From an uncultured Pedosphaera sp. (GTDB lineage: Bacteria; Verrucomicrobiota; Verrucomicrobiia; Limisphaerales; AAA164-E04): a stretch of DNA of 64,000 nt. A model generated the notes under the pieces. It searched no databases. It was given only the letters and a program-made list of their open reading frames with translations, and was not told the origin of the DNA. The stretch lies in the NCBI GenBank assembly GCA_965214825.1, contig OZ243981.1, positions 103,964-167,963 on the forward strand, in the 5' to 3' direction. The position numbers and the translations under genes were made by a program. Position 1 is the stretch's first letter; each line of letters opens with the position of its first letter. Shown piece by piece: positions 1-64,000 of this stretch.

Positions 1-359
1 ACCGCGCGTTGCATGAGGGGAATGTGGCTTCGTCGCAGTTTGAATTATACTCTTTTATAATGAGGCAGGGCATCGAAAATATGAGAAAGCTGGTTTATGC
101 TTTTTACAATCCCGATTTCAGTTTCCGGCGGCTGACTGATGCCTATCCAGATTTGGCAGGAGATGTTACTGATTGTTTGTCCGGCGATGTGAATAAGGAC
201 TTTTCCCGTTTATGGAAAGCGGTCGGCGAGTTTGCGCCGCTCCCGGAGGCGCTGCCTTACGGCGTTCCGGCGCCGGACATCCATCAGGCCACTCGGACAG
301 GCAGTTCCATTCGGGAGGCATCAAAGTCTTTTGAAACAGAAGGCCGGCGTTTCGGATGA
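1..359 (+). CDS. 3' end of a probable FAD-dependent oxidoreductase/halogenase-like protein (5' truncated by window edge)
   Basis: C-terminal sequence MRKLVYAFYNPDFSF...DCLSGDVNKDF resembles tails of flavin-dependent halogenase-like proteins; stop overlaps the next ATG (ATGA). Confidence 0.45.
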   Translation, partial: RALHEGNVASSQFELYSFIMRQGIENMRKLVYAFYNPDFSFRRLTDAYPDLAGDVTDCLSGDVNKDFSRLWKAVGEFAPLPEALPYGVPAPDIHQATRTGSSIREASKSFETEGRRFG

Positions 360-1669
360 ACATTTTGCAGATTACTCCCGGCGCCGGAGGGATGTATTGC
401 GGGGCTTGTTTCCGAGACAATGCATTGGTCGGCGCGTTTCGAGGCATGGGGCATTCGGTGGTTTTGTTGCCGCTTTATTTGCCGCTCACTTTGGACGAGC
501 CGGACCAGAGCCGCGGCACTCCCATTTTCTTTGGTGGAATCCATGTTTATTTGGAGGAAAAGTCGGCGCTCTTCCGCCGGTTACCGCGCGGGTTGACCCA
601 ATGGCTGGGTTCGCCCAGGCTCCTGAAATGGACGAGCCGGTTGGCGAGCCGGACGCGCCCCGAAGATGTGGGCGATTTGGCGGTTTCGATGCTCAAAGGG
701 GAAACCGGCAATCAGGCCAGAGAGTTGGACACCCTGCTGGCCTGGCTGCGGGAACAGCCGAAGCCGGATGTGGTTAATCTCTCCAACGCCCTTTTGATTG
801 GTTTGGCGCGGCGTTTGCGGGAGCTGCAGGTTCCGGTAACAGTCACTTTGCAAGGGGAAGACGCTTTTCTGGACGCCTTGCCCGAAAAGAACCGCGTCGA
901 AGCCTGGCAAGTCCTCGGCGAACGTGCGCGGGACGTGGACCGGTTTATTGCGCCTAGCCAATACTTCGGCGATCTGATGCAGCGCTGGATGGGATTCGAC
1001 CGAGCCAAACTCCGCGTAGCGCCGAATGGAATCTGCCTGGACGGATACGCCATGACCACCGCTCCCCAAGACCCGCCAGTGTTGGGATACTTTGCCCGGA
1101 TGTGCCAAGACAAAGGGCTGGACACCTTAGTCCAAAGTTTCCAGCTCCTGAAACAGCGGGAGACGACCAAAACCCTGCGGCTGAAAGTGGGCGGTGGCCT
1201 GGGGACGGCGGATAAACCCCTAGTCCGGCAGCTGCAAAAGCAATTGAAACATCAAGGGCTTGCCAACGACGCCGAGTTTTGCCCCAACCTCTCCCGGCAA
1301 GAAAAAATCGCCTTCCTGAGGCAATTAACCGTTTTCTCGACGCCCGCACTCTACGGAGAAAGTTTCGGACTCTACATCATCGAAGCCCTGGCCGCAGGCG
1401 TCCCCGTCGTCCAACCGCGACACGCCGCCTTCCCAGAAATCATCGAACAAACGCAAGGCGGCATCCTCTGCCGGCCGGGAGACCCGAAAGCCTTGGCCGA
1501 CAGCATCGAATCCCTGCTGCTCCATCCGAAAAAAGCGCGGGAAATAGGCGAATGCGGCCGCCAGGCCGTCCAGCGGCATTACAGCGTCGAGGCCATGGCC
1601 GGGAGGATTATCGGCATTTACGAAAACCTGCGGCAACATCAAGCGCCCGCCCCTCGCACCGCAAGCTAA
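356..1669 (+). CDS. Glycosyltransferase family 4 (GT-B)
   Basis: 437-aa ORF with GT4 C-terminal motif ESFGLYIIEALAAGVPVV and KGLDTL. Confidence 0.9.
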   Translation: MNILQITPGAGGMYCGACFRDNALVGAFRGMGHSVVLLPLYLPLTLDEPDQSRGTPIFFGGIHVYLEEKSALFRRLPRGLTQWLGSPRLLKWTSRLASRTRPEDVGDLAVSMLKGETGNQARELDTLLAWLREQPKPDVVNLSNALLIGLARRLRELQVPVTVTLQGEDAFLDALPEKNRVEAWQVLGERARDVDRFIAPSQYFGDLMQRWMGFDRAKLRVAPNGICLDGYAMTTAPQDPPVLGYFARMCQDKGLDTLVQSFQLLKQRETTKTLRLKVGGGLGTADKPLVRQLQKQLKHQGLANDAEFCPNLSRQEKIAFLRQLTVFSTPALYGESFGLYIIEALAAGVPVVQPRHAAFPEIIEQTQGGILCRPGDPKALADSIESLLLHPKKAREIGECGRQAVQRHYSVEAMAGRIIGIYENLRQHQAPAPRTAS

Positions 1670-1705
1670 AGCGCCTCGTCTTCATCTTCACGGCCCAAGT
1701 CTGCC

Positions 1706-3345
1706 TCATTCCAAGTCCACCCCTTCTAGATTGGCACCCTCTAAATTTGCGCCTTCTCTTTTCGCCTCTTGCAAGTCTGCCTCCTGCAAGTTCGTCCCCC
1801 GCAAGTCTGCTTCCCGCAAGTCCGCCATCCGCAAGTCCGCCTCCTGCAAGTCTGCCTCCTGCAAGTCTGCCCATCGCAAGTTTGCCTTCTGCAAGTTCGC
1901 CTCCTGCAAGTGAGCCTCTTGCAAGTGCGCCCCCTGCAAGTCTGTCTCCTGCAAGTCTGCTCTCCGCAAGTCCGCCTTCTGCAAGTCTGCTCCCCGCAAG
2001 TGCGCCTCCTGCAAATGCGCCTCTTCCAAGTTCGTCTCCCGCAAGTTCGCCATCCACAAGTTCGCCTCCTGCAAGTCTGCCTCTTCCAAGTGCGCCCCCT
2101 GCAAGTGCGCCCCCTGCAAGTCTGCCTTCTGCAAGTCTGCCTCCTGCAAGTCTGCCCATCGCAAGTTTGCCTTCTGCAAGTGCGCCCCCTGCAAGTGCGC
2201 CCCCTGCAAGTGAGCCTCTTGCAAGTGAGCCCCCTGCAAGTCTGTCTCCTGCAAGTCTGCTCTCCGCAAGTCCGCCTTCTGCAAGTCTGCTCTCCGCAAG
2301 TCCGCCTTCTGCAAGTCTGCTCCCCGCAAGTTCGCCTCCTGCAAGTTCGCCTCCTGCAAGTCTCGCCTCTTGCAAGTTCGTCCCCCGCAAGTCTCGTGCC
2401 CCCTTCTGCAAGTTTGCCTCCGCAAGTTCGCCTCTTGCAAGTTCGCCTCTTGCAAGTCTGCCCCGCAAGTCTGCTCCCCGCAAGTCCGCCCCTTCTGCAA
2501 GTCCGCCTTCCGCAAGTGCGCAAGTTCCCCTTCTGCAAGTTCGCCCCCCGCAAGTCTGCCTCCCCCCGCAAGTCTGCATGCCAATCGCAAGTGTGCCCCC
2601 CACAAGTTCGTCCCCAGCAAGCAAGTTTGCCCCCTGCGCCTCCTGCAAGTTCGCCCTCCGCAAGTTTGCCTCCTGCAAGTGCACCCCCCGCAAGTTCGTT
2701 CCCAGCAAGTTCGCCTCCTGCAAGTTCTGCCTTCTTGCAAGTCTGCCCCCTGCAAGTCTGCCTTCTGCAAGTCTGCCTTCTGCAAGTCTGCATGCTGCAA
2801 GCGCGCCTCCTGCAAGTGCGCCCCTGCAAGTTCGCCGCTCAAGTTCGCCTCTTGCAAGTTCGTCCCCCGCAAGTCTGCCCCCTGCAAGTCTGCCTCCCGC
2901 AAGTGCGCCTCCTGCAAGTCTGCCTTCTGCAAGTTCGTCTGCTCCCCGCAAGTCCGTCCCCTGCAAGTGCGCAAGTCCCCTGCAAGTGAGCAAGTCCCCC
3001 CTGCAAGTGCGCCCCCTGCAAGTCTGCTCCCCGCAAGTCTACCTTCTGCAAGTGCGCCCCCTGCAAGTGCGCCCCTCCTGCAAGTTCGTCGTCTACCCAT
3101 CGCAAGTTTGCCTTCTGCAAGTTCGCCTCCTGCAAGTCTGCCTTCTGCAAGTTCGCCTCCTGCAAGTTTGCCTCCTGCAAGTTCGTCCCCCGCAAGTCTG
3201 CCTCCTGCAAGTCTGCATGCTGCAAGTTCGCCCCCTGCAAGTCCGCCTCCTGCAAGTTCGCCCCCCGCAAGTCTGCTCCCTGTAGAGCTGCTTTATTGCC
3301 TGATCGAAAGGCCGCGAGTTTCTCTTGGATTTCGTTTTCGGTCAT
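1706..3345 (-). pseudogene. Pentapeptide-repeat protein, multiply frameshifted
   Basis: About 1.55 kb of 15-bp units encoding A(D/N/H)L(Q/R)x. The N-terminus MTENEIQEKL is in ORF 2839..3345, the clean C-terminal run is in ORF 1706..3100, and the register switches frame repeatedly at about 2360-3100. Confidence 0.8.
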
Positions 3346-3364
3346 GGTTTTGTTTGGATTGTTG

Positions 3365-3538
3365 CGCGATAATAAGTTGCGGCCTTTAAGAATGGGTTTG
3401 GGCTATGGCGATGGGGACATGGAGGCACAGGATACACAAGAGGAACCTTCCGGTTGATGGCAAGCCATCAAAAATCCTGTTTATCCTGTCTCTCCATGTT
3501 CCTCTTCGCAGCATATAAAGCCCTAACTATTCATCGCG
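3365..3538. repeat. Long imperfect inverted-repeat element (MITE/REP-like)
   Basis: Outer arms CGCGATAATAAG...CTTTA / TAAAGCCC...TATTCATCGCG; inner arms ACATGGAGGCACAGGATA / TATCCTGTCTCTCCATGT; shares a GGAGGCA(C/G)AGGAT motif with the elements at 7337 and 40663. Confidence 0.6.
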
Positions 3539-3628
3539 AAATGATTCTGAAGTATAGGAATTCCTTTGCCAACGGGAAGCGGAATTTGCCAAAGTGGGTG
3601 TTGCGCTGCCGCGCGGGAGTTTGGCTGC

Positions 3629-4069
3629 ATGATGGCAAGTCGATTTATTTATAGGCGCCGGGTGGAGTTTGCCGATACGGACATGGCGGGGATTATGCAC
3701 TTTTCCGCCATTTTCCGTTTTATGGAATCGGCGGAACATGCCTTTCTCCGCAGTCTCGGGTATTCGGTAATTCTCCGCGATTGCGATCCGGCAGCAGGGT
3801 TTCCTCGCGTTCGGGCGGAGGCGGATTTTCGCCGGCCGTTTCGGTTTGAGGACGAGATCGAGATTGAGCTGAATGTGCGGGAGAAGCGGGAGAAGTCGCT
3901 GACTTACGGTTTTGAATTGCGCCTGGCGGGAGACTCCGAGGCGCGGGCAGTCGGCTCGATGACGGTGGTTTGTGTTTGCCGGGGGCCGGACGGAGAGATG
4001 GCAGCTATTGAGCTGCCGCCGGTTCTGGCGGCGAAGATCGAAGCGGCCGAGGAAATCAAAGACCGTTGA
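3629..4069 (+). CDS. Acyl-CoA thioesterase (4HBT/YbgC-like hotdog fold)
   Basis: RRVEFADTDMAGIMHFS motif; ATG at 3629 chosen within ORF 3566..4069. Confidence 0.88.
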   Translation: MMASRFIYRRRVEFADTDMAGIMHFSAIFRFMESAEHAFLRSLGYSVILRDCDPAAGFPRVRAEADFRRPFRFEDEIEIELNVREKREKSLTYGFELRLAGDSEARAVGSMTVVCVCRGPDGEMAAIELPPVLAAKIEAAEEIKDR

Positions 4070-4157
4070 TTTTCGGCGGGCAAGCCGGCTATCTTCTGCC
4101 GGGCAAGATTGGAAAATGGCAACGATTATGGGAACGGAAACATCATCGGGAGCGAGC

Positions 4158-4694
4158 ATGGCCTGGCTCTATTTTGCATTGCTTACTGTAGCGTGCTGGG
4201 GCTTGTATGGCATCCTGTTGCACAAGGGACAGGTAACAATGGGCGACCCGGAGAACGGGCGTTACAAGGCATTTTTGTTTGTGGGGATTGCTTACTTTTT
4301 GGCGGCGGTTTTGGCGCCGCTGGTCTTGTTGTGGTATCGGGGGGCGGCGCTTAGCGGTTACACGGGCGCCGGTATATGGTGGTCTTTGGCAGCGGGCATT
4401 GCAGGGGCGGTTGGGGCCTTTGGCGTGTTGCTGGCTTTCGGCGCCAAAGGGACTCCGGCAGTGGTGATGTCAATTATTTTCGCTGGAGCGCCAATTGTGA
4501 ACGCCGCTGTGTCGCTCCTTCTCCATCCGCCGGCGGGAGGTTTCGGCGCGATTCGGCTGCCGTTTTATTTGGGCATTTTTTTGGCAGCGCTCGGCGGCAT
4601 GTTAGTGACACTCTTCAAACCCAAGCCGGGACCACCCAAACCCAAGCCCGTGATGGTGAAGACTTTTCCCGCTTATCTGGACAAAGGCGATTGA
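4158..4694 (+). CDS. Small multi-pass membrane protein (DMT/EamA-like)
   Basis: About five Gly/Ala-rich hydrophobic segments; start uncertain. Confidence 0.65.
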   Translation: MAWLYFALLTVACWGLYGILLHKGQVTMGDPENGRYKAFLFVGIAYFLAAVLAPLVLLWYRGAALSGYTGAGIWWSLAAGIAGAVGAFGVLLAFGAKGTPAVVMSIIFAGAPIVNAAVSLLLHPPAGGFGAIRLPFYLGIFLAALGGMLVTLFKPKPGPPKPKPVMVKTFPAYLDKGD

Positions 4695-4725
4695 CCCCCC
4701 TCGCCGGGGCTTTGCGCGGAGTTTG

Positions 4726-6033
4726 ATGCAGGACGCCGTTCATCCTTCCAGGCAGGATTTAGAAGCCCGGCAACTGGCCTTGTTGAACCGGCTTTTGCAG
4801 GAAACGCTCGCCGCCAATCCCTTCTACCGCAACAAGGCTGGCATCGAGCCAGAGCAGGCAGCCTTCTCCTCGCTGGCCGAGTTCAAAAAACGATTCCCGC
4901 TGACCACCCGGGCGGAATGGACGGCGGACCAGAAAGCGCACCCCCCTTACGGCACCAATCTCGCCTATCCGCCAAACCGCTACACCCGCTGCCATCAGAC
5001 GAGCGGCACCTCCGGCTTGCCCATGCGCTGGCTAGACACGCCGGAGAGTTGGGATTGCATCCTGGACGATTGGATCGAAGTGATGCAGGCTGCCGGCTTG
5101 TGCCCGGAAGACCGCTTCTTCTTTGCCTTCTCCTTCGGTCCTTTCCTCGGCTTTTGGGCAGCTTTTGAAGCGGCTTTGAAGCGGGGAAGTTTCTGCTTGC
5201 CGGGCGGCGGGATGACTACGGAAACCCGCTTGCAAGCAATCGTCAAAAACGCCATCACAGTCTTGGCCTGCACGCCCACCTACGCCCTGCGAATGGGCGA
5301 AACCGCCGCTGCCCTGAAAATCAAACGGGAACAACTGCCACTGCGCTGCATCCTGGTCGCCGGTGAACCCGGCGGAAGCCTCCCCGCAATGCGCCGGCGC
5401 TTGGCCGAATTGTGGCCTTCGGCTTCGGTCTTCGACCATCACGGCATGACGGAGACAGGCCCCGTTTCCTTCCAATGCCCCGCCCGCCCCGGCACGCTTC
5501 ACATCATCGACTCCTCCTATCTCGCGGAAGTGCTGAACCCGGAGACCGAATCCGCAGTCACTCCCGGCGAACGCGGGGAGCTAGTCTTGACCACCTTGCG
5601 GCGAACCGGCTCTCCGCTGATTCGTTACCGGACAGGGGATTTGGTCCAACTGGCGCCGCCTGAAACTTGCGGCTGCGGCCGGAGCCACACAGCGCTCGAC
5701 GGCGGCATCATCGGCCGGTGCGACGACATGATCATCGTGCGCGGAGTGAATGTCTACCCCGGCGCGATTGACGAAATTGTTCGGAGCGTCGCCGGCGGCG
5801 CCGAATACCAAGTCAACATCAGCGAACGCCGCAGTTTGACAGAACTGGCCATCCGAATCGAAACACCAGGCAGCAAAGCATCGGCAGTGACTCAAAACCT
5901 CGAACGCGCATTGAGGCAGCGCTTGGCCCTGCGCATCCCCGTTGAGCCGGTTCCACTCCAAACCCTCCCTCGATTCGAGATGAAAGCCCGCCGCTGGGTA
6001 AAAACAGAAAAGACGCAAGGCATCCGAGACTAA
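4726..6033 (+). CDS. Phenylacetate-CoA ligase family (PaaK-like AMP-dependent ligase)
   Basis: QTSGTSG P-loop, HGMTETG, IRYRTGD and GRCDDMIIVRGVNVYP motifs. Confidence 0.88.
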   Translation: MQDAVHPSRQDLEARQLALLNRLLQETLAANPFYRNKAGIEPEQAAFSSLAEFKKRFPLTTRAEWTADQKAHPPYGTNLAYPPNRYTRCHQTSGTSGLPMRWLDTPESWDCILDDWIEVMQAAGLCPEDRFFFAFSFGPFLGFWAAFEAALKRGSFCLPGGGMTTETRLQAIVKNAITVLACTPTYALRMGETAAALKIKREQLPLRCILVAGEPGGSLPAMRRRLAELWPSASVFDHHGMTETGPVSFQCPARPGTLHIIDSSYLAEVLNPETESAVTPGERGELVLTTLRRTGSPLIRYRTGDLVQLAPPETCGCGRSHTALDGGIIGRCDDMIIVRGVNVYPGAIDEIVRSVAGGAEYQVNISERRSLTELAIRIETPGSKASAVTQNLERALRQRLALRIPVEPVPLQTLPRFEMKARRWVKTEKTQGIRD

Positions 6034-6061
6034 TTAGCGCCGTCCAGGAAATTGCCAACGC

Positions 6062-6168
6062 AGAAGTGAGCCTTCACCCTCCCCGCCATCTGCCGCCACT
6101 CAGTTTTGTCGGCCTCCAAGCCGACGGAACTGGAGAAGTGAGCCTTCACCCTTCCCGCCACCTGCCGC
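6062..6168. repeat. 35-bp direct repeat (6062-6096 and 6134-6168) duplicating the 3' end of the FHA-AIM24 gene
   Basis: AGAAGTGAGCCTTCACCCT(C/T)CCCGCCA(T/C)CTGCCGC, 2 mismatches, 72-bp period. Confidence 0.85.
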
Positions 6169-7275
6169 AGACATCATCCGGCCGGCCAAACGGCTGAGAG
6201 GAAGAGATTGCAGCCAGACCTTGCCGGGACCGCGCAAAGTCGCAAAGAAAAGACCTTCCCCACCGAACAAAGCTGACTTGATTTTGCCGACATACTGGAT
6301 GTCGAAACGAACAGTGGCTTGATAGGCAACTACACAGCCGGTATCCACCCGCAGCATTTCCCCCGGATACAGCTCCTTTTCATAAAGCGTCCCCCCGGCA
6401 TGAATAAAAGCCCAGCCGTCCCCCTGAAGATGCTGCATAATAAAGCCCTCACCGCCAAACAGCCCCGCCCCGAGCCGCTTCTGAAAAGCGATGCCGACGC
6501 TGACGCCCTTGGCGGCACAAAGGAACGAGTCTTTCTGCGCAATCAACTCGCCGCCCAAATCGGCAAGATGGGCAGGGATAATTTTGCCCGGATAAGGAGC
6601 GCCAAACGAAACCCGCTGCTTGTTCGCGCCCCGGTTGAGAAAAACCGTCATAAAAAGCGACTCGCCGGTCAGCAAACGTTTGCCGGCGCTCATCAAACTC
6701 CCCAAAAAGCCGCTGCTCTGCTGCGAACCGTCGCCAAAGATCGTCTCCATTTCAATGCCGCTCTCCATATACATCATACCGCCGGCCTCGGCGACCACCG
6801 CCTCCTGCGGGTCCAGCTCAATCTCGACAAACTGCATCTCCTCCCCGTAAATCCGGTAATCAACTTTGTGCATCTCTGGCATATCCGCGTCCTTCTCTTC
6901 TCGTATAATCGTTCGACTAATTGTGCGGCGTCCAGCCTGTTTCAGCACAATCGTTTTTTCCATATCGCTTGACATCCCGGCTTTCTCTCCGGTCTCCAAG
7001 CGAATCTCAACCTGCCCCAACCGCAGAATCTTCCCGGGAGGCAGCAGCATTTCCGAGTTCACCTTTTTGCCTGCGATGAAAGTGCCGTTAGTGGAGCCCA
7101 AATCCTTGATATAGACCTTCCCTTCCCGGAGGTGAACCTCGCAATGGCGACCGGAAACCGAGCTTTTCGGAATCGGGAAGGCATTGTCCTTCATGCGGCC
7201 AATGGTAGTCTTACCCATTTTAAGTTCGCACGTCTTCCCCGCAAATCCCTCGCTTAACACGACAAGTTTGACCAT
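6100..7275 (-). CDS. FHA domain fused to AIM24/TIGR00266-family domain
   Basis: N-terminal FHA motifs ([18 protein letters not shown]); C-terminal [19 protein letters not shown] and GLFGGEGF motifs of TIGR00266. Confidence 0.85.
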
Positions 7276-7336
7276 ACCGACTGATTAAAGGAACACATTA
7301 TCCCCGGAGTTTCCCCCTCAAGTCAAACCGTTTTTC

Positions 7337-7497
7337 CGCAATAAGCATTTGTGGGCTTCGAGGGTTTTGGAGGGCGATTTCGTTCGGGACACGTGGATGG
7401 ACAGGAGGCAGAGGATTGGATTTTTTGTTAAGCGGGTGGCGGTCAACGGGTCGAGTGCCTGCGCGTCACCCTGTTAAGCCCGTAAATATTTATCGCG
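7337..7497. mobile_element. MITE-like element, copy 1
   Basis: Terminal inverted repeats CGCAATAAGCATTTGTGGGCTT / AAGCCCGTAAATATTTATCGCG; internal sequence similar to copies at 40663 and 47317. Confidence 0.75.
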
Positions 7498-7640
7498 CAA
7501 TTCTTAGCTCTCGCAGCGTTCCGGCGGGAAGGGTTGAACAGAGGTGGGTTCATTTATGGGATTTCGCCGCGAGAGTGTGGATAGAGCGCGGCTAGTCGAG
7601 GGATGGTGGTTTGCGCCGCCGTCCAATGGTCGCCTAATTT

Positions 7641-8576
7641 TTACCCTGTTAGATTGAGCAGACATTCGAGTTCCTTGATGATTGTAAGCGTTGATCGGGC
7701 CCTTTGGGAGGGAATATCCGTTGCTCGCAAGATTCGCTGTTTTAGTCGTTTTAAAGCAACAGATATCTGGGAGTCGGTTGTGCTTTCTTGAAATGTTTTT
7801 AAGAACTCCCGCCAATAAACCGTCTTCACACCACACAATTGCGCATTGTCGAGTTTCTTAATATAGGTGGCCATCATTCCCGTGCGTGCCAAGCGGCCGA
7901 AGTTGCCTCCGCTGTCTGAATTTGGTTTGTCGAGAATTGGATCGATCTTATTAGGATACGGACTGATCCCATCCGGAATTTTAATGTCCGTAGATTGTTT
8001 TGTTTTTCGGATATATCGCCAGTGATAGTTGCGATATTCTGCAGCAAAATTCGCTGATTCAACAAATGGTTCAAAGAGAATCGGAGAGCCGCTGATGACG
8101 TTTCCTAAAACCCATGGAACTACAACGATCAAATCTTGTTTTGCACAGGCGGCAGCGGTAGTTTGAAATCTTAAACTGGGTTCAGTTTCTTTTGCAAGCA
8201 AATACCAACTTTTCAGTTCGATGCCCAGGAGAATTTCACCGTCTGATATTTTACGTAATAGAATATCGGGAAAAGTCTGCGCTTGCCGCATGAAACTGTA
8301 GAGGGCATATTTTTCTTCCGGATCCCATGTATTTCGTATCAAGTTCAACGTTCGTACAACCTGCTCTTCAATTGTTGCTCCGAGCACGGTGTTTAGAGTG
8401 TGCAGATCCGTGGCCATGATTCCGGAAATATGAGTTTCCGTGCGGAAATAGATCGGCAGAGACGCGAGAGCCTCGCGAATATTTTTATAGAGTTGAAAGT
8501 GTTCCCAGTTATTTATGGGGAGTTTTCTTGTTGGAGGAATTGGAACTGCCAGGTTGCTTTTCTGACTTATAAAGCG
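7641..8576 (-). CDS. Putative type II restriction endonuclease (PD-(D/E)xK fold)
   Basis: FPDILL...GIELKSW motif; directly downstream of and overlapping a DNA methyltransferase gene; AT-richer than flanks. Start uncertain (ORF open from 8693). Confidence 0.65.
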   Translation of the reverse strand, partial: RFISQKSNLAVPIPPTRKLPINNWEHFQLYKNIREALASLPIYFRTETHISGIMATDLHTLNTVLGATIEEQVVRTLNLIRNTWDPEEKYALYSFMRQAQTFPDILLRKISDGEILLGIELKSWYLLAKETEPSLRFQTTAAACAKQDLIVVVPWVLGNVISGSPILFEPFVESANFAAEYRNYHWRYIRKTKQSTDIKIPDGISPYPNKIDPILDKPNSDSGGNFGRLARTGMMATYIKKLDNAQLCGVKTVYWREFLKTFQESTTDSQISVALKRLKQRILRATDIPSQRARSTLTIIKELECLLNLTG

Positions 8577-9634
8577 GCTAACCTTTCCACAGCGGCGTTG
8601 TAGAATTCGGGAATTATTTCCGTTGCATAGTATTGACGAGCGGAATGATAGGACACTATCGCGCCTGGGCATAAGCCGCCAAAAGGCTCCCAAACGACGT
8701 CGCCTTTGTCCGTCGAAGATCGAATAATCAAATCGATGAATTTCAATGGCTTTTGGCTACCGTGTAAACTGCGGTATTTATATTTCATTTCATTGCGCGA
8801 CCCCTGAATCCGTTCAGAACCGCTGACTTGTGCTTCGCGCCAAACATTAGTAACGCCTATGTCGCATTTGAATTTTGCACGGAGTTTGGCCCACTGACGA
8901 CCAGCAACCGGGCATTTACCGTCTACGCTGAAATAGGGCCGGCCGGCCGGATTGCCGCGTTCATTTGCATAATTGGCTAGTTTTACAAAAGTACCCACTG
9001 GCGGATAGTACCAAAGATGGTCGGTGGTAAGGTATTTTCGAGTGGCAGCATTGCGAACCCCACACGCTTCATTAGCCAGTCGCAACGGCAATCCTGTACG
9101 CTTCCATTCATATCGAAGCCATTGCTGCATTGTTACAGACTTCCCGGTGATTGGAAAACTGGCAGCCTTGACGTAATGCACGCAAACCTCTGTCACTACG
9201 GGAAATTTTCTCAAGGTTTGTGTGTTGGCATTGCCGGCGATGTGTCCAAGTCCCTTATCCCAAATATTGCAACAGCGGTACTCCCAACCGTGCGCGAGCA
9301 AGACCGGGTGCACAGTTGCCCAGCCTATTTCGGTGCTCCAAAACCACAAGGTTGTCATTGGAGTGGAACGTTCGCTCCATGCCTTGATGTGCGGTTCGTA
9401 CCAATCCGCCAAGGATGCCACCGTGCGCCGATCTCCGGGAAAGCCATTGATTCCATAAGGACCATCAGAAATAATACACGTTGGAGTTGGCCAGTCTGCG
9501 TAGTAGTTTTCGGCACGGTCAAAATAAATGGACGATTGAGCGCGGATGTAGCGCTGATCAACTCGAAGTTTTGTTCGGTGTTGTGGCTCCATCGAAAACA
9601 TAGAACTTCCTAATATGCTCGTATTATCTCTCAT
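8567..9634 (-). CDS. Amino (N4-C/N6-A) DNA methyltransferase, beta-class motif order
   Basis: Catalytic-like IISDGPY near the N-terminus; HGSQKPL and SAM-binding VWEPFGG near the C-terminus. Confidence 0.85.
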   Translation of the reverse strand: MRDNTSILGSSMFSMEPQHRTKLRVDQRYIRAQSSIYFDRAENYYADWPTPTCIISDGPYGINGFPGDRRTVASLADWYEPHIKAWSERSTPMTTLWFWSTEIGWATVHPVLLAHGWEYRCCNIWDKGLGHIAGNANTQTLRKFPVVTEVCVHYVKAASFPITGKSVTMQQWLRYEWKRTGLPLRLANEACGVRNAATRKYLTTDHLWYYPPVGTFVKLANYANERGNPAGRPYFSVDGKCPVAGRQWAKLRAKFKCDIGVTNVWREAQVSGSERIQGSRNEMKYKYRSLHGSQKPLKFIDLIIRSSTDKGDVVWEPFGGLCPGAIVSYHSARQYYATEIIPEFYNAAVERLAAL

Positions 9635-9874
9635 TCCAACGCTATTATGTTGACGACCACTATCACAGAGTTTGCTTTGGCGTCAAGAAATCCCCCGGCG
9701 AGTTTTTTCAAAGGGATTGCTGTTTTGCCATTCTTTTTCTCCAAGTTCATAAAATCTTTCGATTCTGCGGATTATGATTTCGGCATAGAGGGGGGTTGAT
9801 GTCGCAGGTGAAACATTTTCGGTTGTGTTTTGAGGCGACAGAATGGAATGAGTTGTTTTCTGGTTTCGGGATGT

Positions 9875-12728
<2,854 letters not shown>

Positions 12729-12767
12729 AATAGGGAGGGGCGGCGGTTAGCTGGATTGTGGCGGCGA

Positions 12768-13742
12768 TCAAAAGAGGCGTCCGATGGCGAGGCCGAGAAC
12801 GCTGAGCGGCCCTTGGTCTTCGAGGCTTTCGGTGGCTTTTTCGACTTTTTGGAGGGCGGCGGTTGCGTTGTCGATTAGCGAGGCGTCGTTGACGAGGAGG
12901 CCGGCGCTGCCGTCGCCGCGGTTGATTTTCTCCAGGATTTCTCTCAGGTGAGTCATGGCGATTTTGGTTTCTTCGTAGAGCGCTTCGTCTGTCGCCAGTT
13001 TGCCGAGTGTGCCGCGCCCGGCTCGAAGGTCGCGCAGGGCATCTTGGGCTTCGGCGATAGCGGCGTCGAGTTTTTCCGAAGCTGTGTTCAGGCTGGAAAT
13101 GGTTTTAGTGGCGTTTTTGTAGAGTGCTTCGTCATGAATGAGCCGGCCGATGGTGCCTTCGCCGGCGGCAATTTGTGCGGCGCTGGTTTGGATGTTTTTG
13201 ACGATGTCCGAAACGCGGTTTTGGTTGGCTTTCAGGAAATCGGCCAGAGGCCCCAAGACGTCTGAGAATTGGTCGCCGCTGAAGGTGTCTGAAACTTTTT
13301 CGATGCCGGCGGCGACGCCGTTGATTCGGGTGATGAGCGCGCTGATGTCCGGTTGCTCGCGTGTGATCAATTCGGCTCCCGGCTGGACGGCGACTCCAGT
13401 TTTGCCGAATTCGATCGCCACGAAGTTTTGCCCCGCCAGGCCGGTGAAATGGATGGAGGCGGCGCTGTCTGTTTTGACGGCGGCGGCTTTGTCGGCGGCA
13501 ATGCGCATGTCCACTTTGACCTGGTTGTCCGCAAAGCCGATGCTTTCGACCTCGCCAATTTGAACACCTCCCATTTTGACGGGGTCGCCTTCTTCGAGGT
13601 CTTTGACATTTTGAAATCGAGCGCCGATGGCGACGTTCTTTTGGAAGAAGCGTAAGCCGCCGGCGATTTCAGTGAGCAAAAACAGGCCGAGAAACGCCAG
13701 GGCGAAAAACAGGCCAAGCCGAGTTTCAAGAGAATTTTTCAT
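12768..13742 (-). CDS. MCE/MlaD family substrate-binding protein
   Basis: N-terminal TM helix, MCE motif LEEGDPVKMGGVQIGEV, helical tail; ATG at 13742. Confidence 0.9.
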   Translation of the reverse strand: MKNSLETRLGLFFALAFLGLFLLTEIAGGLRFFQKNVAIGARFQNVKDLEEGDPVKMGGVQIGEVESIGFADNQVKVDMRIAADKAAAVKTDSAASIHFTGLAGQNFVAIEFGKTGVAVQPGAELITREQPDISALITRINGVAAGIEKVSDTFSGDQFSDVLGPLADFLKANQNRVSDIVKNIQTSAAQIAAGEGTIGRLIHDEALYKNATKTISSLNTASEKLDAAIAEAQDALRDLRAGRGTLGKLATDEALYEETKIAMTHLREILEKINRGDGSAGLLVNDASLIDNATAALQKVEKATESLEDQGPLSVLGLAIGRLF

Positions 13743-14514
13743 AGCGAGTTGGTTGATTATGGCGAGCAAGACGGCCTGCACCAAGAAAGTCTTTAAGGAA
13801 GGGATCGGAATCGGCGCTAAGAGTGGCCGGTGTGCCAATGCGCAGAATGGCGCCGTCCCGAATGACGGCGATTCGATCGGCAAGGCGGAAGGCCAGCTCG
13901 CGTTCGTGGGTGACGAGGATCGATGTAACGCCAGTCCGCTGGTTCAATTTTTCGATGGCGTCGCCGACTGTTGCAGCCATCAACGGATCTAACTCGCTCG
14001 TGGGCTCGTCATAAAGAATGAGCTGCGGATTGACGACGAGCGACCGCGCAATTGCTGCCCTTTTTTTCATACCTCCTGAAAGTTCGGCAGGGTATTGCTT
14101 TTCAACGCCTTGCAGTCCCACGAGAGCGAGGCTTTGGCGGACGATGCGTTCGATTTCCGCCGCTGGTTTGAGCTGGTGCTCGCAGAGATAAAGGCCGACA
14201 TTTTGGGCAACAGTCAGCGAGTGTAGCAAAGCGCCGGATTGAAAAACCATCGCCAGGCGATACCGATTGCGGACGGCTGGATGCCGAATGCTCTGGTTTT
14301 CAATCCGAATCTCCCCGCTGTCAGGCTCTTCGAGGCCAATCAAATGCCTGAGCAAAACGCTCTTTCCGCTGCCGCTAGGCCCCATGATGGCGAAAACTTC
14401 GCCGGGTTCGACGTGAAACTCGACATCCCTGAGCACAGGCCGGCCACCGAGGGAACGATGGAGACGAGAAACGTCCAGCCGAACGCTGTCAATCGATTCA
14501 GAAACCGCAGTCAT
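13726..14514 (-). CDS. mlaF: ABC transporter ATPase, MlaF-like
   Basis: GPSGSGKS Walker A, LSGGMKKR signature, LYDEPTSELDP; adjacent to the MCE gene. Confidence 0.88.
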   Translation of the reverse strand: MTAVSESIDSVRLDVSRLHRSLGGRPVLRDVEFHVEPGEVFAIMGPSGSGKSVLLRHLIGLEEPDSGEIRIENQSIRHPAVRNRYRLAMVFQSGALLHSLTVAQNVGLYLCEHQLKPAAEIERIVRQSLALVGLQGVEKQYPAELSGGMKKRAAIARSLVVNPQLILYDEPTSELDPLMAATVGDAIEKLNQRTGVTSILVTHERELAFRLADRIAVIRDGAILRIGTPATLSADSDPFLKDFLGAGRLARHNQPTRYEKFS

Positions 14515-14650
14515 CAATCCAAATAAAAAGGAAAATTTATCGGTTTAATTCCACTTTTGAGAACCAAACCACAATTTGACATTTCATCAAGATTGTTACC
14601 CTTTCACGTCCGGTTAAACGCCCATCCCTAACGCCAAACCCAATATTGTC

Positions 14651-14711
14651 CAGTTTCATTTTTAATGTCAAATCACAAATCATTGCCCGGATTAATCAAC
14701 TCGATAATTCC
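14651..14711 (-). repeat. Diverged copy of the tnpB promoter/start region (16211-16270)
   Basis: Hand alignment gives about 45 of 61 identical positions, including TTCATTTTTAATG; opens a 40-codon ORF (14659..14537, MKLDNIGF...) resembling the TnpB start MKQDKNRNIAF. Confidence 0.7.
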
Positions 14712-14735
14712 CTTTTTGTATCATTGCGCCTCTCC

Positions 14736-14914
14736 GTTACAACGGCTACCCCGTGCTTTAAGCACTGCGACGGTTGGAATCGAAATCGCCGCGTGAATTT
14801 AATTCGGTTACAACGGCTACCCCGTGCTTTAAGCACTGCGACACGAAAAAGGGAAGGCGGATTGGGACGGTTATTTATGTTACAACGGCTACCCCGTGCT
14901 TTAAGCACTGCGAC
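14736..14914 (-). CRISPR. CRISPR mini-array: 3 identical 36-bp repeats, 2 spacers (35 and 36 bp)
   Basis: Repeat GTCGCAGTGCTTAAAGCACGGGGTAGCCGTTGTAAC (minus strand) at 14736-14771, 14807-14842 and 14879-14914; unrelated spacers at 14772-14806 and 14843-14878; internal hairpin GTGCT-TAA-AGCAC. Orientation inferred from the GTC...AAC ends and the upstream gene. Confidence 0.88.
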
Positions 14915-15010
14915 AGCCACAGTTGACGCTTCTCAGAGACAGTAACCTGTCCCCCACATCTAACGAAGCCTGCAACCAGCTCCGGCCTGTTAAACAGGCA
15001 AAATCAGCAA
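14915..15010 (-). ncRNA. Putative omegaRNA/tracrRNA-like scaffold between tnpB and the array
   Basis: Hairpins GCCTGT-TTA-ACAGGC and GGGACAG-GTTA-CTGTCTC, the latter nested in a GATGT/GCGTC stem; GTTGCAGGCT (14967-14976) can pair with the repeat 3' end. Boundaries unknown. Confidence 0.6.
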
Positions 15011-16219
15011 TCAAATGGGAATCACATCCCGTTTGATTTTATTTACTCCCAAATCCCTGATGTTCTTAGCTGCGTTGATATCCGCATTATTCTTGTGGCC
15101 GCACTGGACACACTCGAATCTCGACTGCGTTTTTCTGTTAAACTTATATGTATGCCCGCACTTGTGGCACGTGCGGCTTGTGTTCTTCGGGTTAATTTTC
15201 ACAAGTTCAAAGGCTTTGTATTCAAGCATGTTTTGCAATCTGCCCCAGCCTGTGTCCAGGATAACGCGGTTGAGGCCTGCCTTTCCTTTAACATTCTTCC
15301 CCGGTTTTTCCGTGTTGCCCTTTGCGCTCTTGGTCATCCTTACAATATTGAGGTCTTCCACGACAACAGTGCTTGCTATGCCTGTGATCCTTTTGCTGGT
15401 GTGATGATGCCAGTTATGTCTAGCATTAGCAATCTGATTGCTTACTTTAGCTATCCGTTTCTTTGTCTCCTTTCTTCGATTGCTTCCCTTTGATTGTCGC
15501 GCTATTTTCTTTTGCAATTTCTTTAACTTTTTCACCAACGATTTCCAACCCGGCTCCGGTGTGCTTATCTTTTCGCTGTTGCTCAACATCACTTGACCTG
15601 CATTCATATCCACGCCAACGGCCCGGCTGTTATCCTTTTTTTCGGAAATGTCTACTTCGTAACAAACAATACAATGCCAGTTGCCGAGTACTCGCTTGAT
15701 TACGGCTTGCTTCGGCTTCGCTCTCGCGTAAGGGTTGCCGCCGCGCCGTCGGAGTAGCACGGAACCAGTTTTTGGAATGTAAAGCCAAGTGTTTCCGCTC
15801 TTTTCTGTAATTCGAACGTTCTGCGGGATAGTGAAAGAATTCCTGTCATCGTGTTTGCGCTTGGGCCACCCTTTCTTTCCGTCTATCGCTCCCTTCAGGG
15901 CATCGGCAAGGTATTTTAGCACATAGCGCACTTCGGCACACGGCAACTTTTCGAGCTCCGGTATTTCCTTGCGGAGAGGGGTGAATTGTTCGCAAAATGT
16001 TTTAAAGGAAGACGGCGGCTTCCTGGATTCGGCATATTTTCTCGGCACCCAGGGATTGTCCCTTAACTTCTTGTATGCCGTCCATTCCCGCTTGTTTTTG
16101 GCGAGGAAATAGTCCCATATAAAGCGGTTCGCTCCGGTAATCTTCCATAGCTCACGCGCTACATGTTTGCTGTTGGGATGCAGTTTGAATGCGATGTTTC
16201 GGTTTTTATCCTGCTTCAT
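15011..16219 (-). CDS. tnpB: TnpB-family (IS200/IS605 OrfB, Cas12f-like) RNA-guided nuclease, CRISPR-adjacent
   Basis: 402 aa; N-terminal FKLHPN..G..RFIWDYFL; RuvC-I VGVD204MN, RuvC-II VVVE288DL, zinc ribbon C351/C354/C370/C373, RuvC-III NAD380INAAKNI. Confidence 0.93.
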   Translation of the reverse strand: MKQDKNRNIAFKLHPNSKHVARELWKITGANRFIWDYFLAKNKREWTAYKKLRDNPWVPRKYAESRKPPSSFKTFCEQFTPLRKEIPELEKLPCAEVRYVLKYLADALKGAIDGKKGWPKRKHDDRNSFTIPQNVRITEKSGNTWLYIPKTGSVLLRRRGGNPYARAKPKQAVIKRVLGNWHCIVCYEVDISEKKDNSRAVGVDMNAGQVMLSNSEKISTPEPGWKSLVKKLKKLQKKIARQSKGSNRRKETKKRIAKVSNQIANARHNWHHHTSKRITGIASTVVVEDLNIVRMTKSAKGNTEKPGKNVKGKAGLNRVILDTGWGRLQNMLEYKAFELVKINPKNTSRTCHKCGHTYKFNRKTQSRFECVQCGHKNNADINAAKNIRDLGVNKIKRDVIPI

Positions 16220-16230
16220 TTTTAATGAGG

Positions 16231-16258
16231 ATTACAAATTATCGTCCGGTGGAGTCAA
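16231..16258 (-). promoter_or_regulatory. Putative sigma70 promoter of tnpB
   Basis: TTGACT-N16-TGTAAT ending 11 nt before the ATG; conserved as TTGATT-N16-TGTGAT in the duplicate at 14651-14711. Confidence 0.45.
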
Positions 16259-16263
16259 CTCAA

Positions 16264-17007
16264 TTATTCCAAGTAAAGAAGCATCCGGGTAAGAAAATAA
16301 TCGAGAATTAGAATCAAGACAATCGAATGGACCACCGCCTTGGTGACAGAGCGCCCGATGCCCCGAGGGCCGCCTCGGGTGGCCAACCCTTGCTGGCAAC
16401 TGATCAGCCCGATAACAAAGCCGAAGACGCCGCTCTTGAAAAGGGCGTTGAAAACAGCCGCCAAATCCAGCGCCGCCCTGAGATTGGAAAAGTAAAGAGC
16501 CATCGGCACATCGATCTCGCGGTTGAAGGCGGCCACCAAAGCCCCCCCCAGCCAGCCAGCAAAAATCGAAAATACCGCCAGCATCGGCAAAGCAATGCTG
16601 ATGGCCACCAGTCGCGGCAGGACGAGGTAAGCGACCGGGTTGATGTTCATGGTCCGCAGCGCGTCAATCTCTTGATAAACCTGCATCGAACCGATTTCCG
16701 CCGCCATGGCCGAGCCGATGCGCCCGGCGATCAAAATCGACATCATCACCGGAGCCAACTCCTTGCACATCGATAGTCCCACCAATTGGCCGATTGCTGA
16801 GGCCAGCCCGCGCTCCGCCAAAACGGGGCCCGATTGCAGCGCCAACACACCGCCGATGAAGAGCGAAAGAACGCAGGCCATCAAGAGGCTCGCGTTGCCG
16901 ATTTCAAACAATTGCTCGGCAATCTTTGCCCGCTGCCGCCATGTTAAACGCCAGCGGCAAAGCGTCCGCCAACCCAGGAGGAGAATCTCGCCGATTTGCT
17001 GAAACAT
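16264..17007 (-). CDS. mlaE: ABC transporter permease, MlaE family
   Basis: KELAPVM..AGRIGSAMAAEIGSM..EIDALRTM..P..YLVLPR motif. Confidence 0.93.
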   Translation of the reverse strand: MFQQIGEILLLGWRTLCRWRLTWRQRAKIAEQLFEIGNASLLMACVLSLFIGGVLALQSGPVLAERGLASAIGQLVGLSMCKELAPVMMSILIAGRIGSAMAAEIGSMQVYQEIDALRTMNINPVAYLVLPRLVAISIALPMLAVFSIFAGWLGGALVAAFNREIDVPMALYFSNLRAALDLAAVFNALFKSGVFGFVIGLISCQQGLATRGGPRGIGRSVTKAVVHSIVLILILDYFLTRMLLYLE

Positions 17008-17016
17008 GGCTGCGAG

Positions 17017-18510
17017 TCAAAAAGTCGAAACGCCTTGGCCTTCGCGCCCGCCTGCCTTGGCCGGCAAGCGGGCAGGGTTTAGCGCCGCCTTCCGATTGCG
17101 GCGGTAGATGTTGAGTCCCAATATCTTCAACGAGCGGCGGGAATCCGTTCGTTGCCAGCGAATCAAGCCAAACAAGGCGGCGCCGCGAACACCTTCTTTG
17201 GCCGCGTCCCGGCGGTAAAGATTCCACAGGAAGGATTGCGAGCTTTCCCCCGTCTCCGCTGACCGGCGCGACGTCCACACCGACCACAAAGGCGAGTAGT
17301 GGCGCGGGATGGTTTCGTTGGCGGGAAACAAAGGCTCCAGAAAGGCCAAAGCCTGGAAGTGCCGCTCGCCCGCGCTCGTCGTGCGGCAGGTGAACAGCGG
17401 CCACAAATCCCGCCGGCGAACCGAGGCTTGGCCGCGTCTCTGCGTTTTGCATTCCTCCGTGAACAGGAAGAAAAACCAGCGGGTGCGCTGCTCGACAGCA
17501 TGGCTGGTCTCCAACCGGCGATAACGGTAGATCGGCCAGGCGTAAAAGTTGCTGGTCAAAGCCTTGTTTGACGCCCTCCCGAAAAGCGGCCAAATCCGGC
17601 TTGCCGTTTTGCCTTCGCCCCGAGCAAAGACAATGAACGGCCAAGGCAAGCCAATCTCGCGGTATTTCCTTTCCCGATCATGGGTTACAGTGAGGCCGAC
17701 CGGCCAAGGCGCTGTGAAAGAATCCCGCCCGGGCGATTGCAGCGAACTGAAAAACGGCAGCAAAACATGTTGGTACTGGGGACGGTCCGTGCCCAAACCC
17801 GTGCGGTCCCGAAAATAAAAAGGCCAGGCAATCGAGAGCTTTCTGTGGCCGCCGACCAGCGATTCTTCGCCTAAGATGTTCGTCCGCGCTGTCATCCCCT
17901 TTTCCTCCCAACCTGCCAGCGGCCAGAGCTGCCAGCCTTTGAGATTCTCCCCGTGCCGCAAGTGAAAAAATGGCGCCAAATAGTTGTCCGTCACCACATC
18001 CTTCTTCCGCGTTCGGACATAAAGCGGAAAAGCCGCCGCTTTCACCTCATCGCGCAAAAACCGTCCCTTCACCGTCCCGTAAAAAGGAAAGAGCGCCCAG
18101 TAATTCTTCTCCGGATCGGCAGAGACTTGCCGAAAATAAAAAGGAAAAACCGTCGTTCGCTTCGAATCACCCGCCTGGCCGCTCCCGCCGGAAAAACTGA
18201 CGAGCTGAAAAAACTGTAAACGCCATTCCTTCCCGTAGCGGTCATAACCCGCCAGCGGATAAAGCACATCCCACTCGCGAGAATCCAGCCGCGAATCCCT
18301 CTCACTCGAAAAAAGAACAGGAATCGTCATCCTGGACGTGTGCGACTCCGTCTCCGCCGCATAAAATGGACCGAAGACCTTATCCCAGTCGCCGAACCCT
18401 GCCTTGCCAGAAGCCGCCTTCGCCACACACAAAACCGTTGCAAAACCCATCGCCAAAAGGAGCCAAACCCTGGACAGCTCCCAGCAAAAATTATCGCGGT
18501 TCAAACGCAT
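17017..18510 (-). CDS. Hypothetical exported protein with repeated aromatic (W/F)P(F/L) motifs, upstream of mlaE
   Basis: Long ORF (open from 18618), signal-peptide-like segment, many LWPL/FPFY repeats; ends 9 bp before mlaE. Start uncertain. Confidence 0.7.
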   Translation of the reverse strand: MRLNRDNFCWELSRVWLLLAMGFATVLCVAKAASGKAGFGDWDKVFGPFYAAETESHTSRMTIPVLFSSERDSRLDSREWDVLYPLAGYDRYGKEWRLQFFQLVSFSGGSGQAGDSKRTTVFPFYFRQVSADPEKNYWALFPFYGTVKGRFLRDEVKAAAFPLYVRTRKKDVVTDNYLAPFFHLRHGENLKGWQLWPLAGWEEKGMTARTNILGEESLVGGHRKLSIAWPFYFRDRTGLGTDRPQYQHVLLPFFSSLQSPGRDSFTAPWPVGLTVTHDRERKYREIGLPWPFIVFARGEGKTASRIWPLFGRASNKALTSNFYAWPIYRYRRLETSHAVEQRTRWFFFLFTEECKTQRRGQASVRRRDLWPLFTCRTTSAGERHFQALAFLEPLFPANETIPRHYSPLWSVWTSRRSAETGESSQSFLWNLYRRDAAKEGVRGAALFGLIRWQRTDSRRSLKILGLNIYRRNRKAALNPARLPAKAGGREGQGVSTF

Positions 18511-18833
18511 CTTTATGATGCCGCGATGGTGTCGCAGCGCCAAGGCAACGGTCAAGCCGACAGTGTGGAGCAAACACTCGCAAGAGCGGTTCACGGAACC
18601 GACTTCTTGTCTATCCACAAGCTACCGGCAAACATGGACAAAGCGCTCATTTCATGCTACTGTGACGCTCGACAGTTTCGCAGAGAAAGCCAATGATCCA
18701 CAAAAACCTGAATATGCAGCAATGGAACGTGCCAGTCCCATTTACCTTGGTGGAGAGCAGAAAGTGACCCCTCCCCTCGCAGCTTCAGCAAAGCCCGGAG
18801 AAACTTCCGCCAGTCCGCCAATCCATTTTCCCA

Positions 18834-19742
18834 TTGATTTTGCCTGAAAAGCTGGTTGAGTTATTTTACCGTTTGGCAGCAAGCGGTTGTTTGTCTCGGA
18901 GATTTTATGTTCGAGAGCCACCACAGCTCAAAGATTTGCCGAGGCGCACAGGAGATTTAACACTGGAAATTGTTAGCCATTGTTGGCGTTATGCGCATCT
19001 TTTGGCTTATCAACTGAGTTCGTTAGTATTGTATCCGCCCCAAACTTTGAAAGTGCGCATAACGGTGTTTTACAGTCGAGAGGATCAAGAAACAGTTGAC
19101 TTGCTGAATACTTTCAATCGGCGCCAGCCTCCTAATGTGGTTTGGAATTGGGCGCCGCTTGAGACGCCTCGCCTGCTTCGGCGAGCTATCGGCCGGAATG
19201 CAGCAGCGCTATCCACGAAGGCCGACTGGATTTGGTTCACCGATTGTGATCAGGTTTTTTACAAGGGGTGCCTAGACTGCTTGCACGATCAATTGCAAGG
19301 GCGAAACGATTTGCTGCTCTACCCCAAAGTGGTTGCTTGCGGAGCATTGGCGAACAAGAAGGACAACACAAATCGAATCGCTAAAAGCAACTTGAAAATC
19401 GTGGAGATACACCCGGATCAATTTGCCAAAGTCGTCTATTCCCGCGCCATTGGCCCCTTGCAAATCACCCATGGCGATGTAGCTCGGAAACTCGGTTATT
19501 GCAACGCCATTGGCTTTTATCAAAAGCCTGTCGATAGTTGGCGCAAAGCTTATGAAGACCGCGTGTTTCGCTGGCTGCTAGGCACACAGGGACAGCCGAT
19601 AGAAGTTCCCGGACTTTATCGGATTGAGCATCTGACAAAAGGTCGGGACGCAGACCGCTCAACAAACAGACTTTCCAGAGAAATAAAGGAATGGATGCGC
19701 CGTCGCCGCCGAAACAGAAGACGCAAACCCGAAAGACGGTAG
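18834..19742 (+). CDS. Glycosyltransferase (GT-A/GT2-like)
   Basis: GRNAAAL...ADWIWFTDCD (DxD) and YEDRVF motifs. Confidence 0.75.
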   Translation: MILPEKLVELFYRLAASGCLSRRFYVREPPQLKDLPRRTGDLTLEIVSHCWRYAHLLAYQLSSLVLYPPQTLKVRITVFYSREDQETVDLLNTFNRRQPPNVVWNWAPLETPRLLRRAIGRNAAALSTKADWIWFTDCDQVFYKGCLDCLHDQLQGRNDLLLYPKVVACGALANKKDNTNRIAKSNLKIVEIHPDQFAKVVYSRAIGPLQITHGDVARKLGYCNAIGFYQKPVDSWRKAYEDRVFRWLLGTQGQPIEVPGLYRIEHLTKGRDADRSTNRLSREIKEWMRRRRRNRRRKPERR

Positions 19743-19765
19743 ATTTTCACCCCTGATGCAAAAAC

Positions 19766-21284
19766 ATGACAAATCAAACATCCGACATTTCTATGGGTTA
19801 TTCTTTGGTGATCACCAGTTGCGGACGATTCGATCTGCTCCACCGCACCGTTGCTTCTTTCCTCAAGTTTGCGGACATCCCGCCCAAACAATACATCCTC
19901 GTGGAAGACTCCGGAGACGAAACGGTCCGGGAAGTTCTCGCTCCCTTTAACACGCCGTTTGAAATCCTCGTCAACCAACCGAGCGTCGGGCAAGCAACCC
20001 TCTATCGAAGAACGCTTGCATGCCGTCATCGACCGCGCCTATTCCCAAGTTCAGTTCCCTTATATTTTTCATTGCGAAGACGATTGGGAATTCTTTCGTC
20101 CCGGCTTCATCAAGGAATCTTTCATCCTGCTGGACGCCCTGTCCAATGCCTCCACCATCATGCTGCGTGGCAGAGAACGGAACAGGGCACTCATCAAAAC
20201 TCCATTGAAAGAAATCAACGGCATCCGCTTTTGCCAATTGCAGCCTAATTACCACAAAACGCTTATTGGCTCCAGTTACAATCCCGGATTGCGGCGGCTG
20301 GCGGATTACCAAAAACAGGCGCCATTAACAAAAATCAAAGGCGGCGAAGCCGAAGTTTCCTATAAATTTCTTCTACTTGGCTTCACCACAGCGCATCTTG
20401 AAATTCCCGCCGTTGCTCATATCGGTTGGGAACAGCAAACTCGCTTGCACATTACCAAAAAGACCTTTGGCCAATCACTAAGAAAGAAATGGATGCGATT
20501 GCACATACAAGCGCACTGGCTGGTTGTCAGAGTTAAAAAATCGCTGCCCATTCGCTTTTTCATCAAGGCGTTGCTGTACAATCCGAATATTTTCGCCCGT
20601 CAGATGATGCGCCGTTTCTACAGATTCCGCGAGCTTGTTACAGAGTTGTCTGCGGAACGTCCTATCTCCATCTTTCAGGTCGGTGCCAATGACCCGCTCG
20701 GCGAGTTGATTCTGAACGGGGTCGAGAAAATTCGAGCACTTTTAATTGAACCGCAGCGCACCGCTTATAGCCGGTTGTCACAGCGCTATAGGCAGTCGCC
20801 GCATGTAACATGCCTCAATGCGGCGATTGATAAGGAGCCGGGCAGCCGCACAATGTATTCGATCGAACCGCAGGCCGTAGCTCAAAAAACCGGCCGGATT
20901 TTGGACGATAGCATTGGCTCTTTCGACCGCCAATTTGTCGGTCGATATCTCAAAAGAAGGCTGCGAAATGCCAGACCCGCGCTCTCCGACTTCGAGGTTG
21001 AGGCGCTGATTACTGAGGAAACAGTTCCGACGATGACATTAAAACAGGCGATGGAAGAGGCCGGCATTCTTCAACCCGACGTGTTTCTGGTGGATACCGA
21101 GGGCTTTGACGGCGAAATCTTTTGGATGGCGCTAGATGCTGGATTGCGCCCGACCTTGATTCAATACGAGCATAAACACCTGACTGCCGATGAGCGGCAG
21201 AATTTGTCCGAACCTCTGATGCGGGAAGGCTATCAGCTTTGGGCAGATCGTTCGGATGTCTGGGGGCAAAAACATCGGGATTAA
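19766..21284 (+). pseudogene. GT2-like glycosyltransferase fused to an FkbM-family methyltransferase, frameshifted near 19980-20030
   Basis: The N-terminus (ITSCGRFDLL..VEDSG) is in ORF 19766; the continuation (IDRAYS..FHCEDDWEF) and the FkbM motifs (QVGAND, LIEPQ, VDTEGFD) are in ORF 19851. Confidence 0.72.
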
Positions 21285-21334
21285 AGAACCCAACTCGCGC
21301 GGACATTCGACCCTCGATCCGGCAGTCTGAATTC

Positions 21335-22133
21335 ATGAAAGCGTTGATCATCAATCTTGCCGGCGAAACCGGGCGCATGGCCTTCCAACGCAAGCAAATG
21401 GCCTCATTAAGGCTCGACTATGAGCGGATTGACGCCATCACGCCTGAAACGCTTTGTCCTGCGGCGGACGATCTGTTCTGGGCTCTCTGGGAACGGCCTT
21501 TGAGACCGGGCGAAAAAGCGTTCTTTGCCTCGCATCAAAAGGCTTGGGAGGCGGTTGTCCGGGCCGCAGCTCCCTGTTTGATTCTCGAAGACAACGCCCT
21601 CTTGTCGACCGAGACGCCGGCTTTTCTTTCCCAAGTGGAAACGTTTCAAGGGCCGGAACATCTTTCCCTGGAGGTTCGCGTCCGAAAGAAACTCGTTTCG
21701 CGAAAACATCTGATTGCCGGCGGCGCTACCTCCCGCCCTGCCCCTGTCCGAAGGCTTTATCAGGACCGCCCTGGATCTGCCGCTTACATTCTTTGGCCTT
21801 CTGGAGCATGCAAACTTCTAAAGCGCAGCCGCCGGCATCCCGGTTTGTCCGACGCGGCGATCACCGCCGCATGAAATGGCTTCTTTCCAGGCTGACCCGG
21901 CATTGGCCATTCAGCTCGATCAATGCGCCGCTTATGGCATTAGGCAGACTCTGGAAACCTGTTCCAGCTTGAGCAGCAGCCCTATCCCTGCCGCTGCCGA
22001 TTTTCCCTTCCGGCAGCATTGGGTTTTCCGAAGCCAGCGGCTTGCAGCGCAGCTCTGCATGGGTTGGAGAAGGCTTCGCTGCATCCCGTCCGCCGTTTGG
22101 CGGCATATCCCGCCAACTCGTGCATGGCCGTGA
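21335..22133 (+). pseudogene. Glycosyltransferase family 25, split by a frameshift at about 21872
   Basis: MKALIINL..RM..Q, SHQKAW and LILEDN motifs; the C-terminal part (SFQADPALAIQLD) continues in ORF 21876..22133. Confidence 0.72.
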
Positions 22134-22499
22134 AGCCGTGGGCATCTTCTGGGTTGTTTTGCAAGGAAGGCGGCAAATGTCGGCGGTGAAGCTGGTTTTG
22201 CCTGGCCATTTTTCAGTAGCTGGCGGTTTCAGGAGAAGGCTTCAATTCCCGGAAGGCATCACACCTTTTTCCATCCGCTCGGCATCCGCCAACTCGTGCG
22301 CTCGTCCGCTGGCGCGTTTGTTGCGAATCAAAGGAGGCGCCGTTTCATCGCTCAAGCGCCTTTTCTCCGCTATCTTCTCCATCGTCCACTCAGTCTATTT
22401 CGATTCCGCCCGAAAGGCAAACGCCGTTGGCTCCGCTCGATCCACGCGGACGGCGTCTCGACGCCGCGCCGGCTCTCGGCTAGGCTGGCTGTTGCTGAT

Positions 22500-22802
22500 A
22501 TGAACCCGCGGAAAGATTTGCCGCCGAAGGCTGCCGCTGAGCATCCCTTGGAGTGCAAGGCTCGGCTCTGCAAAATGCTGGCGCTTCTCTGGAGTTTTCC
22601 CTCTCTTGGCAGCGTCGCCATCCTGGTGTCCAACGAGCGGGTGGGACTGATCGAGACGGCGGATGATGCGGGCGGCGTTCCGATTCGGATTGAAGTTCTG
22701 GTCGCCGTCGCGCTTCTCTTGGCGCACGGCTGCCTGGCTATCCTAGCTCGCTATTTTGACCGGTTGAATCGAAACCGGAAACAGGCTAGTTTGGAGGCAT
22801 AA
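22500..22802 (+). CDS. Hypothetical small membrane protein
   Basis: Two hydrophobic segments; ends 16 bp before the next gene. Confidence 0.4.
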   Translation: MNPRKDLPPKAAAEHPLECKARLCKMLALLWSFPSLGSVAILVSNERVGLIETADDAGGVPIRIEVLVAVALLLAHGCLAILARYFDRLNRNRKQASLEA

Positions 22803-22818
22803 CGACTGCGATCCGGAC

Positions 22819-23064
22819 ATGCCCATTTACGAATACGAACTGGAGGAAGGGGACTGCAAAGTTTGCGGCGGCGAGTTCACGCTTCGCCGGCCTTTGTCCG
22901 CCCCGCCGTTGGTCCATTGTCCCTTGTGCAAACGCCCCGTCAAGAAGCGGATTTCTAACTTCCATTCCCCCATCAAGCTCAAACCGCTCTCCATCTCCGA
23001 CGCGAAAAATGCCGGCTTCACCATCTTGAAGAAAGTCAGCAAAGGCGAATACGAGAAACAGTAG
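22819..23064 (+). CDS. FmdB-family zinc ribbon protein
   Basis: MPIYEY, CxxC...CPxC motif. Confidence 0.85.
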   Translation: MPIYEYELEEGDCKVCGGEFTLRRPLSAPPLVHCPLCKRPVKKRISNFHSPIKLKPLSISDAKNAGFTILKKVSKGEYEKQ

Positions 23065-23174
23065 CCAGCCGGATTGAAAAACCCTCGCCCACAAACCGCG
23101 GCGATGAAAATGCGCCCGCTGCCTGCCGAAGCCGTCTTGACTTGCCGGCAGAAATTCTTCTATTAGACCCCCCC

Positions 23175-25013
23175 ATGAGCGACACGGAAAAACATGCCTT
23201 TCAAGCGGAAATCCGGCAACTGCTGGACATCGTGATTCATTCTCTCTACACCGACAAAGAGATTTTCATCCGCGAGCTGATTTCCAACGCTGCGGATGCC
23301 TGCGAGAAATACCGATTCCTGCAAAGCTCAGGCGCGGAAGTCTGTGAACCCGATGTCGCGCCCAAAATCTCGATCGCCACTGACGACATTGCCAAAACCA
23401 TCGCCATCACAGACACCGGCATCGGAATGACCCGCGCCGAGCTAGTGGAAAACCTCGGCACCATCGCCCATTCCGGCTCAAAAGCCTTTCTCCAGCAAAT
23501 CTCGCAACAAAAAGAAAAACCAGACGCCAGTCTCATCGGGCAATTCGGCGTCGGATTCTACAGCGCCTTCATGGTGGCCGAAGAAGTCCGAGTCCTCACG
23601 CGCTCCTACCGGCCGGACACCCCCGGCTATTCCTGGACATCTGACGGACAAGGTGGATATGAAATTACCAGCGCACCGGATTGGAACCGCGGCACGCGCG
23701 TCCTGATCAAACTCAAAGACGACGATAAAAACTTCGCTCAAGCCTCGCGCGTCGAATCCATCATCAAACGCTACTCAAACTTCGTCCCCTTTCCCATCGA
23801 ACTCAACGGCCAAAGCGTCAACACCATCTCCGCCATCTGGGCACGGCGCCAAAGCGAAATCCAGGACAGCGAATACAAAGAATTTTACCAATTCATCGGC
23901 CACGACCAGGAAGCCCCCCTGGGCCGCCTCCATTTCTCCGCCGACGCGCCGCTCGCTATCCAGGCGCTTCTCTTTGTCCCCGCCAAAAACATCGAAAACA
24001 TTGGGCTGGGCCGCAGCGAATCGGAAGTCAACCTCTATTGCCGAAAAATCCTCATCGAACCCAAAGCTGAAAAACTCTTTCCCGACTGGCTGCGCTTCCT
24101 CAAGGGCGTCGTCGACAGCGAGGACCTGCCACTGAACATTTCCCGTGAATCGATGCAGGACAGCGCGCTCATGCAAAAACTCAACAAAGTCCTCACCGTT
24201 CGCTTCCTCAAATATCTCAACGAACTCAGCAAAAAGAACGCCGGCCAGTTCAATAAAATATACGACGTATACCAGCGCTTCTTAAAAGAAGGCGTCATCG
24301 CCGACTCTACCCATCGGGACGCCCTCGGCAAACTGCTTCGCTATGAAACTTCCACCCTGACCAAAGGAGAAACAACTTCCCTCTCTGATTACGTCAAACG
24401 AATGGCCGACAATCAAAAAGAAATTTACTATCTCTTCGCCCCTTCCCGCGAAACTGCTGAAAACAGCCCCTACTACGAAGCCTTCCAAGCGAAAAGTATA
24501 GAAACACTCTTCCTCTATGATCCGTGGGATGAAATGGTGATGGAACACTTGCACCGTTTCGAAGAAAGAAACCTCTGTCCTGCCGAGCGAGCCGAGATCA
24601 AAATCACCGCGGCGGAGGGCGAAACGCTGACAAAAGAACAAATAGAAGACCTCGGGAAATGGTTGCAAAAAAACCTCGGAGAACAAGTAGACCGAGTCAA
24701 AGCATCCGAACGGCTCGTCAACAGCCCCGCCGCCATCGTCAATGCTGACAAAACTATAACCGCCAACATGCGCCGCCTGATGAAAGCTCTCAACCAGGAA
24801 CCCGGCGCTCCCAAATACGATCTCGAAATCAATCCCCACCACAAAGTGATCCAAAACCTTTACGCAGCCAAATCCACCAACGAAGAACTTGCCAAAGCCG
24901 CTGCCGTCCAACTCTTCGACAATGCTCGCATGGCCGCCGGCGTTGTGGAAGATCCCCGCGAATTGGTCAACCGATTGAACTCCCTCCTCGAAAAACTCCT
25001 CGACGCCCAATAG
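23175..25013 (+). CDS. htpG: Chaperone HtpG (Hsp90)
   Basis: EIFIRELISNAADA, NLGTIAHSG, IGQFGVGFYSAF and DLPLNISRE motifs. Confidence 0.97.
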   Translation: MSDTEKHAFQAEIRQLLDIVIHSLYTDKEIFIRELISNAADACEKYRFLQSSGAEVCEPDVAPKISIATDDIAKTIAITDTGIGMTRAELVENLGTIAHSGSKAFLQQISQQKEKPDASLIGQFGVGFYSAFMVAEEVRVLTRSYRPDTPGYSWTSDGQGGYEITSAPDWNRGTRVLIKLKDDDKNFAQASRVESIIKRYSNFVPFPIELNGQSVNTISAIWARRQSEIQDSEYKEFYQFIGHDQEAPLGRLHFSADAPLAIQALLFVPAKNIENIGLGRSESEVNLYCRKILIEPKAEKLFPDWLRFLKGVVDSEDLPLNISRESMQDSALMQKLNKVLTVRFLKYLNELSKKNAGQFNKIYDVYQRFLKEGVIADSTHRDALGKLLRYETSTLTKGETTSLSDYVKRMADNQKEIYYLFAPSRETAENSPYYEAFQAKSIETLFLYDPWDEMVMEHLHRFEERNLCPAERAEIKITAAEGETLTKEQIEDLGKWLQKNLGEQVDRVKASERLVNSPAAIVNADKTITANMRRLMKALNQEPGAPKYDLEINPHHKVIQNLYAAKSTNEELAKAAAVQLFDNARMAAGVVEDPRELVNRLNSLLEKLLDAQ

Positions 25014-25045
25014 CCCTTCAAAAATCGGCAATGATTTATCGAACA

Positions 25046-26321
25046 CTACAAGTTATCCAGCGGCGGGTGGATTCTTATAGCTGGGCCGCGTCGGATTAGT
25101 AGCTGTGCGGCGTGAAGGAGACAGGAATCCATACGTCTTGGATTTGGGCAGTTGCTCCAGCTTTTAAAGAACTCGCTACTTGTAATCTTGCCCGGCCAAT
25201 CAAGATCGACTTCGATGTAGATATGTGAACTGGAGGACCCCGGCTTTACGACGACAGCGCCGAGTTGTTGAAGGCGAGTGCTATCGCGCAGGATCGCCGC
25301 ATCGACATGTTTGCGAGATGCGCAGTATTTCACAACCTCCATGATAAGCTGCCGCAGTTCGGCTTGGCTGTCTTTTTCCAAGAGATGATTGAGAAGCATG
25401 ATCTGGCACTTGACGATCACCCGCTTGCGCGTGCTTTCTAATCGCGTGAACAAATCGTTCATAAGATTACGGAACAATTCCTTCTGTACCTCCTTCCGCA
25501 ATAGCCCTGTCAACCGTGAAACTTCCTTGGCGATCCCTTTCAAAGCAAAGTTCAGGAACGGGGTCAGGTCGTGGTTGTGTCTCCGCACATGGGACAACGC
25601 GGCCAAGTAATCATCCTTATTGTCGTAGTAGTAATTCGACATCGGAATGAACAGCATTGTCCTTGAGACCAACACGTTGAAGCATCAACACCTCCAGCAC
25701 TCGGGCCGTTCGCCCGTTTCCGTCTTTAAACGGGCGCATTGCCGCGAAGTGATAATGGAGGGCCAACGCTTGAATGAGTGGATCGTGTTTCCGGAATGCG
25801 GCGGCCGCCTCACGGGTCAGACGTTCCAGAGCCTCCGCGCACGGGTTGCCTCCCTCGACTCCACGATGTCTCGGCATCCCAAAGGTAACGTTTTACCCCC
25901 TCTTTCTGGGTATCCCGGAACCGCAGTGATCGTCATCACAACCGAAGACGATCGAGCGATGGATTTCCCGAATCAAATCTACGGCGATTGGACGGCCTTC
26001 GGGTATGTTTGCGATTTTTCGATAAGTTCGCACAGCTGCGTTCGCCTGCCGCTGTGACCGCGTCACGAGTTGTTCCGGTGTTTCGGCCTGAAGTGCCACT
26101 TCCAATTCGTTCGCGGCGAAATCCGCCCCCTCAATCCGCGACGTTCCCGCGACTTCCATCTTGAGGCGGACAGCCTGGAGTTCGACAGCCCATCGCCATT
26201 GAAACGGAATGGCTTGCAATGCCAGGATTGCCGCTTTGGCGTCCATAAGCTGCGGCGACACGGCGTCATAGTCATACTGGATCCATGCCACTGGCGTCGT
26301 GTATTGGATAACTTCTGACAT
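25046..26321 (-). pseudogene. Fic-domain protein, broken into three frames
   Basis: Fragments 25893..26321 (TSRIEG), 25617..25877 (RPFKDGNGRTAR, Fic motif with His replaced by Arg) and 25046..25675. Confidence 0.8.
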
Positions 26322-26526
26322 GTCCTTATTGTATCTGTTTGCAAATTTTCTCGTAAAAATCTACGCTCCGATACTGCCGCATCCGTTGTACGTGGAATGG
26401 CCTCGGGCCCAAGTGTGCGACACGCAATGGATCGGGGTCGAGTCCGAATTGTGGCGGGTCAAGGCAGCGGTTTGGATTGTTCTCTGCCGGGGTGTCGGGT
26501 AGGGTTTTGGCGTTTTGAGGTTTGTT

Positions 26527-27786
26527 ATGAGAGTGTGGCAGATGTTGTTTGTTTGTGTTGCGGCTTTGGGTGTTTGGGCTGAATCGATTGAGGATCGTTA
26601 TTGGCCTAAGTGGCGCGGGCCGGTGGATTCTGGCAGCAATCCGGCTGGACGCTACGCTGTCCAGTGGACGGAGGATTCCAATTTGAAGTGGAAGTTGGCG
26701 TTGCCGGGCAAAGGTTGTTCCACGCCGATTGTTCTGGGAGGGCGAATATTCGTTACGGCGCCGGTAAAAGGCGAGGACGCGGTTCTCAATGTGAGTTGGG
26801 AGGGCAAGGTTTCCTGGCAGGCGGCGGTGGGGCCGGCACGCGAGGGTAAACATCACAATGGGTCGGGCGCCAATCCTTCGCCGGCGACGGATGGGAAAGG
26901 CGTTTATGTCTATTTCAAGAGCGGCAATCTTGCCGGGCTGGATATTGCGGGGAATGTGAAGTGGCGGACGAATTTGCAGCAGCGATTTGGGAGGGATTCG
27001 CTTTATTGGGACATCGGCACTTCGCCTGTGTTGACGGAGCGTTTTGTGGTTGTGGCTGTGATGCATGATCGGGAGGGGTATCTCGCGGCGTTTGAAAAGG
27101 CGACGGGGGAGTTGGCTTGGAAAGTGGATCGAACCTATACGACGCCGATGGAAGGGGATCATAGTTACGCGACGCCTTTGACAATCGAACACCAAGGGCG
27201 CGAGGCTTTGGTGGTTTGGGGAGCGGAGAGGTTAACGGCGCATGATTCGGCGAATGGCAGGGTGCTTTGGTCTTGCGCCGGGTTCAACCGGAATCAGGAG
27301 GCGAATTGGGTAGCGGTGGCATCGCCGGTAGTGGTGGGGAATGTGGCGGTAGTGCCTTACGGCCGCGGGGCTAAGCTCGCCGGGATTCGGTTGGGCGGAG
27401 CGGGCGATGTGACGAGAACGCATCGGCTTTGGGAGCTTGATGGCGCGGGTTCGTTTGTGCCGACGCCGGCGGTGGTTGGTGGTTTGGTTTATGTTCTGCG
27501 GGATCGTGGGGAAGTTGTTGCTGTGGCGCCTGCAACAGGGAAAGTGGTTTGGAAAGGACAACTGCCGAAGCACCGGGCAAGCTATTATGCTTCTCCAGCG
27601 GTGGCGGATTCCAAGCTGTATGCGGCTCGCGAGGATGGTGTGGTTTTGGTTGCCGCGCTGAAAGCCGGTCTGCCTGTTTTGGCCGAAAACGATTTGGGAG
27701 AGCGGGTCATTGCCTCGCCGGTTCCTGTTGACGGCTGCCTTCTTTTGCGCGGGGAAAAGCATTTGTTTTGCGTGAAGGGCGGCTGA
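26527..27786 (+). CDS. PQQ-like beta-propeller repeat protein, exported
   Basis: Signal peptide, WPKWRGP, repeated SP/TP..TG..W blades. Confidence 0.88.
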   Translation: MRVWQMLFVCVAALGVWAESIEDRYWPKWRGPVDSGSNPAGRYAVQWTEDSNLKWKLALPGKGCSTPIVLGGRIFVTAPVKGEDAVLNVSWEGKVSWQAAVGPAREGKHHNGSGANPSPATDGKGVYVYFKSGNLAGLDIAGNVKWRTNLQQRFGRDSLYWDIGTSPVLTERFVVVAVMHDREGYLAAFEKATGELAWKVDRTYTTPMEGDHSYATPLTIEHQGREALVVWGAERLTAHDSANGRVLWSCAGFNRNQEANWVAVASPVVVGNVAVVPYGRGAKLAGIRLGGAGDVTRTHRLWELDGAGSFVPTPAVVGGLVYVLRDRGEVVAVAPATGKVVWKGQLPKHRASYYASPAVADSKLYAAREDGVVLVAALKAGLPVLAENDLGERVIASPVPVDGCLLLRGEKHLFCVKGG

Positions 27787-27823
27787 GGGCGGCGGATTGG
27801 TTTGGGGCTGTGCGCGGGGAGGG

Positions 27824-28960
27824 TTATTTCTGCGGGTTTTCGTACCAAGCCACGTTTTTGGAAGCGCGTCCGGCGATGATGAGGTCGAGGTCGCCGTCGC
27901 CGTCCATGTCGAGGGCGCGGATGTCGTAGGCTTCCTGGTTGGCGGCGACTCGGTGGTTAGTGAAGGATCCGCGGCCGTTGTTTTCAAACCACCAAGCTTC
28001 TTTGGAGCCGAAAGCGCAGGTGGCGGCGTCGGTGTCGCCGTCGCCGTCCATGTCGAGGGCGATTAAGGCATGGGGTTCTTTGAGGGAGGGGTGGATGCCG
28101 TGCAGTTCCCAGCCGGGGGCTTCGAACCAGAGAACACCTTTGCCGTGTCCGCGGCTGGCGATGAAATCGGTTTGGCCGTCGCCGTTGACATCGCGGGGGT
28201 GAATGTTGGTGGCGCCGATTTGGCCGTCGGCAATGAGGTGTTTTGTCCAGGCGGCGGTTGGGTCTTCCGGCGCTTCCCACCAGGCGAAGTAGTCTCCTGC
28301 AGGTGAGGGGCGGCCTTTGGCGGCGGTGGCGATGTCGGGGCGCCCGTCGCCATTGACATCGCCAAAGCCCAGGTAGTGGGTGAGTCCGGGGGCGTCGTTT
28401 TTGGCAAAGATATGCGGCGGCCAGGAATCGGCGGTTTGGGGGTTTTGGGGAACGGAGAACCAGGCGAGGGATTCCGGGTGGGGGGTGTTGGCGGCTTGGG
28501 CGCTGTTGGCGATGAGATCGGGTTTTCCGTCTTGGTCGATGTCGCCTTGGAGCAGGCCGTGGATGCCGTTGAGTTCTCTACTGACAATTCGCAGGGGCCA
28601 AGGTTCGGTGGCGGGTTGGGCGGGCTGCTCCAGCCACACGAGGAGGCCGGGTTGGTAGCGGGCGCCGAGGTAGTCCAGATCGCCGTCGCCGTCCACATCG
28701 AAGGTTTCGCTGTGAATGAAGTTGTGGCCTTCGGTTTCGTCGAGGATGATTTCCTCCCAATCTGGGGCGGCGAAGAGCCGGGTTTTCCCGCCGCTGTTAG
28801 CGATGATGTCAGGCCGGCCGTCTTTGGTGAAGTCTCCGGCAAGGGCGGTGTTGGTGTGCAATCCGGCGTGGACTTCGTGTTTTTTCCAATCCGCGGGAAG
28901 GTTCAGCTGCGCCCATGGCGCTAGGGCGGCGGCACTGAGCAGCAGGCTTTTCGAACGCAT
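27824..28960 (-). CDS. FG-GAP/VCBS repeat protein
   Basis: Multiple DxDGDGxxD calcium-binding motifs; signal-like N-terminus. Start uncertain (ORF open from 29068). Confidence 0.85.
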   Translation of the reverse strand: MRSKSLLLSAAALAPWAQLNLPADWKKHEVHAGLHTNTALAGDFTKDGRPDIIANSGGKTRLFAAPDWEEIILDETEGHNFIHSETFDVDGDGDLDYLGARYQPGLLVWLEQPAQPATEPWPLRIVSRELNGIHGLLQGDIDQDGKPDLIANSAQAANTPHPESLAWFSVPQNPQTADSWPPHIFAKNDAPGLTHYLGFGDVNGDGRPDIATAAKGRPSPAGDYFAWWEAPEDPTAAWTKHLIADGQIGATNIHPRDVNGDGQTDFIASRGHGKGVLWFEAPGWELHGIHPSLKEPHALIALDMDGDGDTDAATCAFGSKEAWWFENNGRGSFTNHRVAANQEAYDIRALDMDGDGDLDLIIAGRASKNVAWYENPQK

Positions 28961-29116
28961 AAACCGCAACCGCGGCGTGATGGATTTCATGCTGGAGTTC
29001 ATGCGCTCAGAAAGCCCTTTTTCCCGGTATTGGTCAATGGAGAAAATGGATGCCGACAGCGCGGGCAATCCGTGCTTGACGCGCTAGGGGCGCTTGGTTA
29101 GTTTCTCTCTCCGTCG

Positions 29117-29761
29117 ATGGCGAACAAACCCGCAAGCAATTATCTCGTTCCGATGGTGGTCGAAGAGACCGGTCGGGGCGAACGCGTTCACGACATCTAC
29201 TCGCGGCTGCTGAAGGACCGGATTATTTTCCTGGGTACACCGATTGACGATCCAGTCGCCAACGTGGTCATCGCCCAACTGCTCTTTTTGCAAATGGCCG
29301 ACCCTAAAAAGGACATCCACTTGTATATCAACTCACCTGGAGGCTACGTTACCGCCGGCTTGGCGATTTACGACACGATGCAGTTCCTGACTTGCGATGT
29401 GAACACCTACTGCATCGGCCAGGCAATGAGTGCAGGCGCCATGCTCCTGTGCGCGGGCGCCAAAGGCAAACGCTTTGCCCTGCCCAACGCCAGCATCATG
29501 ATCCATCAATCCCAAGGCGGCGGCAGAGGCCAAGCCAGCGACATCGAAATCCAAGTCAAATACCTGATTCGGATGAACGCCCGGACGAACGAAATCTTCT
29601 CCCGCCACACCGGGAAAAGCGTTGCCCAAGTCGAGGCGGATTGCGACCGCGACAATTACATGACCGCGCAAGAATCTAAGGAATACGGCCTGGTGGATGA
29701 TGTCGTCAAATCCCGCAAAGAGATTGCGAGTTTGGAAGAAGCCTCCAGCAAAGACGCCTGA
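29117..29761 (+). CDS. clpP: ATP-dependent Clp protease proteolytic subunit
   Basis: [22 protein letters not shown] and IMIHQ motifs. Confidence 0.97.
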
Positions 29762-29762
29762 G

Positions 29763-31049
29763 ATGTCCCGGGACAAGCCACTCCCCCGCTGCAGCTTTTG
29801 CGGCAAATCGCGCGCCGAAGTCCGCAAACTCATCGCCGGTCCACAGGTCTACATCTGCGACAGCTGCGTGGTCGTCTGCAAAAGCGTTCTGGACAAGGAA
29901 AGCAGCCCGGACAACCGGAAAGCCAAAGCCAGCCTCCATCTCCGCCGGCCTGCGGAGATCAAAAAGATTCTGGATGAATTTTGCATCGGCCAAGACAGCA
30001 CCAAGAAGACCCTGGCCGTTGCCGTGCATAATCATTACAAGCGCCTGCAATTGGAGCCGTCCAACGGCGCGCCCCGGCCGGGTGGAGAGAACTCCGCCTG
30101 GGACGATGTGCAAATCGAGAAGAGCAACATCCTGACTATGGGGCCGACCGGTTCCGGGAAGACCCTTCTCGCCAGCACCCTCGCCAAATCCCTCGACGTG
30201 CCTTTCGCCATTGTGGATGCTACGGCAATTACCGAGGCCGGCTACGTGGGCGAGGATGTCGAAAACATCATCCTGCGCCTTTTGCAAAACGCCAATTACG
30301 ACGTCAAACGGGCGGAAATGGGCATTATCTACATCGACGAAATCGACAAAATCGCCAAAACCACAGAAAACATTTCCATCACGCGGGACGTCTCCGGGGA
30401 AGGCGTCCAGCAAGCCCTGTTAAAGATCATCGAAGGCACAGTGTGCAATGTGCCGCCCCAAGGCGGGCGGAAGCATCCCCAGCAAGAATATATCCGCATT
30501 GACACCACCAACATCCTATTCGTCTGCGGCGGCACCTTCGTCGGCCTCGACAAAATTATCCAACGCCGCCTGGGCCGCCAACTAATCGGATTTGGATGGA
30601 GTCAGGACAACGAAACCACCCTCGCCCTGAAAAAACATCAGTCCCTGCAGCACGTGGAGCCGGAAGACCTCGTCGCCTACGGATTCATCCCGGAGTTCAT
30701 CGGCCGACTGCCCATGGTCACCGTTCTCGAAGAACTCAACGAAACCCAGCTAATCTCCGTCCTGAAAAGCGCCAAAAACTCCCTGGTGAAGCAATACACC
30801 AAACTCTTCGCCTACGAAGGAGTCGCCCTTGAATTCACCGATGACGCCCTCCTCGGCCTGGCGAAGAAAGCGATTGAAAAAGGCACTGGCGCGCGCGCGC
30901 TTCGGGGAATGCTCGAAAAACTGATGCTGGACATCATGTACGACATCCCCGCTCGCAAAGATATCAAAGGCATCAAACTGACCCGCCAGTTCGTCGATGG
31001 CCTTGCCGAACCCGAATTCCTTCTCAAGCCCGGCCAGGCGGCGGCGTAA
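29763..31049 (+). CDS. clpX: Clp protease ATP-binding subunit
   Basis: CSFCGK zinc-binding domain, [22 protein letters not shown]. Confidence 0.97.
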
Positions 31050-31133
31050 GCCCTCTTCTAGCCTTGCCTTCCCGCGCCCCGCCGGCAGTGAAACCCCAAG
31101 TCCCGGATTCGATTCCGAACAGAAGCCAATGTA

Positions 31134-32294
31134 ATGAACGCCGTTGCCGAACACATCACCCAAATCCCTCGCTCCGGGATTCGCGCTTACTTTGACCTCG
31201 TCCAGAACATGGACGAAGTCGTCTCACTAGGCGTCGGTGAGCCGGATTTCGCCGCGCCTTGGCACATTCGGGAGGCGGCGATTTATGCGCTTGAACAGGG
31301 GCGCACTTCCTACACTTCCAACTTGGGAATGCCCCGGCTCCGGCGGGCTGTGGCGGATTATGTGGCGAAAAAGTTCCAAATTGCTTATCACCCCGACCGG
31401 CAGATACTCATAACAGCAGGCGTCAGCGAAGCCCTCGACCTCGCTCTGCGGGCGCTGGTCAATCCCGGTGACGAAGTCCTCTACCACGAGCCTTGTTATG
31501 TGAGTTACCAGCCCGGCATTGCCATGGCCCACGGCGTCCCCAAACCGATTGCCTGCCGGCAGGAAGACGGTTTCGCGCTGTCGCCGGAGGCGGTTCGCGC
31601 GGCGATTACGCCCCGGAGCAAAGTTCTGATTTTGAACTTCCCCACCAATCCTACGGGCGGGACTTTGGCGCGGGCTCCATTGGAAGCCGTTGCCGCCATT
31701 GTCCGGCAAAATAATCTCGCTGTCATTGCGGACGAAATCTACGCGGAACTCACTTACGAGGGGCGGCACCTCTCGATCGCCGCGCTGCCCGGTATGCAAG
31801 AGCGGACGGTGTTCCTTCATGGTCTCTCCAAAACATTTGCCATGACTGGGTTCCGCATCGGCTATGCCTGCGGGCCGGCGCCGATTGTCGAAGCCATGCT
31901 GCGCATTCACCAATACGCCATGCTCTGCGCCAGCATCGTCAGCCAGGAAGCCGCGATTGAGGCCTTGACCCACGGCGAATCCGCCGCCCGGGAAATGCGC
32001 GATCAATATCGGTTGCGGCGCGATTTTGTCGTCCGTTCCTTCAATTATATGGGGCTGGAATGCTGTTTGCCGCTCGGTTCGTTTTACGCCTTCCCCTCCG
32101 TCAAGGGAACTGGCCAAGGCTCGAAAGACTTTGCGCTGGGCCTCCTCCGCCGGGAAAGAGTTGCCTGCGTGCCGGGCGATGTCTTTGGCCGCTCCGGGGA
32201 GGGGCACATCCGGTGCTGTTTTGCCACAAGTTTTGAAAAGCTCGAAACCGCCGTGGAACGCCTGAAACGCTACGTCGAAACCGCGCGCCCTTAG
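31134..32294 (+). CDS. PLP-dependent aminotransferase class I/II
   Basis: LGVGEPDF, NFPTNPTG, DEIY and SKTFAMTGFRIG motifs. Confidence 0.93.
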   Translation: MNAVAEHITQIPRSGIRAYFDLVQNMDEVVSLGVGEPDFAAPWHIREAAIYALEQGRTSYTSNLGMPRLRRAVADYVAKKFQIAYHPDRQILITAGVSEALDLALRALVNPGDEVLYHEPCYVSYQPGIAMAHGVPKPIACRQEDGFALSPEAVRAAITPRSKVLILNFPTNPTGGTLARAPLEAVAAIVRQNNLAVIADEIYAELTYEGRHLSIAALPGMQERTVFLHGLSKTFAMTGFRIGYACGPAPIVEAMLRIHQYAMLCASIVSQEAAIEALTHGESAAREMRDQYRLRRDFVVRSFNYMGLECCLPLGSFYAFPSVKGTGQGSKDFALGLLRRERVACVPGDVFGRSGEGHIRCCFATSFEKLETAVERLKRYVETARP

Positions 32295-32320
32295 CGGCGT
32301 TTCCCTTCCGCCGGCGAGGG

Positions 32321-33298
32321 CTACCGTTGGAACGCTTCGCCGATGATGTCTTCAATCGGCGTCTCTTCGATATTGATGTCCGTAACGGGCAATTGATCCA
32401 GCAACTGTTTGCAGGCGGGGACGAGCTGATTCCGAGGCACTTTGAGCTGCACACGGGCGGCTTCGAGTTCGACCACCTCGCCAAAGCCGGAAAACCAGGC
32501 CGCCTCCTGCGCCGGCTTGCCGTTCCACTGGATCGTTACGAGTTTGTGATCCGCGAAGCGATCGACCACTTCCGAAAGCTCCCCGTCAAAGGTGATCCGG
32601 CCGCAGTCGATGATAATCACCCGTTCGCACAAGGCCTGAACATCCGCCATGTAGTGGCTGGTCAACATCATTGTCGTGCCGCGCCGCAAGTTGTAATCGC
32701 CGAGAAATTCGCGAACCGTTTTTTGGGAGATTACATCCAGGCCAATGGTGGGTTCATCGAGCAAGAGGAGCTTCGGATGATGGAGCAAAGAAGCGATCAG
32801 CTCAAACTTCATCCGCTCGCCCAGCGACAGCTCTCGAACCATCACCCGCAACTTGGAGCCCACATCCAGAAGGCTGGCAAGTTGATCAACAGTGCGCTCA
32901 AAATCGCTCTTCTCCAGTCCGTAAATTTTGGCGTTGAGCTGCAAGGATTCAAAGGCGGGAAGGTCCCACCAAAGTTGGTTCTTCTGGCCAAGGAGCAAAG
33001 CGAATTGGCGGCGGTATCCGTCCCGGCGCTCCCAGGGGATGTAGCCCATCACTCGCGCCGAACCGCTTGTCGGGTACAGCAGCCCCGAAAGCATTTTTAA
33101 CGTGGTTGTTTTTCCGGCGCCGTTGGGCCCCAAGAACCCTACCGATTCGCCCGGCTCAATCGTGAAACTCACGGCGTCCACCGCTTTCGACTCCTCATAC
33201 TGTCGCCGCACCAAGCCCTTGAGCGACCCCCAAAAACCGGGAGCTTTTTTGAAGATTCGGTAAGACTTCGAGAGACGGTCAACTTGAATCAAGGGCAT
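32321..33298 (-). CDS. ABC-2 type transporter ATP-binding protein
   Basis: GPNGAGKTT, LSLGERMK and LDEPTIGLD motifs. Confidence 0.92.
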   Translation of the reverse strand: MPLIQVDRLSKSYRIFKKAPGFWGSLKGLVRRQYEESKAVDAVSFTIEPGESVGFLGPNGAGKTTTLKMLSGLLYPTSGSARVMGYIPWERRDGYRRQFALLLGQKNQLWWDLPAFESLQLNAKIYGLEKSDFERTVDQLASLLDVGSKLRVMVRELSLGERMKFELIASLLHHPKLLLLDEPTIGLDVISQKTVREFLGDYNLRRGTTMMLTSHYMADVQALCERVIIIDCGRITFDGELSEVVDRFADHKLVTIQWNGKPAQEAAWFSGFGEVVELEAARVQLKVPRNQLVPACKQLLDQLPVTDINIEETPIEDIIGEAFQR

Positions 33299-33339
33299 AG
33301 CCAAAGAAACCCGCCGGGTGGAGGGCCGAACGCCTCGGC

Positions 33340-34713
33340 TCAGGGCTGCAACTGCTTTCCCAGATAGAACACCGCCCTGCGCACATTGGGGTCTGTGTCC
33401 ATCCGGTCTTGCACCAGACGGCAAGCGTGCAACACCGTGCCATGCCCGCGCCCGCCGAAGGATTCGCCAATATCGCTAAACGACTTCTCCGTCAGCCTGC
33501 GGGAAAGAAACATCGCGACCTGGCGCGGGAAGGCGATATTTTCCGGCCGGCGGCGGTTCGACATATCCGCCAAGCGGATGTCGTAATAGCCGGCCACTTG
33601 CTTTTGGATTTGCTCGATCGTTACTGTCGACCGGTCTTCTTCCTGAAAGACATCCCGCAGCAAATCCTCGACGCCTTCGGAGGAAAGCTCCCGGTTGCTG
33701 AGCCGAATGTAAGAGACGACGCGGATCAAGGCGCCTTCCAGCCGGCGGATGTTGGCGCGAATGCGCTGCGCCAGCAACTCCAGAATCTTGTCGGGTAGCT
33801 CAGCACCTAGCGACTTCGCCTTCTTGCGGAGGATGGCCAAGCGGGTTTCGGCATCGGGCGGCTGGAGGTCGGCAGACATGCCCCATTCAAAGCGCGAGCT
33901 GAGGCGCTGCTCCAGTCCGATGATTTCGCAAGCCGGAGAGTCGCAAGTGATGACAATCTGTTTGTGGGCATCATGCAGGGCATTGAAGGTGTGGAAAAAC
34001 TCCTCCTGAATGCGCTCTTTTCCCGACAGGAATTGGACGTCGTCCAGCAACAGGATGTCCGTTTGGCGATATTTTTTTCGAAAGCGCATGAGCTGGTTGT
34101 TTTTCAGCCCGTCGATGAACTCGTTGGTGAACTTTTCGCAGGAAAGATAAGCGACTTTCAACGGCCACCGGTCTTCGGAAATATAATGGCCGATGGCGTG
34201 AAGAAGATGGGTTTTGCCCAGCCCGACGCCGCCGTAGATGAACACCGGGTTGTAGGCCTTTCCCGGCGTTTGGGCGGCAGCAATCGCCGCACCGTGAGCC
34301 ATTTTGTTGTTCTCCGAGACGACAAGAGTTTCAAAGGTGTAATTGGGATTGAAAAGCGCGGCGAACTGGCCGGGCGCTTTTTGCGCAAAGGCCCCGGTGC
34401 CGTTTGTTTGAACCAGCGGCTCTGTCTTCTTCTGTTCGGCTCGCTCCGAACAGGAAGCCGGCGTCACCATAAATTCAATGGTCAATGGCCGCTTGGCACA
34501 CTGCGAAATGATGTCCAGGAGCGGTTCCGAATAATTGTCACGAATCCACATCTCGCAGAAGACATCCCTCACCGCCAGGACGAGCTTCCCATGCTTCATC
34601 TCGACCGGGCGAATCGGCGCGAACCACATACCGTAAATCTTCTCGGCAAGCCGTGATTTCAATGCCTTTTTGACGGAAATCCATAAATCCTCTGCTTCAG
34701 ACTGCGCCTCCAT
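33340..34713 (-). CDS. dnaA: Chromosomal replication initiator DnaA
   Basis: NPNYTF, YNPVFIYGGVGLGKTHL, QEEFFHTFN, RLSSRFEWG, domain IV PRQVAM. Confidence 0.97.
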   Translation of the reverse strand: MEAQSEAEDLWISVKKALKSRLAEKIYGMWFAPIRPVEMKHGKLVLAVRDVFCEMWIRDNYSEPLLDIISQCAKRPLTIEFMVTPASCSERAEQKKTEPLVQTNGTGAFAQKAPGQFAALFNPNYTFETLVVSENNKMAHGAAIAAAQTPGKAYNPVFIYGGVGLGKTHLLHAIGHYISEDRWPLKVAYLSCEKFTNEFIDGLKNNQLMRFRKKYRQTDILLLDDVQFLSGKERIQEEFFHTFNALHDAHKQIVITCDSPACEIIGLEQRLSSRFEWGMSADLQPPDAETRLAILRKKAKSLGAELPDKILELLAQRIRANIRRLEGALIRVVSYIRLSNRELSSEGVEDLLRDVFQEEDRSTVTIEQIQKQVAGYYDIRLADMSNRRRPENIAFPRQVAMFLSRRLTEKSFSDIGESFGGRGHGTVLHACRLVQDRMDTDPNVRRAVFYLGKQLQP

Positions 34714-35037
34714 TATTCAACCTGTTCCTTCGCTAAACCCAAATTTATTTACCTCGCCCCTTCACCAATTGGTAACATTCGCATTATCAATAACTTGGGC
34801 GGAAACCCGCCATTCCGCCTCCGCTTCTTTCGTCAGCCCCGCACTGCGGCGTTTGCCCAACATAATATACACAAGTCTTTGAAAATGAACAACTTACAAA
34901 TTAAAAACCGCGCACTTAGCCAATCTCGAAAATAATCGAAACCTCTGAAAAAGAGGATAGCCTCAAGCTAATTGCGGATGGTTTTAAGGGATTTTTGGCC
35001 GGCTGGCGAGAAGAACTTGTAAAGAGTTGTTGAGAGG

Positions 35038-35046
35038 TTATTCACA
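35038..35046 (+). promoter_or_regulatory. DnaA box in the AT-rich region upstream of dnaA
   Basis: TTATTCACA matches TTWTNCACA; a one-mismatch box ATATACACA lies at 34865-34873. Confidence 0.5.
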
Positions 35047-35140
35047 ATCTCAAAAAATCCCGAAATGAAGGCAAAAACGCGCATTGACGCCTGAAAAAGG
35101 CAATGTGCCACAAAAAGCGGGTTCTTTCAAGCCGGGCTTG

Positions 35141-35260
35141 CGCAATAAGCATTTATAGGCTTAGCGGGAGTGGCGCAGGCTTTCAGCCTGGGGGCAGACA
35201 AGAATGTCGGCCCGACCTTTATGCTGGACAAGGTGAAAAAGCCAGTAACTGCTTATTGCG
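35141..35260. mobile_element. MITE-like element, copy 2, with 8-bp target-site duplication
   Basis: TIRs CGCAATAAGCATTTATAGGCTT / AAGCCAGTAACTGCTTATTGCG; CGGGCTTG on both flanks (35133-35140, 35261-35268); internal palindrome CAGGCTTTCAGCCTG. Confidence 0.8.
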
Positions 35261-35272
35261 CGGGCTTGCCGC

Positions 35273-36700
35273 CTAAACCCTCGCCACCATTGCATCCCGG
35301 CCGCTGAAACCGATGATTTTCACCTCAGTCCCCGATTCAATCATCTCCCCTTGGGCGACCACATCCAACACTTCCTCGCCAAAGCGAGCCTTGCCCCCGG
35401 GACGCAGCGGAGACAGAACAACGCCCTGCAGTCCCAACCGGGCATCCTTCTCGGACACCGTCCGGCCTTCCGTCCGCATCCCGCTGGCCGTCTGCGAAAC
35501 CATCTGCCGATAGATGCCGGTCTTCGGGAAGTATTTTCCGGAAAACGCGGCCACAGCGGCGACGCCGAGAAGTGCCAGAAAAAGCGTTTGCATCGAGTTC
35601 TCGAACTGGTCGAGCGTCGGCAAGGTATAGGTGGGGAGCGTCGGATCCCAATCCACAAAAGCCATGATGATCGCTCCAATCATCAGCACTCCTCCCACCA
35701 AGCCGGCAATGAGGGTCCCCGGAATCAGCAAGATTTCAATTACCAGCAGCAGCAAGCCAAGGAGAAATAGCGCGCCCCACCCAATGCTGGAAAGCCCCGC
35801 AATGTAGCCTCCCAGAAAATAGAGCGCAAACGCCGACAGGCCGACGATTCCCGGCAGGCCGAAGCCCGGAGTCTTGAATTCGAGATAAAGGCCGAGAATG
35901 CCGATCATCAGAAGGATCGGGCCGATTTTGTTGAGCCAAGTGCCCAACTGCTCTGAGCCGGTGGGTTCGATCTGAACGATTTTGGCGTTTTCGAGCCCGA
36001 TTGCCGCCAGCAGCTCCCCTTTCAGCGTTTCCACCGTTCCCGCTGAAAGCAGCGGTTTCTCTTGCGGGCCGTAACGCCTTTCGGCCTCTGTGTTGGTCAA
36101 CGTTAGGATTTGCCCTTTCTCGCAGAGTATTTCTCCGTCCATTTTCAATTCTTTCGACTTGTCGATCATGGCTTCGACAACGGCGGCATTGTGGCCGTAG
36201 CGCTCGGCGTTAGCTCGAACCAGAGCGCTCAAGGCCGAAGTCATTTTGACTTCCATTGTACTGGGCATGGTTTCCCCCATGCCGCCGGGAGCCATGAGGA
36301 TGGGGGCCGCCGCGCCGATCACGCTGCCGGGAGCCATGTAAATCTCTTCGGTCGCTACGGAGATGAAGGCGCCGGCGGAGAAGGCTTTTTTGTTGACATA
36401 TGTTACCTTTTTGCCTTTGAAGCGTTCGAGGATTTGGATGAGTTCTTCGGTTGTGTTGACGCTTCCGCCGTTGGTTTCCATGTCGAGGATGACGGCATCG
36501 GCTTTCTGAGCGATCGCGTCCTTGATGCCGCGGCGAACTACATACAAGACCGGGGGCATGATGTCGTCGCGAATGGAAATCACATAAACGACTTTTGCCG
36601 CCACGCCTACAGGGGGCTCCGAATCTTTCTCCGGTTCCGCTCCCGCGCCGGCGGCAGGGCACAACAGACAAAGCAACAAGACAGGCCACAGTTTCTTCAT
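35273..36700 (-). CDS. NfeD family membrane-bound ClpP-class protease
   Basis: ILDMETNGG, AFSAGAFI, IGAAAPI, TM region with EFKTPGFG, C-terminal LRPGGKA OB domain. Confidence 0.9.
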   Translation of the reverse strand: MKKLWPVLLLCLLCPAAGAGAEPEKDSEPPVGVAAKVVYVISIRDDIMPPVLYVVRRGIKDAIAQKADAVILDMETNGGSVNTTEELIQILERFKGKKVTYVNKKAFSAGAFISVATEEIYMAPGSVIGAAAPILMAPGGMGETMPSTMEVKMTSALSALVRANAERYGHNAAVVEAMIDKSKELKMDGEILCEKGQILTLTNTEAERRYGPQEKPLLSAGTVETLKGELLAAIGLENAKIVQIEPTGSEQLGTWLNKIGPILLMIGILGLYLEFKTPGFGLPGIVGLSAFALYFLGGYIAGLSSIGWGALFLLGLLLLVIEILLIPGTLIAGLVGGVLMIGAIIMAFVDWDPTLPTYTLPTLDQFENSMQTLFLALLGVAAVAAFSGKYFPKTGIYRQMVSQTASGMRTEGRTVSEKDARLGLQGVVLSPLRPGGKARFGEEVLDVVAQGEMIESGTEVKIIGFSGRDAMVARV

Positions 36701-36743
36701 GGCGTTAATCTAGCCCCTTGGCCAAGCCACCGCAAGCGCAAGG

Positions 36744-38378
36744 TCAACCCGGATTCTGCCGGGGAATGCTTGTCGAGTCGATGCCGCAGCGTGCCAGCAT
36801 CTCTCGGATGTCTGCCGTGTGGCTTTCCAGTTTGTGCGCTGATTGGAAGAGCGCGTCCAGCCGGACGGGATGCCAATTTACGGCTTCCGGGTTGCTGATG
36901 CCGATGACGTCGAACGGTTCGATGGTTTGGCGAATGTCTGCCGCAAGCCGGCTCTGTTGTTCGGGAAGCAGCGACCCGTTAGCCAGCTGATCGCGGATTC
37001 GCTCCAGGCAGCGATCCAGCCGGTCTCGAAAAGAAAGATGGCTCCCCAACAAGAAACCGTTGTCGCCGGGAACTCGTCGCAGCCGGCGGTTGGCCTCTTC
37101 AAAACTGACGGCGGCAAAATACAGACCAGCCACCGCGTTGAACAGTTTCGGACATCCCATCGCTTGGTAAGCCGCTCCCACCAAACGGCCGACACGGCAA
37201 GCCTCATCCCTCGTCGTCTGCGCATATTGCTCCAGACACGCCGGCCATTCGGGCATCTCGAAAAATCGGCCGATCATCCCGGCCAGCCGAACAATGCCCA
37301 ACAAATTCAAAGGAAAACCGGTCGAGAACAGCGGATCAACAGCTGCCGCAGCCGACGGCAAAAGCGCCCAACGCCGCGAATGGAAAGCACTCGAAAGGAA
37401 TGAAACGCGCCGTTGATGGAAAAACGGCACCACAGCGGCGGCATCGGCAAAAGCCCGCTGCAAAGAGGGAAACCGGGAAAGAATAGCCGGCCACGCCAAC
37501 GCCTTCTTCGCAAAGCCCCCGCCGCCCGCAAGATTCTCTAAATCTAACCGCGCTGCCCAATCATCCGTCGCCGCCACGCCGGCACTCGTGAGGCCGTTGT
37601 TAAAAGCCAGCACCCAAAACCAGCCGCCGGGGAACAGATGATGCACTGCCGCATCGTCAATAGGATACGGAGGCGTTCCCTCCAATTGAAACGCCTCCAG
37701 CTCTTCACAGCGCCGAACATTCCTGAAATGGGCAAACAGCCCTTGCGTTGGCGGCATCCCATCCACCGCTTGTTCGCGCAGGTTGAAGAGCCGAAAGAGT
37801 GCTCCGCGAGGACCGGAGGCATCGATCACAAAGCGGGCTTGCAGACAAAGCATTCCGGCCGGACGCTGCACCCACAGTTTCAGGCACTCGGCCTCTTCCT
37901 CAACGGCGACAATCCGGCTCTCCTCAAAGTATTCGACGCCGATTTCCACCGCCTTGCGGGCGAGAAAGGCATCGAAATCCGGCCGATACCAATGCGTGTC
38001 GGCCAAGGCGGCGCAGGGACTGGCAGCGACCAGGAGTTCGTTGCGATGATCCCGAAACCGCCGGAAACATTCCCCCTCGCGATGGTGAAAGAAGGTGAAG
38101 CCCCGCTTCAACCCGCAGGTGATGTTCGGATGCTTCTCTTGCCAGACGCCCCATTTGGCAAACTCGGCAAGAAACGTCAAGTCAAATTGCTCCCCAATCG
38201 CTTCCAGCAAAAGATTCGCCAGCGGCGTGGAAGATTCTCCAATGGCAAACCGGGGATGCCTTCCCCGCTCCAGCAGAACGACTGAACGCCCCAGCCGCCG
38301 GCAGACCATCGCCATAATGCTCCCGCCGAAGCCCGACCCAACCACAACAATATCCGCCGCGCGGCGTTCAACTTCCAT
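36744..38378 (-). CDS. Flavin-dependent halogenase
   Basis: VVGSGFGG FAD motif, RFAIGESS, CGLKRG (candidate catalytic Lys), GWFWVL (WxWxI-like), DPLFSTG. Confidence 0.8.
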   Translation of the reverse strand: MEVERRAADIVVVGSGFGGSIMAMVCRRLGRSVVLLERGRHPRFAIGESSTPLANLLLEAIGEQFDLTFLAEFAKWGVWQEKHPNITCGLKRGFTFFHHREGECFRRFRDHRNELLVAASPCAALADTHWYRPDFDAFLARKAVEIGVEYFEESRIVAVEEEAECLKLWVQRPAGMLCLQARFVIDASGPRGALFRLFNLREQAVDGMPPTQGLFAHFRNVRRCEELEAFQLEGTPPYPIDDAAVHHLFPGGWFWVLAFNNGLTSAGVAATDDWAARLDLENLAGGGGFAKKALAWPAILSRFPSLQRAFADAAAVVPFFHQRRVSFLSSAFHSRRWALLPSAAAAVDPLFSTGFPLNLLGIVRLAGMIGRFFEMPEWPACLEQYAQTTRDEACRVGRLVGAAYQAMGCPKLFNAVAGLYFAAVSFEEANRRLRRVPGDNGFLLGSHLSFRDRLDRCLERIRDQLANGSLLPEQQSRLAADIRQTIEPFDVIGISNPEAVNWHPVRLDALFQSAHKLESHTADIREMLARCGIDSTSIPRQNPG

Positions 38379-39342
38379 CGCATTGAGCGCAGCGGATTCG
38401 CGCCGGGAGTGCTTGTCGATCGTTTATATCTTGCAACCGCCGCCGCCGCGCGGCAAAGCAACAGGGACAGGAACGAAACTGTTCTAAATCCCAAAGATCA
38501 GCAAAGACCCGCGCCCGGCCCAACCGGATGCCAACCTCCAACGCGCTTTCCAACTGCTCAAGCTGAGTGCGCTGATAAGCCCCATCCGCAATCAACGCAT
38601 CAACCGCGCCATTGCCCGGCCGAGTGGGGATCAAGCCAATGACATCCGCCCCGGCCTCCGCCGCCGCCCGGATGGACTTTTCTAACCATTCGGCTTGTTC
38701 CGCCAGAGGAACAAACGGCGCGTTCACCAGAAGAAACACCCGTATCGCCACCCCTTCCTCCCGAAGCCACGCGCACGCCTTCAAAAAACCTTCGACGCCA
38801 AATCCCTTATTCAACCGCTCCAAAGCAACCGGATGAACCGTTTCCAAGCCAACGGCCACCTCAAGCTCCGCGTCCAACAAATCCCGAAACCGCCGGCACC
38901 GATCGCCGATTATCAACGGATGGCACTCCACAACCACCCGCCGGAATCCTGCCAGCAACTGCGCAATCTCGTGGTAATCTTCGACCGGAATCGCCCGCGG
39001 ATCAAAAAAACTGCCGTTGTTGTAAAGTTTGACCTGCCACGTCGAGCGCTCGCTTGCTGAACAAGGCGCCCCCATTTGCTCGAAAGCAAATGTAATCTGC
39101 CGGGGAATTCTTCCTGGCGCCGGCGAAACCTCCAGCGTGTTCTTCCACAAATCGCACATGAAGCACTTCCAGGGACACTCGCGATTGGTTAGAAATACAG
39201 TGAGAACATCCACCGCTGAGCCGTCCGCCGCCAACTCCCGCTCTTTCAAAAAGGCGTAAGGCAGTGCTGGATTCAAGACATTGCGAGGGCCACGCCGCGA
39301 AACAACCCAGTGATTCCGTTCTTTGGTCGATCGAGGATACAT
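38368..39342 (-). CDS. Radical SAM protein (Elp3/TIGR01210-like)
   Basis: CPWKCFMC cluster motif, KLYNNGSFFD, VGLET; overlaps the halogenase start. Confidence 0.85.
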   Translation of the reverse strand: MYPRSTKERNHWVVSRRGPRNVLNPALPYAFLKERELAADGSAVDVLTVFLTNRECPWKCFMCDLWKNTLEVSPAPGRIPRQITFAFEQMGAPCSASERSTWQVKLYNNGSFFDPRAIPVEDYHEIAQLLAGFRRVVVECHPLIIGDRCRRFRDLLDAELEVAVGLETVHPVALERLNKGFGVEGFLKACAWLREEGVAIRVFLLVNAPFVPLAEQAEWLEKSIRAAAEAGADVIGLIPTRPGNGAVDALIADGAYQRTQLEQLESALEVGIRLGRARVFADLWDLEQFRSCPCCFAARRRRLQDINDRQALPARIRCAQCDGS

Positions 39343-39395
39343 CTCAACCCGCCAATGGCCGGTGCGGCAGCGCCGCTTCCTAGGCAAGGCCCCCT

Positions 39396-39884
39396 TCACC
39401 CCGCTGATAAAGCAGCCAAAGCCTCGCCCGAAACCCGGCAGATTCGCCACTCCTTCAGAACTTCCGCCCCCATTTTCTCGTAGAAGCGGATTGCCGGCCG
39501 GTTCCAATCCAAGACAGCCCACTCAAACCGCCCGCATTCGTTCCGAACCGCAACCCCGGCCAGGTAGCGGAGCATCCGTTCGCCATAGCCCCGCCCTCGG
39601 AACGCCTCCTTCACGAACAAGTCTTCAAGATACAAACCTCGCCGCGCCAGAAAGGTCGAATAGTTGAAAAAGTAGATCGCCATTCCAACTGGCTCCCCGT
39701 CGCACTCCGCCAACACAGCATATGCCTGCGGCTCTTCGCCGAAGAGCGATTCTCGCATTCGTTCCGGAGTCGCCGCCACTGCGTCAGACATCTCCTCGTA
39801 AGCCGCAAGCGCCCGCACCATCTCCAGAACTACGGGGATATCCTCCTCCGAAGCCGGGTGAATGTTCAAGGCCAAGGCGTTCAC
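39396..39884 (-). CDS. GNAT N-acetyltransferase (SSAT-like)
   Basis: NYSTF..GLYLEDLFV..RGRGYG and VLDWNRPAIRFY motifs; start approximate. Confidence 0.9.
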   Translation of the reverse strand: MNALALNIHPASEEDIPVVLEMVRALAAYEEMSDAVAATPERMRESLFGEEPQAYAVLAECDGEPVGMAIYFFNYSTFLARRGLYLEDLFVKEAFRGRGYGERMLRYLAGVAVRNECGRFEWAVLDWNRPAIRFYEKMGAEVLKEWRICRVSGEALAALSAG

Positions 39885-39931
39885 GGCAGTCGCCAAAAGC
39901 GTGATCTCATTGCCCGCGTCAGCGTCGAATC

Positions 39932-40567
39932 CTATTTGTTCGGTTGCGGCGTGTAGCGAAGATAAGGCTTGACGGCACGGTGTCCCTTGGGGAAGAGAGC
40001 CGGAATTTGCTCGTCCGCCACCGCTGGCACAATAATGCAATCCTCGCCGTCCTGCCAATTCGCCGGCGTTGCCACCTTGTGGTTGGCCGTCAACTGCAAA
40101 GAATCGACCGCCCGCAGGATTTCGTGAAAGTTTCTCCCTGTGGATGCCGGATAGGTGATTGTCAGTTTGATTTTTTTGTCGGGGCTGATAACGAAGACGC
40201 TTCGGACAGTTGTCTTGTCGTCGGCATTAGGGTGAATCATGTCGTAAAGCGTCGCCACTTTTTGATCCGGATCGGCAATGATGGGAAAGTTCATCGTGGT
40301 TTGCTGCGTCTCGTTGATGTCCTCAATCCAACCCCGATGCGATTCCAGTGGGTCCACGCTCACGGCAATCACCTTGACATTCCGTTTGGTGAACTCCTCT
40401 TTGCTTTTTGCCACCGCTCCCAACTCCGTTGTGCAGACCGGCGTAAAATCCGCCGGATGCGAAAACAAAATGCCCCACGAATCTCCCAACCATTCGTGAA
40501 AATCAATCGAACCTTCTGTAGTCTCCGCCGAGAAATTCGGCGCCTCGTCGCCAAGTCTCAAAGCCAT
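39932..40567 (-). CDS. 1-Cys peroxiredoxin (Prx6)
   Basis: FSHPADFTPVCTTE and YPASTGRNF motifs. Confidence 0.95.
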   Translation of the reverse strand: MALRLGDEAPNFSAETTEGSIDFHEWLGDSWGILFSHPADFTPVCTTELGAVAKSKEEFTKRNVKVIAVSVDPLESHRGWIEDINETQQTTMNFPIIADPDQKVATLYDMIHPNADDKTTVRSVFVISPDKKIKLTITYPASTGRNFHEILRAVDSLQLTANHKVATPANWQDGEDCIIVPAVADEQIPALFPKGHRAVKPYLRYTPQPNK

Positions 40568-40662
40568 TTTCTTTACTCCCTTGTGCAATTGTCAGTCTTT
40601 CCAAAGTTCAGCCAAACCGCTACTATGGTAACCTTGCCGCTTTCGATGCAACCCCTTTTTTG

Positions 40663-40837
40663 CGCAAAAAGCATTTATGGGCTTTGATGGTTTTGGAGGG
40701 CAATTTCGTTCGGGATATATAGATGGATAGGAGGCACAGGATTGGATTTTTTGTCAAGGCGGGTGCCGGTCAACCGGTCGAGTGCCTGCGCCACACGTGG
40801 TTGCGCCACCTTGTTAAGCCCGTAAATGCTTATCGCA
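40663..40837. mobile_element. MITE-like element, copy 3
   Basis: TIRs CGCAAAAAGCATTTATGGGCTT / AAGCCCGTAAATGCTTATCGCA; closely similar to 7337-7497 throughout. Confidence 0.75.
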
Positions 40838-41006
40838 CGGTTTTATGTTGCGGGTTTCTTTAACGGTTCAGCGGTATTTTGTCCACTGCCTTTTGCAGAA
40901 ATGTGGGGCAAAGTGTTGTGCAGGCTTTCAGCCTGCCAAAGGCAGACAGGAAGTCGGATGTCGGTTCCCTTCCGCCCTAACCACTCTCCGAGTGTCTGCG
41001 CCACCT

Positions 41007-44000
41007 TCACTCCGCCGGTTTCAGGCGGAAGAATTCCGCGCCTTTCCGCTCACGCGGAATCGACAATACGCCCTCCCGCGAAAAACGAGACGGCGCCACT
41101 GATTCCCACTCCCCACTCAAATCAGTCGTGCTTTGCAATGTCCCTTCACGCCAATGAATCTGCACCCCCCCGCCCGCAATCCGCACAATCTCCAAAGGGT
41201 TGTTGTTGTCGAGTGACAAGCGCCTGAAGTTCGTCGAGCTGGAATCCGGCAAGGTCAAGGTGCCTATCGTTGGCTCACAAAATGTCACCTCCGATTTCGG
41301 GAAACCTTGCAGGTTGAGACTCTCAATGTCCATGCCTTCGGGCACACACAAACTCTCCAAAGGATTGCCGTTGAGAACCAGCGAGCGCAAGCTCGTCAGG
41401 CCAGCGGGCAAGGCCAGGTTGGTCAGGGAATTGTTGCTGAGGTCTAGCGTTCTCAAGCTCGTCAAGTCCTCGGGCAAGGTCAGGGAGGTCAGTTGGTTGT
41501 CGTTGAGATACAGCACCCACAAGTTCGTTAAACCGTGAGGCAAGGTCAAAGAGGTCAGTTGATTGTCGTTAAAATACAGCCCTCTCGACTTGGCCAAGCC
41601 CTCCGGCAATGTCAGAGAGGGCAAGCGATTGTGATTGAGAAACAGCCACACCAAATTCGTCAAGCCATCGGGCAAAGTCAGGTGGGTCAAGTCATTGTTT
41701 CGGAGGTCTACAGACTTCGCGTTTGCATTCACCACCCGGTTAAAAGCACTGCCGTCGCTTGTCGTTCCGGTGATGAGGAGTGCTCCCTCAGTTATGGGCG
41801 GCTCTTCAGTTGTATGTGGTTTTTCGGTTGTCGGAGGTTCTTCGGTTGTGGGAGGCTCTTCAGTTGGCGGGGGCTCTTTAGTTGGCGGGGGTTCTTCGGT
41901 TGTGGGAGGCGGCGCAATCGTCTCTCCGTTCGCAGGATCGTAGAAGGTCACTGCTGATTTGGAATAGCCACGAAGCTCAAGACTTTCAATGTCCATGCCT
42001 TCGGGCGCCCGCACACTCTCCAAAGGATTGCCGAAGAGATACAGTCGTTGCAAGTTCGCCAAACCCTCCGGCAAGGTCAGGTTCGTCAGTTGATTATTAA
42101 AAAGATACAAGTGCTGCAAGTTCGTCAGACCCTCCGGCAAAGTTATGGAAGAGAGTTGATTGTCGAAGAGGTGCAGCCGCTGCAAGTTCTCCAGGCCAGC
42201 GGGCACGGTGAGGGAAGAGAGTTGAGTGTCGGAGAGAGACAGAGACTCCGTGCCGGCATCGACCTCCAAACGAAAAGCGTCGCCAGTGCTTGTCGTTCCG
42301 GTGAGGGTAATGAATGTCCCAGTCGTGGGCGGAAGATTGGTATTCGTTGTCGGGGGCTCTTCGGTTGTGGGGGGTTCTTCGGTTGTGGGCGGTTCTTCGG
42401 TTGTCGGTGGGATATTGGTATTGGTTGTCGGCGGGATGTTGGTATTGGTCGTCGGCGGGATATTGGTATTGGTTGTCGGGGGCTCTTCGGTTGTTGGGGG
42501 TTCTTCGGTTGTTGGGGGGATATTGGTATTGGTCGTCGGGGATTCCCCAGTTGTGGGATCGTAAAAGGTCACTGCTGATTTCGAAAAACCTTGAAGATCG
42601 AGATTTTCAAGGTTCATGCCATCAGGCACGCGCACACTCTCCAAAGGATTGCCGGAAAGATTCAGCGTTCTCAAGCTCGTCAGGCCATCGGGCAAGGCCA
42701 GATTGGTCAGGGAATTGTTGCTGAGGTCTAGCGTTCTCAAGCTCGTCAGGCCAGCGGGTAAGGCCAGATTGGTCAGGGAATTGTTGCTGAGGTCTAGCTC
42801 TCTCAAGCTCGTCAAGTCGCCGGGCAAGGTCAGGGAGGTCAGTTGGTTGTTGGAGAGATCCAGATAATTCAAGTTGGTCAAACCATCGGGCAGGGTGAAG
42901 GCGGTCAGTTGGTTGGCGTCGAGATACAGAACCTCCAAGTTGGTCAAGCCGGCAGGCAAGGTTACGGAAGCCAGATCAAAAAAGGAGTGGAGAGCCAGAT
43001 AGGTCTCGTTGGCGGCGACTTCTTGGCTGAAGGCACTGCCGTTGCTTGTCGTTCCGGTGATGAGGAGAGTTGGGAGCTCTGGTTCTGTCGGCTCTGTGGG
43101 AGGCGGCGTAATCGGCTCTTCGGGCGCGGGATCGTAAAAGGTCACTGCTGATTTCGAAAAACCTTGAAGATCGAGATTTTCAAGGTTCATGCCATCAGGC
43201 ACACGCAAACTCTCCAAAGGATTGCCGTCGAGCCACAGATTCTCCAAGCTGGTCATGCCGACGGGCAGGGTCAAGGTGGTCAGTTGGTTGTTGGAGAGAC
43301 GCAGCTCCGGCAAGCTCGCCATGCCGTCCGGCAGGGTCAAGGCGGTCAGGCGGTTGCTCCAGAGCTCCAGCAACTGCAAGCTGGTCGAGGTATTGGGCAG
43401 GGTCAAGGTGGTCAGTTGGTTGCTATGGAGACGCAGCTCCTTCAAGCTGGTCAAGTCATCGGGCAAGGTCAAGGTGGTCAGTTGGCGGTTGCGTTGGAGA
43501 TCCAGTCTCATCAAGCTGGTCAAGTCATCGGGCAAGGTCAAGGTGGTCAGTTGGTTACCGGAGAGAAGCAGCGTCTCCAAATTGGTCAAGCCATCGGGCA
43601 GGGTCAAGGTGGTCAGGCGGTTGTCACGGAGATCCAGAGATGTCTCCTTGGGATTGACTTGCCAGCTGAAGGCGCTGCCGTCGCTTTTAGTTCCGGTGAC
43701 GGTGAGAGTTCCCTCAGTTGGCGGAGGCTCTGATTCGATTGTCTCTCCGGTCGTTGGATCGTAGAAGGTCACTTCTGATTTCGGGAAGCCTTGAATAGGG
43801 AGAAATTCAATATCCATGCCCAGAGGCACACGCAAACTCTCCAAAGGATTGTTGGAAAGATTCAGCTCCTCCAAGCTGGTCAAGCCGACGGGCAAGGTCA
43901 AGGTGGTCAGTTGGTTGTTGTGGAGATGCAGCGTCTCCAAGCTGGTCAAGCCGACGGGCAAGGTCAAGGTGGTCAGTTGGTTGTCGTGGAGATACAGCCA

Positions 44001-46853
44001 CTCCAAGCTGGTCAAGCTGTCGGGCAGGGTCAAGGTGGTCAGTTGGTTGTTGTGGAGATGCAGCGTCTCCAAGCTGGTCAAGCTGTCGGGCAGGGTCAAG
44101 GTGGTCAGTTGGTTGTTGTGGAGATGCAGCGTCTCCAAGCTGGTCAAGGTATTGGGCAGGGTAAAGGTGGTCAGTGAATTGTTGTAGAGCTGCAGCTTCT
44201 GCAAGCTGGTCAAGTCATCGGGCACGGTGAAGACGGTCAGTTGGTTGTTGTGGAGATACAGAACCTGCAAGTTGGTCAAACCATCGGGCAGGGTGAAGGC
44301 GGTCAGTTGGTTGTTGTCGAGTTCCAGAACCTGCAAGTTGGTCAAAGTATTGGGCAGGGTGAATGTGGTTAGTGGGCTGTGGTCGAGATACAGCGACTTC
44401 AAGCTCGTCAAGGTATTGGGCAGGGTAAAGGTGGTCAGTTGGTTGTGGCCGAGACTCAGCCACTCCAAGCTGGTCAAGCTATCGGGCAGGGTAAAGGTGG
44501 TCAGGCGGTTGGCGGAGATCCACAGCCTCTTCAAGCTGGTCAAGTCATCGGGCAGGGTCAAGGTGGTCAGTTGGTTGTCGGAGAGATACAGAACCTGCAA
44601 GTTGGTCAAACCATCGGGCAGGGTAAAGGTGGTCAGGTGGTTGTAGCGGAGATACAGCTCCTTCAAGCTGGTCAAGCTATCGGGCAGGGTCAAGGTGGTT
44701 AGTTGGTTGCGTTGGAGTTCCAGCTTCTGCAAGTTGGTCAAACCATCGGGTAGGGTCAAGGTGGTCAGTTGATTGCGTTCGAGATTCAGATGCTGCAAGC
44801 TGGTCAAGCCATCGGGCAGGGCCAGATTGGTTAGCTGATTGCGTTCGAGATTCAGATTCGTCAAGCTGGTCAAGCCATCGGGCAAGGTTAGGGAAGCCAG
44901 GTCAAGGGAGCGGAGATCCAGAGATGTCTCGTTGGGATTGACTTGCCGGCTGTAGGCGCTGCCGTCAGTTTTGGTTCCGGTGATGGTGAGAGTTCCCTCA
45001 GTTGGCGGGGGCTCTGTTTCGATTGTCTCTCCGGTCGTTGGATCGTAGAAGGTCACTTCTGATTTCAGGAAGCCTTGAATAGGGAGAAATTCAATGTCCA
45101 TGCCCAAAGGCACACGCAAACTCTCCAAAGGATTGCCGTCGAGCCACAGCTCCTCCAAGCTGGTCAAGCCGACGGGCAAGGTCAAGGTGGTCAGTTGGTT
45201 GTTGGAGAGAAGCAGCTCCTTCAAGCTCGCCATGCCGTCCGGCAGGGTCAAGGCGGTCAGTTGGTTGTCGTGGATATCCAGCCACTCCAAGCTGGGCAAG
45301 CTGTCGGGCAGGGTCAAAGCGGTCAGTTGGTTGTTGTTGAGATCCAGCCACTCCAAGCTGGGCAAGCTGTCGGGCAGGGTCAAGGCGGTCAGTTGGTTGT
45401 CGTGGATATCCAGCCACTCCAAGTTGGGCAAGCTGTTGGGCAGGGTCAGGTTGGTCAGCTGATTGCTTTCGAGATTCAGATTCGTCAAGTTGGTCAAGCC
45501 ATCGGGCACGGTCAAGGTGGTTAGTTGGTTGTTGGAGAGACGCAGCTCCGGCAAGCTCGCCATGCCGTCGGGCAGGGTCAAAGCGGTCAGGCGGTTGCTC
45601 CAGAGCTCCAGCAACTGCAAGTTGGTCAAGGTATTGGGCAAGGTCAAGGTGGTCAGTTGGTTGCTGTGGAGACGCAGCTCCTTCAAGTTGGTCAAGGTAT
45701 TGGGCAAGGTCAAGGTGGTTAGTTGGTTGCGTTGGATATCCAGCCTCTGCAAGTTGGTCAAGTCATCGGGCAGGGTCAAGTTGGTCAAGCGGTTGCCGGA
45801 GAGACGCAGGTCCTTCAAGTTGGTCAAGCCATCGGGCAGGGTCAAAGCGGTCAGGCGGTTGCTCCAGAGATACAGCGTCTTCAAGCTCGCCATGCCGTCC
45901 GGCAGGGTCACGTTGGTCAGTTGGTTGTTGCGGAGACGCAGCTCCTTCAAGTTGGGCAAGGTATCGGGCAGGGTCAAGGCGGTCAGGCGGTTGAGGGAGA
46001 GATTCAGCCACTCCAAGCTGGGCAAGCTGTCGGGCAGGGTCAAGGCGGTTAGTTGGTTGCCGTCGAGACGCAGCAACTCCAATTTGGTCAAGCCATCGGG
46101 CAGGGTGTAGGTGGTCAGGTGGTTGCCTGTGAGATACAGCGTTCTCAAGTTGGTCAAGTCATCGGGCAGGGTAAAGGTGGTCAGTTGGTTGTACCAGAGA
46201 GAGAGCCAGCTCAAGTTGGTTAAGGTATTGGGCAATGTCAGATTGGTCAGGGAATTGTTGCTGAGGTTTAGCGTTCTCAAGCTGGTCAAGTCATCGGGCA
46301 CGGTGAAGGAGGTCAGTTGGTTGTCGGGGAGTTCCAGCTTCTCCAATTTGGTCAAGGTATCGGGCAAAGTCAAGGTGGTCAGGCGGTTGTCGTGGAGATA
46401 CAGCTCCTTCAAGTTGGTCAAGGTATCGGGCAGGGTGAAGACGGTCAGTTGGTTGTGTTGGAGATACAGCCTCTCCAAGTTGGTCAAAGTATTGGGCACG
46501 GTCAAGGCGGTCAGTTGGTTGTGTTGGAGTTCCAGCCTCGTTAAGCTGGTCAAGCCAGCAGGCAAGGTTAGGGAAGCCAGGTCAAGGGACTCGAGAGACA
46601 GAGATGTCGTGCTGGCATTGACTTGCCGGCTGAAGGCGCTGCCGTCGCTTTTAGTTCCGGTGATGGTGAGGGTTTGAGCGGCAGCTGGGAGGGTGATGGC
46701 CACGGCGAGGGCCAGCGCCAAGCCGATTCGATGTGGCGATGTTGGCCTGTTTTTGATGGGTTGCGGTTTGGCGGTTTTGTTGGCGGCGGTTGCCACCAGT
46801 TTCGAGTGGATGACGGATAATAGGTTCATATCTGCAGTGTCTTTCAGTTTCAT
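41007..46853 (-). CDS. Giant secreted leucine-rich-repeat protein, six capped LRR modules with Pro/Thr linkers
   Basis: 22-aa repeats LTxLTLPDxLTxLxxLxLxxNQ; signal-like LALALAVAITLPAAA; C-terminal LQSTTDL..W...FFRL domain. Start uncertain (ORF open from 47024). Confidence 0.92.
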   Translation of the reverse strand: MKLKDTADMNLLSVIHSKLVATAANKTAKPQPIKNRPTSPHRIGLALALAVAITLPAAAQTLTITGTKSDGSAFSRQVNASTTSLSLESLDLASLTLPAGLTSLTRLELQHNQLTALTVPNTLTNLERLYLQHNQLTVFTLPDTLTNLKELYLHDNRLTTLTLPDTLTKLEKLELPDNQLTSFTVPDDLTSLRTLNLSNNSLTNLTLPNTLTNLSWLSLWYNQLTTFTLPDDLTNLRTLYLTGNHLTTYTLPDGLTKLELLRLDGNQLTALTLPDSLPSLEWLNLSLNRLTALTLPDTLPNLKELRLRNNQLTNVTLPDGMASLKTLYLWSNRLTALTLPDGLTNLKDLRLSGNRLTNLTLPDDLTNLQRLDIQRNQLTTLTLPNTLTNLKELRLHSNQLTTLTLPNTLTNLQLLELWSNRLTALTLPDGMASLPELRLSNNQLTTLTVPDGLTNLTNLNLESNQLTNLTLPNSLPNLEWLDIHDNQLTALTLPDSLPSLEWLDLNNNQLTALTLPDSLPSLEWLDIHDNQLTALTLPDGMASLKELLLSNNQLTTLTLPVGLTSLEELWLDGNPLESLRVPLGMDIEFLPIQGFLKSEVTFYDPTTGETIETEPPPTEGTLTITGTKTDGSAYSRQVNPNETSLDLRSLDLASLTLPDGLTSLTNLNLERNQLTNLALPDGLTSLQHLNLERNQLTTLTLPDGLTNLQKLELQRNQLTTLTLPDSLTSLKELYLRYNHLTTFTLPDGLTNLQVLYLSDNQLTTLTLPDDLTSLKRLWISANRLTTFTLPDSLTSLEWLSLGHNQLTTFTLPNTLTSLKSLYLDHSPLTTFTLPNTLTNLQVLELDNNQLTAFTLPDGLTNLQVLYLHNNQLTVFTVPDDLTSLQKLQLYNNSLTTFTLPNTLTSLETLHLHNNQLTTLTLPDSLTSLETLHLHNNQLTTLTLPDSLTSLEWLYLHDNQLTTLTLPVGLTSLETLHLHNNQLTTLTLPVGLTSLEELNLSNNPLESLRVPLGMDIEFLPIQGFPKSEVTFYDPTTGETIESEPPPTEGTLTVTGTKSDGSAFSWQVNPKETSLDLRDNRLTTLTLPDGLTNLETLLLSGNQLTTLTLPDDLTSLMRLDLQRNRQLTTLTLPDDLTSLKELRLHSNQLTTLTLPNTSTSLQLLELWSNRLTALTLPDGMASLPELRLSNNQLTTLTLPVGMTSLENLWLDGNPLESLRVPDGMNLENLDLQGFSKSAVTFYDPAPEEPITPPPTEPTEPELPTLLITGTTSNGSAFSQEVAANETYLALHSFFDLASVTLPAGLTNLEVLYLDANQLTAFTLPDGLTNLNYLDLSNNQLTSLTLPGDLTSLRELDLSNNSLTNLALPAGLTSLRTLDLSNNSLTNLALPDGLTSLRTLNLSGNPLESVRVPDGMNLENLDLQGFSKSAVTFYDPTTGESPTTNTNIPPTTEEPPTTEEPPTTNTNIPPTTNTNIPPTTNTNIPPTTEEPPTTEEPPTTEEPPTTNTNLPPTTGTFITLTGTTSTGDAFRLEVDAGTESLSLSDTQLSSLTVPAGLENLQRLHLFDNQLSSITLPEGLTNLQHLYLFNNQLTNLTLPEGLANLQRLYLFGNPLESVRAPEGMDIESLELRGYSKSAVTFYDPANGETIAPPPTTEEPPPTKEPPPTEEPPTTEEPPTTEKPHTTEEPPITEGALLITGTTSDGSAFNRVVNANAKSVDLRNNDLTHLTLPDGLTNLVWLFLNHNRLPSLTLPEGLAKSRGLYFNDNQLTSLTLPHGLTNLWVLYLNDNQLTSLTLPEDLTSLRTLDLSNNSLTNLALPAGLTSLRSLVLNGNPLESLCVPEGMDIESLNLQGFPKSEVTFCEPTIGTLTLPDSSSTNFRRLSLDNNNPLEIVRIAGGGVQIHWREGTLQSTTDLSGEWESVAPSRFSREGVLSIPRERKGAEFFRLKPAE

Positions 46854-47109
46854 TATGGTGGTGTTTTGCTTAGCACAATTTTCTCCATTACCAAGCATTT
46901 TGCCCGCAACAAACGTTGTAGGCTTTATGGGTTTTTCGGAGTGGTGGCGGAACTCGCCTTGCGCATCAACTTGCCCTGATGGACGAGTTGCCGGATTGCC
47001 CGTCTTCCATCCAAGATGCTTCAACGATTCTTTAATGTAAGGATAGAGGCGATATTCACTATCCCGCGCCCGGCTCTTCCGTTTAGGCGATTTGGGGGCA
47101 GGAGTACTG

Positions 47110-47140
47110 GCTGGTGGGCTGGTGGGCTGGTGGGCTGGTA
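47110..47140 (+). repeat. Tandem octamer (GCTGGTGG)x3 plus a partial copy
   Basis: Perfect copies at 47110, 47118 and 47126. Confidence 0.8.
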
Positions 47141-47199
47141 TTTTTTCATGTTGACAGGTTGTTTGGCCTTTTCAAAGTTTTTTTGATTTTCGGTTCAGC

Positions 47200-47256
47200 G
47201 TGGGGCACAGGCGGCGCAGGCTTGCCGCCTGCAGGCAGAACGGATGTCTGCCCCAC
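47200..47256. repeat. REP-like palindrome
   Basis: GTGGGGCA...TGCCCCAC ends with internal GCAGGC-TTGCC-GCCTGC; related sequences near 35172 and 40902. Confidence 0.6.
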
Positions 47257-47316
47257 ATTTCTCTCCCGACAAGGGAGATTTAGCACAGGATTGGATTTTT
47301 TGTCAAGGGGAGATGG

Positions 47317-47467
47317 CGAAATAAGTATTTACAGGCTTTGGGGGTTTTGGAGGGAGGGTTGATGGCGATTCAGCTGGGGCTGCCGAAAGCCAGGGGATGC
47401 GGCGGGCAGCGGTCAACGGGTCGAGTGCCTGCGCATCACCCTGTTAAGCCCGTAAATGCTTATCGCG
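47317..47467. mobile_element. MITE-like element, copy 4
   Basis: TIRs CGAAATAAGTATTTACAGGCTT / AAGCCCGTAAATGCTTATCGCG; right half nearly identical to copy 1. Confidence 0.75.
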
Positions 47468-47562
47468 CCAAAGTTTGCCGGGCGCACACGCTGCCGAGAG
47501 TGGAACGGCAATCAATCGAGTTGACGCCGACCGTGCCGGCGGGTTTAACATTCGGGGCGTTC

Positions 47563-49566
47563 ATGGGGTTGGCAACGCGCAACAAACCGGGGAGGCTGTG
47601 GCTCCGGCGTGGCATGATTTTTCTGGGAACATGCCTTGCCAGTCTGGCGCCTCTTCTCGCCCTGGCGCTCGCTGAGGTCTCCGCGTCTCAGGAGAACCCC
47701 AGCGCCGCCCCAGCGGTTTCTTTGGAGGCTCTCCTTCAAGCAGCAGAAAAGGACGACCCGGTAGCGCAATTCAGCCTCGGACTGGCTTGCTACGCCGGTG
47801 AGGGTGTCCAGCAAGACTACCGGGAAGCCGCGCATTGGTTTCGGAAATCCGCCGAACAAGGCCATGTCCCCGCTCAATACAACCTCGGCACCCTCTATGT
47901 CCAAGGGCTGGGTGTGGAGCCGGATTACGAACAGGCGGCGCATTGGTTCCGGAAAGCGGCCGATGCCGGAGACGCCGCCTCGCAATATAACATGGGCGTT
48001 TTCTGCGAGAACGGATTGGGTATGCCTATCAACCTCGAAGAATCCCACCGCTACTACATAAAGGCGGCGAACCGAGGAGACGCCAGAGCCCAATTCCGTC
48101 TCGGCATGGTCGCCCTGGCCGGCAACGGCGAGCCCCAAGACTTGTCCAAAGCCTTCGCCTGGTTCAGCAAAGCAGCAGAACAAAACCACAAAGAAGCGGC
48201 GCAACAGCGGGCCGATCTGGAGCACTCAATGCCACCCGAACAACTATTCGAGGTCAGGCGTCGCAACGCCGAACGCGGGAACGCAAAAGACCAATTCGCC
48301 ATCGCCACCGCTTACGCCCAAGGCAAGGGCATCGATCAAGATCTCGCCGCCGCCCGCCTTTGGTTCCAAGCCGCCGCCGAGCAGGACAACACCGCAGCAC
48401 AATTTAACCTCGCCCTCCTTCTGGAAGCCGGCAAAGGCGGAGACGAAGACCCAAAGAACGCCGCCCGCTGGTATCAAAAAGCAGCCGATGCCGGCGATGC
48501 CGGCGCCCAATACCGCCTCGGCCGCCTTTACGCCGCCGGCAAAGGAATCGCCAAGAACGACAGCAAAGCCTTCGATTGGTTTCGCCGGGCGGCAGAACAG
48601 GGCGATCCCCGGGCGCAATCCGAACTCGCCACCCGCTTTCTCAACGGGATCGCCGTCCCTCAAGACTTCGCCCAAGCCGTTCACTGGTTCCAAAAAGCCG
48701 CCCATTCGGGAGACGTTGTCTCCCTCTACAACCTTGGGGTCATCTTCCAAGCCAGTACCTCGCCCGCAGACCTCACCAAAGCCTTGAAGTGGTACAAAAA
48801 AGCCGCCGAACTGGACTTCATCCCCGCAATCCTCCGCTTGGGGCATCTTTACTCCCAAGGAGAAATTGTCCGGCAAGATTACGCCACCTCCCTACAATGG
48901 TTCCTCGAAGCGGCCGAACAGGGCAACACCGAAGCCCAATTCAACGCCGGGTTTCTCCTGCAAGGGCAGTTCGGTATCCCAGCCGACCTCCAACAATCCG
49001 TCCACTGGTTAGAACTCGCCGCCTCAAAAGGCCGCCGGCAAGCCGTCATGCTCCTCGCTGCCACCCTAGCCTCCGACGACCCCCAAGTCCAAAACTACAC
49101 CAAAGCGCGGGCCTGGTTCCAAACCGCCGCGGAACAAAATAACCCCATCGCCTGCTACAACCTCGGCGTCCTCTACGAAAACGGCAAAGGCAGTGAAGCT
49201 GACCCTGAAACAGCAGCAAAATGGTACAAAAAAGCGGCGATCCAAGGCCACATTCCCGCTCAGCTCTCCCTAGCCCGCATCCTGGACTCCCCGGACATCA
49301 ACCCCAAACCCAAAGAAGCGTTCCAATGGTACCAGCAAGCCGCCCAAAAAGGAGAACCCGAAGCGCTCGCCGCCTTTGGAACCTATTACGTCCACGGACG
49401 CTTCGTCACACAAGACTTCGCCCGCGCCCGATCGCTCTTCCAAGCCGCCGCCCAAAAAGGAAACGAAAAAGGCGCCCTCTTCCTCAAAACCCTCAACGAA
49501 ACCCTTGCCGCCGACCCCAAATACCAAACACGACGCGAAAACAGCGTAGTCCCGCCGGCAAATTAA
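47563..49566 (+). CDS. Sel1-like repeat protein
   Basis: About 15 repeats of AQxxLGxxYxxGxGxxxDxxxAxxWxxKAAxQG; signal-like N-terminus. Start uncertain. Confidence 0.93.
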   Translation: MGLATRNKPGRLWLRRGMIFLGTCLASLAPLLALALAEVSASQENPSAAPAVSLEALLQAAEKDDPVAQFSLGLACYAGEGVQQDYREAAHWFRKSAEQGHVPAQYNLGTLYVQGLGVEPDYEQAAHWFRKAADAGDAASQYNMGVFCENGLGMPINLEESHRYYIKAANRGDARAQFRLGMVALAGNGEPQDLSKAFAWFSKAAEQNHKEAAQQRADLEHSMPPEQLFEVRRRNAERGNAKDQFAIATAYAQGKGIDQDLAAARLWFQAAAEQDNTAAQFNLALLLEAGKGGDEDPKNAARWYQKAADAGDAGAQYRLGRLYAAGKGIAKNDSKAFDWFRRAAEQGDPRAQSELATRFLNGIAVPQDFAQAVHWFQKAAHSGDVVSLYNLGVIFQASTSPADLTKALKWYKKAAELDFIPAILRLGHLYSQGEIVRQDYATSLQWFLEAAEQGNTEAQFNAGFLLQGQFGIPADLQQSVHWLELAASKGRRQAVMLLAATLASDDPQVQNYTKARAWFQTAAEQNNPIACYNLGVLYENGKGSEADPETAAKWYKKAAIQGHIPAQLSLARILDSPDINPKPKEAFQWYQQAAQKGEPEALAAFGTYYVHGRFVTQDFARARSLFQAAAQKGNEKGALFLKTLNETLAADPKYQTRRENSVVPPAN

Positions 49567-49954
49567 CAATACAAACCCAATTCAGAAACCGCGCCGGAAC
49601 ACATTCAAAGAAACAAGCGGAATAAACCATGATTAGCAATCCGCCAGCACCTATTGGGCATAATTATTCGCGGCATCTTTTGATGGCATCAGCAACAGTT
49701 TTGTTGGCAAGGAGACGATTTCCAGACACGGCTGTTTTTCGAGATAGGCCAAAAGCCGGCTTTCCGTTCGGCACGATCTTCGAGTCTCTCTCTCTCATAA
49801 CCCAACGCCCAAATACACTCTCGCGCCTCCTCTGCTCCATTTAGGCCTTTGGTCTTAAATTCAAATTCGTGAAAGCGTTTATCTGAAAGCCATTGACTGA
49901 TCCAGTGGATAACTCCTCCACACGCTCCGTTTTCACGGCAGACTGGTTCCAATG

Positions 49955-50326
49955 TCAGCATATTTTATCCGCAGGTGCTCCAATAGGATGAAAGTCACTA
50001 TCATCATGTAAACGAATTCGTAGCCCTGTGACTTTACTATTTTGAATCTCCAGCCAAAGATTCCAGTTCATAGTGGCCCATTCCAATGGAGTTTGAACAA
50101 GTATTCCATTGGAAGCAATATCCCGAAGTTTAAGATAGTGAAATTGATTCGTATTAAACAGCGATTTTACATCGCTCTTGAAATCTCCCGGTTGGATTTG
50201 AGCATAGACTGCTTTTAATTCTTCACGCGCGGCACTTCTTCTGTGATTGAGAGAAACAAAGACAATCACTAGAATCACCAAAACTACAGCAAGACTTGGA
50301 AATACAAAATTCCGCTGAATGCTCAA
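49955..50326 (-). CDS. Hypothetical protein with N-terminal membrane anchor (AT-rich)
   Basis: 123-aa ORF, hydrophobic N-terminus, composition unlike flanks. Confidence 0.55.
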   Translation of the reverse strand: MSIQRNFVFPSLAVVLVILVIVFVSLNHRRSAAREELKAVYAQIQPGDFKSDVKSLFNTNQFHYLKLRDIASNGILVQTPLEWATMNWNLWLEIQNSKVTGLRIRLHDDSDFHPIGAPADKIC

Positions 50327-50339
50327 ACAACCTGTTCTA

Positions 50340-50677
50340 GTTATATGGAATTGTCGTAACGAGCGGGATTGCGATAAGACTGTGGCAAATACTTGCGCTC
50401 CGTTTGCCTGACTATATCCCGCCCATTGGACTCATACTGTCAGGCACTGCCTTACTTTGAGGTTCTCCGCTCCCAGCAATTCTTCCGCACAAAGCAGATT
50501 CATCAAGGCAATATCTACCTTGGCCAGCTCTACTTCTGGCAGGGCAATCAACTCGGTGTAAGAAGAAGGCTTGCTTTGGCGTGTCGCCTCGGGCGATCTT
50601 TTTATCAACAAGAATGCGCTGACGCCAATGGCAAACACCGCGACAACCAGCACAGCAAATTTTTTGAGCGCGGGCAA
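50340..50677 (-). pseudogene. Truncated, probably frameshifted fragment of an exported hypothetical protein
   Basis: ORF 50432..50677 (TM helix, then VDIALMNLLCAE) stops early; a plausible continuation (VRQTERKYLPQSYRNPARYDNS) follows in another frame. Confidence 0.45.
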
Positions 50678-50803
50678 TTTCGTATAACAAGGGCGGAATG
50701 ATATACAAAGGCTGGCAGGATGATCCAGTTTTAAGTTTCAGACGGCGACCGGAGCGCCTTGCCAGGGTTTTGACTTGGCAGGGCTTTTGTTTTTGTGGGG
50801 TTT

Positions 50804-52606
50804 TCAGCCGTCTTTTTTCGGGGCAGCTTTGAGTTCGAGGTGAAGCTCGCGGAGTTGTTTCGGCTCTACCGGTGCCGGGGATTCTGCGAGCAAGTCGGCG
50901 CCTTTGGTTGTCTTGGGGAAAGCGATCACATCGCGGATGCTGGAGGCGTCGCAAAGTAACGCAATCAGGCGGTCGAAGCCTAGGGCGATTCCGCCGTGGG
51001 GTGGTGTTCCGTAGCGAAAGGCTTCCAGCAGGTAGCCGAACCGTCGCCGGATTACCTCTTTTGGCAGGCCGATGACTTTTTCAAAAATCGTTCTCTGAAC
51101 ATCCGGTTGGTGGATGCGGATGGAGCCGCCGCCCAGTTCCACTCCGTTGACGACGAGATCGTAATGCTGGCCGCGAACGCGCCGGGGGTCTTCAATGAGA
51201 AAAGGGATATCTTCGGGAATGGGAGCGGTGAAGGGGTGATGGCTTGAAGCCCAGCAGTTCATCTCTTTGTCGAACCGCAGCAGCGGGAAGTCCGTCACCC
51301 ACAAAAAGTCGAAGCGGCCCGCATTCGTTGCCAAGAGGCCGCGTTCTTGAAGAATCTTTGCACAATACAGGCGAATGCGTCCGAGGATTTCGCAGGCGTT
51401 GAGCCACTCGTCCGCGGCAAACAAAATGAGATCGCCTTCTTCAACGGCCAGTTTTTCCTGCAGCGCCGCCTTTTCTCTTTCGCTGAAAAATTTGACGATG
51501 GGTGATTTCCATTCGCCGTTTTCGGCCTTGATGTATGCCAGCCCTTTGGCGCCGAAACTTTTGGCCAAGGCTGTCATGGTTTCCATCTGGCCCTGAGTCG
51601 CATCGGCGAAACCTTTGGCGTTCACAGCTTTGACCGCGCCGCCGGCCGCCACATTGCGGAAGACTTTGAAGGCGCTTTCCTTGAAATCATCGGTGCAATT
51701 GACCAACTCCATTCCGAACCGGGTGTCCGGCTTGTCCGTCCCAAACCGCTCGAGGGCTTCTTTGAACGTTAGCCGGCGGAAGGGCGTTTGGATGTCGCAC
51801 TCCAATGCCGCCCGCCAGACCCGCTGCATCAAGCCCTCCACCAGACGGTAAATGTCTTCCCGGTCGATGAACGACATTTCGATGTCAATCTGGGTGAACT
51901 CCGGTTGGCGGTCGGCCCGCAAGTCCTCGTCGCGAAAACACCGGGCCAACTGAAAGTATTTTTCCACGCCGCCCGCCATGAGAATCTGCTTGAACTGCTG
52001 CGGCGATTGTGGAAGCGCGTAAAACTCGCCTGGATGAATTCGGCTCGGCACCAAGAACTCACGCGCGCCTTCAGGTGTGGATTTGAACAAAATCGGCGTG
52101 TCGATTTCGGAAAAGCCTTGCTCGTCCAAAAAGAGCCGCACCGTCGCCGATGCCTTGCTGCGAAGGCGCAAATTGCGCGCGATTTCAGGCCGGCGCAAAT
52201 CCAAATACCGATGCTTGAGGCGCAGTTCCTCATGCACCTTGGCCGCTGCTGCTGGGTCGTCTATCAGAAAAGGCAAGACTGCCGCCGGATTGAGCACCGC
52301 CATTGCCGAGATCAGAAGTTCCACTTCGCCGGTGAGAATCTTTTCATTGTGCGTCCCCTCCGGCCGTTTTCGCACCTTTCCCGAAACGGCGACGACGCTT
52401 TCGTGATGCAATTTGGCCGCTTGCTCGAACAGCTCCCGCGGCACGCTGGCTGGATCGAAAACCGTCTGCGTGCGCCCTTCCCGATCCCGAACATCAATGA
52501 ACAACACGCCGCCCAAATCCCGCCGGGAATGAACCCAGCCGTTCAAAGTGACGGTTTGGCCGATGTGTTCCGTCCGAATCTCGTTGCAATGATGCGTGCG
52601 TTTCAT
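50804..52606 (-). CDS. aspS: Aspartate-tRNA ligase (probably non-discriminating)
   Basis: MKRTHHC, RRDLGGVLFID, STPEGAR, LPQSPQ, FRDEDLRADRQPEF and PPHGGIALG motifs. Confidence 0.97.
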   Translation of the reverse strand: MKRTHHCNEIRTEHIGQTVTLNGWVHSRRDLGGVLFIDVRDREGRTQTVFDPASVPRELFEQAAKLHHESVVAVSGKVRKRPEGTHNEKILTGEVELLISAMAVLNPAAVLPFLIDDPAAAAKVHEELRLKHRYLDLRRPEIARNLRLRSKASATVRLFLDEQGFSEIDTPILFKSTPEGAREFLVPSRIHPGEFYALPQSPQQFKQILMAGGVEKYFQLARCFRDEDLRADRQPEFTQIDIEMSFIDREDIYRLVEGLMQRVWRAALECDIQTPFRRLTFKEALERFGTDKPDTRFGMELVNCTDDFKESAFKVFRNVAAGGAVKAVNAKGFADATQGQMETMTALAKSFGAKGLAYIKAENGEWKSPIVKFFSEREKAALQEKLAVEEGDLILFAADEWLNACEILGRIRLYCAKILQERGLLATNAGRFDFLWVTDFPLLRFDKEMNCWASSHHPFTAPIPEDIPFLIEDPRRVRGQHYDLVVNGVELGGGSIRIHQPDVQRTIFEKVIGLPKEVIRRRFGYLLEAFRYGTPPHGGIALGFDRLIALLCDASSIRDVIAFPKTTKGADLLAESPAPVEPKQLRELHLELKAAPKKDG

Positions 52607-52874
52607 GGGTTTGCCCTCCCCGCCGCTCTTTAGCCGCGCGGAAAAAGGAAGGCGCATCCTTCTTGAAATCCGCCGGAAATTCAAAGAAAAAGTGAGCAAT
52701 AAGCAGAAAAGGCGGCATCGGCCCGCGGCCTCAAAACGAAGGCCCAACTTTTCGGCGGCGGAGCAGCCGGAAGTTTTACAGGTTTATACGGCGGCTAATT
52801 ATCGCTAGATGCTATCTACATTGCAGAAATCGCAGTTGCCAAACGCTGCGGCGCCTCTCTAATTTCTCCCAGAT

Positions 52875-53222
52875 ATGCCGAATGACGACGATTCTCCATT
52901 CATAGTGTTAGTAACAGCTCCAAATGCCGGCACTTCTAAACAACTCGCCCGCCGCGCGTTGTCCAAACATTTGGCGGCCTGCGCGAACATCTTGCCCGCT
53001 GTCGAATCCCATTACTGGTGGCAGGGCAAATTGGAGTCGGCCGGCGAATGTCTCATCCTTTTCAAAACTGTGAGGAGGCATCTGGAACTGCTGCAATCAC
53101 TGGTTGAAAAAGAGCATCCCTACGAAGTGCCGGAGTTCATCTGTCTTAGCATCCACTCCGGGAGCGCGGCTTATCTGGCGTGGATTCGGGAAGAATGCAA
53201 CCGGCAGCAAGGGCCGGGCTGA
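52875..53222 (+). CDS. cutA: Divalent-cation tolerance protein CutA
   Basis: LAACANI, SHYWWQG and HPYEVPE motifs. Confidence 0.93.
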   Translation: MPNDDDSPFIVLVTAPNAGTSKQLARRALSKHLAACANILPAVESHYWWQGKLESAGECLILFKTVRRHLELLQSLVEKEHPYEVPEFICLSIHSGSAAYLAWIREECNRQQGPG

Positions 53223-53341
53223 GAACGGGCGGCGGCGTTTTATATCGAGGGAAAAGTGCCGGCGCTCGCTGCCGAAGGCGTTGATTGTTTTGGCATTTCT
53301 TGTTTGTGTGTTTTGATTTGAGGGGGCAAGCTTCTCCTTTT

Positions 53342-54793
53342 ATGGATTCCGAAGCGGTTATTGGCTTGGAGACGCATGTCCAATTGAAGACGCGGTCGAA
53401 GATGTGGTGCGGCTGCGCCAACCGCTATGGTTCGCCGCCCAACACGCATGTTTGTCCTGTGTGCCTTGGTATGCCGGGTGTCCTGCCCGTGGCCAATGAA
53501 GAAGCGCTTCGTCTGACTGCTCTGACAGGGATGTTGCTGCATGGAAAGGTTTCCCGTTGCGCGCGCTTTGATCGGAAGAATTATTTTTACCCGGACATGC
53601 CCAAGAACTATCAGATCACTCAGATGGCGCATCCATCGGCCGAGGGCGGTTATGTGGAGTTTGAGTTTGAAGGAGGAGTTACCACAGTCCGCATTACGCG
53701 CGCGCATTTGGAAGAAGATGTGGGCAAGAGTTTTCATTTTGACCGATATAGCGGGATAGATTTCAACCGCGCCGGTGTACCGTTGTTGGAGATTGTCTCC
53801 GAGCCGGACATCCGCAGCGGCGATATGGCATATGCTTATCTCAACGCTCTGGTCGGCATTCTGCGGTGCGGCAAAGTCAGCGATTGCGATTTGGAGAAGG
53901 GCATGGTGCGGTGCGATGTGAATGTGAGTATCCGTCCGCGCGGGCAAAGGGTCTTGGGCGCTAAAGTCGAGATCAAAAATATGAACACCTTTAGCGGCAT
54001 TCGGCGGGCGATTGATTACGAAGTTGCCCGCCAGATTCGCGCCGTTTCCTGCGGGGAAAGCCTTTCGCAAGAAACTCGACGTTGGGACGAGGCGGGCGGC
54101 GTTACGGAAACGATGCGGGCCAAGGAAGACGCGCACGATTACCGTTACTTTCCCGATCCCGACCTGATGCCTTTTGAACCGGACAATGACTGGATGAAAT
54201 CGGCGGCCGCCAAAGTCGTTGAACTGCCGCTCGCCAGAAAGCAGCGATTGATTGCCGAATACGGGCTTCCAGCAGAGGACGCCGAAGTTTTAGTCAACGA
54301 CCTTGATTTGGGCGAGTATTACGAATCCATCGCCAAGGCCGCCGCCTCGCCCAAAGCCGTTGCCAACTGGCTCATCAACAACCTGCGGGCCAAACTGGTC
54401 GAAACCGGCGTTGATCTCGCCGATTTGAAATTCGCGCCTCCAGATATCAACGAACTCATCAGCATCGTTGAAAGCGGAAAGATCAGTTCCAAAATGGCAC
54501 AGCAAGTTTTCAGCGAGATGTTCGACACTGGCAAGCCGCCCAGCGCCATTGTCGCGGAGAAAGGCTTGTCCCAAGTCAGCGACGCCGGCGCCCTGGCTGC
54601 GTTTTGCGACCAAGCCATCGCCGAGCATCCGAAGGTTGCCGCCGACTTCCGCGCCGGAAAGAAAGCGGCGCTCAACTTCCTCAAAGGCCAAGTGATGAAA
54701 CATAGCAAAGGGACCGCCAGCCCCCAGCTTTCCGGCCAGTTGCTGGAGCAAAAACTTTCCGAAGCGGATTCGCCGCCGGTTTGCAATCCCTGA
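53342..54793 (+). CDS. gatB: Asp/Glu-tRNA amidotransferase subunit B
   Basis: IGLETHVQL, RKNYFYPD, HLEEDVGK and DYRYFPDPDL motifs. Confidence 0.97.
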   Translation: MDSEAVIGLETHVQLKTRSKMWCGCANRYGSPPNTHVCPVCLGMPGVLPVANEEALRLTALTGMLLHGKVSRCARFDRKNYFYPDMPKNYQITQMAHPSAEGGYVEFEFEGGVTTVRITRAHLEEDVGKSFHFDRYSGIDFNRAGVPLLEIVSEPDIRSGDMAYAYLNALVGILRCGKVSDCDLEKGMVRCDVNVSIRPRGQRVLGAKVEIKNMNTFSGIRRAIDYEVARQIRAVSCGESLSQETRRWDEAGGVTETMRAKEDAHDYRYFPDPDLMPFEPDNDWMKSAAAKVVELPLARKQRLIAEYGLPAEDAEVLVNDLDLGEYYESIAKAAASPKAVANWLINNLRAKLVETGVDLADLKFAPPDINELISIVESGKISSKMAQQVFSEMFDTGKPPSAIVAEKGLSQVSDAGALAAFCDQAIAEHPKVAADFRAGKKAALNFLKGQVMKHSKGTASPQLSGQLLEQKLSEADSPPVCNP

Positions 54794-54822
54794 CTCCGCG
54801 CCATTTTGCCTCTCCCAGCCAT

Positions 54823-56223
54823 ATGATGGAAAAGGTTCGCTCCGTTCACTTTAGCGGCATTTGCGGCACGGCGATGGCGTCCTGCGCCGCTGTTTTGAAG
54901 GCGAAAGGTTTTCAAGTAACCGGCTCCGATCAAGGCGTCTATCCGCCGATGTCCGCTTTTCTCGAAGCGCAGGGAATTGCCATTCGCTCGCCATATGCGG
55001 AAGAGAATTTGGCTCCCGATCCAGACTTGATTGTCATCGGCAACGCCCTGTCACGGGGGAATCCGGAAGTGGAAGCGGTCTTGGAGCGGAAGCTGCCTTA
55101 CTGCTCGCTTCCCGAATTGCTGAAAGAAGTTTTCATTCGCGGCAAGCGCTCCATCGTCATTGGAGGCACGCACGGCAAAACCACCACCGCTTCCCTCCTA
55201 GCGTGGGTCTTTGAAACCGCCGGCCGCCAGCCGAGTTTTCTCATCGGCGGCGTGCCGGGCAACTTCGGCTGCGGCGCACGCTTTACCGACAGCCTGTGGA
55301 TCATCCTCGAAGGGGACGAATACGACACGGCGTTCTTCGACAAACGCAGCAAGTTCCTTCACTACCTCCCCGAAATCGCCGTTCTCAACAACCTCGAATT
55401 CGATCACGCTGACATTTTCGAGGACTTGGCCGCCATTCAACTCTCATTCCGGCGGTTCATCAACCTCATCCCGCGCAACGGCCTTCTCCTAGCCAACGGA
55501 GACGATCCGAACCTGCGCGGCTTGCTCAGTATCCGGCATTGCCCCGTCCGAACATTCGGCCTCGGCCCCGCCAACCAAATGCAGGCAAATCACATCGAAC
55601 TGCACGCATATGGCTCCACCTTCCAAGCCGCCGGCATTCCCTACACGCTCCCGCTCCTTGGCCGCTTAAACATCCGCAACGCCCTGGCCGTGATCACCTG
55701 TGCGCGACACTGCGGCATTGAGCCCGAAACCATCCAAAAAGGACTAGCGACCTTCCGGGGCATCCGCCGGCGGATGGAAGTGCGGGCCATCGTGGACGGC
55801 GTCACCATTGTGGACGACTTCGGCCATCACCCCACCGCCATCCGCGAAACCATCCGTGCTTTGCGAGCGGCCCATCCCGGCCGGCGTCTGTGGGTGGCTC
55901 TCGAACCACGCAGCAACACCACTCGGCGCAACATCTTTCAAACAGAACTCGCCGAAGCGCTCGCCGCAGCCGACGGCATCGTCTTCTCCCAAATCGACCG
56001 CCTCCAGCAACTCGCGCCCGCTCAACGCCTCAACCCCGAACAACTCGTGAAAGACATCCGCCGCCGAGGCAAACCCTGTGAATACTTGGAAAACGCCGAC
56101 TCCATCTGCCGCTACCTCGCCGGCGAAACCCGCTCGCAAGACATCGTCTGCATCTTCAGCAACGGCGCTTTCGGCAACCTCCACCGCAAACTCGAACAAG
56201 CGCTCAAACAACGCCAACCCTGA
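54823..56223 (+). CDS. mpl: Murein peptide ligase
   Basis: GICGTAM, GTHGKTTT, EGDEYDTAFFDKRSKF, DDFGHHPTAI and EPRSNT motifs. Confidence 0.93.
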   Translation: MMEKVRSVHFSGICGTAMASCAAVLKAKGFQVTGSDQGVYPPMSAFLEAQGIAIRSPYAEENLAPDPDLIVIGNALSRGNPEVEAVLERKLPYCSLPELLKEVFIRGKRSIVIGGTHGKTTTASLLAWVFETAGRQPSFLIGGVPGNFGCGARFTDSLWIILEGDEYDTAFFDKRSKFLHYLPEIAVLNNLEFDHADIFEDLAAIQLSFRRFINLIPRNGLLLANGDDPNLRGLLSIRHCPVRTFGLGPANQMQANHIELHAYGSTFQAAGIPYTLPLLGRLNIRNALAVITCARHCGIEPETIQKGLATFRGIRRRMEVRAIVDGVTIVDDFGHHPTAIRETIRALRAAHPGRRLWVALEPRSNTTRRNIFQTELAEALAAADGIVFSQIDRLQQLAPAQRLNPEQLVKDIRRRGKPCEYLENADSICRYLAGETRSQDIVCIFSNGAFGNLHRKLEQALKQRQP

Positions 56224-56280
56224 AAGCTTGCAAGCGGTCGCGCTACTGGCTTCGAGCGTTTCTGCTCGTATTTTCCGGCA

Positions 56281-57489
56281 ATGGCCGGCAAGCTGGCGGG
56301 TGTGGATTTCATTGAGAGAACGATACGAGTTTCGTATTGCCATCGTGTGTTTTTCACGCGGGATGTTTTTGGAGCGGGCAACGGGTTGCTGTGTTCGCTG
56401 TGTGGTGGGGAGCACAATGGCCGCGCGGCCAAAGTAGTGGTTTTTGTGGACGAGGCGGTGGCCGAAGCAATGCCGGCGTTGACGCCGGCGATAGAGTCTT
56501 ACTTTGGGCGCTGTTCAGAGACGCTCGATTTGGTTTGTCCGCCGGTTTTACTCGAAGGAGGCGAGCGGGTCAAGAACTCGTATTTTCGCGTCTCCGAAGT
56601 GCATTCCCGACTGGACCGGTTTCATATCGATCGCCATTCTTATGTGGTCACCGTTGGCGGCGGAGCCTTGCTGGACATGGTCGGGCTGGCGGCAGCGACG
56701 GCGCACCGGGGTGTGCGCCACATTCGCATTCCTACGACGACTTTGAGCCAGGGGGATTCCGGCGTCGGCGTGAAAAACGGAATCAACGCTTTCGGAAAAA
56801 AGAACTTCATCGGGACATTTGCGCCGCCTCATGCCGTGATCAACGATTTCCGGTTTTTGGATTCGCTTTCGGCACGCGATAAGCGAGCGGGATTTGCGGA
56901 GGCAGTGAAAGTGGCCTTAATCCGCGACCGCTCGTTCTTCGAGGCTTTAGAAGTGGACGCCGAGCAGTTGAAAGCATTGGATGGCGAGGCAGTGGAAAAG
57001 CTGGTGCGACGTTGTGCCACGCTGCACGTCGAGCATATTGCGACTTCGGGAGACCCGTTTGAGTTCGGCTCAGCCCGGCCGCTAGATTTCGGGCATTGGG
57101 CCGCACACAAGCTCGAACAGATTTCGGATTACCGGATTCGGCACGGCGAAGCTGTCGCTGTCGGCGTGGCGCTGGATACGGTTTATTCGGAGTTGACGGG
57201 CTTGCTGGACGAACGTTCGGCGGAGCGTGTGCTGCGTTTGTTGACCGATATTGGATTGGATATTTACACCAGCGAGCTTCACCATACTGATTCGCAAGGC
57301 AATCGAATGGTTCTTCGCGGTTTGGAAGAATTCCGCGAACATCTGGGCGGCGAACTGACGATTACGTTGCTCGAATCCATCGGCCGCGGGGTGGAAACGC
57401 ATACTATAAATCTGCCCCGGATTGTCACTGCGATGGACATCTTGCGCGACCGCTTTCATGCCATAGGGCGGCGGATCGCCCTGGTGTAA
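56281..57489 (+). CDS. 3-dehydroquinate synthase-like sugar-phosphate cyclase (EboD-like)
   Basis: GGGALLD, DSGVGVKN, DPFEFGSARPLDFGHWAAHKLE and GLEEFREHLGG motifs. Confidence 0.85.
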   Translation: MAGKLAGVDFIERTIRVSYCHRVFFTRDVFGAGNGLLCSLCGGEHNGRAAKVVVFVDEAVAEAMPALTPAIESYFGRCSETLDLVCPPVLLEGGERVKNSYFRVSEVHSRLDRFHIDRHSYVVTVGGGALLDMVGLAAATAHRGVRHIRIPTTTLSQGDSGVGVKNGINAFGKKNFIGTFAPPHAVINDFRFLDSLSARDKRAGFAEAVKVALIRDRSFFEALEVDAEQLKALDGEAVEKLVRRCATLHVEHIATSGDPFEFGSARPLDFGHWAAHKLEQISDYRIRHGEAVAVGVALDTVYSELTGLLDERSAERVLRLLTDIGLDIYTSELHHTDSQGNRMVLRGLEEFREHLGGELTITLLESIGRGVETHTINLPRIVTAMDILRDRFHAIGRRIALV

Positions 57490-57556
57490 TAGAGCGCGAT
57501 GAGCATTGCCGCAAAAATTGCAGATTGGGTTTCCTTCGCTTTTACTGCTTATACCT

Positions 57557-58951
57557 ATGATGCGACTGGCTGTTATTAACGCTGTGGGACTTTGCAACGG
57601 CGCCATCGGCTGCGACACGCCGCGCATTGCTTCTTATAGCAGCCAAACGCAGCGGCATATAATTCGGCCGGCCTTTCCCGCTGTTACTTGCACCGCGCAG
57701 AGCAATTATTTGACGGGCAAAAGCCCAGAGTCGCACGGGATTGTAGCGAACGGTTGGTACCACCGGGAGTTGGCTGAAGTGCAGTTTTGGAAACAGTCCA
57801 ACGCGCTGGTCCGCGGGGAGAAGATATGGGAAGCGATGCGTCAAAAGAAAAAGGGATTTACCTGCGCCAAACTTTTTTGGTGGTATAATATGTATTCTAC
57901 TGCTGACTTCTCGATCACACCGCGCCCTTTATACCCCACCGACGGGCGGAAGATTTTTGATATTTACGCTTATCCTTATACACTCCGCACGGAGATTAAA
58001 AGAGCGTTGGGAGAGTTTCCCTTTCCGACTTTTTGGGGACCAGCGGCGGGGCAAAGATCGCCTCAGGGAGAGCCGGACGCAGCTTCGCGCTGGATCGCCG
58101 AGGCGGCCAAGTGGATCGAATCTCGGCATCGCCCGGACTTGAGTCTCATCTATCTCCCGCATCTCGATTACAATTTGCAGCGGCTCGGGCCGGACCATCC
58201 TGAGATTGGCCGGGATTATCGACGGCTTGACTCTATCGTGAGCGGCCTGCTGGATTTTTTTGCCGCGGCGGGAGTCCGCGTCTGCCTGCTTTCTGAATAC
58301 GGCATCCATCCCGTCAAAAGGCCGATTTATCTCAACCGCGAATTCCGCAAGAAAGGATGGCTGGCCGTCAAAGAAGAACTCGGACTTGAGATGTTGGACT
58401 GCGGTCAAAGCCGGGTGTTTGGTGTGGCGGATCATCAAGTTTGCCATCTTTACGCGAACGACTCTTCGTTGTTGGCGCCTGCCCGCCGGCTCGTGGAGCA
58501 GGTGGAAGGCGTTGCCGAAGTGTTGGATATGGCGGGCAAACGGCGGGTGGGAGTGGCTCATAAACGGGCTGGGGACTTGATCGCTGTTGCGGAGGACGAT
58601 GCTTGGTTCACGTATTACTATTGGTTGGACGACAGACGGGCGCCAGACTTTGCCCGGTGCGTCGATATTCACCACAAACCGGGCTACGATCCCGCCGAGT
58701 TGTTTCTAAACCCGGCCATTCGATTCCCGCGGTTGAAGATCGCTTGGCGTTTGCTGCAAAAGAAATTGGGGCTGCGGATGTTGATGGATGTGATCCCGTT
58801 GGATGCGGGCTTGGTCCGGGGATCGCACGGAAACCGCCCCAAGAACATCCGGGAATATCCGGTCCTCATCGGACCGGGCGCGGGAGACAGTGGAAGAGAA
58901 ACCATCGACTCGACCGAAGTCTTCAACCTCCTCATTCGGATGATGACCTGA
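57557..58951 (+). CDS. Alkaline phosphatase/nucleotide pyrophosphatase family protein (EboF-like)
   Basis: PAVTCTAQS, HGIVANGWY, YLPHLDY, VDIHHKPGYDP and RGSHG motifs. Confidence 0.87.
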   Translation: MMRLAVINAVGLCNGAIGCDTPRIASYSSQTQRHIIRPAFPAVTCTAQSNYLTGKSPESHGIVANGWYHRELAEVQFWKQSNALVRGEKIWEAMRQKKKGFTCAKLFWWYNMYSTADFSITPRPLYPTDGRKIFDIYAYPYTLRTEIKRALGEFPFPTFWGPAAGQRSPQGEPDAASRWIAEAAKWIESRHRPDLSLIYLPHLDYNLQRLGPDHPEIGRDYRRLDSIVSGLLDFFAAAGVRVCLLSEYGIHPVKRPIYLNREFRKKGWLAVKEELGLEMLDCGQSRVFGVADHQVCHLYANDSSLLAPARRLVEQVEGVAEVLDMAGKRRVGVAHKRAGDLIAVAEDDAWFTYYYWLDDRRAPDFARCVDIHHKPGYDPAELFLNPAIRFPRLKIAWRLLQKKLGLRMLMDVIPLDAGLVRGSHGNRPKNIREYPVLIGPGAGDSGRETIDSTEVFNLLIRMMT

Positions 58952-59103
58952 AAGCGGCGTCAGACAGCCGGCAAATCCTCTCGTTTTGCGGGTTGCCAAT
59001 CCGCGGTATCCGGTGCATTATCAGGGGAAGGTCATCCCCTTGGGATTGGCGACAGGTGGCCCCTGGATGCTTGGGTTTGCGGCCCGATGGCCGCCATGAC
59101 ATT

Positions 59104-60156
59104 ATGAAAACAAAGAAGATTTCCCGCCGCGGCATTTTGGCAGGCGGAAATTGGATCGTTGACCGAGTCAAACTGATTGATGTGTTTCCCCAGCCGGGAA
59201 CGCTTTCAAACATCAACGGCGAATCCAGCGGAACCGGCGGTTCGCCTTACAATGTTTTGATTAACTTGGCAAAGCTGGGTGCCAAGTTCCCGCTCGCCGC
59301 CGCCGGACTGGTCGGCGCGGACGCATTGGGCAAGGAAATCCTCAAGCATTGCAAACGGCACAAAATCGACACGAAGCAGTTGACAACCGGCAAAGACGCG
59401 GCGACTTCCTACACCGATGTGATGACCGAGCAGAGTGCCAGCCGACGCACTTTCTTTCACTTCCGGGGAGCCAACGCTAAGTGGACGGGCGCGGCATTGA
59501 ACTTCGAGCAAACCAAAGCGCGATTCTTTCACTTAGGATACTTGCTGCTGCTGGACACATTGGATCAACCGGACAAGAAATACGGCACCAAAGCCGCCGC
59601 CCTGCTGGCTAGAGCGCAGAAGGCGGGATTAAAAACATCTGTGGACGTCGTCAGCGAAGACAGCGACCGGTTCGCCAAAATCGTGACACCGGCACTGAAA
59701 CACACCAATTACTGCATCCTGAACGAAGTGGAAGCCAGCAGAACCACCGGCTTTCAAATCCGCGGCAGCAAAGGCGAACTCAACACCGTCGCCGTCAAAC
59801 ACGCGGCGGGGACACTTCTCCAGGCAGGCATCCGGGAAATCGTCGTCATTCATTTCCCGGAAGGCGCCTTCGCCCGCACTCGGGCCGGCACCGACGCTTG
59901 GCAATCTTCGCTGAAACTCCCGGCGCACTACATCAAAGGCGCGGCGGGAGCTGGCGACGCTTTTTGCGCAGGCATGTTGTTGGGCTTGCACGAGGGCTGG
60001 GATTTGCAGCAATGTTTATTTGCCAGCATATGCGCCGCCGCCGCCTCGCTCTCGAAACCTGCCTGCACCGACGGCATAGCCTCGCTGGAAACTTGCCTGG
60101 CTTTGGCCCAAAAATACCGCCCCCGGCCGAAATTGGATAAAGCCCGTCTCCATTAA
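59104..60156 (+). CDS. PfkB family carbohydrate kinase
   Basis: GGSPYN, LNEVE and GAGDAFCAG motifs. Confidence 0.9.
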   Translation: MKTKKISRRGILAGGNWIVDRVKLIDVFPQPGTLSNINGESSGTGGSPYNVLINLAKLGAKFPLAAAGLVGADALGKEILKHCKRHKIDTKQLTTGKDAATSYTDVMTEQSASRRTFFHFRGANAKWTGAALNFEQTKARFFHLGYLLLLDTLDQPDKKYGTKAAALLARAQKAGLKTSVDVVSEDSDRFAKIVTPALKHTNYCILNEVEASRTTGFQIRGSKGELNTVAVKHAAGTLLQAGIREIVVIHFPEGAFARTRAGTDAWQSSLKLPAHYIKGAAGAGDAFCAGMLLGLHEGWDLQQCLFASICAAAASLSKPACTDGIASLETCLALAQKYRPRPKLDKARLH

Positions 60157-60174
60157 CCCCGCTGCGCCGGGAAA

Positions 60175-60732
60175 TCAGGCGCGTTCCAAGTATTTCCCCG
60201 TCCGGGTATCCACGCGGATTCGCTCCCCTGTCTTGATGAAGAGCGGGGCCTGGATGTGGATGCCCGTTTCCAGAGTGATCGTTTTTTGAACATTGTTTGC
60301 CGAATCGCCCTTGACGCCTTCCGGCGCTTCCGCAACCGTCAGAGCAACGCTGGCCGGCAACTCAATCGCCACAGCTCGCTCCTCAACGAAAGTAACGGTG
60401 CAAGCCGCGTTCTCCACCAGGTAATTCTTGACTTCTCCAACAAGCTCCCGATTAAGCGTTACCGTCTCAAATGTATCGGGATCGGAAAAAACATAATCGC
60501 TGCCATCAACATAACTGAACTCCATCTTCTTTGAAAACAGCGGGATAATTTCCACCCGCTCCGTCGAGCTGAACCGAACATCCGAAGAATTGCCCGTGCG
60601 CAAATTCCGCAGGCTCATCTGAACAAAAGCGCGTTTGTTTCCCGGAGTGCGATGTTGCGTGTCGAGGACAATACAGATTTCCCCGTTGTATTGGATGGCC
60701 ATGCCTTTGCGAATGTCGTTTCCCGTCGCCAT
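60175..60732 (-). CDS. efp: Elongation factor P
   Basis: IRKGM, HRTPGNKRAFV, GVKGDS, KTITLETG and VDTRTGKYLER motifs. Confidence 0.95.
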   Translation of the reverse strand: MATGNDIRKGMAIQYNGEICIVLDTQHRTPGNKRAFVQMSLRNLRTGNSSDVRFSSTERVEIIPLFSKKMEFSYVDGSDYVFSDPDTFETVTLNRELVGEVKNYLVENAACTVTFVEERAVAIELPASVALTVAEAPEGVKGDSANNVQKTITLETGIHIQAPLFIKTGERIRVDTRTGKYLERA

Positions 60733-60873
60733 AAATCTTGTTTTGTGCTTGAGAGTCTGCCGCCAAAAAAATCCTGCCGCTGCGCCCGCCGAACGCTTGA
60801 AAAACAGAAGCCGCAACATACCGCCCCCGCCCGCCATGACAAGCCTGAATAAAAGGCTGTCGAGAAGGCGCTG

Positions 60874-62172
60874 TCATGCCGAGCCGGAGTCGGGCAGTGT
60901 GGTATGGCGGTTGCCGGCGATCATTGCCGATTGGAAGATTTCCCGGACGGGCACGCCGCTTCGTTGGGCAAGGGTTTTGCAGGCTTCGTATTCGGGCGAG
61001 ACTTTGATGGTTTTGCCGCCGAGGAGTCCGATTTTGATGGCAACTGGTCCGTAAGGGGTTTCAACGGTGGCCTGGGTTCGCTGGAGTTTGAAACGTTCGA
61101 CTTCGTAAGTTCTGAGGCCGAAGGCAGTGGTTTCCCGCAGGATGAGCCGGGCGAAGTGTTGGATGTCTTGCGTGTGGCAGAGAATGGTGAAGAGCGTGCT
61201 GGGGCGATGTTTTTTGCTGTGAACGGGTGTGTGGAAAGCGTCGAGGGCGCCTTCTTGAAACGCTTGTTCCAGGGCATGGCCGAGGATTTCTGGGGAGAGG
61301 TCGTCGAGGTTGCATTCGATCACGCCGATGGTGTCGGTGTCCCACGGGCTTTCCTGGTGTTCGCCAGCGGGTGTTTCGCCGAGAATGGCCCGCAAGACGT
61401 TGGGGCGGGTTGCGAGGTCTCGGGTTCCCAGGCCATAACCGATTTTTGTGGCGGTCAATTGCTGCATGGGGCCGAAGGACTCGGCGAATTGCGCGAGGAT
61501 GGCGGCGCCCGTGGGGGTGATGAGTTCTTGGGGTTCGCCGCATTGGCTGAGTGCGAGTCCGCGTTCGCCCAGGATGGCTAGAGTCGCCATGGTGGGCACG
61601 GGGAAACGTCCGTGAGCGCATTGAACCCAGCCTGTGCCTTCGACTGCCGTTGAAGATTGGACGCGCGGTTTGCCCAGGAGTTCCAAAGCGATGGCGGCAC
61701 CTGCAATGTCCACGATGGAATCGACCGCGCCGACTTCGTGGAAATGGACTTCTTCCGGTGGCATGCCGTGGATTTTGCCTTCGGCTCGAGCGATGCGGGC
61801 GAAAGTTTCCACCGCGTTTTTTTTGACCCAATCGGAGAGCGCACTTTTGTGGATGAGAGACTGGATTTGCGAGAAATTCCGGCTGTGAGCGTGGCTGTGG
61901 GCTGTTCCCGCCTCGGCGCTGCTCGCAGGGGTTTTATGGCTGTGCGAATGGCCGTGGTTGTGGGGATGGGCATGGTTGAAGAGTTCGACGTCGAATTTGA
62001 CGCCCTCGATGTTTGATTTTTGCCGGCGGCGAATCTGAAGCCGGTATTCGTCCAGTTCCAATTTGGCGAGTTCTTTTTGGAGGGCAGTTTCAGGGAGGCC
62101 GAGATCGAGCATGGCACCCAAGAACATGTCGCCGCTGATGCCGCTGAAGGTGTCCAGGTAAAGGGTTTTCAT
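60874..62172 (-). CDS. larC: Nickel-pincer cofactor biosynthesis protein LarC
   Basis: SGISGDM, His-rich insert, HFHEVGAVDSIVD, ELITPTGAA and PEYE motifs. Confidence 0.93.
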   Translation of the reverse strand: MKTLYLDTFSGISGDMFLGAMLDLGLPETALQKELAKLELDEYRLQIRRRQKSNIEGVKFDVELFNHAHPHNHGHSHSHKTPASSAEAGTAHSHAHSRNFSQIQSLIHKSALSDWVKKNAVETFARIARAEGKIHGMPPEEVHFHEVGAVDSIVDIAGAAIALELLGKPRVQSSTAVEGTGWVQCAHGRFPVPTMATLAILGERGLALSQCGEPQELITPTGAAILAQFAESFGPMQQLTATKIGYGLGTRDLATRPNVLRAILGETPAGEHQESPWDTDTIGVIECNLDDLSPEILGHALEQAFQEGALDAFHTPVHSKKHRPSTLFTILCHTQDIQHFARLILRETTAFGLRTYEVERFKLQRTQATVETPYGPVAIKIGLLGGKTIKVSPEYEACKTLAQRSGVPVREIFQSAMIAGNRHTTLPDSGSA

Positions 62173-62951
62173 TTTTCTGAGGGTGGTTGTTTGGCCGGGG
62201 AGTTCTGGAGGCGGTTGATTTGGCTGGCGGAGAAAGCGGCGCCGAAGCCGTTGTCGATGTTGACGGCGGTGACGCCGCTGCCGCAACTGTTGAGCATTCC
62301 CAAGAGGGCGGACAGGCCGCCGAAGTTGGCGCCGTAACCGATGCTGGTCGGGACGGCAATGATGGGTTTGTCCACCAGGCCGGCGATTACACTGGGCAAG
62401 GCGCCTTCCATCCCGGCGACGACGATGATGGCGTTTGCCCGGCGCAGGGCAGGGAGCCGAGCCAAAACTCGGTGCAGGCCGGCCACGCCGATGTCGTAGA
62501 TTCTTTCAACGCGATTGCCCATGAAATCGGCGGCAACAGCGGCTTCTTCGGCGACGGGGATGTCGCCGGTGCCGGCAGTCGCAACGGTGATGGTTCCGGG
62601 TCTCTTTGGGAGCGGCTGCCGCGCCAGGGTCAGGCAACGCGCTTGTTGGTGGTGCCGGCTTTCAGGGAAGGCTTTTTGAAATTGATCGGCGGCTTCGCGT
62701 TCGATTCGGGTGACGAGGATGGGTTGCTGGGCTTTGTGCAAGGCTTTGGCAATGCCCAAAATCTGGTCGGCGGTTTTGCCCGCGCCGAGAATGACTTCGG
62801 GAAATCCTTGGCGCCGGGCGCGGCCTAAATCCACTTTGGCGTAATCCAGCTCGGCAAAAGGCTCGGCTTGAAACCGGGCCAAGGTTTCCGATTCCGTGGC
62901 GCGGCCTGCTTTGTAGGCTTGGAGACATTTTCGAGCTTCCTTGGCAGTCAC
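62169..62951 (-). CDS. larB: Nickel-pincer cofactor biosynthesis protein LarB
   Basis: GFPEVI, AGMEGALPSV, AVPTSIGYG and VNIDNGFGAA motifs. Confidence 0.93.
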   Translation of the reverse strand: MTAKEARKCLQAYKAGRATESETLARFQAEPFAELDYAKVDLGRARRQGFPEVILGAGKTADQILGIAKALHKAQQPILVTRIEREAADQFQKAFPESRHHQQARCLTLARQPLPKRPGTITVATAGTGDIPVAEEAAVAADFMGNRVERIYDIGVAGLHRVLARLPALRRANAIIVVAGMEGALPSVIAGLVDKPIIAVPTSIGYGANFGGLSALLGMLNSCGSGVTAVNIDNGFGAAFSASQINRLQNSPAKQPPSEK

Positions 62952-63036
62952 AGCGGCAGTTTGCCACAAAACCCCTTCGCCGTCATGCCTTTTGGGAGAG
63001 TTGCGGCGGCAAGGACGGCGGCTTACACTGGGCGCA

Positions 63037-64000
63037 ATGGCGAGCGAGAGCGGCGCAGTTTATTTGGTGGGAGCGGGGCCGGGGGACACCGGGCTGCTGA
63101 CGATGCGGGGCGGCGAGCTGCTGGAGCGGGCGGAGGTCGTGGTCTATGACGCACTGGTGAATCCCGACTTGCTGCGATTGGCTCCGAAGGATGCCGAACG
63201 CATTTACGCGGGCAAACGAGCCAACGCGCACGCGATGCCGCAGGCGGAACTGAACCAACTGTTGGCGGAAAAGGCGCGCCAAGGCCGCACAGTTGTCCGG
63301 CTCAAGGGCGGAGACCCTTACATTTTCGGACGGGGCGGCGAAGAAGCTGAAGCACTGCGCCTGGCGGGAACGCGCTTTGAAGTGGTGCCTGGCATCCCCT
63401 CTATCATCGCCGCTGCCAACTACGCCGGCATCCCCATCACGCATCGGGACTTCTGTTCTGGCTTCGCCGTCATCACTGGCCACGAAGACCCGACAAAGCC
63501 GTCTTCGGGAATTGACTGGGAACACTTCGCCAAAATGCCCGGAACAAAAATCATCCTGATGGGCGCAGAACGCATCAGCTTGATTGGAGAGAAGCTCGCT
63601 GCCTGTGGGATGGCGCCGGGGACTCCGGTCGGCATGGTTCGCTGGGGAACGACCGGGCGGCAAGAAGTACTCACCGGAACGCTGGAAGACATCGCCGGCA
63701 AAGTGGCCCGGGCGGGTTTCAAAGCCCCGGCCGTGACGGTGATTGGCGGAGTGGTCGGTTTGCGCCAGAAGCTGAATTGGTTTGAAGAACGGCCGCTATT
63801 TGCCCGGCGGGTAGCAGTTACTCGCATTCGCGAGCAGGCAAGCCGGCTTTCTTCCCGGCTGCTGGAACTCGGCGCCGATGTTCTGGAAATCCCGACAATC
63901 AAAATCGGCCCCCCCAAGAGGAAAGAAATTCTAGTCGAAGCCATGGCGTCCCTGGGCGAATATGATTGGTTGGTCTTTACCAGTCCGAACGGCGTGGCGG
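63037..64000 (+). CDS. cobA: Uroporphyrinogen-III C-methyltransferase, probably fused to HemD (runs off window; not in the ORF track)
   Basis: Hand translation MASESGAVYLVGAGPGD..YDALV..VRLKGGDPYIFGRGGEE, then RVAVTR..VFTSPNGV typical of HemD. Confidence 0.92.
   Translation, partial: MASESGAVYLVGAGPGDTGLLTMRGGELLERAEVVVYDALVNPDLLRLAPKDAERIYAGKRANAHAMPQAELNQLLAEKARQGRTVVRLKGGDPYIFGRGGEEAEALRLAGTRFEVVPGIPSIIAAANYAGIPITHRDFCSGFAVITGHEDPTKPSSGIDWEHFAKMPGTKIILMGAERISLIGEKLAACGMAPGTPVGMVRWGTTGRQEVLTGTLEDIAGKVARAGFKAPAVTVIGGVVGLRQKLNWFEERPLFARRVAVTRIREQASRLSSRLLELGADVLEIPTIKIGPPKRKEILVEAMASLGEYDWLVFTSPNGVA

What the first reader, a model, noticed from the sequence alone, without database searches (positions are those of the whole stretch)
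14879..15010. omegaRNA-like scaffold runs straight into repeat 1 and carries anti-repeats
Seen (minus strand): after the tnpB stop come a GCCTGT-TTA-ACAGGC hairpin, GTTGCAGGCT, a GATGT-GG-[GGGACAG-GTTA-CTGTCTC]-TGAGAA-GCGTC nested stem, then AACTGTGGCT and the first repeat. GTTGCAGGCT can pair with the repeat 3' end AGCC(GT)TGTAAC (10 bp, one G-U, 2-nt bulge). ACTGTGGC can pair with the repeat 5' end GTCGCAGT. Alternatively the junction folds as GGCTGTC..GTGCT-TAA-AGCAC..GGTAGCC. From recall, the nested stem and the repeat core GTGCTTAAAGCACGGGG resemble TnpB omegaRNA and IS200/IS605 right-end hairpins. Inference: the repeat is a duplicated 3' piece of the omegaRNA. Scaffold+repeat+first spacer would be a natural single guide, while later crRNAs need the scaffold in trans as a tracrRNA.
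Basis: partly seen in the sequence, partly recalled or inferred. Interest (0 to 1): 0.85.

Follow-up and report, generated by a model that had tools for sequence, protein, structure and literature searches.

The report
TnpB nuclease with nascent mini-CRISPR array
A small transposon-type RNA-guided nuclease (TnpB) whose guide-RNA gene ends in a three-repeat CRISPR array: a real but single example of the transposon-to-CRISPR intermediates first described in 2023-2025.

Summary
The sequence features are all present at the stated coordinates. A 402-aa TnpB (15011-16219, minus) with an intact RuvC triad is followed by a structured 96-nt scaffold. Three identical 36-nt repeats with spacers of 36 and 35 nt come next.

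- **Scaffold:** Its outer helix aligns with a covarying helix ("Stem B") in 30 sequences: 96.7% of cells paired against 69.5% shuffled, 0 of 500 shuffles as high.
- **Repeat position:** Every reference omegaRNA carries a further hairpin and tail before its guide. Here that slot is filled by 10 linker nt plus repeat 1, so the repeat is most likely the terminal omegaRNA module.
- **Insertion:** The whole 1.75-kb block sits between mlaE and mlaF, which overlap in 8 of 8 congeners. The array therefore did not pre-exist at this site.
- **Target:** Spacer 1 matches an accessory primase gene in the same genome at 34 of 36 positions, with both mismatches at the repeat-proximal end.
- **Anti-repeats:** They exist as described but are no better than chance. 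Equal pairings occur in 42-45% and 11% of background windows.
- **Limits:** No relative carries an array and no RNA data exist.

Verdict: a new single member of the known TranC / type V-U kind. The host type I-G adaptation genes may have built the array.

The parts
16264..17007 (-). mlaE permease gene, left border of the insertion
   Evidence: Pfam MlaE, E 3.6e-70. In 8 of 8 same-genus loci its stop overlaps the mlaF start.
16205..16270 (-). Left copy (DR-L) of a diverged direct repeat of about 66 nt. It covers the likely left end of the element and the first ~18 nt of tnpB.
   Evidence: Aligned with 14645-14711; 54 identical columns out of 91 aligned; seed found (D3).
15011..16219 (-). tnpB, 402 aa, with RuvC D204/E288/D380 and a CxxC...CxxC zinc finger
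   Evidence: Pfam OrfB_IS605, Cas12f1-like TNB and HTH. NCBIfam guided_TnpB 197.8 bits, cut-off 100. These residues are invariant in 25 homologues.
15009..15038 (-). 12-bp hairpin spanning the end of the tnpB reading frame
   Evidence: -12.5 kcal/mol, z -3.9, 0 of 200 shuffles as good.
14985..14999 (-). Hairpin GCCTGT-TTA-ACAGGC
   Evidence: z -2.3, 7 of 200 shuffles as good.
14967..14976 (-).
   Evidence: The pairing exists (-9.6 kcal/mol), but 42-45% of 2632 background windows pair as well. In the predicted fold half of it sits in a local hairpin.
14925..14960 (-). omegaRNA 'Stem B' module: outer helix GATGT:GCGTC enclosing the hairpin GGGACAG-GTTA-CTGTCTC
   Evidence: Homologous columns in 30 sequences: 96.7% paired against 69.5% shuffled, covariation 0.759 against 0.255, 0 of 500 shuffles reach either value, slid controls 25-48%.
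14915..14924 (-). Linker AACTGTGGCT. Its GGCT pairs with AGCC of repeat 1 to lengthen the terminal hairpin.
14879..14914 (-). Repeat 1 (36 nt), inferred to be the terminal omegaRNA hairpin plus an 8-nt tail
   Evidence: Positional argument.
14843..14878 (-). Spacer 1 (36 nt). Positions 3-36 match an accessory primase-like gene of the same genome.
   Evidence: 34 of 34 at G000:C1:3265584-3265617.
14807..14842 (-). Repeat 2
14772..14806 (-). Spacer 2 (35 nt), no match found
14736..14771 (-). Repeat 3
14645..14711 (-). Right copy (DR-R) of the direct repeat: a second, tnpB-less left end
14576..14610 (-). Second Stem-B-like module (GACGT...ATGTC), right-end remnant of a tnpB-less mini-element
   Evidence: Pairs in the same columns of alignment A8.
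14518..14575 (-). Hairpin (14571-14541), a tail, and a copy of about 20 nt of the ancestral mlaE end that restores the mlaF start
13726..14517 (-). mlaF-like ABC ATPase gene, right border of the insertion
   Evidence: Pfam ABC_tran; synteny.

Best explanation
Window 14518-16263 is a strain-specific insertion that carries an immobilised IS200/IS605-type TnpB.

Its omegaRNA gene ends in a nascent CRISPR array. The 36-nt repeat is the last module of the omegaRNA, a hairpin plus an 8-nt tail that sits directly before the guide. That module has been duplicated twice, with 36- and 35-nt spacers inserted between the copies.

The transcript made of scaffold, repeat 1 and spacer 1 is then a complete omegaRNA-like single guide. 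It would direct the RuvC nuclease to a primase-like gene of an accessory element.

The resident copy of that target differs at spacer positions 1-2, next to the repeat. That would explain why the self-match is tolerated.

Shown:
- the protein family and an intact catalytic triad
- the array
- the insertion
- the covarying omegaRNA helix
- the spacer match

Inferred:
- the repeat equals the terminal omegaRNA module (argued from position only)
- the RNA is made and loaded
- the nuclease cuts
- the host type I-G Cas4-Cas1/Cas2 inserted the spacers
For: 1. **TnpB identity.** Pfam and NCBIfam hits are above their cut-offs. D204, E288, D380 and four zinc-finger cysteines are invariant in 25 homologues. 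It aligns full-length to ISDra2 TnpB at E 2e-15. Its RuvC half matches RdCas12n at E 5e-32.

2. **omegaRNA scaffold.** The Stem B helix covaries across the window scaffold, the window tail, 3 in-genome paralogues and 25 metagenome loci. 96.7% of cells are paired and 0 of 500 shuffles reach the observed pairing or covariation.

3. **Position of the repeat.** Between Stem B and the guide lie 58-87 nt in 28 of 28 metagenome loci. The three paralogous IS copies have 26, 26 and 37 nt there and diverge only after a shared tail. In the window, 46 nt run from Stem B to the end of repeat 1. They fold as a hairpin plus an 8-nt tail, and only for repeat 1.

4. **Linkage.** mlaE and mlaF overlap in 8 of 8 congener loci. 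The array must therefore have arrived with the element or been built after it arrived.

5. **Spacer 1.** It matches 34 of 34 inside a 476-aa DnaG-like gene that scores far below the dnaG cut-off (49.6 against 283.6 bits). That gene is not found in 30 relatives, and a true dnaG lies elsewhere. Contigs from three coded sequencing runs hold a variant of this target that matches 35 of 36.

6. **Immobility.** The element is single-copy. No Y1 transposase gene was found in the one-contig assembly.
Against: - **No conserved association.** 0 of 82 related loci show a CRISPR-like array. No protein above 48% identity at near-full length exists in the two large libraries. Nothing about the repeat can therefore be tested by covariation.
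- **No sequence support for the repeat.** Its equivalence to the terminal module rests on position and fold. Three covariance models and local alignment gave nothing significant.
- **No RNA evidence.**
- **Target cutting is doubtful.** The target has two mismatches at the position that TnpB and Cas12 enzymes tolerate least (established knowledge, recalled). The target-adjacent motif is unknown, so cutting of any present target is unproven.
- **Weak fit to the I-G ruler.** Spacer lengths of 36 and 35 nt lie at the short edge of the host I-G distribution, where 35 nt occurs in 2 of 203 spacers.
Confidence: 0.55

Rival explanations
1. The scaffold also acts in trans as a tracrRNA. GTTGCAGGCT pairs with the repeat 3' end and ACTGTGGC with the repeat 5' end, so crRNAs from repeats 2 and 3 are used as well. 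This is the TranC / Cas12f style of guide.
For: Both pairings exist. Splitting of the omegaRNA into tracrRNA and crRNA is the published route from TnpB to Cas12 (passages seen in PMC13565253, and in 10.64898/2026.03.27.714800). The tracrRNA of TranC systems is reported to lie between the effector gene and the array.
Against: The complementarity is no better than chance: 42-45% and 11% of 2632 background windows do as well, and 443 of 1000 shuffles. The 5' pairing competes with the cis hairpin. Half of GTTGCAGGCT sits in a predicted local hairpin. There is no covariation and no RNA data.
Confidence: 0.2
2. The array is a by-product. Ectopic spacer integration by the very active host type I-G Cas4-Cas1/Cas2 happened to land on the TnpB right end. 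The units are either not used by TnpB or are used by the I-G complex.
For: - The host has a type I-G locus with 204 repeats of 36 nt and spacers mostly 36-38 nt.
- The mini-repeat is 36 nt and matches the I-G repeat at 16 of 36 positions without gaps. This holds in one orientation only (8 of 36 in the other); shuffle p 0.008.
- Two other loci in the genome show an exact 36-nt duplication around a unique 37-nt insert.
Against: - Two successive integrations at one non-canonical site, against one at each of the other two, suggests preference or selection.
- The duplicated unit sits exactly where a new spacer becomes the TnpB guide.
- Three of the last 8 repeat nt differ from the I-G repeat. That stretch is where a type I 5' handle would come from (recalled).
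- 0 of 203 I-G spacers has a long self-match, whereas spacer 1 does.
Confidence: 0.2
3. The spacers are former flanks. The units (right-end piece plus adjacent DNA) were gathered by transposition and recombination between element copies, not by a Cas1 integrase.
For: Altae-Tran 2023 (PMC10691335, passages seen) lists serial duplication of omegaRNA segments as one possible origin of arrays and describes irregular omegaRNA arrays. The protospacer lies 73 nt from the left end of a paralogous TnpB element.
Against: - The protospacer is on the wrong side of that paralogue and not adjacent to it.
- It lies inside a coding region.
- The repeats are identical and the spacers have a uniform CRISPR-like length.
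- No second copy of this element exists.
Confidence: 0.04
4. Coincidence: an ordinary IS landed beside an array that was already there.
For: Altae-Tran 2023 does not exclude this route in general.
Against: mlaE and mlaF overlap with no intergenic DNA in 8 of 8 congeners. The scaffold-and-array stretch gave no match in 60 relatives.
Confidence: 0.01

Closest known systems
TranC (transposon-CRISPR intermediates), for example LaTranC. The primary paper (Jin et al., Cell 2025) was not seen and is only recalled. I saw passages in PMC13565253, 10.1101/2025.09.28.678669 and 10.64898/2026.03.27.714800.
   Same: A TnpB-sized RuvC effector (reported range about 300-600 aa) with a short downstream array. 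Reported arrays have 3-20 repeats of 32-38 bp. There are no adjacent adaptation genes, the guide scaffold is encoded between gene and array, and spacers target mobile elements.
   Different: The protein is only distantly related to LaTranC (E 1e-6, C-terminal part only). No clade of relatives with arrays exists. The omegaRNA looks unsplit, because repeat 1 continues the scaffold in cis. No anti-repeat rises above chance.
Type V-U* candidate subtypes (Altae-Tran et al. 2023, PMC10691335; passages seen)
   Same: The array lies downstream of the gene where the omegaRNA guide would be. There is no cas1, cas2 or cas4 nearby, and the array is short.
   Different: Those groups were required to contain at least two TnpB clusters associated with CRISPR. 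This locus is a singleton.
Cas12n / type V-N (V-U4), RdCas12n, PDB 9J09 (PMC12216341; passages seen)
   Same: It is the best solved-structure match for the RuvC/TNB half (E 5e-32). That match includes an insertion after the catalytic Glu that ISDra2 TnpB lacks. In Cas12n the guide scaffold also overlaps the end of the gene.
   Different: This protein has 402 aa against 540, and the N-terminal half does not match. Whether it shares the A-rich PAM of Cas12n is unknown. The protospacer's 5' flank here reads GTTGG.
Canonical IS200/IS605 TnpB with omegaRNA (ISDra2, PDB 8H1J / 8BF8)
   Same: Full-length homology, the catalytic triad, the Stem B helix, and the scaffold at the 3' end of the gene.
   Different: Single copy, no TnpA in the genome, and an array in place of a single flank-derived guide.
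Ectopic ('neo-CRISPR') spacer integration by Cas1-Cas2 (Nivala et al. 2018; recalled, not retrieved. Two searches on the term found no paper that holds it)
   Same: Duplication of a repeat-length target around a spacer-length insert at a non-CRISPR site.
   Different: Here it would be a type I-G integrase acting on a TnpB guide-RNA gene. This is unproven.

Membership tests
TnpB (IS200/IS605 RNA-guided nuclease) | OrfB_IS605 RuvC domain plus zinc-ribbon/TNB domain, scoring above curated cut-offs | tested here: met
   Pfam PF01385 (55 bits, cut-off 30.5) and PF07282 (72.7 bits, cut-off 26.3). NCBIfam guided_TnpB 197.8 bits, cut-off 100.
TnpB (IS200/IS605 RNA-guided nuclease) | Intact RuvC D-E-D triad | tested here: met
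   D204, E288 and D380 are invariant in alignment A1. E288 and D380 align within conserved motifs of RdCas12n.
TnpB (IS200/IS605 RNA-guided nuclease) | omegaRNA encoded at or after the 3' end of the gene, with conserved structure | tested here: met
   Stem B covariation. Rfam has no match and the models from another clade are insensitive.
TnpB (IS200/IS605 RNA-guided nuclease) | Part of a mobile element: TnpA present, several copies | tested here: not met
   No identical or near copy; paralogues are at most 37% identical. PF01797 was not found in the genome. Serine-recombinase TnpA was not searched.
Type V CRISPR-Cas, TranC / V-U grade | TnpB/Cas12-like effector with a CRISPR array directly downstream on the same strand | tested here: met
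   The array starts 96 nt after the stop codon. The transcription direction of the array is inferred, not measured.
Type V CRISPR-Cas, TranC / V-U grade | Association with CRISPR conserved among related effectors | tested here: not met
   0 of 82 related loci show an array (L013, L014, L017-L096), by a seed scan. The two loci with many seeds proved to be other tandem repeats. Loci with 1-4 seeds were not inspected one by one.
Type V CRISPR-Cas, TranC / V-U grade | Spacers match mobile genetic elements | tested here: inconclusive
   1 of 2 spacers matches an accessory primase-like gene of the same genome (34 of 36). No match in phage, plasmid or viral collections.
Type V CRISPR-Cas, TranC / V-U grade | tracrRNA with an anti-repeat, or another functional split of the guide | tested here: inconclusive
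   Complementarity is at chance level. No RNA data.
Type V CRISPR-Cas, TranC / V-U grade | crRNA-guided DNA cleavage | not testable with these tools
   Needs an interference or cleavage assay.
Cas12n (type V-N) | Full-length homology to Cas12n, including the REC/WED half | tested here: not met
   Only residues 221-387 align. The N-terminal stretch scores 3.1 bits.
Satellite array of the host type I-G system | Repeat of the same family as the I-G repeat | tested here: inconclusive
   Same length (36 nt) and 16 of 36 identical, p 0.008. No copy of the mini-repeat occurs in the I-G array.

The most novel reading that the evidence does not exclude
This locus may catch the birth of a type V array in the act. 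On this reading the host's type I-G Cas4-Cas1/Cas2 integrase treated the last 36 nt of a TnpB omegaRNA gene as a pseudo-repeat. It inserted two spacers there and duplicated that module each time. Every new spacer then lands exactly in the guide position of an unsplit omegaRNA, so a transposon nuclease is retargeted to mobile elements before any tracrRNA/crRNA split or any change in the protein. The two other 36+37+36 loci in the same genome would be sister events.
Probability: 0.3. Interest if true: 0.8.

Novelty: new member of a known kind. Interest (0 to 1): 0.55.

Why it matters
TnpB nucleases linked to CRISPR arrays are the proposed stepping stones from transposons to type V CRISPR-Cas. 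They are also sought as very small genome editors. This example is 402 aa, lies far from the characterised TranC proteins, and seems to keep an unsplit guide RNA that runs into the array.

If the host type I-G integrase built the array, the locus offers a concrete and testable mechanism for how such arrays begin. As it stands, it is one locus without relatives, without RNA data and without activity data.

Tried and rejected
- **Rfam:** at E up to 10 on 14400-16400 there were 5 weak, unrelated matches and none on the scaffold.
- **Covariance models:** R1 (omegaRNA from Stem A to the end, 28 metagenome loci) and R2 (terminal module, 31 loci) gave no hit on the scaffold or repeats. R2 also missed the bona fide paralogous elements and L013/L017, so these negatives say little. 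R3 (3 paralogues) gave no hit on the scaffold in the whole window.
- **Local alignment:** scaffold against paralogue 3' ends was not significant. 57, 134 and 25 of 500 shuffles scored as high.
- **My first mapping, rejected:** I first aligned the nested stem to the terminal omegaRNA module, which would have put repeat 1 in the guide position (notes). A MAFFT --add run and alignment A8 showed that it is Stem B.
- **Terminal-module comparison:** global alignment of the module with its counterpart in the tail gave a degenerate result and was discarded.
- **Closer relatives, none found:**
  - 60 relatives: none at E 1e-30 or better
  - 400 genomes of the phylum: none at E 1e-60 or better
  - Genome contigs: 2 loci at 40% and 30% identity
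  - metagenome scan: 80 loci, mostly 27-41% identical, two partial ones at 47%
- **Spacers and repeat against collections:** no match in phages or plasmids for the stretch from spacer 1 through spacer 2, and none in viral contigs for the repeat.
- **RNA evidence:** no RNA holder is listed among the 7 runs. The runs laid were contigs only.
- **Synteny of the two 36+37+36 loci:** uninformative, because relatives lack those stretches.
- **Flanking motif:** I tried to derive a target-adjacent motif from the left-end flanks but could not settle one.
- **Not attempted or not available:** Supplements of the TnpB/Cas12 and TranC papers, which hold clade lists and guide RNAs that could place this protein, were closed or the paper was not held.
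Full report
**What is there.**

On the minus strand, a 402-aa reading frame (15011-16219) is a TnpB.
- Pfam finds OrfB_IS605, the Cas12f1-like TNB domain and the HTH domain.
- NCBIfam guided_TnpB scores 197.8 bits against a cut-off of 100.
- D204, E288, D380 and four zinc-finger cysteines are invariant in an alignment with 24 homologues.

After the stop codon come 96 nt of structured RNA-like sequence. Three identical 36-nt repeats follow (14914-14879, 14842-14807, 14771-14736), separated by spacers of 36 and 35 nt. The repeat occurs nowhere else in the 3.83-Mb one-contig genome.

**The block is an insertion.**

The flanking genes are mlaE and an mlaF-like ATPase. Nine of ten same-genus genomes gave an mlaE match, and eight of those loci also hold mlaF. 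In all eight the mlaE stop overlaps the mlaF start.

Window 14518-16263 (1746 bp) is therefore specific to this genome. An array cannot have been there before the element. The scaffold-and-array stretch (14700-15010) gave no match in 60 relatives.

The insertion has internal structure.
- A diverged direct repeat of about 66 nt (16270-16205 and 14711-14645) covers the likely left end and the first codons of tnpB.
- The second copy is followed by a second, degenerate right-end module (14610-14576) and a hairpin.
- A tnpB-less mini-element thus sits behind the array.
- The right junction keeps about 20 nt resembling the ancestral mlaE end, which restores the mlaF start.

**Is the scaffold an omegaRNA?**

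Rfam holds nothing that matches. I fetched 80 metagenome loci of homologues. Of the 47 I examined, 34 end in one strongly conserved 3' motif followed by divergent guides.

RNAalifold on 31 of these gave three helices with compensatory changes. Covariance models built from that clade did not score the window. They also failed on three paralogous TnpB elements of the same genome, so that negative is uninformative.

The decisive comparison came from aligning one module only. It consists of a 5-bp helix that I call Stem B, which encloses a variable hairpin. The alignment held 30 sequences:
- the window scaffold
- the window's tail module
- the three paralogues
- 25 metagenome loci

All five sequences from this genome pair in the homologous columns, with G-C and A-U where the majority has C-G and C-G. 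Overall 96.7% of cells pair against 69.5% in shuffles. The covariation score is 0.759 against 0.255. No shuffle out of 500 reaches either value, and slid controls give 25-48%.

I had first aligned it to the terminal module. That mapping is withdrawn.

**What the repeat is.**

In every reference, Stem B is followed by more scaffold before the guide.
- The 28 metagenome loci have 58-87 nt there.
- The three paralogues have 26, 26 and 37 nt. Their copies stay alike through a small hairpin and an 8-nt tail, and diverge only after that.

In the window the corresponding stretch is the 10-nt linker plus repeat 1, 46 nt in all. It folds into a hairpin closed by GGCT of the linker with AGCC of the repeat, leaving an 8-nt tail (-17.4 kcal/mol, z -2.17). 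Repeats 2 and 3 lack the linker and fold no better than shuffles.

My reading is that the repeat is the terminal omegaRNA module, duplicated. Scaffold plus repeat 1 plus spacer 1 is then a complete single guide. This rests on position and fold. No sequence similarity between the repeat and other terminal modules could be shown.

**The anti-repeats.**

Equal or better pairings with the repeat's 3' end occur in 42-45% of 2632 background windows, and with its 5' end in 11%. Of 1000 dinucleotide shuffles of the scaffold, 443 pair as well with the whole repeat.

They cannot count as evidence. A trans tracrRNA role is possible and has precedent, but nothing here shows it.

**The spacers.**

Positions 3-36 of spacer 1 match 34 of 34 at G000:C1:3265584-3265617. 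The site lies near the 3' end of a 476-aa gene.
- That gene has a DnaG-type zinc ribbon but scores 49.6 bits against the dnaG cut-off of 283.6.
- A proper dnaG lies elsewhere.
- The gene was not found in 30 relatives.
- Its neighbours include an IS1595 transposase, a restriction specificity subunit and a broken TnpB paralogue.

It is an accessory gene and probably belongs to a mobile element. The two mismatches are the two spacer positions next to the repeat.

Contigs from three coded sequencing runs hold a variant of the target that matches 35 of 36. Seed-end mismatches in a resident target fit escape from, or tolerance of, self-targeting.

Spacer 2 has no match in the genome, phages or plasmids. 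The repeat has no match in viral contigs.

**Who could add spacers.**

The only Cas1 in the genome belongs to a type I-G system about 223 kb away around the contig ends, if the contig is circular. Its genes are Cas8g, Cas7g, Csb2, a Cas4-Cas1 fusion and Cas2.

Its array has 204 repeats of 36 nt. Spacer lengths are:

| Spacer length (nt) | Number of I-G spacers |
|---|---|
| 37 | 88 |
| 36 | 62 |
| 38 | 38 |
| 39 | 10 |
| 35 | 2 |

The mini-array has the same repeat length, and its repeat is 16 of 36 identical to the I-G repeat in one orientation only (p 0.008 by shuffling).

A genome-wide scan for 36-nt direct repeats at CRISPR spacing with unlike spacers was run outside the I-G array. After setting aside low-complexity and protein-repeat hits, it left the mini-array and two loci with an exact 36-nt duplication around a unique 37-nt insert. 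A fourth hit, a 35-of-36 repeat at period 70 (C1:3232634), was not examined.

The two loci look like ectopic integrations. I could not confirm this by synteny. This supports, but does not prove, that the I-G integrase built the mini-array.

**Comparison with what is known.**

- **V-U\*:** Altae-Tran et al. 2023 described 40 V-U\* groups of TnpB-like proteins with downstream arrays. They proposed two origins: duplication of omegaRNA segments, or insertion beside an existing array (PMC10691335, passages).
- **TranC:** TranC systems are described as intermediates in which the omegaRNA is functionally split into tracrRNA and crRNA. Arrays have 3-20 repeats of 32-38 bp and no adaptation genes (passages). 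I did not see the primary paper.
- **Solved structures:** The RuvC half is closest to RdCas12n (E 5e-32). The whole protein aligns to ISDra2 TnpB (E 2e-15). LaTranC is distant (E 1e-6).
- **Relatives:** No protein above 48% identity at near-full length was found among 5.8 billion clustered sequences or 1.84 billion representatives. None of the 82 related loci has an array.

The locus therefore works like a TranC / V-U system. It fails the criterion of a conserved association, so it is a singleton of a known kind.

**Verdict.**

Its trans-acting part is unproven.

The concept itself is already published. The features that remain of interest are:
- the apparently unsplit guide
- the very young array
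- the self-match with seed-end mismatches
- the possible role of a type I-G integrase

Noticed in passing
L112:508-616 (G000:C1:676307-676415) and L113:517-625 (G000:C1:2435166-2435274): Two loci show an exact 36-nt direct duplication around a unique 37-nt insert. These are the dimensions of the host type I-G array. Neither the repeat nor the insert occurs elsewhere in the genome. Both loci lie at the ends of multicopy elements and have CTCCGC near the repeat boundary, as at the 5' end of the I-G repeat. They are candidate ectopic spacer integrations.
   Followed up: partly
L097 (G000:C1:3706514-3721382 and the neighbouring genes): The host type I-G CRISPR-Cas has a Cas4-Cas1 fusion and a very long array of 204 repeats. 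None of its 203 spacers has a long match in the own genome. A few match multicopy repeats over 21-30 nt.
   Followed up: partly
window 14518-14711: A tnpB-less mini-element sits directly behind the array. It has a second left-end copy, a Stem-B-like module, a hairpin and a tail. A 41-codon open frame starts at 14659.
   Followed up: partly
window 14642-14671 (minus): A promoter-like TTGACA-18-AATATT lies inside the second left-end copy and points at mlaF. It could restore expression of mlaF and mlaD after the insertion broke the mlaE-mlaF overlap.
   Followed up: no
window 15009-15038 (minus): A strong 12-bp hairpin spans the last codons and the stop of tnpB (z -3.9). It may be an upstream omegaRNA stem.
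   Followed up: partly
window 47317-47348 (minus): A weak match (E 1.2) to the terminal segment of the paralogous TnpB right end. It may be a solo right-end remnant.
   Followed up: no
L016:1501-1534 and contigs of coded runs X2, X4, X6: The primase target exists in two forms in the sequenced material. They differ at the spacer-proximal position and a few bases downstream.
   Followed up: partly
window 41459-46568 and 1763-3273: Long arrays of 66-nt and 15-nt tandem repeats. The genome holds many 66-nt-period repeat genes, which confound simple CRISPR scans.
   Followed up: no
G000:C1:3232634: The relaxed scan also flagged a 35-of-36 direct repeat at a period of 70 nt. It was not inspected.
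   Followed up: no
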